IMG/VR virus record: IMGVR_UViG_2693429676_000011
DNA length: 10,097 bases
DNA from: a virus
Taxonomy: Duplodnaviria > Heunggongvirae > Uroviricota > Caudoviricetes
Reading direction: 5' to 3' (one strand)
Part shown: in pieces, positions 1 to 10,097 of the stretch
Layout: each line of letters begins with the position of its first letter
Numbering within the stretch: position 1 is the first letter of the stretch
Program-made: the position numbers and the translations under genes
The notes under the pieces: generated by a model
What the model was told of the DNA's origin: nothing
What the model saw: the letters and a program-made list of their open reading frames with translations, nothing else
Database searches by the model: none

Positions 1-83
1 CCAAACTGCGATCGATTCAGATGCCATTTTGCAATCAGCGCCAGAACAGCAGCTGACAGGCCGTATTTGATTTTTGCGCTCAT
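1..83 (-). CDS. 5' end of a gene running out of the window, possibly the phage endolysin R; N-terminus MSAKIKYGLSAAVLALIAKWHLNRSQFG
   Basis: ATG at 83..81 with an in-frame stop immediately upstream (90..92), so 83 is the start. Position (after holin and DUF1327-like ORF) and the hydrophobic N-terminus fit a lysis-cassette lysozyme. No obvious Shine-Dalgarno; only 27 codons visible. Confidence 0.4.
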   Translation of the reverse strand, partial: MSAKIKYGLSAAVLALIAKWHLNRSQF

Positions 84-138
84 GGATATTTATCAGGATG
101 CTACCAATGAAAGATACTGGAAAGCCAACTGCAAAAAG

Positions 139-453
139 CTAACAACCCGTAATCGAGTTATCAGAACTGTTAATTTTTATGGTATACCGCGCCTCTGAAC
201 AGGGGCGCGTTTCTGGCAACAGCTCGTCCCCTTCACATAACCCGGCAGCAACATCCAAGAAGACCTGTCTGATGCTCCTTCTGGCTGCTGCCTCATAAAA
301 CTCCAGCGCGGCACCTTCAACACGGTCCAGCGAGATGTCCAGGTCAAAAATTTCACCGTCAAAGCGTTTTTTGTCCCGTAACGCTAAAGTTACCGTAACT
401 TTATTCTCAAAATTGCGGATCCCTTTCACAATCAGTTCATAGTTTTGAGTCAT
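139..453 (-). CDS. Small phage protein of unknown function, DUF1327/YdfR-like, 104 aa
   Basis: Complete ORF starting 4 nt after the holin stop. Placement between holin and putative endolysin matches the essQ-ydfR-rrrQ arrangement recalled from Qin-type prophages. Family assignment is from memory, not a search. Confidence 0.6.
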   Translation of the reverse strand: MTQNYELIVKGIRNFENKVTVTLALRDKKRFDGEIFDLDISLDRVEGAALEFYEAAARRSIRQVFLDVAAGLCEGDELLPETRPCSEARYTIKINSSDNSITGC

Positions 454-457
454 TGAA

Positions 458-673
458 TTACTCTCCCCGTGCAGCCTTACGACGGTCCTCTCTGATTTTG
501 AAATACAGGTTAGTCAGATATGTCAGCAGCCCAAACAGCAGACTCCCCAGCACGCCTATTGCCGCCCACTGAGACGGGGAAACCCTGTCCAGCAACTGCA
601 GGAACCAGTAGCCCGTTCCCACCGCTGACGTGGTGTATGACACACCTGTTGTGATTTTTTCCATCTGGTACAT
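458..673 (-). CDS. Class II holin, phage 21 S-type (pinholin-like), 71 aa with dual-start motif
   Basis: Translation [71 protein letters not shown] closely resembles phage 21 S. Two Met codons at positions 1 and 4 (673..671 and 664..662) fit the antiholin/holin dual start. GGGAG lies 7 nt upstream of the ATG at 673. The six-frame ORF extends to 751, but that extension has no matching homology or RBS. Confidence 0.85.
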
Positions 674-708
674 ACCCCGTCTCCCGTTATCCGGAAGCTG
701 ACAACAAT

Positions 709-738
709 AAAAAAAGCCACCAGTTAAGTACTGATGGC
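709..738 (-). terminator. Putative intrinsic terminator between nanS-p and the holin gene
   Basis: On the minus strand an 8-bp stem (gccatcag / ctggtggc, one G-U pair) with a 7-nt loop is followed by TTTTTTT. Confidence 0.5.
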
Positions 739-823
739 TCTGATAACTCATGCAGGCATCTCAGACGACCCACTGACACTACCGGTGAGTTTAACGATAC
801 CTTCCATTTGGCTGGCTCACTTT

Positions 824-2677
824 TTATGATGATGCCGGTGCATTTATCTCCAGCACCAGACTTTCTATCTCAACGCCATACGCTGCATTTTTGGTAATAT
901 CCGTCAGCGTCAGCGCATTCAGCCCCAGTGTCAGACTGTCTTTTATGACCTGGAATGCCGGGCCAGCCACTCCATTCAGTTTCGGAGTAACCGTGGCACT
1001 GCCGGCGGTGAACACCAGCTCCAGCGTCAGCCAGTCGTTACTGTAATTCCCGAACTCGCCCAACTTTGTGTTTCCTGCTTTCTTGTGATGCATCAGATTC
1101 AGTTTGCCGTCTGTGGTCTGGGTGAAGAACGACATCAGGAACGGGTTACCAGTCCCGGTCATCGCCACGACGTCAGGTAACGCTACATCGGTATACAGAT
1201 AAATTCCCAGACCGAACTGGTTGTTGGTCAGTGCGCCTGACAGTCGAAACTTACAGCTCAGTCTGCCACCCCGTGTCAGCAGGGAGACTGCGTCATCCAC
1301 CGGGCGCGTCAGGGACCAGGCTTTATTGCTCTGCTTGGTGATCTTAAATACACCATCTGACAACTGAACTCCGCCATTCTTAATGCTCCAGCCCTGCGCA
1401 GCAGCGTCTCCGGCTGTCGGCAACAGGGAGATTGTGCGTATGGATGCATCTTCAGACGGCCCCGATGGCGTGTCGCCGCCGGGCGAGGGTTTGATTTCCG
1501 GTGCCTTACCACTAATGAAGGCTAAGGTGCGACCGGCTACGTTCAGAATAGCAGTTGCCATACGATCGGGAATAATGCCACGACGCGCCCATGAGCTGAA
1601 ATGCGTCGGGCGATTTGATGATACCCAGTTTTTGTTCGTTCGGGATGCCGAACCGTAATAACCAGACCCGGCAATATCAGGATCTTCTGACGGGTTGTTT
1701 GTCGGTGTATTAACTCCGCTACCATCGGTCATAAAGGGAACAAAATAAATCTGCTGGGATTCTTTACCTTTATATGCACCATATACCACTTCATATTGCG
1801 TACCGTGTTCTTGTTTCCACGCGTATGTCGTGTCGCCACAAATCCAGGGGACTGATGCCGGACTTCCACCGTGACACTGCGCCGCCAGCCCGGCAAGGTC
1901 AGCACGGAACTGCTGTACCATTGCAAGAAATGCTGCTGGCTGCTGGGCGTAACTGGCATTCGTCATATCGAATTCCCCCTGCATCCAGCATATCGCCAGC
2001 AAAACGTTTTTCGGGTTTTTCTGCAATGCTGCCTTCGTGCGGAAAAGCAGATCCTGATATAACGGCTTACCCACTCCCCAGCGAGCCGAATCCTGACTGG
2101 CCCCCGTGGACTCGCTGAATGTCCCCTCCGTGCCCTGGGTGAATGCCGAACCACCACAACAGCATGGTACCAGCAGGATCCCCGCATTATTAGGGATATA
2201 CGGAAGCAGTTTTTTGGCAATATGTAAGCCCTGTCCGACACAGCCGTACTGCCCTTTGCTCAGGTCAGCCCGGGGATGGTTAATCGTACTCATATCCTGA
2301 ACATCATGCAGACAATGGTCAGCAGGAATGATGTCGTTAAATACGCATACTTCACCACCGGGAGTCACTGTGTTACGACGGGCCAGTTGCTTAATGCGCG
2401 GATGGGGCGCATCGTATGAATCCGGAAGCGGAAGACCTTCACCGTAAGCCATGGCATTGGATTGCCCGGCCAGTACGATGACGTAGTACCACTCCGGCTC
2501 AGTTGCACCACTGACGACCACATCACCTTCTGCTGCAATCGCCTGCATCAGGGTATAAGGGGTTATGGCCACCGGACTACCAAACGGCTGCCAGCCCTCC
2601 TTCAGTTTTTGTGTCAGTCGTTTCGCAAGGTCTGACGGCGATGCCGCCCTGACCACGTCATAGTGTTTAAATGCCAT
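824..2677 (-). CDS. nanS-p: Prophage-encoded sialate O-acetylesterase (NanS-p family, SASA/SGNH hydrolase), 617 aa
   Basis: Long ORF with the SASA active-site block VIVLAGQSNAMAYGEG and an N-terminus MAFKHYDVVRAASPSDLAKRLTQKLKEGWQPFGSPVAITP that matches my recollection of NanS-p proteins encoded downstream of stx in EHEC lambdoid prophages. GGAGGA precedes the ATG. It occupies the canonical position between the tRNA/stx site and the lysis genes. Confidence 0.9.
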   Translation of the reverse strand: MAFKHYDVVRAASPSDLAKRLTQKLKEGWQPFGSPVAITPYTLMQAIAAEGDVVVSGATEPEWYYVIVLAGQSNAMAYGEGLPLPDSYDAPHPRIKQLARRNTVTPGGEVCVFNDIIPADHCLHDVQDMSTINHPRADLSKGQYGCVGQGLHIAKKLLPYIPNNAGILLVPCCCGGSAFTQGTEGTFSESTGASQDSARWGVGKPLYQDLLFRTKAALQKNPKNVLLAICWMQGEFDMTNASYAQQPAAFLAMVQQFRADLAGLAAQCHGGSPASVPWICGDTTYAWKQEHGTQYEVVYGAYKGKESQQIYFVPFMTDGSGVNTPTNNPSEDPDIAGSGYYGSASRTNKNWVSSNRPTHFSSWARRGIIPDRMATAILNVAGRTLAFISGKAPEIKPSPGGDTPSGPSEDASIRTISLLPTAGDAAAQGWSIKNGGVQLSDGVFKITKQSNKAWSLTRPVDDAVSLLTRGGRLSCKFRLSGALTNNQFGLGIYLYTDVALPDVVAMTGTGNPFLMSFFTQTTDGKLNLMHHKKAGNTKLGEFGNYSNDWLTLELVFTAGSATVTPKLNGVAGPAFQVIKDSLTLGLNALTLTDITKNAAYGVEIESLVLEINAPASS

Positions 2678-2870
2678 GAATCCTCCCGGCCGGGATAATA
2701 TTGTGAGTAAAATAAGGAGCGGGCTGAAGTCCGGAAGTTACAGGACAATGGCAGAAGAGAGACGACAGCCCGCAATTCGAAAAAGACCGCGCAGTTGCGC
2801 AGAGTGATTACTATGGGGTATTATTCGCCAGCTGAAATATTACTTCACGTTTTATTGTTTATTCCTTGCC

Positions 2871-2899
2871 GCCCGCGTCTCCCAGCGCGGGCTTTTTTT
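2871..2899 (+). terminator. Plus-strand intrinsic terminator, convergent with the minus-strand terminator at 2909..2928
   Basis: Perfect 7-bp GC stem gcccgcg (2871..2877) / cgcgggc (2886..2892) with an 8-nt loop, followed by TTTTTTT (2893..2899) on the plus strand. Confidence 0.5.
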
Positions 2900-2908
2900 G
2901 CCCACAAG

Positions 2909-2928
2909 AAAACCCCTCCGGAGAGGGG
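2909..2928 (-). terminator. Minus-strand intrinsic terminator ending repeat module U1
   Basis: Stem cccctc / gagggg with loop cgga (2913..2928); on the minus strand the hairpin is followed by UUUUCUUGU. Confidence 0.45.
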
Positions 2929-3176
2929 CTAAAGCCGCGTATCTGTATCATCATGCACATGGTGCCGGGTGCCTCCCGGTGAGTTCAGCCCGGTGCCACT
3001 AAACCCGCGTCATTCTCGTTTTGATAATCAGAGATTATACCGTCACCAGTCGCCCCTCCGCTCAGGGGGATTCACCATGCGAAATTTTTTTAACAAATGC
3101 CCAGTCTGACAGGCAACTGTCAACTTACTGAATTGTGAGCAACATAGCATTTAACGGGGAACCTGTTTTCTGCAGT

Positions 3177-3203
3177 AAAAAGGCCCACCGGAGCGGATGG
3201 GCC
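3177..3203 (-). terminator. Minus-strand intrinsic terminator at the upstream edge of U1
   Basis: Stem ggccca (3182..3187) / tgggcc (3198..3203) with a 10-nt loop; on the minus strand followed by UUUUU (rc of 3177..3181). Confidence 0.5.
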
Positions 3204-3394
3204 TGGAAGGATAGCGGTCATGTGATGCCGGTTTCCCGGTAACTCAGCACCGGTATCTGAGTCAACGTTTTCTCTACTGGGTCATTTCCGATACGCCCTG
3301 CCTGCTGACAGGCTTTCATCACATCTGAAAATATAGCACCCTGACTGATACTGTAGTACCTAAGGTTCCAGAAACTGTGATGTATCCGGCACAG

Positions 3395-3416
3395 AAAAGC
3401 CCCTCCGGAGAGGGCT
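3395..3416 (-). terminator. Minus-strand intrinsic terminator ending repeat module U2
   Basis: Stem cccctc / gaggg(c) with loop cgga; on the minus strand followed by UUUUCUGUG. Confidence 0.45.
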
Positions 3417-3612
3417 GGAGAGTGGCGCTATGTGCCATTGCATGATGCCGGGTGCCTCCCGGTGAATTCAGTACCAGCACCTGAATCCGCGATTATCCCA
3501 TATACCTACTCGCTGATTGCCCCTCCGCACAGGGGGATTCACCATGCCAGTTTCTTTTAACAAACTCCCCGCAAAACAGACAACTGTCAACCGTCTGAAT
3601 TGTGAGACATTT

Positions 3613-3638
3613 AAAAAAAAGGCCCGCAAAAGCGAGCC
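3613..3638 (-). terminator. Intrinsic terminator immediately downstream of the tRNA cluster
   Basis: Stem ggcccgc / gcgagcc (one mismatch) with loop aaaa; on the minus strand followed by U8 (rc of the A8 run at 3613..3620). It begins 15 nt after the 3' end of tRNA-Arg(UCU). Confidence 0.55.
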
Positions 3639-3652
3639 AGGGAAAATAAGTG

Positions 3653-3729
3653 TGGCGCGTTGTACTGGATTCGAACCAGTGACCGATTGCTTAGAAGGCA
3701 ATTGCTCTGTCCGGCTGAGCTAACAACGC
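3653..3729 (-). tRNA. tRNA-Arg, anticodon UCU (reads AGA)
   Basis: Manual cloverleaf on the reverse complement: GCGTTGT TA GCTC AGCCGGACA GAGC A ATTGC CTTCTAA GCAAT CGGTC ACTGG TTCGAAT CCAGT ACAACGC G CCA. Perfect 7-bp acceptor stem, 5-bp anticodon and T stems, TTCGAAT T-loop, encoded CCA; 77 nt. Confidence 0.9.
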
Positions 3730-3742
3730 ATGATGCAGATAA

Positions 3743-3819
3743 TGGACCGCCATCGGGGACTTGAACCCCGCGCAGCCAGCTTCGAAGGCTGGCGCTCTTT
3801 CCTGATGAGCTAATGGCGG
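3743..3819 (-). tRNA. tRNA-Arg, anticodon UCG (reads CGA), atypical C1-G72 and D-loop
   Basis: Reverse complement folds as CCGCCAT TA GCTC ATCAGGAAA GAGC G CCAGC CTTCGAA GCTGG CTGCG CGGGG TTCAAGT CCCCG ATGGCGG T CCA. All stems are perfect and CCA is encoded; 77 nt. First base C and the unusual D-loop lower confidence slightly. Confidence 0.8.
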
Positions 3820-3826
3820 TATGTGA

Positions 3827-3902
3827 TGGTGGCCCTTGCTGGATTTGAACCAGCGACCTGGCGATTATGAGTCGCTCGCTCTCACCACTGAGCTAAAGGG
3901 CC
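3827..3902 (-). tRNA. tRNA with CAU anticodon, ileX/ileZ-like (Ile2 lysidine type or Met)
   Basis: Reverse complement GGCCCTT TA GCTC AGTGGTGA GAGC G AGCGA CTCATAA TCGCC AGGTC GCTGG TTCAAAT CCAGC AAGGGCC A CCA; 76 nt. Near-identical in architecture to my recollection of E. coli ileX. Lambdoid Stx phages carry an ileZ-argN-argO trio at this position. Confidence 0.85.
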
Positions 3903-3942
3903 GGGAGCCGCATAATAACGACGCGTAATTAATTCTTCAATA

Positions 3943-5001
3943 TCATCCGTTCTGGCTGACTAAATCCTGTACTTCCCGAACCGTCTGCTCAAAACGTTCA
4001 GTCTCCAGCTCAACGCCAATTGCACGACGCCCGAGCGCCAGTGCCGCTTTCACTGTCGAACCCAACCCCATGAAAAAATCTGCAATCAGGTCACCCGGAC
4101 GACTGCTAGCGCTGATTATCTGCTGCAGCATTTCTGCCGGTTTTTCGCACGGATGTTTCCCGGGATAGAACTGCACCGGTTTATGCGTCCACACATCGGT
4201 ATACGGCACCTGCACCGTCACGCCAAAATACCGCCGCAGATGTTTATATTCACTCAGCAGCTCCGCATACTGCCGGTTCAGTGAGGTATACGTATCCACC
4301 AGCTGGTGGTGGAGCTTTTCCAGTTCACCACGCCGATGCTTCTCTTCTGCCACCCGGGCAAACAGCGCCTGTAATTTCAGATAATCGCTTTCATTCGGCA
4401 ACTGCCACTGACCGGCACTGAACCAGTGCGACACCATGTTTTTCTTTCCTGTGGCATCTGCAATCTGTTTTGCCGTTATCCCCAGGGCAGCTCGCGCATC
4501 ACGAAAGTAAGAAATCAGCGGGGCCATCACATGCTGTTTCAGTGCACTGCCCTTCGCCGCATACCCGGCATCTTTCGGACGATACGGCCCCTGATAATGT
4601 TCCGCGAACAGAATGCGCTCTGTGGCGGGGAAATACGCCCGCAGGCTTTCCTTGTTGCATCCGTTCCAGCGTCCGGACGGCTTCGCCCAGATAATATGGT
4701 TCAGCACACTGAAGCGTTCACGCATCATGATTTCGATATCAGATGCCAGGCGATGACCACAGAACAGGTAAAGACTTCCGGCAGGTTTCAGCACCCGCCA
4801 GAACTGCGCCAGACACTGGTCCAGCCACTTCAGGTAATCATCGTCGCCCTTCCACTGGTTATCCCAGCCCTCAGGCTTCACTTTAAAGTACGGCGGGTCC
4901 GTGACTATCAGGTCAACAGAATTTTCGGGTAACGACCGGATAAATTCCAGGCAGTCGGCGTTGATTAACTCACAACTGGATATTTTTACAGTATTAAGCA
5001 T
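3943..5001 (-). CDS. Orphan phage DNA methyltransferase (amino-methyltransferase fold), 352 aa
   Basis: DPPY motif near the N-terminus (LIVTDPPYF) and an FxGxG SAM-binding motif near the C-terminus (FFMGLGST), with a large insert between them. No restriction endonuclease partner in the window. Matches the position of the methylase gene between Q and the tRNAs that I recall in some Stx phages. The Shine-Dalgarno is weak, so the exact start is uncertain. Confidence 0.85.
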   Translation of the reverse strand: MLNTVKISSCELINADCLEFIRSLPENSVDLIVTDPPYFKVKPEGWDNQWKGDDDYLKWLDQCLAQFWRVLKPAGSLYLFCGHRLASDIEIMMRERFSVLNHIIWAKPSGRWNGCNKESLRAYFPATERILFAEHYQGPYRPKDAGYAAKGSALKQHVMAPLISYFRDARAALGITAKQIADATGKKNMVSHWFSAGQWQLPNESDYLKLQALFARVAEEKHRRGELEKLHHQLVDTYTSLNRQYAELLSEYKHLRRYFGVTVQVPYTDVWTHKPVQFYPGKHPCEKPAEMLQQIISASSRPGDLIADFFMGLGSTVKAALALGRRAIGVELETERFEQTVREVQDLVSQNG

Positions 5002-5033
5002 GGATCATTAAGCCTGTCTCTGATAGGCTCATT

Positions 5034-5052
5034 CTGCTTTTGCGCAAAGCAG
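5034..5052. promoter_or_regulatory. Perfect 19-bp palindrome CTGCTTTTGCGCAAAGCAG about 30 bp upstream of the methylase start; candidate operator
   Basis: Perfect inverted repeat centred at 5043, lying between the upstream terminator and the methylase ATG at 5001. Confidence 0.4.
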
Positions 5053-5093
5053 TGGGCCTGAGGTTTGCTTGTGAACCCAACGCATGAGCAGAT

Positions 5094-5122
5094 GGCTGGT
5101 GGGTGCCCCTAACACCCACCAG
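5094..5122. other. Long perfect hairpin (11-bp stem, 7-nt loop) in the leader of the methylase gene
   Basis: gctggtgggtg cccctaa cacccaccagc. Not followed by a U-tract on either strand, so not a classic terminator. Confidence 0.5.
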
Positions 5123-5137
5123 CCGCCCATTTACCAC

Positions 5138-5165
5138 AAATAAAAAAGCCTTCACTGCGGAAGGC
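5138..5165 (-). terminator. Intrinsic terminator after the 65-aa ORF
   Basis: Stem gccttc / gaaggc with loop actgcg; on the minus strand followed by UUUUUUAUUU. Overlaps the stop codon of the 65-aa ORF. Confidence 0.6.
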
Positions 5166-5349
5166 GTCTGTAACAACCGAACTGATAGTCTGCCAGACCC
5201 GCCATAACCAGCTGGGTCAGTATTAACTGGCAGCGTTCGCGTGAAAGGTAAGTATTCTGCGCTATCTCCCCGACTGTCGCCGGTTCGGTAACGCTTAATT
5301 CATTAAACACCACTCTGGCGGTTTCTGTCATATCCTGCTGTTTTAGCAT
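5152..5349 (-). CDS. Small helix-turn-helix protein, 65 aa, function unknown
   Basis: AAGGA Shine-Dalgarno 6 nt upstream of the ATG at 5349. The segment TVGEIAQNTYLSRERCQLILTQLVMAGL has an HTH-like pattern. First ORF downstream of the predicted tR'. Confidence 0.55.
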   Translation of the reverse strand: MLKQQDMTETARVVFNELSVTEPATVGEIAQNTYLSRERCQLILTQLVMAGLADYQFGCYRRLPQ

Positions 5350-5465
5350 GTCTTTTCCTTTTCCGGTTAACGTGACACACCAATAACTCTTGTCGAAAAA
5401 GCCAGCAAGCTGAAAGACAGGTATTCACCGCCACCAGCGCGTTTACTGTACTGACGCGATTTCAG

Positions 5466-5492
5466 TCATAAAAAACCCGCTCGGCGGCGGGT
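5466..5492 (-). terminator. tR'-like intrinsic terminator about 65 nt downstream of the predicted pR' start
   Basis: Minus-strand RNA ACCCGC-CGCCGA-GCGGGU followed by UUUUUUAUG. Confidence 0.6.
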
Positions 5493-5528
5493 TGTAGAAA
5501 CTCTTCTAACGTCAGGCATAAAACGCCC

Positions 5529-5568
5529 ATCGTTATGACGAATTTACCACAGATTCCGGAAAAATCAA
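5529..5568 (-). promoter_or_regulatory. Late promoter pR' with a lambda-type sigma-dependent pause/qut element
   Basis: On the minus strand: -35 TTGATT (rc of 5563..5568), 16-nt spacer, -10 TAAATT (rc of 5541..5546), then CGTCAT-AACGAT-GGGCG. This parallels lambda pR' (TAAATT-TGACTC-AACGAT-GGGTT) as I recall it, and lies directly downstream of the Q gene. Confidence 0.65.
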
Positions 5569-5573
5569 CCTTG

Positions 5574-6395
5574 TTACCTAGTTACCTTTTTTAACTGCCG
5601 CTCAGCCCATGCTTCTTCAATATCAAACCGGGTCACCAGCGCATCATAAAATTTCTTAACTGTTTTTTCCCATGACGCGCGTGTTATCTGGTTTGTCACC
5701 TCGCATATAGCATTAAATGCCTCCGTTGATGGTAGTCTTTCATAGCCACGACCACCACAACGCTGGCAGTCTCTGATAACAGGCATACCACGTTTTACCG
5801 ACTCTTCACGATGAATGGCGACACCACGCCCACGGCAATCCTTACAGGCGGTGGAAACCTCACCCTTTCCGCCACACTCCGGACAGGCAACTTTTACCAC
5901 CTCCCTGACTTTTTTCCATTCTTCCCAGTAAGACGGATACACACCTTTCGTACACTTTGCCCATACCGGCGGCTTACCATCCGGATACTGGATCTTGTTT
6001 GTAAAAACCTCGCTTTCAATAAATTTTTTTCCGTGACAGCAGGGGCACTGTTTTTTGCTCGCCGCGCTACGGGCATAATCTTCAAACGCATACGAAGCCA
6101 TAATACGCATCACTGCCGGTTTTATTTCTGCCGGGAGTTTTCTTAACGCCGCCACGCGATCACACCGACTGAGTGCATATTCTGTCAGCAATTCTGTTGC
6201 CCGCTCTCTGTCATTCATACTAATGCCCATTTTCCCAAGGAACGCAGAAACCCCCATCTCAGCCCGATTCTGTGTCATGCCCTGCGCGGCCATCACATCA
6301 GTGATACTCAGCGCATCTTTCGACGTTGAGGCCGATGCATCAGTCAGGCCGGGGGATTTTGGGGAGTAGTATTTCGGTAAATCTTCCAGTTTCAT
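5574..6395 (-). CDS. Late antiterminator Q (QuuQ/Q82-like, with DnaJ-type CxxCxGxG zinc motifs), 273 aa
   Basis: Lies immediately upstream of the pR'-like promoter and downstream of rusA sequence. Cys-rich motifs CPECGGKG, CKDCRGRG, CQRCGGRG. Start ATG overlaps the TGA of a 37-codon rusA 3' remnant (ATGA). Family call is from memory plus position, not a search. Confidence 0.75.
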   Translation of the reverse strand: MKLEDLPKYYSPKSPGLTDASASTSKDALSITDVMAAQGMTQNRAEMGVSAFLGKMGISMNDRERATELLTEYALSRCDRVAALRKLPAEIKPAVMRIMASYAFEDYARSAASKKQCPCCHGKKFIESEVFTNKIQYPDGKPPVWAKCTKGVYPSYWEEWKKVREVVKVACPECGGKGEVSTACKDCRGRGVAIHREESVKRGMPVIRDCQRCGGRGYERLPSTEAFNAICEVTNQITRASWEKTVKKFYDALVTRFDIEEAWAERQLKKVTR

Positions 6396-6562
6396 TTTTT
6401 GACCTGCCCTTCAAGCATTATGGGATAAATCTTCACCCCCAGACGTCCACCAGATACTGGCTGAGCACGAACGATATTGATTTCATCAAACTGCTCATCG
6501 TCCATTAACGGCGCTTATCCGGTGGTTCTGCAATAATTTTTATTGCCAACCTTCCGGACAGG
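5890..6562 (-). repeat. Tandem duplication, copy A (Q 5' part, rusA 3' remnant, junction)
   Basis: 5890..6507 aligns with 6563..7182 at an offset of 675 bp. 53 bp at 6510..6562 match 7247..7299. The 11-bp tccggacaggc occurs at 5879..5889, 6552..6562 and 7289..7299. Confidence 0.85.
6392..6505 (-). pseudogene. Duplicated 3' remnant of rusA (37 codons, MDDEQFDEINIVRAQPVSGGRLGVKIYPIMLEGQVKK) upstream of full-length Q
   Basis: Block 6396..6507 is identical to 7071..7182, the 3' end of intact rusA. Retains an in-frame ATG and the ATGA overlap with the Q start. Confidence 0.6.
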
Positions 6563-7070
6563 CAACTTTTACCACCTCCCTGACTTTTTTCCATTCTTCC
6601 CAGTAAGACGGATACACACCTTTCGTACACTTTGCCCATACCGGCGGCTTACCATCCGGATACTGGACCTTGTTTGTAAAAACTACGCTTTCAATAAATT
6701 TTTCCCCATAGCAACAAGGGCACTGCTTTTTACTCGCTGCGCTGCGGGCATAATCCTCAAAAGCGTACGAAGCCATAATGCGCATCACTACCGGTTTTAT
6801 TTCTGCCGGAAGTTTTCTCAACGCCGCCACACGATCGCACCGACTGAGTGCATAATCTGCCAGTAATTCTGTTGCCCGCGCCCTGTCATTCATACTAATG
6901 CCCATTTTCCCAAGGAACGCAGAAACCCCCATCTCAGCCCGATTCTGTGTCATGCCCTGCGCGGCCATCACATCAGTGATACTCAGCGCATCTTTCGACG
7001 TTGAGGCCGATGCATCAGTCAGGCCGGGGGATTTTGGGGAGTAGTATTTCGGTAAATCTTCCAGTTTCAT
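6540..7070 (-). pseudogene. Truncated paralog of Q (Q'), 176 codons: the Q N-terminal region (through KVACPE) plus 3 junction codons
   Basis: Matches full Q through ...KVREVVKVACPE, then reads GWQ-stop across the duplication junction. Eight amino-acid differences from Q cluster in the middle. Start ATG overlaps the rusA TGA (ATGA). Confidence 0.7.
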
Positions 7071-7299
7071 TTTTTGACCTGCCCTTCAAGCATTATGGGA
7101 TAAATCTTCACCCCCAGACGTCCACCAGATACTGGCTGAGCACGAACGATATTGATTTCATCAAACTGCTCATCGTCCATTAGCAACCCCGCATGCGTCA
7201 GCGCATCCAGCGGCGCTTTCAGAATATTGTCCAGGTCACGGCGGCGCTTATCCGGTGGTTCTGCAATAATTTTTATTGCCAACCTTCCGGACAGGCTTA
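6563..7299 (-). repeat. Tandem duplication, copy B (Q' 5' part and 3' half of intact rusA)
   Basis: See copy A. Copy B carries about 60 bp (7183..7245) that are absent from copy A. Confidence 0.85.
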
Positions 7300-7447
7300 A
7301 TTTCAGCCGCTGCTGGCGAACAATAAGCGCCACTGCCCGGCGATAACGCTCCCCGGCTTTTGATACAAAATATGTGCTGCCACGACGACGCCAGTAAGTG
7401 TTCACCGTCGGCGGGTAAGGTAAAACAAATTCTATGCGCTCGGTCAT
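7067..7447 (-). CDS. rusA: RusA-family Holliday junction resolvase, 126 aa
   Basis: Translation MTERIEFVLPYPPTVNTYWRRRGS...DKRRRDLDNILKAPLDALTHAGLLMDDEQ resembles the RusA pattern recalled from E. coli (PWPPSNNRYY...[22 protein letters not shown]). Sits in the usual nin-region position just upstream of Q. Confidence 0.85.
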   Translation of the reverse strand: MTERIEFVLPYPPTVNTYWRRRGSTYFVSKAGERYRRAVALIVRQQRLKLSLSGRLAIKIIAEPPDKRRRDLDNILKAPLDALTHAGLLMDDEQFDEINIVRAQPVSGGRLGVKIYPIMLEGQVKK

Positions 7448-8506
7448 TTATGCTTTCCACTTCAGAACACCCGAATTTCTCGCGTGCATTAAAAAACGAA
7501 TCAGCAACAACAGCTGACTGCCGTGTTTCTCTTCAAAATCTTTTACTCCGGCATGTAGTTCGTTACGGCATTTACGGCATAACGGAATAACAAACAAATC
7601 ATCAGCCTTTGTTCCCATCCCTCCCAGTCCATGACCAATGATGTGATGCGGATCATCTGCCTGATTGCCACACGTCATGCATTTCTGCGTTTTTACCCAG
7701 CGCGTGTATACAGGCATCTCTTCCCGTTGTGATTTCTGGCGCTGGAGATACTGAGCCGGTGACTCCGGATCAACGGCAATGCTGACCACCGTCTTTTCCT
7801 GTGGTGGGTTCTGTTGCTGGTGGACGTGAGGCAGTAACGCAATATTTTTTGTGCGCTGCTTCAGTATGCTGGTGGCTGTCTGCTCTCCCGGTATGATGTC
7901 GCTTTCACTGTACACAGAGCGAATTTTTTCCGCACGCAACCCCAGCGAACGACGTAATACCGCTTCCGGTAGCGCGTCCGCCACCTGATTGCGGACCGCC
8001 CACCAGGATAATTCAGCCAGAGATAATTCACGCTCCTGCGTACCGCTTATTGCGTGACCGATGACGTCAATCATCCATGCTGACAGGTTTTGATGAGCAA
8101 GTTGCTCGAGTGATTCGGATGTCTGGTCACGCAGCTGGTTGTCGCAGTGCCAGCACAACACCATTGCGCCGGTACCATAACGGTGAATGACGGTTTCGCT
8201 GTGATGATAATCGCCGTGTGGCCACTGGCAGGATTTAATATGGCGCAACAGCCAGTCAGACAATGCACCAGCACCACCAGCAGCACGAATCACCCGTGCG
8301 TTACTGAAAAACGGCAGCAATGTTTTGTCTTCCACCAGCGGCTGGCGAGCGGCAGGAACGACCCCGGACGGCAGATTACGCATGCTTTTTGGTTCCGGCT
8401 CCACCAGTATTCTGCCGTTATGGAATGCTGACATTGATTCACGGCCTGGCTTAACGATAACCAGGCCGAGTTCCGGTACCAGAACAGGTCGAAGTAATAC
8501 CCGCAC
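7448..8506 (-). CDS. DUF968/YdfU-like phage protein with a C-terminal HNH-like zinc motif, 352 aa
   Basis: C-terminal CMTCGNQADDPHHIIGHGLGG...CRKCRNELH. Size and position (between the rem-like ORF and Q) match ydfU of Qin-type prophages as I recall it. Stop abuts the rusA start. Confidence 0.7.
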   Translation of the reverse strand: MRVLLRPVLVPELGLVIVKPGRESMSAFHNGRILVEPEPKSMRNLPSGVVPAARQPLVEDKTLLPFFSNARVIRAAGGAGALSDWLLRHIKSCQWPHGDYHHSETVIHRYGTGAMVLCWHCDNQLRDQTSESLEQLAHQNLSAWMIDVIGHAISGTQERELSLAELSWWAVRNQVADALPEAVLRRSLGLRAEKIRSVYSESDIIPGEQTATSILKQRTKNIALLPHVHQQQNPPQEKTVVSIAVDPESPAQYLQRQKSQREEMPVYTRWVKTQKCMTCGNQADDPHHIIGHGLGGMGTKADDLFVIPLCRKCRNELHAGVKDFEEKHGSQLLLLIRFLMHARNSGVLKWKA

Positions 8507-8507
8507 A

Positions 8508-8786
8508 TTACCTCCAGATCCGTTGCTGGAATGTGCGGGACGGACGCGTTGGCCGTTCGGAGTAAGGGAGCCTGACGGAGATTATCCAGTGACGGTAGTC
8601 GAGGCTAAGGGCTTTTTTAACCTCGCATCCGCGCCTGCGGTAACACTGAATGAGCCATTCGGCCTGTTCTTCAGTGCATGGGGGATGCTGGTACCAATCA
8701 GATTTAAATGCGTGAGAGCGCCGCCCGTGCCTGCTGGCAAAGACGGCTGAATTATCAGAATTGTGTAGTCTGGAATTTTGCGCCAT
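8508..8786 (-). CDS. Hypothetical small protein, 92 aa; start uncertain
   Basis: ORF ends 1 nt before the next gene start. Arg/His/Trp-rich composition makes it less convincing and no family was recognised. Confidence 0.3.
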   Translation of the reverse strand: MAQNSRLHNSDNSAVFASRHGRRSHAFKSDWYQHPPCTEEQAEWLIQCYRRRGCEVKKALSLDYRHWIISVRLPYSERPTRPSRTFQQRIWR

Positions 8787-8852
8787 CGGCTTTCTCCGGT
8801 GGCACAGTGTTACTCAACAGGGGTTCAGCCCTGCGCTGAATTGTAGATGAAT

Positions 8853-9113
8853 TCACTCATCTTCAAAAGCAGAAAAACCAGCCTTAATCCCAGCTTCTTT
8901 CAGAGACGGCAACGATGTGACAAATTCATTTGCACGCGAAATAAAACCATCCGTCACAAGCCCATCCACAAAATGAATTAACGCAGCTCCACTCTTCCTT
9001 TGTTGAGACTGTAAACATTTAATACGGCAGTGGCTGACAATAGCGCCATTCTCAACGCGCACAGTATAGAGGCCATCTTCACTAAAAATTTCACGTAATT
9101 CTTCGATTTTCAT
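8853..9113 (-). CDS. Hypothetical small phage protein, 86 aa (possibly Rem-like by position)
   Basis: GGAAGGA Shine-Dalgarno about 8 nt upstream of the ATG at 9113; the six-frame track starts one codon earlier at a TTG. Position between hok and the ydfU-like gene parallels rem in Qin. Confidence 0.5.
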   Translation of the reverse strand: MKIEELREIFSEDGLYTVRVENGAIVSHCRIKCLQSQQRKSGAALIHFVDGLVTDGFISRANEFVTSLPSLKEAGIKAGFSAFEDE

Positions 9114-9235
9114 CAACAGAATCCTTCCAGATAAATAGCACTCCCCTGTTCGGGGTCCATCCCTCTTCTCCCTGCGCGCTACTTAAGTATTTTTGATTCT
9201 ATTCCGGCACCATCTAAAACTTCAAACGCGTTGAA

Positions 9236-9264
9236 AATAAAAACAAAAACCCGCCGAAGCGGGT
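9236..9264 (-). terminator. Intrinsic terminator of the hok transcript
   Basis: Minus-strand RNA ACCCGC-UUCG-GCGGGU followed by UUUUUGUUUUUAUUUU, about 70 nt after the hok stop. Confidence 0.7.
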
Positions 9265-9333
9265 TAAGTGTGGGTGCATTGAGGATGCCTGACCCATCAG
9301 AGGTGGCGAGGGATTTCTCCCCCGCCTGGTCTC

Positions 9334-9489
9334 TTACTCCTCAGGTTCGTAAGCTGTGAAGACAGCGACCTCCGTCTGGCCGGTTCGAATTCGTACCTCG
9401 CAGAGGTCTTTCCTCGTTACCAGTGCCGTCACAATGACGGTTAAACAGATGACGATCAGGGCGATTAACATCGCCTTTTGCTGCTTCAT
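9334..9489 (-). CDS. hokD: Hok-family type I toxin (HokD/RelF-like), 51 aa
   Basis: Translation MKQQKAMLIALIVICLTVIVTALVTRKDLCEVRIRTGQTEVAVFTAYEPEE matches my recollection of E. coli HokD/RelF. An upstream in-frame ATG at 9546 gives the 70-aa six-frame ORF and sits where mok lies in hok/sok loci. Confidence 0.9.
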   Translation of the reverse strand: MKQQKAMLIALIVICLTVIVTALVTRKDLCEVRIRTGQTEVAVFTAYEPEE

Positions 9490-9537
9490 AGCCTGCTTCT
9501 CCTTGCCTTTCGGCACGTAAGAGGCTAACCTAGATTT

Positions 9538-9608
9538 GCCGTTCATAGATTGAGCCTCAGATTAATGTTAAGCGTCTTGCCGGACGCGTAATGTTAACTG
9601 GGGCTTTT
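9538..9608 (+). ncRNA. Candidate Sok-like antisense RNA of the hok locus
   Basis: Plus-strand promoter-like elements: -35 TTGCCT (9503..9508), 17-nt spacer, -10 TAACCT (9526..9531). They parallel the R1 sok promoter as I recall it (TTGCGC, 17 nt, TATCCT). The predicted transcript is antisense to the mok start region and ends in a U-rich stretch (cuuuucucuaucugccuuuu). Ends are approximate. Confidence 0.4.
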
Positions 9609-9665
9609 CTCTATCTGCCTTTTGGTGTTCATGCCTGAGACAGATAGCCTCAAGCACCCGCTGCA

Positions 9666-9693
9666 ATTCTACTTAACTCTCCTTTTCCCGCAA
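9666..9693 (-). promoter_or_regulatory. Putative hok mRNA promoter
   Basis: Minus strand -35 TTGCGG (rc of 9688..9693), 16-nt spacer, -10 TAGAAT (rc of 9666..9671). The downstream sequence GCUUGAGGCUAUCUGUCUCA resembles the 5' end of R1 hok mRNA (GCUUGAGGCUUUCUGCCUCA) as I recall it. Confidence 0.5.
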
Positions 9694-9700
9694 ACCGTTT

Positions 9701-9784
9701 TTATCCCCAGCGGCAAATCGAATACACCACCAGCGCCACCGCCATCGCAATTCCTACCGTTGTTAATGCTTCAGGCCAGGTCAT
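9701..9784 (-). CDS. Candidate 27-aa hydrophobic membrane peptide [27 protein letters not shown]
   Basis: ATG overlaps the TGA of the upstream 103-aa ORF (ATGA). One predicted transmembrane segment. No Shine-Dalgarno was assessed, so the ORF is speculative. Confidence 0.3.
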
Positions 9785-10092
9785 CGTAAAATATCCTCCA
9801 CGCTTATCAGTCCGTTCCGCTCCAGATAACTCATCGCCTTATCCGGTAATTTGCAGTCTGGCTTCGCTTTTCTCAGTTGCCAGGTTAACTGCTTTACCAG
9901 CATGGTTAACTCATCGACCAGACGCTGATATCCCACTGGTTTGTATTCATGCAATTTACCGGCTGGCTCTGCTGCCAGCGATACCAGTGCGATTTCCAGA
10001 ACAGCAATATCCATCTTATATGTGCGGATGATGTCATGGTCGATTGTGCCCGGTATGCACAGTCTAGACTGGCCCCCTGAATCTCCAGACAA
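9781..10092 (-). CDS. Hypothetical protein, at least 103 aa, at the window edge
   Basis: Intact ORF ending ...[20 protein letters not shown]. No family recognised. It is not RelE or RelB by comparison with their sequences as I recall them. The true start may be internal ([10 protein letters not shown]...) or beyond the window. Confidence 0.45.
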
Positions 10093-10097
10093 CCAGT

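Follow-up and report, generated by a model that had tools for sequence, protein, structure and literature searches.

A putative small RNA gene island in the stx slot of an stx-negative lambdoid prophage

The window analyzed here is a 10,097-nucleotide stretch of DNA from a Caudoviricetes virus (IMG/VR record IMGVR_UViG_2693429676_000011), in which we focused on the 975-bp interval between the tRNA cluster and the nanS-p gene (2678..3652, Table 1). On the minus strand, Pfam assignments give the gene order DUF968, RusA, two Antiterm/Q-family ORFs, methylase, tRNAs, nanS-p, and holin, in agreement with the order from Q to the holin reported in a preliminary description of this DNA. A pR'-like promoter and a tR'-like terminator (5468..5568, minus strand) lie directly downstream of Q. 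The first tRNA (CAT) is a tRNA-Ile in UTI89 according to PGAP. As had also been described, the interval of about 1 kb holds no ORF of at least 60 aa: the longest one located wholly within 2678..3652 has 53 aa, and ORFs of 77 and 68 aa extend out of the interval into a tRNA-Arg gene.

The same order had been likened to that of Stx phages, in which stxAB reside between the tRNAs and nanS-p, and the interval had been regarded as an stx-less cargo site. The likeness holds except for the methylase, which is absent between Q and the tRNAs in the Stx2a phages L005 and L002. The comparison with Sakai Sp5 backs the cargo site, as the order there is the argO terminator, stx2AB, an STnc100 match (207.7 bits), a convergent AsxR gene (88 bits), the leader hairpin, and nanS-p. 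A layout with an STnc100-type gene between Q and the lysis genes is common to the window, Sakai Sp5, the Stx2a phage L002, and UTI89.

Table 1. Features of the window in the order of minus-strand transcription. Entries with "sequence" or "position and sequence" as the basis were assigned from these alone.
Feature	Position	Strand	Basis and details
Antiterm/Q-family ORFs	7070..6540 and 6395..5574	-	Pfam Antiterm
pR'-like late promoter	TTGATT 5568..5563; TGgTAAATT 5549..5541	-	position and sequence
tR'-like terminator	5493..5474 and T-run	-	position and sequence
Terminator-like hairpin	5165..5148	-	
N6_N4 DNA methylase	5001..3943	-	Pfam
ileZ/argN/argO-like tRNA cluster	3902..3653	-	Rfam tRNA matches; CAT (ileZ-like), Arg-TCG, Arg-TCT
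Intrinsic terminator trailing the argO-like tRNA	3613..3638 (stem 3638..3621, then T8)	-	terminator scan
Gene B, upstream region	3548..3606	-	sequence; CTCACAAT box 3606..3599
Gene B, putative promoter	-35-like TTGTCT 3583..3578; 18-nt spacer; extended -10 TGtTAAAAG 3562..3554	-	sequence
sRNA gene B, STnc100 family	3390..3547; inferred 5' end 3547 (GCAUGGUG...); terminator stem 3416..3398	-	Rfam
Gene C, elements	extended -10 TGcTATATT 3338..3330; terminator stem 3204..3181	-	sequence
sRNA gene C, diverged full-length paralogue (C-type)	3175..3338; inferred 5' end ~3324 (AUGUGAUG...)	-	fold and covariation
Gene A, upstream region	3081..3139	-	sequence; CTCACAAT box 3139..3132
Gene A, putative promoter	-35-like TTGCCT 3116..3111; 18-nt spacer; extended -10 TGtTAAAAA 3095..3087	-	sequence
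sRNA gene A, STnc100 family	2903..3080; inferred 5' end 3080; terminator stem 2930..2911	-	Rfam
Convergent sRNA gene (EcOnc42/21/08 type), antisense to nanS-p leader	2718..2899	+	homology to EPEC locus
Antisense sRNA, elements	-10-like TAAAAT 2708..2713; candidate seed CCUUGCC 2864..2870; terminator stem 2871..2892 and U7	+	sequence
Terminator-like hairpin and T5 in nanS-p leader, ~100 nt upstream of start codon	2780..2802 (stem 2802..2787)	-	scan
nanS-p-type sialate O-acetylesterase, 617 aa	824..2677	-	Pfam DUF1737, SASA, DUF6645
P21-type holin	751..458	-	Pfam

The interval contains repeats, as two homologous modules had been proposed at 2908..3205 and 3393..3640. The repeat pairs are real (3052-3139 versus 3519-3606, 82% identity; 2958-2988 versus 3441-3471, 94%; 2903-2927 versus 3390-3414, 88%), whereas the proposed bounds are off because each module had been drawn to include an upstream terminator that is part of the unit before it; the units run from about 3139 to 2900 and from about 3606 to 3387. 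A Rfam covariance-model search on both strands, as the preliminary description had suggested, placed both units on the minus strand above the 47-bit gathering threshold of STnc100 (RF02076). Gene A scores 161 bits (E 5e-37, model span 3109..2900) and gene B 123.6 bits (E 2e-27, model span 3576..3387), which bears out small RNA genes among the readings offered earlier for the modules.

STnc100 corresponds to EcOnc27 of Sakai Sp5 (Tree et al., 2014) and to sRNA103 of EDL933 (Gruber & Sperandio, 2015). Like EcOnc27, genes A and B fit the covariance model over its whole length, possess a U-tailed terminator, and lie in the same orientation between the pR'/tRNA region and nanS-p, partnered by a convergent antisense sRNA gene. 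EcOnc27 resides just 3' of stx2B, and copy A occupies exactly that place; its position relative to nanS-p equals that of the STnc100 matches in Sakai Sp5 and L002 (185.7 bits). Gene A is the positional equivalent of EcOnc27/sRNA103. Unlike the EcOnc27 locus, the window lacks stx and carries three genes in tandem. Their linker sequences, which are candidate seeds, differ from that of EcOnc27, and across the RNA copy A shares only 67% identity with the Sakai copy.

Upstream of both genes, the -35 element TTGYCT, an 18-nt spacer, and TGTTAAAA recur at a fixed spacing in all A/B-type homologues, and the corresponding elements of PasD read TTGACT/TATTAAAA. These assignments are consensus-level reads that an automated promoter scan did not call, and the -10 elements TAAAAA and TAAAAG are without the usual final T. 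The alternative -35 candidate TTGACA, located upstream at 3123..3118 and 3590..3585, was rejected since, unlike TTGYCT, it is not conserved in other family members. For gene B, 3547 was taken as the 5' end from the RNA-seq start of PasD2, which lies at this GCAUGGUG motif as well.

What had been described as a partial third copy at 3221..3262 turned out to be part of a full-length diverged unit at about 3338..3175, gene C. It scores 30.1 bits against STnc100 (E 1.7e-4, 1-kb search), and because this score is under the Rfam threshold, we class it as a diverged relative and not among the curated members. Gene C folds by itself into the architecture of A and B (z = -2.6) and differs from them by compensatory changes in helices P1 and P4.

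All three units fold independently into one shared architecture: an 8-bp helix fastens the 5' end to the body, and internal hairpins and a Rho-independent terminator with a U-tail complete the fold. A single-stranded linker, the candidate seed, differs between A, B, and C. The structural case rests on covariation because the single-sequence folding energies of A and B are no better than those of shuffled sequences (z -1.1 and -0.6). We aligned 13 sequences: A, B, C, the UTI89 copy of B, two Stx2 phage copies, five copies from L006/L007, and PasD1/2. In this alignment, 94.5% of cells are paired versus 38-51% with the partners slid, and P1 and P4, helices outside the terminator, reach 99-100% pairing and show four compensatory pairs each, although such percentages are inflated by the kinship of the sequences and by the derivation of the structure from one of them. 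Changes on both sides of a pair number 12 versus 1-3 when slid, and none of 500 shuffles reached the observed values. C and PasD are out of register in helices P2 and P5 of the MAFFT alignment. Conservation at the hairpin level, as suggested earlier, extends to helices outside the terminators.

PasD1 and PasD2, the EcOnc13 homologues of EPEC E2348/69, resemble these genes in having the 5' motif GCAUGGUGAAUCC and the P1/P2/P4 architecture, in their promoter spacing, and in lying upstream of a gene for a sialate esterase. Their scores of 41 and 38 bits are below the STnc100 threshold, as is that of copy C. Their identity to A, B, and C is 46-58%, a relationship at the superfamily level only; the PasD seed UGUGAG and the long U-rich linker are absent from A, B, and C, and the CCGGG/CCCGG hairpin is missing in PasD. 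A common ancestor of PasD and STnc100 has been proposed (Zhu, Shabalina & Storz, 2026 preprint, bioRxiv 10.64898/2026.05.13.724894). Forcing PasD onto the nanS-p leader gave an uninformative alignment; it aligns with the STnc100 body instead.

On the plus strand, a fourth gene runs antisense to the nanS-p leader. Its alignment with E2348/69 (NC_011601 1444797..1444978, minus strand) is near-identical, differing by a few substitutions only, and the EPEC counterpart is the Hfq-bound RIL-seq sRNA "E2348C_1409.E2348C_1408.IGR" of the EcOnc42/EcOnc21/EcOnc08 type. Both share the seed CCUUGCC, the terminator, and the antisense relation to the nanS-p leader, and the target motif of the EPEC sRNA, GGCAAGG/GGCAGGG, is complementary to this seed. 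The gene occupies the slot held by AsxR in Sakai Sp5, flanked by the moron cargo on one side and the conserved downstream ORF on the other, and converges on an STnc100-type gene as do AsxR and AgvB (RF02703, RF02702) in the "convergent sRNA dyads" of Tree et al. (2014). Its RNA would be about 180 nt long, against 51-60 nt for those two, and would carry a different seed. We rejected AsxR/AgvB as its identity, as no covariance-model match with E≤10 appeared in 2650..3660 on either strand while the Sakai Sp5 control gave 88 bits for AsxR. An OmrA-B assignment (25 bits against a cut-off of 40) was also dismissed, as the score reflects the terminator and U-tail only and the EPEC homologue was found.

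The four minus-strand terminators listed in the preliminary description were all recovered by our scan; they trail the argO-like tRNA and genes B, C, and A. The first of them, which had been counted within a module, is real but lies outside any module, being the argO-trailing terminator. The same hairpin precedes stx2A in Sakai Sp5 and is also found in E2348/69 PP6. The region holds 12 terminator-like sites versus 1.9 ± 1.5 in shuffled sequences. Two hairpins had been overlooked, namely the minus-strand hairpin in the nanS-p leader (2802..2787), which is kept in Sakai Sp5, the Stx2a phage L002, and E2348/69 PP6, and the plus-strand terminator of the antisense gene (2871..2892, followed by T7).

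Taken together, the family membership, the covarying shared structure, the conserved promoter-like elements, the synteny with Stx phages, and the conservation of the B-C-A order lead us to interpret the interval, with a probability of roughly 85%, as an sRNA gene island at the "moron" site of an stx-negative lambdoid prophage. It would consist of tandem genes B, C, and A of the STnc100/EcOnc27/PasD superfamily and a convergent EcOnc42-type gene, with the RNAs acting in trans with Hfq and Q-dependent read-through across the array. The homologues have been observed as discrete Hfq-bound RNAs: EcOnc27 by Hfq-CRAC and northern blotting (PMC4104026, PMC7873438), PasD1/2 by northern blotting and RIL-seq (PMC8550237), and EcOnc42 by northern blotting and Hfq-CRAC. 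STnc100 copies are transcribed in EDL933, one of them confirmed by northern blotting (PMC5331693), and the reported effects of sRNA103 on fimZ and espA come from overexpression only. By analogy with these published homologues, A, B, and C are presumably transcribed, bound by Hfq, and active in trans. In the lysogen, sigma-70 polymerase would transcribe each minus-strand gene from its own promoter and stop at its own terminator, yielding independent RNAs of about 150-180 nt that would bind Hfq and base-pair in trans with host and prophage mRNAs. Upon induction, Q-modified polymerase starting at pR' would pass all terminators into nanS-p and the lysis genes. The pR'-tR' element could also produce a short terminated RNA like the Lambda 6S RNA/StxS. 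Unlike the island genes, this element (5568..5468) lies outside the interval and shows no sequence kinship to the modules.

The preliminary description had also considered a terminator array that limits nanS-p and lysis expression to Q-modified polymerase. In its strongest form, the array would act mainly in cis as an insulator keeping nanS-p and the lysis genes silent unless polymerase is Q-modified at pR', with any RNAs as functionless by-products. Seven minus-strand terminator-like hairpins between the pR'-like promoter and nanS-p (Table 1) fit such a role, and it is well established for lambdoid phages that Q lets polymerase read through terminators further downstream (PMC7547250). However, a terminator needs just a hairpin and a T-run, yet about 130 nt upstream of each are conserved, and an insulator leaves unexplained the eight compensatory pairs of P1 and P4 as well as the promoter-like elements at fixed spacing. 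Moreover, in lysogens that have not been induced, homologues build up as discrete RNAs bound by Hfq, and in other lambdoid phages Q dependence is achieved by tR' alone. We therefore consider insulation unlikely as the main explanation and plausible as a secondary effect: as a by-product of the sRNA genes, the terminators probably also confine nanS-p and lysis expression to Q-modified polymerase.

We rejected, as very improbable, the view that repeated recombination at a hotspot left the modules behind as functionless remains of stx, tRNA flanks, or other cargo, the scars of cargo exchange suggested earlier. The family is indeed mosaic, as the L002 copy joins the 5' part of Sakai EcOnc27 to the 3' linker and terminator of copy B, five IMG/VR loci carry a truncated C, and all six differences between the window and UTI89 are found in or beside copy B. 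They include a C>T change in helix P1 of gene B and a 1-nt deletion in its terminator arm, given which copy B of this window may be decaying. Against debris, tblastn with Stx2A and Stx2B gave no match to the interval at E≤10, and blastn matches were confined to the shared flanks, revealing no stx remnants. Among copies sharing 43-77% identity, covariation preserves the pairing; over 100 genomes contain the entire 975-bp interval with at least 99% identity, and the cassette persists in divergent phages.

Least probable of all is that the modules encode small proteins from the AUG of the conserved GCAUGGUGAAUCC motif: despite an N-terminal reading MVNPP.(R/W)RG conserved in the A/B-type copies and PasD, and ribosome footprints on some EDL933 STnc100 copies (ribosome coverage values up to 3.2, PMC5331693), we rejected a conserved small ORF, since its length ranges from 8 to 41 aa among copies, copy C has none (UGA directly after the AUG), the conserved codons overlap helices P1 and P2, copies differ by indels whose lengths are not divisible by three, and the interval has no Pfam-scale ORF. 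As had been proposed, the conservation is not in a reading frame.

Returning to the sRNA gene island, its kind and place are already known, and the finding is real but mostly described before; it leaves the current understanding unchanged. What it adds is modest, namely a C-type paralogue that stays under the threshold and the conserved B-C-A cassette. In a survey covering E. coli collections and IMG/VR, the C-type occurs in 673 of 5426 complete E. coli genomes and at 117 IMG/VR loci. In both sets it is almost always located between two typical copies, and an A/B-type copy lies upstream at every one of the 117 loci. The B-C-A array is also present in UTI89, in CRE1493, in the phages PhiR5_2 and vB_EcoS-640R1, and in IMG/VR. 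A degenerate 16-mer, GCRTGGTGAATCCYCC, searched against 596 Gb of genome contigs returned chance matches only, in unrelated phyla, the pattern being too short.

Tentatively, and at somewhat below even odds, the C-type may form an unannotated separate branch of STnc100/PasD, residing almost exclusively in mid-cassette, with its own putative promoter (TGcTATATT) and candidate seed, and the B-C-A cassette, combined with the antisense EcOnc42-type gene, may be what occupies the stx slot of prophages lacking stx in ExPEC and other E. coli. Should C be expressed and control targets of its own, four regulators would travel with the cassette as a single mobile unit.

On the sRNA island reading, the "empty" stx slot of an stx-negative lambdoid prophage is not junk, as the class of Hfq-dependent RNAs that brackets stx in EHEC phages appears here multiplied to three sense copies and one antisense gene. 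This fits the published view of the pR'-to-lysis region as a hotspot for sRNA cargo and extends it to prophages of extraintestinal (B2) strains, e.g., UTI89 and S88. As for annotation, one of the three genes falls under the Rfam cut-off and would go unannotated, and the short "hypothetical protein" calls over the sRNA genes in public records are probably spurious.

Every gene of the window lies on the minus strand, and Pfam and ARAGORN bore out the gene order that the preliminary description had proposed. The 65-residue ORF ahead of the terminator that precedes the methylase gene gave no Pfam match. Judging from the sequence, the pR'-like promoter and tR' (5468..5568) would yield a terminated RNA of ~65 nt, analogous in position to lambda 6S RNA and StxS. 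In the UTI89 prophage, near-identical elsewhere, RusA is followed directly by the 273-residue Q alone, whereas the window has two Antiterm ORFs and is therefore mosaic at Q. The interval between the argO-like tRNA and nanS-p (2678..3652) indeed contains no sizeable ORF (at most 53 residues), and its direct repeats are real. We found 12 terminator-like sites in the interval, compared with 1.9 ± 1.5 in shuffled sequences, including all four minus-strand terminators described previously.

Features of the window and of the sRNA island
Feature	Position	Strand	Basis or remark
DUF968, RusA	ahead of the Q-family ORFs	-	Pfam
Two Antiterm (Q-family) ORFs, 176 and 273 aa	7070..6540, 6395..5574	-	Pfam
pR'-like extended -10 promoter, directly after Q	TTGATT 5568..5563; TGgTAAATT 5549..5541	-	sequence
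tR'-like terminator after Q	5493..5474	-	sequence
Terminator 3' of 65-aa ORF	5165..5148	-	
N6/N4 DNA methylase	5001..3943	-	Pfam
Three tRNAs, anticodons CAT, TCG, TCT (ileZ/argN/argO-like)	3902..3653	-	ARAGORN
STnc100 copy B	3576..3387	-	RF02076, full-length, 123.6 bits, E 2e-27
STnc100 copy C	3348..3175	-	RF02076, sub-threshold, 30.1 bits
STnc100 copy A	3109..2900	-	RF02076, full-length, 161 bits, E 5e-37
EcOnc42-type sRNA	2718..2899	+	
Terminator of the EcOnc42-type sRNA	2871..2892 plus T7	+	abuts end of A
nanS-p-type esterase, DUF1737+SASA+DUF6645, 617 aa	2677..824	-	Pfam
P21-type holin	751..458	-	Pfam

Small RNA genes had been among the suggested identities of the modules, and an Rfam scan of the window supported this with two full-length matches to the STnc100 family (RF02076), copies A and B, and a third, copy C, below the gathering score of 47 (E 1.7e-4 when the interval alone was searched). 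STnc100 overlaps EcOnc27 of Sakai, an sRNA validated by Hfq-CRAC and northern blot, and sRNA103 of EDL933 (PMC12711010, PMC7873438, PMC4104026). In EDL933, 11 Rfam STnc100 copies are transcribed, one of them confirmed by northern blot (PMC5331693), and in Stx2 phages a copy sits 75 nt 3' of stx2B (PMC12370729). Tree et al. found that at least eight prophages of Sakai have "convergent sRNA dyads" between moron cargo and a conserved downstream ORF, and Zhu, Shabalina and Storz argued for a common ancestor of STnc100 and the EPEC sRNAs PasD1/PasD2 (bioRxiv 10.64898/2026.05.13.724894). The family, its location, multiplicity, convergent partner and PasD link are already published. Short "hypothetical protein" CDSs or pseudogenes annotated over sRNA genes of the UTI89 locus (L001 4095..4220) and two further loci (L007 2996..3163; L008 2996..3163 and 3199..3411) are probably annotation artefacts.

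Copy C had been regarded as a partial third copy; the homology holds, but C is a whole gene that folds like the other two. Folded singly, A (3080..2900), B (3547..3387) and C (3324..3173) all adopt one architecture. The 5' end pairs with a segment ~100-120 nt downstream in an 8-bp helix (P1). Hairpins P2 and P4, the latter of 8-9 bp, are separated by a variable segment; the short GC hairpin P5 comes next, and a single-stranded linker leads to the terminator. Although C shares only 54-58% identity with A and B, the pairs are kept by compensatory changes: in P1, C has A-U/U-A/G-C where A and B have G-C/C-G/A-U, and the sixth P1 pair is G-C in A, G-U in B and A-U in C. We aligned 13 sequences (A, B, C, UTI89 B, PasD1/2, two copies from Stx2 phages and five from another two phages or prophages), which are related and one of which provided the scored structure; paired cells amounted to 94.5%, against 38-51% with partners slid by 1-3 columns, and 12 pairs changed on both sides, against 1-3 when slid, values reached in none of 500 shuffles. 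P1 and P4 were 99-100% paired with four compensatory pairs apiece. In the MAFFT alignment, P2 and P5 of C and PasD were out of register. The recognition of C as a structurally intact, sub-threshold paralogue is an increment over published work.

A and B remain homologous for ~30 nt ahead of the start of the Rfam model. In the family alignment, all A/B-type copies keep a -35-like TTGYCT, an 18-nt spacer and the extended -10 TGTTAAAA; in PasD the equally spaced elements are TTGACT and TATTAAAA, and C-type copies carry TGCTATATT in the extended -10 place. A TTGACA farther upstream was rejected as the -35 element because it is not kept in other copies. Since the RNA-seq-estimated 5' end of PasD2 (NC_011601 741157) falls on GCAUGGUGAAUCC, a motif common to A and B, the RNAs from A, B and C likely start at 3080, 3547 and ~3324 and measure ~178, 158 and 150 nt; the first 29 Rfam model positions would then be promoter. 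The minus-strand octamer CTCACAAT occurs upstream of B (3606..3599), upstream of A (3139..3132) and, within the nanS-p leader, 23 nt ahead of the start codon ATG (2707..2700), where it overlaps the promoter region of the plus-strand sRNA. All three occurrences in the window lie inside the interval, a number reached in none of 200 shuffles. The octamer may be compared with CUCACA, the RIL-seq target motif of the PasD seed, its complement AATTGTGAG equals a lac-operator half-site, and the octamers may simply mark module boundaries.

The plus-strand gene is near-identical to 1444797..1444978(-) of E2348/69, the locus of the Hfq RIL-seq sRNA "E2348C_1409.E2348C_1408.IGR", a homologue of EcOnc08/21/42 that has the cfa 5'UTR (767 chimeras), dppA and tir among its partners and GGCAAGG/GGCAGGG as its target motif (Pearl Mizrahi et al., PMC8550237). 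The complementary CCUUGCC is found at 2864..2870. EcOnc42, located 3' of stx1AB in Sp15, was validated by northern blot and Hfq-CRAC. In the window, the plus-strand gene is preceded by a -10-like hexamer, TAAAAT, at 2708..2713; its 5' end lies ~41 nt upstream of the nanS-p start codon, and it is antisense to the leader of nanS-p. It occupies the slot of AsxR/AgvB, of which it is not a member, because no AsxR/AgvB covariance-model match was obtained in the interval at E<=10. Its presence completes a four-sRNA island, a further increment over published work.

By homology, the four RNAs most likely act in trans as Hfq-dependent regulators, each transcribed in the lysogen from a promoter of its own. 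The mapped seed of PasD lies in the linker, and the linkers of A, B and C differ in sequence, so the three may have different targets. The terminators had also been proposed to act as a Q-dependent block. Seven minus-strand terminators are stacked between pR' and nanS-p and would halt unmodified polymerase; Q-modified polymerase should pass them, as it is known to do in Stx phages (PMC7547250). Such a block is plausible as a second function, but leaves the conserved promoters and covarying internal helices unexplained. A small protein encoded by the modules is unlikely, because the MVNPP... mini-ORF is 8 to 41 residues long depending on the copy and is absent from C.

Sakai Sp5 has the order argO, terminator hairpin, stx2A, stx2B, STnc100 (207.7 bits), AsxR (88 bits, opposite strand), leader hairpin and nanS-p. 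Its argO-trailing hairpin is the same as window 3638..3621, its leader hairpin is identical to window 2802..2787, and the Stx2a phage Stx2_EC3283 shares this layout. In both, stx2AB stand where the window has B and C; copy A of the window takes the EcOnc27 slot. Given this comparison, the term "stx-less cargo site" fits reasonably well; "scars of stx" does not, as tblastn with Stx2A/B found nothing and blastn matched only the common flanks. The STnc100 copy of Stx2_EC3283 (L002 3559..3728) is itself mosaic when compared with Sakai (L005 3452..3624) and window 3547..3390: its 5' body is identical to EcOnc27 and its linker and terminator to the B-type, a candidate seed region apparently swapped by recombination within the family.

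Of 5426 complete E. coli genomes, 673 carry C-type sequences, which fall into two main variants (100% and 91%); five phage records carry them too. Above-threshold STnc100 matches flank them in CRE1493 and phages PhiR5_2 and vB_EcoS-640R1. Among 117 IMG/VR loci, all 110 with sufficient flank have an A/B-type 5' motif no more than 500 nt upstream of the C-type, and 104 of 114 have one on the downstream side. Because of this recurrent arrangement we regard B-C-A as a conserved cassette, and its travelling as such adds to published work. Five IMG/VR loci (L134 and four more) have a C-type gene that breaks off inside its linker and runs on into unrelated sequence, a possible insertion or recombination breakpoint.

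The 975-bp interval recurs at 99.4% identity in UTI89, S88, IHE3034, ATCC 11775 and many others, and 80% or more of it is contained in 353 of the 5426 genomes. All six differences from UTI89 fall within 3415..3622, in the argO terminator and gene B; among them are a C>T at 3445 that turns a P1 G-C into G-U and the loss of one nucleotide from the terminator 5' arm at 3415. C and A are unchanged. Copy B may be under relaxed selection in the window. The DNA downstream of the cassette is variable: nanS-p is intact in the window (617 residues), annotated as a truncated DUF1737 pseudogene in UTI89 (L001 4976..5194), and replaced by other cargo in CRE1493 and vB_EcoS-640R1 (iraM, opposite strand).

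Elsewhere in the window, a weak isrK-like match (9244..9325, 25.7 bits) lies below its cut-off of 50. A full-length sok match (RF01794, 9484..9659 (-), 112 bits, cut-off 59) adjoins a 70-residue ORF (9334..9546 (-)), and the pair resembles a toxin-antitoxin locus of the hok/sok type, situated in the early region of the prophage.

Follow-up and report, generated by a model that had tools for sequence, protein, structure and literature searches.

A plus-strand RNA antisense to the nanS-p leader of a lambda-like prophage is most likely the Hfq-binding sRNA EcOnc08/EcOnc21/EcOnc42

Genomic organization of the window

The window, by which we mean the whole 10,097-nt stretch that was analyzed (IMG/VR record IMGVR_UViG_2693429676_000011), represents the late-regulatory part of a lambda-like (lambdoid) E. 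coli prophage, whose genes are read on the minus strand. On this strand the order is hok/sok, DUF968, RusA, two Q-family antiterminators and an N6/N4 DNA methylase, followed by three tRNAs, two tandem sRNAs of the STnc100 family, a nanS-p-type esterase and a holin (Table 1). The original prediction considered all credible genes of the region to be on the minus strand, which is true for all Pfam-supported open reading frames, the three tRNAs and both STnc100 copies. The hok/sok type I toxin-antitoxin locus (9334-9659, minus strand) was detected by both the Rfam sok model (112 bits) and Pfam HOK_GEF. The two Q-family antiterminator genes (5574-6395 and 6540-7070, minus strand; 273 and 176 aa) are arranged in tandem ahead of the cargo of methylase and tRNAs. 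One of the tRNAs (3827-3902, minus strand) has a CAU anticodon and was called Met by ARAGORN; its homologue is annotated as ileZ or tRNA-Ile in Sakai and ATCC 11775. The spacer between the nanS-p stop (824) and the holin contains a 12-pair terminator (713-741, minus strand), and the PasA/PasC sRNAs have been located in this esterase-holin position (Zhu et al. 2026).

The plus-strand sRNA examined here is antisense to the nanS-p leader. A 176-bp stretch around it (2760-2935) was found at 90% identity or more in 1067 of 5426 complete E. coli genomes, so that about one fifth of these genomes carry the RNA, including EHEC O157, O111, O103 and O104 as well as EPEC. The stretch was without annotation in all 40 records listed. 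BLAST gave a 100% match in the type strain ATCC 11775, despite which pattern scans of the GTDB representative genomes returned no match; possible reasons are that the collection masks the stretch or that ATCC 11775 is not the representative used there. Evidence for the sRNA comes from Escherichia and Shigella phages and prophages, and the scans of GTDB representatives added nothing beyond them.

Table 1. Coordinates of the features discussed in the text
Feature	Position	Strand	Remarks
nanS-p-type esterase, 617 aa	824..2677	-	DUF1737 + SASA + DUF6645
Candidate upstream promoter ATGCCA-17-GATAAT	2671..2699	+	promoter scan, 9/12; +1 near 2706
Stretch matching the EPEC 182-nt Hfq-associated sRNA	2718..2899	+	Table S6B coordinates mapped by alignment
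Upstream Hfq-binding part of the long form	2734..2819	+	CRAC peaks EcOnc21 (Sp4) and EcOnc42 (Sp15)
Late-strand hairpin and T-run in the nanS-p leader	2787..2802	-	contains the -35 TTGCGC of the plus-strand promoter
Candidate internal promoter	2795..2824	+	-35 TTGCGC 2795-2800, 18-nt spacer, -10 TATTAT 2819-2824
Predicted 70-nt primary transcript	2830..2899	+	if the TTGCGC/TATTAT promoter fires; coincides with the EcOnc08 peak 2825-2897
Probable seed CCUUGCC	2864..2870	+	directly 5' of the terminator stem
Intrinsic terminator of the plus-strand sRNA	2871..2899	+	hairpin 2871-2892 and T7 2893-2899
STnc100-family sRNA copy 1, convergent partner	2900..3109	-	Rfam RF02076, 161 bits; terminator 2911-2930
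Three tRNAs	3653-3902	-	

Convergent terminators and the STnc100 partner

The strong plus-strand terminator with a GC stem and T7 has the sequence that was originally described. Its stem, GCCCGCG(T)/(G)CGCGGGC, consists of seven G-C pairs and one U.G pair closed by a 6-nt loop. A terminator scan of the window reported 29 terminator-like sites, compared with 9.9 +/- 3.3 in shuffled sequences, and this hairpin with its T7 ranked first among them. When RNA 2830-2899 was folded (dG -17.9 kcal/mol, z = -2.9), the 3' hairpin formed and the 5' part was largely open.

The adjoining minus-strand terminator is also present, although it was located at 2911-2930 and not at 2909-2928 as first placed. It has eight pairs, lies 11 bp from the plus-strand terminator and has a tail (TTTTCTTGTGGGC) that reaches down to 2900. 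Because this tail and the STnc100 model both run to 2900, the 3' ends of the two RNAs should lie a few bp apart without overlap. A single bidirectional terminator was rejected: there are two separate hairpins, and the minus-strand side of 2871-2892 reads GGCAAGG with no U-run.

The convergent partner is the first of two full STnc100 (RF02076) copies, the second of which (3387-3576) scores 123.6 bits; the gathering score is 47. Copy 1 occupies approximately the position of EcOnc05 of Sakai Sp4, which was described as a late-strand RNA of about 222 nt (Tree et al. 2014, PMC4104026) and maps to roughly 2921-3029 of the window. Between the two full copies (3110-3386, minus strand) lies a fragment that resembles the 3' part of STnc100 (accgggaaaccggcatcacatga) and has its own strong terminator at 3181-3204; judging from its sequence, it may be a truncated third copy.

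Relationship to published prophage sRNAs

The plus-strand RNA is very probably the known prophage sRNA EcOnc08/EcOnc21/EcOnc42, which is represented in EPEC by E2348C_1409.E2348C_1408.IGR, converges with STnc100, binds Hfq and acts in trans, most likely through CCUUGCC. Positions 2760-2930 of the window matched Sakai Sp4 with 92.4% and Sp15 (the Stx1 phage) with 91.8% identity over 171 nt, and the alignment with EPEC PP6 was near base-for-base, with a mean column identity of 96% in the three-way alignment. The homologous loci also have the same layout: the RNA gene lies in the nanS-p leader, runs against the late operon and meets an STnc100-type sRNA 3' end to 3' end.

Hfq-binding sRNAs have been described as convergent pairs lying in the region from the moron coding sequence downstream of PR' to the conserved downstream ORF, in Sakai prophages Sp3, 4, 5, 9, 10, 11, 15 and 17; on the antisense strand, Table S2 of the same study lists the Hfq-CRAC peaks EcOnc08 (in five of five datasets), EcOnc21 and EcOnc42 (Tree et al. 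2014, PMC4104026). The EcOnc08 peak of Sp4 maps to 2825-2897 of the window, and EcOnc42 of Sp15 maps, after correction for a coordinate shift, to 2735-2817, the same place as EcOnc21 (2734-2819). This shift arises from the fact that coordinates given on NC_002695.1 (Tree 2014, Waters 2017) are about 136 nt lower than those of NC_002695.2 beyond approximately 1.2 Mb and identical to them at 1.18 Mb; it was calibrated on AsxR, EcOnc03 and CLASH fragments and is needed to place the old sRNA tables on the current Sakai record. With a strand-specific Northern oligonucleotide named EcOnc08/21/42, EHEC gave a signal of about 271 nt. In EPEC E2348/69, the RNA was reported as a 182-nt species on the minus strand of prophage PP6 (1444797-1444978), and its homology to EcOnc08/21/42 was stated by the authors (Pearl Mizrahi et al. 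2021, Table S6B, PMC8550237). Its 3' end (NC_011601 1444797) aligns with position 2899 of the window, the exact end of T7.

Strand, Hfq association, 3' end and interaction partners have been demonstrated in relatives of the window RNA. The transcription antisense to the late operon that had been deduced from the plus-strand terminator is borne out by strand-specific CRAC and Northern data for the Sakai homologues and by the RIL-seq sRNA candidate in EPEC. The observation is real but not new, since the plus-strand RNA is a reported, if little-studied, Hfq-binding RNA, and the interpretation first attached to it is partly supported, being correct in large part. Although already published, the RNA is absent from Rfam and from RefSeq annotation and has neither a name nor a validated target, and recognizing it prevents it from being reported as new.

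Pairing region and trans partners

In EPEC, the RIL-seq partners of the RNA include the 5'UTRs of cfa (767 chimeras) and dppA (197), as well as emrA, tir, espC and pcm, and they have in common a GGCAAGG/GGCAGGG motif that is complementary to the sRNA segment immediately upstream of the terminator (Pearl Mizrahi et al. 2021, PMC8550237). The window allele keeps nine contiguous pairs with the cfa site, and CUUGCC is retained in most alleles. RNase E CLASH in Sakai gave hybrids through the CACGUUUUGUUG...CCUUGCC region, each as single reads. In later papers and reviews, EcOnc42/21/08 are still listed without known targets. When the whole duplex between the window sRNA and the cfa or dppA leader was considered, its energy was no better than that obtained with shuffled sRNAs, and the assignment of the seed therefore depends on the RIL-seq motif. 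On this basis, base-pairing in trans on Hfq through CCUUGCC is the likely mechanism.

Pairing of the window allele with AgvB, AsxR, EcOnc03 or GcvB was not significant in any case; the complementarity to GcvB, which was evaluated as a test of core-sRNA sponging by the 5' variable region, was equaled by 36% of shuffles. The only pairing that reached 1.4% of shuffles was that of the Sakai allele with AgvB. A role as a mimic of GcvB R1 or as an anti-AgvB RNA, prompted by the GU-rich core, was unsupported, as the similarity to GcvB was matched by 17-58% of shuffles.

Transcript forms and promoters

Different sizes are obtained from different sources: about 271 nt by Northern analysis in EHEC, 182 nt by RNA-seq in EPEC, and 194 or 70 nt as predicted from two candidate promoters. 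We infer the 5' end or ends of the window RNA. The upstream candidate, which overlaps the start codon and Shine-Dalgarno sequence of nanS-p on the opposite strand, would on sequence grounds be the start of the long form. CLASH fragments start at about 2708-2711, and the 5' end of the EPEC RNA was estimated at 2718. The Northern size of 271 nt fits neither candidate promoter.

The internal promoter had been put forward as the source of an RNA of roughly 70 nt. The hexamers and the 18-nt spacing were confirmed, and their position was found to be that of the RACE-mapped AgvB and AsxR promoters; the RNAs reported for the relatives, on the other hand, are longer and cross this promoter. In an alignment with AsxR (Sp5), AgvB (Sp10) and EcOnc03 (Sp9), the nanS-p leader is common to all up to GCGCAGTTGCGCAG and diverges thereafter. 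In the three anti-sRNA loci an 18-nt spacer comes next, then TAAAAT and, 5 nt further on, the published 5' end (CGAUAAC.., CGAUUAUU..); in the window an 18-nt spacer is followed by TATTAT. Homology to Stx2a phages stops at 2802. The hairpin at 2787-2802 is common to all slot alleles, and it can be regarded as the boundary of a cassette because the sequence shared with Stx2a phages and with AsxR/AgvB prophages ends exactly there.

It is possible, although we consider it somewhat less probable than its opposite, that a sigma-70 promoter of the form TTGCGC-18-TATTAT produces a separate RNA of about 70 nt, either beside the longer RNA or as the main functional form. Its -35 and spacer length are the same as those of the RACE-mapped AgvB, AsxR and EcOnc03 promoters, and the rule that +1 is the sixth nucleotide after the -10 box reproduces the published 5' ends of AgvB and AsxR and places +1 of the window at A2830. 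Among 115 IMG/VR loci, which were retrieved through the terminator, the -35 was invariant and the -10 was changed in one locus, while the spacer at 2812-2818 was often variable. The EcOnc08 peak was called apart from EcOnc21, with a gap between them that corresponds to the -10 box. In addition, the published Northern probe is complementary to the plus-strand RNA at 2792-2826, that is, to the proposed -35 to -10 region upstream of +1, and would therefore be blind to a short form.

Against a separate short RNA, published reports contain no 70-nt species, and on the basis of RNA-seq coverage the RNA of EPEC was called as 182 nt long (Pearl Mizrahi et al. 2021, PMC8550237). The EcOnc08 peak reaches 5 nt upstream of the predicted +1, whereas the peaks of the three mapped anti-sRNAs are confined to their RNAs, and two CLASH fragments span the -10 box and +1. 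The promoter matches the consensus at only eight of 12 positions and was not reported by a simple promoter scan. The shared promoter position, -35 and spacer length together with the near-invariant hexamers thus make a separate 70-nt RNA plausible, but because the longer RNAs (182 nt, about 271 nt and the CLASH fragments) cross the proposed promoter, this species is unproven.

Variation among alleles of the slot

A survey of the slot revealed two allele classes, Type A and Type B, plus two other bodies. Type A, to which the window belongs, has the -10 box TATTAT and comprised at least 27 distinct RNAs in the 145 loci sampled; Type B has TAAAAT and contains AgvB, AsxR, EcOnc03 and further variants. 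The 5' ends of Type A RNAs are variable (AGCUGAAAUAUUA, UGCUGAAUAAAUUA, CGGUGAAUAAUCGAAACUCA and UCGUUAAUUAAUUG), and their core (CUUCACGUUUUGUUGUUUAUUCCUUGCC) is conserved. Their terminator stems include GCCCGCG, GCCCGCA/UGCGGGC (a compensatory change from G-C to A-U), GCUCGCG (with a G.U pair) and AACCGCUC/GAGCGGUU, and despite these changes each allele folds into a 3' hairpin followed by a U-run. Pairing was retained in 88-89% of stem cells, two pairs had double changes, and none of 500 shuffles reached the observed covariation score. Support from stem covariation is modest in this narrow family, and the alleles with a CCGCUC stem are one register off in both MAFFT and model-guided alignments, which lowers the covariation count; for these reasons, the per-allele folds are the preferred evidence. 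A Type A covariance model (R1) scored members at 47-103 bits, with 102.5 bits for window 2830-2899, and Type B sequences at 12-15 bits (E = 2-8). The Type A family is missing from Rfam.

Several IMG/VR loci showed rearrangements. Two of them (L045 and L046) have two Type A copies apiece, and in a third (L131) an IS1 end is inserted within the sRNA body. In L094, a Type A sRNA is joined to a partner terminator of the Sp9/Sp5 type, and this junction implies that the two halves of the dyad recombine independently.

Proposed mechanism and alternative explanations

We infer the expression and regulatory outcome of the window copy, and the proposed sequence of events is as follows. The plus-strand sRNA gene, placed in the nanS-p leader within the moron site of lambdoid prophages and antisense to the Q-dependent late operon, would be transcribed in lysogens while the late operon is silent. 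The RNA would bind Hfq by means of a U-rich stretch, the GC hairpin and the U7 tail, and its CCUUGCC would pair in trans with sites resembling GGCAAGG in mRNAs of the host and of virulence genes (those of tir and emrA and the leaders of cfa and dppA). Each of the two terminators may halt polymerase before it enters the other sRNA gene, and as a pair they may also protect both flanks, one with nanS-p and the lysis genes and the other with the tRNAs and Q. The significance of such an RNA lies in the position of its gene beside stx or the moron insertion site and in its contacts, in interactome data, with the transcripts of cfa, dppA and tir, a gene of the LEE.

A role that is mainly in cis, with the antisense RNA and its terminator acting on the late transcript or the nanS-p leader and the trans targets being secondary, appears unlikely. 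Such action could proceed by transcriptional interference, by duplex formation with read-through late mRNA, or by keeping antisense transcription out of STnc100, the tRNAs and Q. The full complementarity of the RNA to the nanS-p leader makes some effect on late transcripts possible; moreover, the candidate upstream promoter overlaps the nanS-p translation start, the late strand has two further terminator-like hairpins here (2911-2930 and 2787-2802), and the two sRNAs, which meet tail-to-tail, do not overlap. However, Hfq RIL-seq and CLASH yield trans partners with a common motif, AgvB and AsxR from the same slot act in trans, and in prophages without nanS-p the dyad lies directly beside the holin gene (Zhu 2026).

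It is very improbable that there is no plus-strand RNA and that the hairpin serves only to structure or stabilize the late transcript of the minus strand: by symmetry the 2871-2892 hairpin can indeed form in minus-strand RNA, but there A7 precedes it and GGCAAGG comes after it, so that it has no terminator function on that strand, and the antisense RNA appears in each of the strand-specific data sets from homologous loci (CRAC, Northern, CLASH and RIL-seq). Even less credible is a prophage copy of the OmrA/OmrB family, rejected as a sub-threshold, terminator-driven resemblance, since the best sub-threshold Rfam match of 2811-2899, OmrA-B (RF00079; 25.2 bits, E = 0.007), lies below the gathering score of 40, is carried by the terminator, the U-tail and a GGUAUU that is here the -10 box, and goes with absence of the 5' seed CCCAGAGGUAUUGAU.

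Comparison with known systems

The preferred reading, an Hfq-binding RNA that acts in trans, can be compared with several known systems. Lambda OOP RNA is likewise a short antisense RNA of a lambdoid phage that is made from a promoter of its own, ends at an intrinsic terminator and converges with a phage operon; unlike the window RNA, it lies at the end of cII, acts in cis via RNase III, is unrelated in sequence and is not known to depend on Hfq. The AsxR-EcOnc27 dyad 3' of stx2AB resembles the window in that two Hfq-binding sRNAs converge on adjacent terminators downstream of PR' cargo, but the cargo of the window is a DNA methylase with tRNAs instead of stx, and its STnc100 sRNA is present in two tandem copies.

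AgvB, AsxR and EcOnc03 (RF02702, RF02703) occupy the same slot between the moron/tRNA region and nanS-p and, like the window RNA, run opposite to the late operon and have an STnc100-type sRNA as their tail-to-tail partner. They also share the -35 TTGCGC within the common hairpin, the 18-nt spacer, a 3' GC hairpin with a U-run, and a 5' part that is variable next to a more conserved terminator-proximal part. The differences are that the RNA body of the window is non-homologous, its -10 is TATTAT instead of TAAAAT, and its predicted length is 70 nt against 51-60 nt for the anti-sRNAs with their mapped triphosphate 5' ends, with longer forms documented for its EHEC and EPEC homologues; furthermore, the partners of these homologues in RIL-seq and CLASH are mostly mRNAs. 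Membership in the AgvB/AsxR family by sequence was rejected, as RF02702 and RF02703 gave no match in the window at the gathering score or at E<=10 and the reverse comparison reached only 12-15 bits, and a sequence comparison did not find in the window RNA the conserved 3' region of about 42 nt of the anti-sRNAs (GUAUCUCAUGC..GCCCGAACCCAYUCGGGC). Slot and promoter architecture are thus shared and sequence models are not, which places the window RNA outside the anti-sRNA sequence family.

Should the short RNA exist, 2830-2899 might be read as an EcOnc08-type allele of the AgvB/AsxR anti-sRNA cassette, an assignment to which we would give slightly less than even weight. More doubtful is the wider proposal that, with the promoter active, the 70-nt RNA represents a fourth, sequence-unrelated allele class of a recombining anti-sRNA cassette whose alleles may converge on the same host node. 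If this were true, the cassette would combine a promoter -35 common to its alleles with a body that can be exchanged, a terminator, and a convergent partner that is exchanged on its own. AgvB frees dppA from GcvB, and the Type A RNA makes direct contact with the dppA leader in the RIL-seq data. Prophages would then compete or cooperate by means of interchangeable sRNA cartridges.

The closest counterparts remain EcOnc08/21/42 and the EPEC RNA. RNAs of this type are Hfq-bound in both EHEC and EPEC, and the window copy is known from its sequence. The window allele differs from them by a few SNPs, namely A in place of G at 2854, one base of the loop and bases in the spacer at 2813-2818, and it agrees with them in sequence (92% or more), place, strand, terminator and convergent STnc100-type partner.

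Follow-up and report, generated by a model that had tools for sequence, protein, structure and literature searches.

A very probable Qlambda-type late-gene regulatory cassette with a short predicted leader, directly downstream of a long-arm Q gene in a lambdoid prophage

The DNA analysed here is a stretch of 10,097 nt from a viral sequence record (Caudoviricetes; IMGVR_UViG_2693429676_000011), and this whole stretch is referred to below as the window. Its minus strand carries the gene for a Q antiterminator and, past the Q stop codon, a compact series of promoter-, pause- and terminator-like elements. The features that matter for the following argument are listed in order from Q.

5574..6395, minus strand: Q antiterminator gene, 273 aa (PF03589; PDB 7UBM)
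5576-5574, minus strand: Q stop codon TAA, read directly from the sequence
5563..5568, minus strand: putative pR' -35 hexamer TTGATT, 4/6 matches to TTGACA, 5 nt past the Q stop codon
5547..5562, minus strand: 16-nt spacer TTTCCGGAATCTGTGG, candidate Q-binding element (QBE)
5541..5546, minus strand: putative pR' -10 hexamer TAAATT, the same hexamer as in lambda and P22
5535..5540, minus strand: 6-nt linker CGTCAT from the -10 hexamer to the pause element, fixed in length and variable in sequence
5526..5534, minus strand: predicted sigma70-dependent pause element AACGAT (5534-5529) plus discriminator-like GGG, from identity to lambda
5517..5519, minus strand: predicted promoter-proximal pause at about +16 to +18 (A16 U17 G18), from the lambda pause and conservation of ATG
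5470..5534, minus strand: predicted leader RNA of about 61-65 nt, counterpart of the lambda 6S RNA and the P22 late leader
5470..5493, minus strand: intrinsic terminator tR', a 7-bp hairpin plus T6, from a terminator scan
5152..5349, minus strand: 65-aa ORF, the first gene past tR', with a weak TrmB-like match
5165-5148: second intrinsic terminator, after the 65-aa ORF, from the terminator scan
3943-5001: methylase
3653-3902: three tRNAs
824-2677: SASA esterase
458-751: holin

An earlier, sequence-only reading of this DNA had listed a set of motifs on the minus strand and interpreted them as a lambda-type pR' promoter with an AACGAT pause element. Direct reading of the sequence confirms every element of that list, and the arrangement TAAATT, six nucleotides and AACGATGGG is identical to that of lambda and P22, with AACGATGGG placed at exactly the lambda and P22 spacing of 6 nt past the -10 hexamer. 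The spacer ends in TGG, which provides an extended -10 element of the TGn type, and the -35 hexamer TTGATT is unchanged among close relatives in the locus comparison. The combination TTGATT-N13-TGN-TAAATT occurs once in the window, against 0.05 occurrences expected. As judged from the sequence, a sigma70 promoter lies directly downstream of Q, and its transcript would start at the first A of AACGAT (5534), by homology with lambda and P22. A generic promoter scan of positions 4900-6500 calls no promoter; the site is missed because it scores 8/12 against a threshold of 9/12 and the extended -10 element is not counted. The P22 late promoter (TTGACT-17-TAAATT) passes the identical scan right at 9/12, and the missed call is not counted against the pR' site.

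This silence of the generic scan, together with the fact that lone TAAATT and AACGAT hexamers are common, might suggest that the likeness to lambda pR' is fortuitous and that it merely sits beside an ordinary terminator at the end of the Q gene. However, the composite motif TAAATT-N6-AACGATGGG is present once in the window, with 0 mismatches, whereas 0.01 occurrences per window are expected by chance (shuffles, with up to 2 mismatches allowed), and the same spacing recurs in many genera downstream of Q homologues with 39-97% identity. These homologues come from 16 genome loci in eight enterobacterial genera (Escherichia, Mangrovibacter, Atlantibacter, Scandinavium, Phytobacter, Kosakonia, Buttiauxella and Entomohabitans), and the order -35, about 17 nt, -10, 6 nt, AACGATGGG, leader and terminator is found in 15/16 of them, the exception being locus L007. 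Chance resemblance is thereby a vanishingly improbable explanation.

The lambda pause element provides the framework for reading the first transcribed positions. In lambda, AACGAT covers +1..+6, a discriminator-like GGG comes next, and the pause is at +16 (PMC4005639). With the predicted numbering of the window, AACGAT is +1..+6 and GGG is +7..+9 (GGGCG at 5528-5524), and an ATG at +16..+18 is kept in many relatives. The linker between the -10 hexamer and the pause element is located where lambda has its -35-like site (TTGACT), whose role is to serve sigma region 4 (PMC9388147). This lambda hexamer is not conserved in the window, which reads TCGTCA at the equivalent place and agrees with TTGACA at 4/6 positions.

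A hairpin plus U6 about 65 nt past the predicted start, another element of the sequence-only reading, is likewise found by the terminator scan. Its stem is formed by AACCCGC (5493-5487) and GCGGGTT (5480-5474), with a 6-nt loop CGCCGA, and the T6 run lies at 5475-5470. Numbered from the first A of AACGAT as +1, following the P22 annotation, the hairpin extends over +42..+61 and the last T of the run is at +65. Among relatives the stem is constant and the loop variable, and the homologous hairpin of SfV carries a terminator annotation in its record. For the 69-nt leader a fold with three hairpins and -21.4 kcal/mol is obtained (z = -2.0 relative to shuffles); the predicted leader comprises a 5' hairpin, an A/U-rich single-stranded stretch and the terminator with its U tail. 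The proximity of this terminator had been regarded as notable in comparison with lambda tR', a view that the relatives do not bear out. A wider survey covered 87 related loci, which comprise 40 distinct variants; AACGAT and the end of the T run are 54-69 nt apart in them, and the leader is also short in P22, phi80 and SfV. Because this short distance holds in 40/40 variants, the short leader is the family norm, and lambda, with its terminator at +194, is the outlier.

Gene order past tR' is that of a late operon. Many Stx and other lambdoid phages have the 65-aa ORF as well, with the annotation hypothetical protein or TrmB family protein. A coding function of the leader itself, based on a 22-codon ORF starting from the ATG at +4..+6, was considered and rejected because the corresponding ATG meets a stop after 2 codons in lambda and after 6 in P22. 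It should also be noted that the sequence from position 5493 downstream, comprising the terminator hairpin and the 65-aa ORF, is shared by phages with other upstream modules, for example a 126-aa Q in Stx2_EH2201 and, in phiP27, an annotated GIY-YIG nuclease gene in place of a Q gene. Because the downstream sequence is shared despite these other modules, a mosaic joint lies just 5' of tR'.

The Q protein has a single significant family in Pfam, PF03589 (E=1.6e-53; 179 bits, cut-off 26.7), and the same search gives no match to PF06323 or PF06530 at E<=0.01. These three families correspond to Qlambda (PF03589), Q21 (PF06530) and Q82 (PF06323) (PMC9388147). Among solved structures the best match is lambda Q (PDB 7UBM, E=3.5e-41): residues 1-113 of the window Q align to lambda Q 1-113, and residues 182-273 to lambda Q 116-207. 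On the evidence of these alignments, Q is a Qlambda-family protein, which runs counter to its earlier description as QuuQ/Q82-like rather than lambda-like. The label QuuQ-like does not separate it from lambda either, as QuuQ-type proteins align along the whole of lambda Q and are, by this alignment, long members of the lambda family and not of the Q82 family. DnaJ-type zinc motifs, which had been put forward as a distinguishing mark, do not serve as one. The DnaJ_CXXCXGXG family (PF00684) reaches 30.1 bits (E=5.9e-7) on Q, under its gathering cut-off of 32.7, and CxxCxGxG motifs cannot distinguish Q from lambda Q because two such motifs, CRDCHGTG and CGRCKGVG, are present in lambda Q too.

These results also bear on the idea of a cross-family hybrid, in which a Q82/QuuQ-like Q with a DnaJ-type zinc finger would be joined to a lambda-type pause element. 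The window Q is indeed longer than lambda Q (273 vs 207 aa), it has four CxxC motifs, and its weak match to DnaJ_CXXCXGXG would lead one to think along these lines. However, only the Qlambda family matches Q, lambda Q aligns with it end to end apart from one insertion, the DnaJ match stays under the cut-off and represents a motif type that lambda Q has too, and the QuuQ-type proteins themselves align with lambda Q throughout. Such a hybrid is therefore extremely improbable. What had been taken for a notable combination of Q and pause element is the expected one, because Q belongs to the Qlambda family.

Since the alignment covers all else, the difference between the window Q and lambda Q comes down to one insertion of 68 aa (aa 114-181). 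It holds CPCC...CPEC, a second CxxC...CxxC module. The arm of lambda Q is a zinc ribbon (residues 114-152), and the N-terminal segment of lambda Q forms a nozzle at the RNA exit (PMC9388147). The insertion is located at the base of this lambda-type arm, at the site where the lambda Q zinc ribbon contacts the beta' zinc-binding domain; because it falls at this contact, the details of loading may differ from those in lambda. The nozzle segment, on the other hand, is well represented in the window Q, with 23/44 residues identical to lambda Q. Residues M1, E4, K8, K13, S14, D19, T24, L29, T32, D33, M35, A36, A37 and G39 are invariant in 15 family proteins, and G39, L202 and T206 are invariant in both family alignments (A1 and A2).

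The window cassette exhibits considerable similarities to the lambda system, but there are also differences. Lambda shares with it the Q family, the -10 hexamer TAAATT, the length of the 6-nt linker, AACGATGGG, the position of the promoter directly 3' of Q and an intrinsic terminator ahead of the late genes. The lambda arrangement reads TTGACT-17-TAAATT-TGACTC-AACGATGGG, as does that of P22. Unlike lambda, whose spacer is 17 nt, the window has a 16-nt spacer with an extended -10 TG, and the spacer sequences are unrelated (TTTCCGGAATCTGTGG in the window, TATTGAATAAAATTGGG in lambda). The window terminator ends at about +65, whereas that of lambda at +194 yields the 6S RNA, and lambda Q, at 207 aa, is without the insertion that carries the second zinc-binding module.

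P22, with its gene 23, P late, qut and t late, has the same short-leader layout as the window. Its record marks the promoter and the qut site, starts the RNA at the first A of AACGAT and gives t late as +31..+59. P22 gp23 shares 97% identity with lambda Q and, like it, is without the insertion, and the P22 QBE is lambda-like; the P22 terminator hairpin has 12 bp and -18.6 kcal/mol, compared with 7 bp and -10.6 kcal/mol for the tR' hairpin of the window alone.

A counterpart with regard to protein architecture is the subgroup of QuuQ, SfV Q and phi80 Q (Qin ydfT, SfV Q and phi80 gp17), which are 240-273 aa long, contain the extra CxxC...CxxC module and are about 41-47% identical to the window Q. 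This subgroup has the same layout of -10, six nucleotides and AACGATGGG, in phi80 as the variant TAACGCTGGG, and its terminators end at about +54..+75, with that of phi80 near +75. The phi80 record annotates pR', a Q-binding site and a terminator. Two features set the window apart from this subgroup or from parts of it: an additional stretch of about 23 aa within the insertion, common to Entomohabitans, Klebsiella and phi80 proteins, and a spacer of the class TTTCC(G/C)GAAT rather than the TTTTCAAAAAA class of the QuuQ/SfV/phi80 subgroup. By its differences from lambda, the window cassette is a distinct specificity class within the Qlambda family and not a different kind of system.

The spacer deserves separate consideration as the candidate element to which Q binds. 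Its class, TTTCC(G/C)GAATCTGTG, is common to mEp237, HK225 and the Klebsiella phage ST974-OXA48phi18.2, whose Q proteins are 56-61% identical to the window Q overall and have a similar HTH region, so that the spacer is kept across Q proteins of 56-100% identity; the spacer of Erwinia phage 59 is related (TTTCCCGAAACTG). SfV/Qin-type proteins have a different HTH and the spacer TTTTCAAAAAATATGG, and Klebsiella phage 5 LV-2017 combines a lambda-like HTH (QPTWSR) with a lambda-like spacer, TTGAATAAAA. Spacers are thus alike where the HTH is alike, as in Klebsiella phage 5 LV-2017 and lambda. The phi80 record places its annotated Q-binding site, TCGCGGA, at the equivalent position in the spacer. 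At a finer level, the HTH allele NQITRASWEK always occurs with a CCGG spacer and the allele (S/T)LDTWKK always with a CCCG spacer (84/84 loci). This pairing of alleles fits co-evolution of Q and its candidate site. It could also be simple linkage, because the HTH and the spacer are only about 100 bp apart.

Conservation within the window's own clade was followed in 80 viral-contig copies with Q proteins 93-100% identical to that of the window. Near-invariant in this clade are the two hexamers, AACGATGGGC and the CCCGC/GCGGG stem, with AACGAT reading AATGAT in a few copies. The linker between the -10 hexamer and the pause element is the most variable segment of the cassette (CGTCAT, TGCCCT, TGCTCT, CATCAT and others), and its length is nearly always kept. 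The middle of the leader differs between subgroups. This pattern of variation looks like the result of purifying selection on the motifs and fits a functional element. The 161-nt element is present in 2461/5426 complete E. coli genomes (about 45%), and the K-12 prophage Qin (ydfT/quuQ) has a matching layout, with a terminator that has a T4 run only; its start is predicted at position 1642422 of NC_000913.3, minus strand. Isolated phages carry the cassette as well, namely mEp460_ev081 and vB_EcoS-640R1, and in phage Stx2_EH1910 it lies upstream of a methylase, tRNAs and stx2A.

A truncated Q allele is found at 6540-7070, after rusA and ahead of the intact Q. Its first 523 nt align to Q without gaps and include a diverged middle block, and after them come about 150 nt with an apparent rusA 3' end at their close. 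A search for this junction in E. coli genomes returned only joined pieces of ordinary rusA-Q loci, and in a genome whose promoter segment is 100% identical only one Q is present. Because of the truncated copy upstream of Q, the prophage may be cryptic. One could go further and regard the whole cassette as an inactive relic, in which a cryptic prophage has simply inherited the motifs while the promoter, the pause or Q itself is dead; many E. coli prophages that bear the element are indeed defective, such as K-12 Qin with its shortened T run. However, Q in the window is full length and 93-100% identical to its 80 viral-contig counterparts, the variation among copies is of the kind expected from selection on functional motifs, and the cassette occurs in two isolated phages and ahead of stx2 in Stx2_EH1910. 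A relic is therefore unlikely, since Q is intact, the motifs are conserved and isolated phages have the cassette.

Overall, it is very likely that this region is the late-gene regulatory cassette of a Qlambda-type lambdoid prophage. The points that count against this interpretation are the -35 hexamer with only 4/6 matches, the silence of the generic scan, the lack of conservation of the lambda -35-like site, the location of the 68-aa insertion at the beta' contact, the possible linkage behind the pairing of HTH allele and spacer, and the truncated Q copy upstream. Following the models developed for lambda (PMC9388147; PMC4005639), we infer the start site, the pause, the binding of Q to the spacer and the read-through in the following way. 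A constitutive sigma70 promoter, pR', would begin 5 nt past the Q stop codon and give rise to RNA from position 5534. Sigma70 region 2 would then rebind AACGAT and GGG in the non-template strand, and the scrunched RNA polymerase would be held near +16/+17. Without Q, the polymerase would escape from this pause and end at the hairpin and U6 (+42..+65), freeing a leader RNA of about 65 nt. With Q, the HTH body and the zinc-ribbon arm of the protein would bind the spacer between the -35 and -10 hexamers, and Q would load onto the paused complex with its conserved N-terminal segment as a nozzle on the RNA-exit channel. The Q-modified polymerase would pass both tR' and the second terminator (5165-5148), and read-through would then reach the methylase, tRNA, esterase and lysis genes.

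The leader RNA might have further roles in addition to this switch. pR' is constitutive in lambda-type phages, and lysogens of lambda, 21, phi80, 82 and P22 build up short RNAs from it; two RNAs of this kind, StxS and IsrK, have regulatory functions (PMC7547250; PMC4825925). Like the leader of the window, StxS and IsrK are short RNAs from a promoter just past a Q gene, with a Q-sensitive terminator (PMC7547250; PMC4825925), and IsrK and the window leader are each followed by a small ORF (PMC4825925). There are differences, however, as StxS is 258 nt long and processed to 74 nt, compared with about 65 nt for the window leader, and IsrK is encoded downstream of AntQ in Gifsy-1, whose Q is annotated as Q82-like. 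By analogy, the terminated transcript of about 65 nt could serve as a trans-acting regulatory sRNA in lysogens, which would add to the main interpretation rather than replace it. Its predicted architecture, described above, is in keeping with such a role, as is the presence of the element in so many complete E. coli genomes. However, no Rfam family reaches threshold, and the leader middle differs between subgroups; we consider a role in trans possible, but on the unlikely side. The Rfam search of positions 5440-5600, run with gathering as well as E-value thresholds, yielded nothing but matches below threshold that owe their score to the terminator, including isrK (RF01394; 16.2 vs 50 bits) and Trp_leader (21.8 vs 41 bits). 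Homology to IsrK was rejected, as isrK stays under threshold; IsrK is a positional analogue in a Q82-type cassette.

A small pairing at the 5' end of the leader may be mentioned as a separate observation. Leader nucleotides 1-4 can pair with a CGUU at +19..+27 in 10/11 Qlambda-family lineages, lambda and P22 included, compared with 7-28% of shuffles, and a count of the named pairs of this 5' hairpin gives 83% of cells paired versus 31-47% in slid registers; in the window leader the CGUU is at +24..+27. No pair in this count is changed on both sides, since the pause element leaves the 5' strand no freedom to vary, and the hairpin is accordingly treated as a possibility only. RNAalifold on 20 leaders found no common structure, since MAFFT aligned leaders of different loop lengths without gaps. 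The first 4-5 nt of the leader would be an RNA copy of the pause element, and the hairpin could be a so far undescribed working component of these cassettes, with a role in RNA stability or in Q loading. Separately, the long-arm Q could load by a variant route, because its second zinc module is located at the beta' zinc-binding domain and there is no conserved -35-like site. Taken together, the proposals that the leader is more than a by-product, through its 5' hairpin and also as a trans-acting RNA, and that the long-arm Q loads in a variant way are doubtful.

This cassette is a hitherto uncharacterised example of a well-known late switch; a literature search on quuQ and QuuQ-type cassettes found nothing relevant. 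Its analysis allows correct annotation of the late switch in a very common E. coli prophage module. The type of Q and the qut layout help to predict the control of toxin and lysis genes, the cassette being placed ahead of stx2 in at least one Stx2a phage. The natural pairs of Q and spacer alleles form a set that can be used to dissect QBE recognition. Finally, the 194-nt 6S RNA of lambda does not typify its own family, where leaders are usually 54-69 nt long.

Sequence comparison places the terminator of the window at a mosaic joint, and a further terminator-like structure lies downstream of it:
5300-5493, minus strand: mosaic joint region
5148-5165, minus strand: second hairpin resembling an intrinsic terminator, GCCTTC-CGCAGT-GAAGGC followed by a T run

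The stretch running downstream from 5493, where the terminator stem begins, takes in the 65-aa ORF, the first gene after the terminator; it is common to many Stx2 and other lambdoid phages, in which the upstream module differs from that of the window. Examples sharing the terminator and the ORF are Stx2_EH2201, whose Q is 126 aa long, and phiP27. The second hairpin overlaps the 3' end of the ORF, and Q-modified polymerase would also have to pass through it.

The same cassette follows ydfT (quuQ) in the Qin prophage of E. coli K-12:
Predicted +1 at 1642422 of NC_000913.3, minus strand: Qin cassette, TTGCAT-17-TAAAAT-TTTTTC-AACGATGGGC plus terminator

Because the T run of the Qin terminator is only 4 long, termination at this cassette may be weaker.

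The window carries a second, truncated copy of Q between rusA and the intact gene:
7067-7447: rusA, the other flank of the truncated copy
6540-7070, minus strand: truncated second Q gene, a 176-aa ORF
6396-6548, minus strand: joint region after the truncated copy

Over its first 523 nt, this copy aligns with the intact Q without gaps, but with a diverged block in the middle, and therefore descends from another Q allele. Approximately 150 nt of different sequence follow, the end of which resembles the 3' end of rusA. A genome whose promoter segment is identical to that of the window has a single Q.

Several RNA genes flank this region:
9484-9659, minus strand: Rfam sok antitoxin RNA (112 bits), a hok/sok-type locus
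3653-3902, minus strand: three tRNA genes, downstream of the methylase
2900-3109 and 3387-3576, minus strand: a pair of STnc100 RNAs (Rfam; 161 and 124 bits)

Downstream of the sok locus comes the DUF968-rusA-Q block; in a related genome, the position corresponding to the locus carries an annotated hokD. The tRNA genes follow the methylase, an order also seen in Stx phages, and have the anticodons CAT, TCG (Arg), and TCT (Arg); the first is called Met in the window, whereas it is annotated as Ile in a related genome. Both STnc100 copies are flanked by the tRNA cluster on one side and the SASA esterase gene on the other, a place occupied in Stx phages by the stx genes.

The predicted pR' leader RNA could itself fold at its 5' end:
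5508-5534, minus strand: potential 5'-terminal leader hairpin, nt +1 to +27

AACG (+1 to +4) could pair with CGUU (+24 to +27), and GGGCGU with AUGCCU. In 10 of the 11 Qlambda-family lineages, including lambda and P22, an equivalent hairpin could form, with a loop of variable length. Two-sided covariation is impossible for this hairpin because its 5' strand is the pause element.

Two further features lie within the Q gene:
5853-6056, minus strand: 68-aa insertion relative to lambda Q, residues 114-181
5631-5702: HTH allele region, residues about 232-255, whose variants associate with those of the promoter spacer at 5547-5562

At the base of the zinc-ribbon arm, where the lambda protein touches the beta' zinc-binding domain, the insertion adds a second CxxC...CxxC module; all QuuQ/SfV/phi80-type Q proteins have shorter versions of this insertion. 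Across 84 loci, the HTH allele is perfectly associated with the spacer variant, NQITRASWEK occurring with TTTCCGGAAT and (S/T)LDTWKK with TTTCCCGAAT. This association may reflect either co-evolution of Q with its candidate binding site or linkage.

Follow-up and report, generated by a model that had tools for sequence, protein, structure and literature searches.

A complete hok/mok/sok type I toxin-antitoxin locus was identified at positions 9694..9240 on the minus strand of the window, a term used here for the whole stretch of 10,097 nucleotides that was analysed (IMG/VR virus record IMGVR_UViG_2693429676_000011). All elements of the locus were found to be intact, with no IS element, frameshift or stop among them, and their coordinates are collected in Table 1 together with those of features in the surrounding region. 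The toxin gene, hok, encodes a peptide of 51 amino acids (MKQQKAMLIALIVICLTVIVTALVTRKDLCEVRIRTGQTEVAVFTAYEPEE) that has 100% identity to HokD (RelF) of Escherichia coli K-12, which is the identity that had been proposed for it in an earlier note made from the sequence of this DNA alone. The peptide was found to be a member of the Hok/Gef toxin family, matching Pfam HOK_GEF (PF01848) with an E value of 3e-23 and 81.6 bits against a cutoff of 22, and to match PHROG 251 (E=7.7e-33), which bears the name "MokW-like host killing". Judged by these sequence matches, the assignment of the protein family is unambiguous. A second ATG, 57 nt upstream of that of hok and in frame with it, was found at 9546, where it is preceded by a Shine-Dalgarno sequence of its own and occupies the position of mok. 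The Shine-Dalgarno sequence AAGGAG before the internal hok ATG is strong and was found to be invariant among all family members compared.

Table 1. Coordinates of the elements of the hok/mok/sok locus and of features in the surrounding region of the window
Feature	Position	Strand	Details
hok/mok mRNA promoter	9694..9666	-	-35 TTTGCG at 9694..9689, 17-nt spacer, -10 TAGAAT at 9671..9666
Predicted full-length hok mRNA	9659..9240	-	Approximately 420 nt; 5' end GGGUGCUUGAGG, extending to the U-run behind the terminator
5' box (tac-like)	9659..9648	-	GGGUGCUUGAGG; pairs with the 3' fold-back box
mok-position ORF	9546..9334	-	70 codons, in frame with hok; GAGG Shine-Dalgarno at 9558..9555
hok toxin gene	9489..9334	-	51 aa; AAGGAG Shine-Dalgarno at 9504..9499
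3' fold-back-inhibition (fbi-like) box	9284..9272	-	CCUCAAUGCACCC; pairs with the 5' box; retained in K-12 hokD
Intrinsic terminator hairpin	9265..9248	-	AACCCGCTTCGGCGGGTT; T-run after the hairpin
Sok promoter	9503..9531	+	-35 TTGCCT at 9503-9508, 17-nt spacer, -10 TAACCT at 9526-9531; convergent with hok
Predicted Sok antisense RNA	9538..9614	+	71 nt to 9608 (933W sokW annotation) or 77 nt to 9614 (K-12 sokC analogy)
27-aa hydrophobic ORF	9701..9784	-	Unannotated, conserved; its ATG overlaps the stop of an upstream 103-aa ORF (ATGA)
Antiterminator-Q-family ORF	6540..7070	-	176 aa
Antiterminator-Q-family ORF	5574..6395	-	273 aa
Three tRNA genes	3653..3902	-	Met-CAT (may be Ile2-type), Arg-TCG, Arg-TCT; upstream of the STnc100 copies
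STnc100 sRNA (Rfam)	3387..3576	-	124 bits
STnc100 sRNA (Rfam)	2900..3109	-	161 bits
NanS-p-like sialate esterase	824..2677	-	Downstream of the STnc100 copies

The -10 element of the hok promoter was found to align position for position with those of K-12 hokC, K-12 hokB and an R1-type hok, and the promoter as a whole is identical in phage 933W; the hok mRNA would have G9659 as its +1. A generic sigma-70 scanner called neither the hok promoter nor the Sok promoter, and both therefore rest on homology. Its only call was a site downstream of the terminator, which probably serves rem.

The leader of the predicted transcript (9659..9484, minus strand) was found to match Rfam RF01794 over the full length of the model, with 112.4 bits against a gathering score of 59 (E=1.5e-25), which identifies it as the conserved and structured leader of hok mRNAs that forms the Sok-target region, and it contains the CAGATAGAGAAAAGCCCC block at 9616..9599. 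RF01794, although named 'sok antitoxin', matches the hok-encoding strand, and its consensus runs from the 5' end of hok mRNA to the hok AUG; the model is therefore in the hok-sense orientation and confirms the leader, not the Sok strand. A four-way alignment of the window with K-12 hokC, K-12 hokB and an R1-type plasmid hok showed conserved blocks in the order of the -10 TAGAAT, the 5' end GGGUGCUUGAGGCU, CAGAUAGAGAAAAGCCCC, the mok Shine-Dalgarno sequence with its AUG, UAGCCUCUUAC and, directly before the hok AUG, CAAGGAGAAG.

A long-range lock in which the 5' end of the transcript is folded back onto its 3' end is a defining trait of hok mRNAs. The minimum-free-energy fold of the 420-nt mRNA was found to pair nt 1-12 with nt 376-388, that is, the tac-like 5' box with the fbi-like 3' box (9659..9648 with 9284..9272). 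Relatives belonging to Escherichia, Kluyvera, Photorhabdus, Pantoea and Erwinia share this pairing, its 3' side standing at a constant 45-56 nt past the hok stop, and compensatory changes were identified in it at two positions (U-A to C-G and G-C to A-U), with wobble intermediates present. These elements of sequence and structure, together with their conservation, were observed directly in the present analysis.

The four-way alignment also covered the Tyr47 codon of Hok (UAC, 9349..9351 on the minus strand, with the A at 9350), which lies within a UACG context (GCUUACGAA) that is kept in hokC and in R1-type hok, with hokB hard-coding UGC at that position. The equivalent position in hokC, hokD and hokE is reportedly recoded from Tyr to Cys through A-to-I editing by TadA (bioRxiv 10.1101/2025.08.07.668861). 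No obvious tRNA-like hairpin was found around A9350 in the local fold.

Coordinates for Sok were transferred from the annotated sokW of phage 933W and sokC of K-12. The inferred start at 9538 lies 7 nt past the -10 of the Sok promoter and coincides with the annotated 5' ends of both of these RNAs. The predicted Sok begins with an unpaired 5' tail that is complementary to mok codons 1-3, continues into a long hairpin and finishes in a U-rich stretch, and its fold has an energy of -32.9 kcal/mol (z = -5.5), with none of 200 shuffled sequences folding as well. It aligns without gaps to sokW of 933W and by position to sokC of K-12, which points to a cis-antisense sok gene. In the earlier note, the region upstream of the toxin had been described as carrying the full hok-type regulatory architecture, including a convergent Sok-like promoter, and a Sok-like RNA of ~65 nt had been expected. 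This architecture is borne out by the RF01794 match, by the 5'-3' fold and by the homology of the promoter and of Sok to hokC and 933W, with the TTGCCT/TAACCT promoter standing at a position homologous to those of the sokW and sokC promoters; the antisense gene is likewise upheld by homology, but its predicted size of 71-77 nt replaces the one first suggested.

A hypervariable patch was observed at 9531..9551, which takes in mok codons 2-5 and the spacer leading up to the mok ATG and is complementary to the 5' tail and start site of Sok. Among 12 loci of the hokD/hokW type, the mean column entropy of this patch was found to be approximately 0.6-0.7 bits, compared to 0-0.1 in most nearby 10-nt windows, the leader around it being otherwise nearly invariant. 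Such variation fits a putative diversification of antisense-target specificity among co-resident copies.

Comparison of the window with the locus of Stx2 phage 933W gave 92.7% identity over 439 nt (megablast) and 94% column identity by pairwise alignment. The annotation of 933W (Plunkett 1999) places mokW (70 aa) at 58460..58672 and hokW (51 aa) at 58460..58615, in frame and with a shared stop, and the record also annotates sokW as a 71-nt antisense. The 70-aa Mok-Hok protein of the window has 89% identity to MokW of 933W. The two loci share the same promoter region and most of the leader, their Sok hairpins are identical, and both are borne by lambdoid phages with the same small 27-aa ORF before hok. 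Dissimilarities were identified in the part of mok that matches the Sok 5' tail, codons 2-5 (AACGGCAAATCT in the window and CTGAACACATGT in 933W), in the C-terminus of Hok (TAYEPEE in the window and VDYESEK in 933W), in the 3' end past the fbi box, where the terminator of the window is K-12-type, and in genome position, with the 933W locus following ea22-like genes close to the right-hand end of the linear record and that of the window in a rem-ydfU-rusA-Q region. The hokW-sokW of Sakai prophage 5 (Sp5) has been described as a working type I toxin-antitoxin system, in which HokW is toxic, localises to the inner membrane and is neutralised by sokW (Takada et al. 2021, PMC8621323). With mitomycin C, sokW of Sp5 was lost in a RecA-dependent manner, HokW appeared and phage release rose approximately 2-fold (PMC8621323).

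The hokC (gef)/mokC/sokC locus of K-12 was found to have the same architecture as the window, with a Hok that is 82% identical, conserved leader blocks, and a mokC (16751..16960) and hokC (16751..16903) that are in frame and share a stop at 16751, as their counterparts in the window do. It differs in that its 3' side is disrupted by IS186, with the fbi box removed, in that its Sok hairpin is ~17 nt shorter, and in that it is chromosomal and not prophage-borne. The hok/mok/sok (parB) of plasmid R1 shows the same order of elements, and the blocks conserved between R1-type loci and the window are GCUUGAGGCU, CAGA.AGA..GCCCC, GAGGC-AUG, UAGCCUCUUAC and CAAGGAGAAG-AUG. Its Hok is, however, far more divergent (HokW, a close relative, is 44% identical to R1 Hok), its first hairpin is longer, and it is plasmid-borne with demonstrated post-segregational killing.

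The position of the mok start was determined in 45 distinct leader-bearing relatives from species-representative genomes. The mok ATG was found at -57 and in frame with hok in 31 of the 45 loci, and it was out of frame at -58 in nine of the 45 and at -56 in a further five; the frame was seen to toggle, where examined, through 1-nt indels adjoining the hok Shine-Dalgarno sequence. Both arrangements are also present among annotated loci, with mokB/hokB of K-12 being out of frame, and mokC/hokC of K-12 and mokW/hokW of 933W being annotated in frame. An IncFII plasmid hok, the product of which is taken to be R1 Hok (a 100% match), was found to have its mok ATG at 57 nt and in frame with hok. In R1 itself, the AUG of mok lies at nt 116 and that of hok at nt 174, a separation of 58 nt that places them out of frame (PMC9841398). 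Translation of mok up to the hok start was found to matter in R1, with translation beyond that start being dispensable (PMC9841398).

The in-frame ATG of the window and the 70-aa product that it would give had been recognised in the earlier note, where they were set apart from an expected out-of-frame mok. The frame and length hold, but the view that an in-frame mok is unusual was rejected, as this state is annotated in mokW and mokC and is found in the majority of the relatives. Being the majority state in the clade, it carries no special meaning. On this comparison of sequences, the conserved trait is the position of the mok start and not the mok peptide. Although the ORF from the -57 ATG reaches the hok stop in the 31 in-frame relatives, the annotations of 933W and K-12 include proteins of 70 aa and 69 aa with all of Hok inside them, and Sok covers the start at 9546, it is unlikely that the 70-aa protein from 9546 is the sole product of the locus, with no separate mok peptide or hok initiation and with regulation acting on the toxin's own start. 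Such an arrangement sits poorly with the invariant strong AAGGAG before the internal ATG of all family members, with K-12 hokD, which has no extension, and with the presence of the 51-aa peptide among toxic controls (bioRxiv 10.1101/2025.08.07.668861). Furthermore, mok is out of frame in 14 of the 45 relatives, which means that the 19-residue extension is not conserved as a protein, and codons 2-5 are hypervariable.

Comparison to K-12 MG1655, in which the order relB-relE-hokD-rem-ydfU-ydfT is found within the cryptic prophage Qin, showed that positions 7577..9503 of the window are colinear with K-12 ydfU-rem-hokD, with 84% identity overall and near-identity over hokD and its 3' UTR. The Hok protein is the same in both, next to no differences are found in the hok Shine-Dalgarno sequence, 3' UTR, fbi box and terminator, and rem and ydfU of Qin have matching counterparts downstream of hok in the window. 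This homology ends at 9503, 14 nt upstream of the hok ATG, beyond which K-12 has the 3' end of relE and a 71-nt spacer. K-12 hokD is thus without a promoter, 5' box, mok and sok, the place of which is occupied by relB-relE and the spacer, and it is transcribed from the relBE promoter (PMC5120126). The K-12 arrangement of relB and relE directly before hokD (relBEF) is not that of the window, which was found to have the full leader where K-12 has relE. No similarity to RelB or RelE was found anywhere in the window (tblastn with K-12 RelB and RelE as queries, E<=10).

K-12 was found to keep the 3' fold-back box (CCTCAACGCACCC) without its 5' partner, and this orphan box indicates that the K-12 form descended from an intact locus. 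The lost leader was not found upstream of relB in the 5-kb region of K-12 examined, which makes the K-12 event a replacement and not a clean insertion; a simple insertion of relBE, which would have left the displaced leader upstream of relB, was rejected on this ground. The relBE-hokD of K-12 is a derived, truncated form, in which the leader, mok and sok have been replaced by a relBE cassette. Much of what had been said of this comparison in the earlier note is in agreement with these results, namely that K-12 hokD sits directly behind relBE (the shared homology starting 14 nt before the hok ATG), that relBE is missing upstream of hok in the window, where remnants of relE or relB would have spoken to the contrary, and that the window has the un-rearranged and K-12 the degenerate form. 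Its proposal that relBE is an insertion into an ancestral hok/sok locus stands as to the intact ancestor, but not as to the insertion, the leader having been replaced. Truncation of an ancestral hokD by relBE is already in print, with the ORF described as having been reduced from ~70 codons to 51 in K-12 by the integration of plasmid-acquired relBE, as summarised in PMC6379469 with citation of Ramisetty & Santhosh 2016.

A second junction of relBE with hok was observed in Kluyvera sp. CHPC 1.2972 (777-1500), where a relBE cassette of ~715 bp resembling that of K-12 joins a different hok lineage, of Citrobacter type, at a point 11 nt upstream of the gene, the product of which has 70% amino acid identity to HokD (Citrobacter youngae being used as comparison). 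The cassette has 95-96% nucleotide identity to that of K-12, with amino acid identities of 98.7% for RelB and 96.8% for RelE. The junction, which lies 14 nt upstream of hok in K-12 and 11 nt upstream in Kluyvera, is without the GGAG Shine-Dalgarno sequence in Kluyvera. The two are either independent relBE-hok fusions at almost the same spot, or derive from a single fusion, with recombination and a deletion of 3 nt as later events.

The 221-nt leader (9480..9700) was identified in 4130 of 5426 complete E. coli genomes (coverage of at least 80%), with up to 8 copies per genome (median 2) and with a copy of 100% identity in one genome. The K-12 relE-hokD junction was found in 1174 of the same 5426 genomes, and the intact form is therefore the common one, with the K-12 form being rarer. 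Enrichment of hok in prophages has been documented (bioRxiv 10.1101/2025.08.07.668861). A 96%-identical copy of the E. coli-type locus was also observed in PP818812.1, labelled Actinobacillus phage vB_Apl-pPE4 (host Actinobacillus pleuropneumoniae), and E. coli-identical sequence or hokD was observed in short contigs labelled Acinetobacter and Xanthomonas and in one labelled as a MAG. The copies labelled Actinobacillus, Acinetobacter and Xanthomonas are probably the result of contamination or mislabelling, and the likely contaminated contigs (those with Acinetobacter, Xanthomonas and MAG labels) were given no weight regarding host range.

According to a summary in bioRxiv 10.1101/2025.08.07.668861, chromosomal hokA, hokB and hokC reportedly do not mediate post-segregational killing, and an intact sequence is therefore no guarantee of an active killer module. 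The locus of the window could accordingly be a non-killing chromosomal hok relic, structurally intact but silent and passively carried by the prophage, with which the weak match of its Sok and hok promoters to the consensus would be in keeping. This is considered very improbable, given that every element was found intact with no IS element, frameshift or stop, that conservation of the leader is strong, extending to 4130 of 5426 E. coli genomes, that the close homologue hokW-sokW is active (PMC8621323) and that a HokD peptide of identical sequence was among toxic controls (bioRxiv 10.1101/2025.08.07.668861).

The genes neighbouring the locus were all found to be on the strand of hok, with the order of transcription being a PHROG 660 protein, the 27-aa ORF, hok/sok, rem, a PHROG 1212 protein, DUF968/YdfU, RusA, two Q-like antiterminators, a DNA methylase, three tRNAs, two STnc100 elements and a NanS-p-like esterase. 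The host element is a lambdoid prophage of E. coli that belongs to the Stx-phage type but has no stx, and the locus lies within its early (nin/Q-proximal) operon. The 27-aa ORF ends a few nt before the hok -35 and gave no match among PHROGs; it was also observed before hok in 933W, at 1117-1200 of the segment compared, where it is unannotated and has amino acid changes with the frame kept, and in four further related loci. Of the two tandem ORFs of the antiterminator Q family, that of 176 aa matches one Antiterm domain only and may be a truncated or alternative Q. The layout of the tRNAs, the tandem STnc100 copies and the esterase was observed to resemble the Q-tRNA-stx-nanS late region of Stx phages, with no stx genes present.

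The locus is interpreted as an intact hok/mok/sok module of the hokD/hokW type that would work according to the paradigm of R1 and hokW, a reading to which we assign a probability of about 0.9. Its transcription, processing, toxicity and trigger would be those of its homologues. From a weak promoter, a stable mRNA of ~420 nt would be produced, in which the 5' end (9659..9648) is locked to the 3' box (9284..9272), and in this locked state the mRNA would be neither translated nor bound by the antisense. Slow trimming of its 3' end would unlock the mRNA and expose the translation start of mok, across the Shine-Dalgarno sequence and start codon of which the short-lived Sok (~71-77 nt, from 9538 on the plus strand) would pair, thereby blocking mok translation. 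Translation of hok would depend on that of mok, and the duplex of Sok and mRNA would also be marked for cleavage. Loss of the element, shut-off of transcription or induction of the prophage would each end Sok synthesis, whereupon the processed mRNA would be translated, and the 51-aa Hok, possibly along with the 70-aa in-frame product, would enter the inner membrane and cause depolarisation or lysis.

Regarding its biological role, such a module could serve in maintenance of the prophage, as a lysis helper on induction, or in anti-phage defence. That its main role lies in induction-coupled help with lysis and phage release, or in abortive-infection defence, and not in prophage maintenance, is a serious possibility, held tentatively. 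The hokW-sokW system raises release of Sp5 approximately 2-fold, with sokW being lost on RecA-dependent induction (PMC8621323), and hok/sok of R1 has been reported to reduce T4 plating, as cited in PMC8621323. In each of the four annotated contexts examined, namely the window, K-12 Qin, 933W and a further E. coli prophage, hok/sok also runs in the same direction as the early-operon genes around it. However, the effect on phage release is modest and comes from a single experimental study of one homologue, and these roles and maintenance are not mutually exclusive.

As a consequence of this co-directional embedding, read-through driven by induction would run against the convergent Sok promoter, which may relate to the RecA-dependent loss of sokW. 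A rather doubtful extension of the intact-module reading joins two proposals, namely that interference by read-through at the Sok promoter is the trigger on induction and, linked to it, that the patch at 9551..9531 is a specificity code. Under the first, the lambdoid hok/sok would always be co-directional within an N-antiterminated early operon, transcription of which would meet the Sok promoter head-on and raise the dosage of hok mRNA; transcriptional interference of this kind would act as the RecA-dependent trigger through which, on induction, Sok is lost and Hok set free. Under the second, the hypervariable stretch of 10-20 nt that spans the mok start and the 5' tail of Sok could prevent cross-silencing among the 2-8 copies co-resident in a genome.

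The locus is one that is already known, being of the hokW/mokW/sokW type and the common E. coli form, and there is nothing new in it or in the evolutionary idea attached to it. Its correct label is hok/mok/sok of the hokD/hokW type, including an unannotated Sok RNA, with little significance beyond annotation. For the family, these results mean that the K-12 reference copy, relBE-hokD, is atypical and truncated, and that within this clade mok is normally in frame. The hypervariable patch at the Sok tail, the co-directional embedding in early operons and the relBE-hok fusion of Kluyvera could bear on the triggering and orthogonality of prophage hok/sok copies.

Follow-up and report, generated by a model that had tools for sequence, protein, structure and literature searches.

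The closest described counterparts of the locus reported here are found among type I toxins, small regulatory inner-membrane proteins and the accessory genes of lambdoid phages. Type I toxins (Hok/Gef, TisB, DinQ, ShoB, Ibs and Ldr) are shorter than 60 aa, carry one predicted inner-membrane helix and are often missed in annotation. TisB, DinQ, ShoB and the Ibs-type toxins are small proteins with a single hydrophobic helix, and the mRNAs of type I toxins are structured, with their Shine-Dalgarno (SD) sequence hidden. E. coli carries both chromosomal and plasmid hok loci. KdpF, AcrZ, MgtS, MgrB, CydX and PmrR are single-pass helices of 27-50 aa that pack on a larger membrane protein. Small-residue motifs like GxxxA are typical of such packing helices, and KdpF is translationally linked to its operon. 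Among lambdoid phages, DicB, Kil/KilR, YdfD, Ea8.5 and Orf63 are non-essential early accessory proteins, usually of fewer than 100 aa, that act on the host; as far as is known, most of them are soluble. DicB alters inner-membrane phage receptors (PMC6832061), and exo-xis genes influence the choice between lysis and lysogeny (PMC7093339, PMC8614690). The nin and ea regions of these phages also contain strings of ATGA-coupled genes, with stop/start overlaps, SD sequences located in the preceding gene and mosaic junctions at gene boundaries.

Here we describe a 27-codon open reading frame (ORF) in a 10,097-nt stretch of DNA from a virus of the class Caudoviricetes, the whole of which we call the window. 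The ORF resembles each of these systems in part. It has the small hydrophobic ORF of a type I toxin (27 aa, with the hydrophobic segment at residues 6-24), whereas promoter scans, Rfam searches and folding detected no adjacent antisense RNA, no mRNA from a promoter of its own and no structured leader that would hide the SD. Unlike the type I toxins, it has no HOK_GEF or other Pfam relation and is predicted to be expressed by stop/start coupling inside a phage operon, and its helix is much less hydrophobic than that of Hok. With the small regulatory proteins it shares a predicted single-pass helix bearing a small-residue motif (G11xxxA15), but it is phage-borne and mobile and has no fixed membrane-protein neighbour gene. 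The DicB/Kil group is comparable in genetic setting, yet none of its members is homologous and the peptide is far smaller, being essentially just a predicted transmembrane helix. A search of two K-12 prophages in which those proteins have been studied, Rac and Qin, found no copy of the gene. The lambdoid strings share its architecture, but the coupled unit here has only 27 codons and is re-used behind at least 12 upstream genes. We estimate a probability of roughly 60% that phages use the ORF as a true gene, translationally coupled to the one before it, and that its product is a microprotein crossing the inner membrane once, accessory in role, expressed from early transcripts and unconnected to hok.

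Structure of the locus and its neighbours

Two adjacent features had been singled out by a first-pass annotation of the window, the 27-codon ORF and a longer ORF upstream of it, and both lie on the minus strand. The region is organised as follows.

9334..9546, minus strand: mok (70 codons), containing hok (9489..9334, 51 codons); Pfam HOK_GEF, E = 3e-23; a separate module
9484..9659, minus strand: hok mRNA 5′ leader with the region targeted by sok; Rfam RF01794 scores 112.4 bits here, its gathering score being 59
9666..9693, minus strand: putative hok mRNA promoter, -35 TTGCGG at 9693-9688 and -10 TAGAAT at 9671-9666, predicted from the sequence
9701..9784, minus strand: 27-codon ORF with its TAA stop, a conserved single-helix microprotein gene as read from the sequence
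9781..9784, minus strand: ATGA stop/start overlap in the sequence, made of the upstream TGA (9783-9781) and the microprotein ATG (9784-9782)
9795..9799, minus strand: Shine-Dalgarno GGAGG in the sequence, 10 nt before the ATG and within the 3′ end of the upstream gene
9781..10065, minus strand: 3′ 94 codons and stop of a 114-aa phage accessory gene, from alignment to the related loci L001 and L002, annotation and PHROG 660
10066..10097, plus strand: IS2 terminal inverted repeat, with a 100% match beside an IS2 family transposase gene

Most of the initial description of the small ORF was borne out. It runs from 9784 to 9701 and encodes one hydrophobic helix, its ATG overlaps the upstream TGA as ATGA (9784-9781), and it ends just ahead of the hok -35, the TAA at 9703-9701 finishing 8 nt before that putative box. 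The proposed translational coupling also stands for whatever gene lies upstream, as judged from the conserved overlap and SD. What did not survive is the specific partner, a 103-aa ORF (10092..9781) that had been taken as a natural gene; it consists of 94 phage-gene codons fused to nine codons of IS2. The match to all relatives breaks off at 10065 and IS2 lies beyond, so the TTG start and the first nine codons (MSGDSGGQS) are IS2 sequence. More than 4,000 plasmids match bases 10066-10097 at 100%, with a gene annotated as 'IS3-like element IS2 family transposase' lying about 60 nt further on, and 10062-10097 likewise matches at 100% adjoining an IS2 family transposase gene. The transposase gene is oriented away from the ORFs. 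An intact 114-aa counterpart is present in relatives (L001 4482-4826; WP_000206826.1), and its first 20 codons are absent from the window, having been removed by IS2. On these alignments, the 103-aa ORF is a chimera truncated by IS2 and the window holds no intact partner gene. Because the upstream gene is broken in this way, the peptide gene of the window is intact but may be poorly expressed.

The 114-aa gene belongs to PHROG 660, a family without assigned function. The profile is matched at E = 8.2e-43 by the intact relative and at 1.9e-34 by the truncated copy of the window. Profile scans with the 114-aa protein found no Pfam or NCBIfam match, a PDB sequence search returned only noise, and BLASTP against an annotated ead/Ea22-like neighbour gave E = 0.46, which does not place it among the Ead/Ea22-like proteins. 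With other genes of the array it shares only a short N-terminal motif (MTTFT..., ALxSLxAEP) and its C-terminal 45 aa, which form a shared mosaic module.

On the other side of the ORF, the putative hok promoter sits shortly before 9659, where the Rfam model begins the leader, and this stretch is invariant in six aligned relatives. A generic promoter scan missed it, the -35 matching at only 3/6 positions. That generic consensus scan, which can miss weak promoters, found no promoter-like site on either strand between 9200 and 10097. Annotation transferred from sokW of 933W places Sok RNA at about 9538-9608 on the plus strand, some 90 nt from the peptide ORF and not overlapping it. The L001 counterpart of hok is labelled hokD by PGAP.

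Within the peptide, the best hydrophobic 19-mer spans residues 6-24, with a mean Kyte-Doolittle hydropathy of 2.0-2.3 (about 2.1 for the copy in the window). By Kyte-Doolittle the segment qualifies as a membrane helix, but its Hessa values, from -0.9 to +1.6 kcal/mol, are only marginal; it is rich in Ala, Val, Gly and Thr. At the RNA level, a 151-nt region is less stably folded than 196 of its 200 shuffled versions (z = +1.6), and Rfam at E <= 1 places no family over the ORF, the only nearby family being the hok leader. An RNA-element explanation was considered and rejected, there being no stable fold and no Rfam family on the ORF.

Coding selection on the 27 codons

Finding a single 27-codon ORF is by itself no more than chance expectation; its conservation exceeds chance. 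Maintenance of the frame in related prophages had been set beforehand as the test on which the ORF should stand or fall, and the frame, length, start, SD and overlap are kept across about 185 loci and in diverged homologues. The ORF has exactly 27 codons in 181 of 185 related loci, and among the 185 it starts with ATG in 178 and with GTG in three. An SD-like motif lies within -17..-3 in every one of the 185, other junction types (CAGGAGGTGAATCAATGA, AGAAGGTGAATCAATGA) included, and about 181 of them have the (A/G)TGA overlap, although the upstream gene is of at least 12 different kinds. Where loci have the hok promoter in common, the frame is intact in 99 of 105, and overall about 94-96% of copies are intact. 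The option of a chance ORF, which had been entertained at the outset, was dropped on the strength of this conservation.

The pattern of substitution shows selection on the encoded peptide. Among 72 distinct alleles, variable site-states are distributed 25/18/41 over the three codon positions, a third-position excess, and omega is about 0.44 in the peptide frame (p = 2.5e-4), compared with 1.0-1.75 in the other sense frames. The dN/dS check that the first-pass annotation had proposed for the 27 codons points to purifying selection: pairwise Nei-Gojobori values lie between 0.09 and 0.57, with dS reaching 1.1-1.8, and the lowest (0.09) is that of the copy in phage Av-05. Amino-acid changes among copies are conservative hydrophobic swaps. 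In a 14-sequence alignment M1, A6, G11, A15, S22, R25 and W26 are invariant; across 38 distinct peptides M1, A6, S22, R25 and W26 remain so, with a single exception at G11 and another at A15. Taken from these comparisons, the ORF is clearly coding and appears to be a real, selected phage gene.

A synonymous excess is also seen in the antisense frame that shares its wobble positions (omega 0.49). This frame was rejected as a gene, since its product would be variable and polar and no start codon opens it, either within the region or before it. A plus-strand ORF at 9622-9789 was rejected as an antisense gene as well, since the variable sites fall on its second codon positions.

Inactivated copies do occur. 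A 1-bp deletion in codon 2 is a widespread allele (phage 689R5, and genome matches that include an ST131 strain), and TGG has changed to TGA at codon 3 in two loci. These alleles show that resident prophages can do without the gene.

Database searches placed the peptide in no family: there is no significant match in Pfam, NCBIfam, PHROG or PADLOC, nor to PDB sequences. At E <= 1 the Pfam scan returned only DUF883_C, with 14.5 bits against a cut-off of 27, and no HOK_GEF assignment. KdpF (NCBIfam TIGR02115) reached 12.5 bits (E = 0.12), short of its 26.85 cut-off, and there is no kdp context. The best PHROG family, phrog_4612, was reached at E = 0.011 by one variant, with other variants at E >= 0.1 or without a hit. 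The gene is almost never annotated: PGAP and the RefSeq records built with it pass over the gene, and some records carry a spurious 36-aa frameshift ORF in its place. The peptide sequence is absent from the supplements of a small-gene Ribo-seq study of the Sakai strain and of an enterobacterial microproteome survey (preprint), occurs in no searchable full-text paper, and is not mentioned in the exo-xis literature.

Distribution and modular context

The peptide gene is present in about 1,400-1,600 of 5,426 complete E. coli genomes (~30%), and also in the 933W-type Stx2 phage records examined and in large plasmids with phage-like genes. In all, 1,636 positive genomes carry roughly 3,100 copies. 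Diverged copies, with 59-67% identity, are found in Stx phages, phage-like plasmids and phage Av-05, a member of the Vequintavirinae, a subfamily known as virulent; all still encode 27 aa. Such homologues, complete with overlap and SD, were identified in BP-4795, PhiR12_1, PhiR5_1, Av-05, plasmid p95NR1A and an int-proximal prophage copy. A protein query combining two variants in tandem returned only 60 clusters, every one made up of short proteins labelled 'hypothetical'; they come from E. coli, Shigella and E. albertii, with one partial entry from Salmonella. The genome contig scan found no spread beyond Escherichia/Shigella except for three very short, contamination-like contigs filed under unrelated genera.

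Comparison of these contexts shows the gene to be an independent 84-nt module. At least 12 unrelated upstream protein clusters end on the peptide ATG, by way of three recurrent junction sequences, and homology with 933W-type phages stops exactly at that ATG. A fusion to 185-aa DUF551 proteins, considered on the basis of 90%-identity cluster grouping, was rejected: the DUF551 sequences do not contain the peptide and are merely a common upstream neighbour. Downstream partners were tallied in 80 contigs picked by a pattern inside the ORF itself, without reference to hok: 32 have hok/sok, 25 a DUF4222-type gene, five a 77-aa gene and the others something else. A DUF4222-xis-int block follows in about 30% of loci and hok/sok in about 40%. 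The location is always within early operons, between the replication genes and Q in the window and beside xis/int elsewhere.

These comparisons do not support a special relation to hok. The peptide gene occurs without hok in some 55-60% of a sample taken irrespective of hok, and of 125 usable loci with the hok promoter 20 lack the peptide gene. Its placement before the hok promoter is a mosaic junction with no functional link, and the putative promoter itself is outside the microprotein module.

Alternative readings and proposed role

The peptide might instead be a small killing peptide, either a membrane poison of the type I kind or a Kil-like early-operon function that, once expressed, kills the host by depolarising or permeabilising the inner membrane. 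A hydropathy comparison with TisB, DinQ, ShoB and Ibs-type toxins brings out the similarity in size and in the single helix, the gene occupies the early-operon site where lambdoid phages keep host-killing functions, it adjoins hok in about 40% of loci, and inactivated alleles turn up occasionally in resident prophages. Nonetheless, the great majority of copies are intact, the helix, rich in Ala, Val, Gly and Thr, is only marginally hydrophobic, and no HOK_GEF, other toxin family or PADLOC match was obtained. Neither a promoter of its own nor an antisense promoter or RNA signal was detected, Sok lies well clear of the ORF, and the SD is exposed in a poorly structured mRNA. The missing type I hallmarks (promoter, antisense RNA signal, hidden SD) lean away from a Hok-like toxin as far as the sequence tells, and we regard a killing function as unlikely. 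A partnership with Hok would be another way to explain the adjacency: the peptide could pair with the membrane-spanning helix of Hok and, in the lytic cycle, inactivate toxins of the Hok family (or small toxins more generally), whether they come from the phage itself, its host or a plasmid. Both products are predicted to be single-helix inner-membrane peptides, the gene lies directly upstream of hok/sok in the window and in the 32 of 80 contigs already counted, and a role in countering hok/sok exclusion by host or plasmid would account for its retention in phages that lack hok, Av-05 included. Against adjacency and a shared membrane location, which are the whole of this argument, stand the separable nature of the two modules, with recombination junctions at the ORF stop, the more than half of copies with no hok neighbour and the hok-promoter loci devoid of the peptide gene, and such a partnership seems very improbable.

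The remaining alternatives would dispense with an independent peptide. If the ORF were incidental, its 84 nt would be kept as DNA or RNA, whether as a linker for recombination between mosaic modules, a sequence acting on the hok promoter from upstream or a folded RNA. Mosaic junctions at both ends of the ORF, a 3′ third that is nearly invariant in nucleotides among hok-linked alleles and the synonymous excess in one antisense frame would fit such a role, but third-position variation and low dN/dS hold even at dS > 1, the amino-acid swaps are conservative and hydrophobic, and the 27-codon length, ATG, SD and stop are kept in copies with no flanking homology or hok. With no stable RNA fold and an antisense frame that has no start codon, we see only a slight chance for this explanation. 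Least probable is that the ORF serves as a membrane-anchor extension of the upstream protein, reached by -1 ribosomal frameshifting just before the TGA. Relative to the upstream gene the peptide is indeed read in the -1 frame, several junction types leave that frame open for at least 10 codons before the ATG, and N-extended versions are sometimes produced by gene callers. However, frameshifting would have no use for the ATG or GTG and the SD, which essentially every copy conserves, none of the three junction types shows a slippery heptamer, and the junction sequences differ among upstream gene families.

Our preferred reading remains a microprotein gene that phages carry as an accessory. The unit would be a self-contained 84-nt coding module, or about 100 nt with its Shine-Dalgarno, placed at the distal end of mosaic early accessory arrays (PHROG 660, DUF551, Ead/Ea22/EaA-like) in phages of E. 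coli and Shigella. With no promoter of its own, it would be expressed from phage delayed-early transcripts. Ribosomes that end the upstream gene at UGA are predicted to restart at the overlapping AUG, assisted by GGAGG 7-10 nt upstream. The product would then span the membrane with residues 6-24, the acidic W-P-E cap probably lying in the periplasm and the R25-W26 end in the cytoplasm. Its small residues A6, G11, A15 and S22 may pack against another helix, that of other copies of itself or of a host membrane protein, and this packing could modify host membrane function in lytic growth in an accessory rather than a toxic manner. The idea of a packing interface is weak, because conservation is spread over the helix faces (conservation moment 0.12) and is not confined to one of them.

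What looks in maps of lambdoid phages like an 84-nt "intergenic gap", with DUF551/Ea22-like genes on one side and hok or DUF4222 on the other, is, on this reading, a gene. It offers a testable example of the "dark" microproteome of phages, with defined invariant residues and natural knock-out alleles. Should its target be a host membrane protein or Hok, the peptide would represent a new early-lytic host-manipulation factor in Stx phages.

The microprotein gene and its setting

The window carries, on the minus strand, a 27-codon gene whose stop and start signals place it between an upstream reading frame and the hok promoter. Judging from its conservation across related loci, we put the probability that this gene is real at about 90%. 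The first-pass annotation had described the peptide ORF, its overlap with the preceding gene and its place immediately before the hok promoter, and sequence, Rfam and Pfam searches agree with it on all three.

Features around the microprotein gene
10066-10097: IS2 end (terminal inverted repeat), identical in thousands of plasmids; the window ends inside IS2
9799-9795 (-): GGAGG, 10 nt ahead of the microprotein ATG
9784-9781 (-): ATGA overlap, the TGA of the upstream ORF sharing bases with the microprotein ATG
9784..9701 (-): microprotein gene, 27 codons, read from sequence
9703-9701 (-): its TAA stop, then 8 nt to TTGCGG
9693-9688 (-): TTGCGG, 16 nt before TAGAAT
9671-9666 (-): TAGAAT, putative hok promoter region
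9659..9484 (-): hok mRNA leader (Rfam sok model RF01794, 112 bits)
9546..9334 (-): mok/hok ORF (Pfam HOK_GEF, E = 3e-23)

The 103-aa ORF previously reported upstream (10092..9781, minus strand) is a chimeric artefact of an IS2 insertion. The match to every related sequence ends at window base 10065, and the proposed TTG start comes from IS2, as do the first nine codons (MSGDSGGQS). In plasmid matches, the IS2-identical bases are followed, after about 60 nt, by a gene annotated 'IS3-like element IS2 family transposase', which points away from the ORFs. The uninterrupted gene encodes 114 aa in relatives (locus L001, 4482-4826, WP_000206826.1; likewise phage vB_EcoS-689R5), and the insertion removes its true first 20 codons, leaving 94. 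The intact protein matches PHROG 660 (E = 8e-43) and has no relative in Pfam, NCBIfam or PDB. Its last 45 residues form a module also present, at 89% identity, in a different 181-aa protein, so the gene is one of these phages' mosaic early accessory genes. Public 77-aa gene calls (e.g. P0023, P0026) probably come from IS2-interrupted copies.

The IS2 cut lies 282 nt before the microprotein ATG, with the transposase gene facing away. The microprotein gene is intact in the window, yet IS2 biology suggests that this copy may be poorly expressed: transcription from the phage early promoter would need to pass through IS2, and the ORF left for coupling is truncated or chimeric.

Other features of the window
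6540-7070 (-): antitermination-protein Q family gene, 176 aa (Pfam Antiterm), in tandem with the next, downstream of RusA
5574-6395 (-): antitermination-protein Q family gene, 273 aa (Pfam Antiterm), likewise downstream of RusA
3943-5001 (-): DNA methylase, prophage cargo
3653-3902 (-): tRNA-Met, tRNA-Arg(TCG) and tRNA-Arg(TCT), prophage cargo
824-2677 (-): 617-aa protein with DUF1737, SASA (sialate O-acetylesterase) and DUF6645 domains, prophage cargo
458-751 (-): P21-type holin, prophage cargo
139-453 (-): DUF1327 protein, prophage cargo

Rfam gives sub-threshold matches at 9244-9331 (-) to isrK (25.7 bits; gathering score 50) and to rsmX. They overlap a hairpin resembling a terminator (9265-9248) immediately downstream of hok, and the stretch may simply be the hok mRNA's 3' end.

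Constraint on the reading frame

Taken by itself, a 27-codon ORF is no more than chance would provide, but comparison between loci supplies strong evidence. Searching IMG/VR for the invariant stretch of the hok promoter gave 120 contigs, which were pooled with the window and earlier annotated loci. In this pooled set, 105 loci have a homologue of the small ORF upstream of the hok promoter: 97 are intact with 27 codons, two have an in-frame two-codon deletion, and six are disrupted, by loss of one base from codon 2 (three loci), a TGG-to-TGA change in codon 3 (two) or loss of one base near the 3' end (one). With a second scan, using a degenerate pattern inside the ORF itself, the combined set came to 185 loci. 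Twenty-seven codons are kept in 181 of these, the start is ATG in 178 and GTG in three, an SD-like motif lies 3-17 nt upstream of the start in every locus, and the (A/G)TGA overlap is present in about 181.

Among 72 distinct indel-free alleles, variable site-states are distributed 25/18/41 over the three codon positions, with 36 synonymous and 49 non-synonymous changes where 25% synonymous would be expected. Omega is approximately 0.44 in the microprotein frame (p = 2.5e-4; 0.38, p = 0.0015, in a smaller allele set), whereas the two remaining sense frames score 1.0 and 1.75. The antisense frame that shares its wobble positions gives 0.49, an expected artefact; it lacks ATG, GTG and TTG both within the region and upstream of it, and its translation is a variable polar sequence. 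This antisense frame is open for more than 80 codons across the microprotein and 114-aa genes (plus strand, about 9645 to beyond 9900). A further plus-strand ORF, 9622-9789, was rejected, the variable sites being second positions of its codons.

By tblastn, 93 of 50,697 phage records contain the peptide, and six diverged copies were read.

Diverged copies of the peptide
BP-4795 (phage record): MNWPEAFTAVGVAIAVAFILYSLFRWG
Int-proximal prophage copy (L128): identical to that of BP-4795
PhiR12_1 (phage record): 27 aa
PhiR5_1 (phage record): MSWPDAIVTLGVVFAAAFVVFSICRWG
Av-05, Vequintavirinae (phage record): MTWPEAFTTVGVVMAVAFAVYSVCRWG
Plasmid p95NR1A, 87 kb (plasmid record): MSWPEAFTTVGIVMAAALGLYSICRWW

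All six have 27 codons, overlap the upstream stop and are preceded by GGAGG or a close variant; in each record the ORF occupies an unannotated 'gap' of 81-87 nt. Pairwise dN/dS is 0.09-0.57 (dS up to 1.1-1.8, dN at most 0.32), with the other frames near or above 1. The comparison across relatives proposed by the first-pass annotation thus finds the frame kept under purifying selection, and the selected frame and diverged homologues lead us to discard its suggestion of a chance ORF. A conserved non-coding element was rejected on the same homologues and dN/dS, and on the mRNA region over the gene having no stable fold (z = +1.6) and no Rfam family.

Within a 14-sequence alignment, M1, A6, G11, A15, S22, R25 and W26 are invariant, and W3, P4, Y21 and C24 almost invariant; a wider set of 38 peptides contains one change at G11 and one at A15. 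Replacements are hydrophobic-for-hydrophobic. Rare natural helix duplications (P0033, P0071, P0072: a repeated 15-residue stretch, AM expanded to MAMAMAMAMA, an extra LV) show some tolerance to a longer helix.

Distribution and modular surroundings

A 111-nt query around the ORF matches 1,636 of 5,426 complete E. coli genomes (1,395 with coverage of at least 80%); the median is one place per genome and the maximum seven, and 164 places are on plasmids. When a single genome per species was scanned at pattern stringency, the ORF was confined to Escherichia and Shigella. Three further matches (L136, L139, L142), on contigs of 369-1,780 bp assigned to Segatella copri, Xanthomonas pisi and Acinetobacter idrijaensis, are most likely assembly contamination. 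'Actinobacillus phage vB_Apl-pPE4' (L004, PP818812.1), recorded as a phage of Actinobacillus pleuropneumoniae, matches the E. coli prophage region of the window at 96.7% nucleotide identity over 580 nt, a stretch that takes in hok and the microprotein gene; it looks like an E. coli lambdoid phage whose host was doubtfully assigned.

Annotation has largely passed the gene by. PGAP calls no microprotein gene, only the upstream gene being annotated under the match. Among public proteins the exact 27-aa sequence appears on 15 contigs, named 'putative prophage protein', and a frameshift allele gave rise to a spurious 36-aa CDS in another frame (URC08898.1) on 158. The 60 related protein clusters all bear the name 'hypothetical', and many of them carry a false extension at the N- or C-terminus. 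Clustering at 90% identity has wrongly attached the name 'DUF551 domain-containing protein' to several peptide entries; this identity was rejected, the cluster representative being a 185-aa DUF551 protein with no common sequence. The peptide has no match in Pfam, NCBIfam, PHROGs, PADLOC or PDB, and its sequence was not found in searchable full texts or in the supplements of the Sakai Ribo-seq and enterobacterial microproteome studies. The K-12 Rac and Qin prophages have no microprotein gene, which is perhaps why K-12 small-protein screens missed it.

One common allele has lost a single base in codon 2 (ATGA-CTGG). It is found in phage vB_EcoS-689R5 (L002, 4374-4484) and among the E. coli genome matches (H5-H20), one of them an ST131 strain; locus L016 has otherwise the same allele, intact. 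On this evidence the gene is dispensable in resident prophages.

The window and 933W-type phages are homologous from hok as far as the microprotein ATG, and the homology ends precisely there. The upstream gene varies over at least 12 protein clusters, including the 114-aa PHROG 660 type, several DUF551 types, the 933W L0139 type and Ea22/EaA-annotated proteins, and ends in three recurrent junctions (...VEDILR*, ...PEPPQEVNQ*, ...EQKVNQ*). Downstream, in 80 contigs found via the ORF pattern, the neighbour is hok/sok in 32; in 25 it is a DUF4222-type gene, with xis-int after it; five have a 77-aa gene of large plasmids, and the remainder have various other genes. Conversely, the place of the ORF is taken by unrelated sequence in 20 of 125 usable hok-promoter loci, with the junction within a few bases of the ORF's stop. 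With exchanges on both sides, the adjacency to hok is a mosaic junction. Sok RNA, placed at about 9538-9608 by transfer from the 933W annotation, makes no contact with the ORF. The microprotein gene is an independent module and not part of hok; the link to hok, like the 103-aa partner, is incidental or artefactual.

A possible role for the microprotein

The gene is consistently the distal member of an early accessory gene array, and a scan of both strands of 9200-10097 found no promoter-like site near it. The peptide would be made by termination-reinitiation from delayed-early transcripts, and would appear during lytic growth or induction, not in the quiescent lysogen. Its hydrophobic core spans residues 6-24 (mean Kyte-Doolittle 2.0-2.3), and membrane insertion is likely. 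The positive-inside rule predicts an N-out, C-in orientation, since the only basic residue is R25 and an acidic W-P-E cap stands at the N-terminus. On the Hessa scale the helix is marginally hydrophobic (-0.9 to +1.6 kcal/mol). This, its richness in Ala, Val, Gly and Thr, the almost invariant G11xxxA15 motif and the invariant S22 point to a helix of the packing kind, which might modulate a membrane protein or form a small oligomer; this step is weak, the helical conservation moment being only 0.12.

We judge an accessory modulator, not a stand-alone toxin, to be as likely as not or slightly more. A killing peptide would fit the size and context but is rather unlikely; the gene shows none of the regulatory hallmarks of type I toxins open to testing (promoter, RNA, fold), and no family in Pfam or PADLOC matches. 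Adjacency is what would recommend an anti-Hok function, which we consider very improbable. Nor is the ORF likely to be expressed as a -1 frameshift fusion to the upstream protein, as its ATG and SD are universally conserved and the junctions have no slippery sites.

A lytic-cycle role would fit the tightest constraint being found in Av-05 (L133, KM190144.1; 121 kb), classified in Vequintavirinae, a subfamily of virulent phages. There an Ead-like gene and the microprotein gene form a coupled pair at 1342-2084, which suggests that the pair has moved between temperate and virulent phages. The microprotein gene is a conserved and essentially unannotated phage gene, and represents a new family, predicted to belong with the small single-pass membrane proteins of phages.
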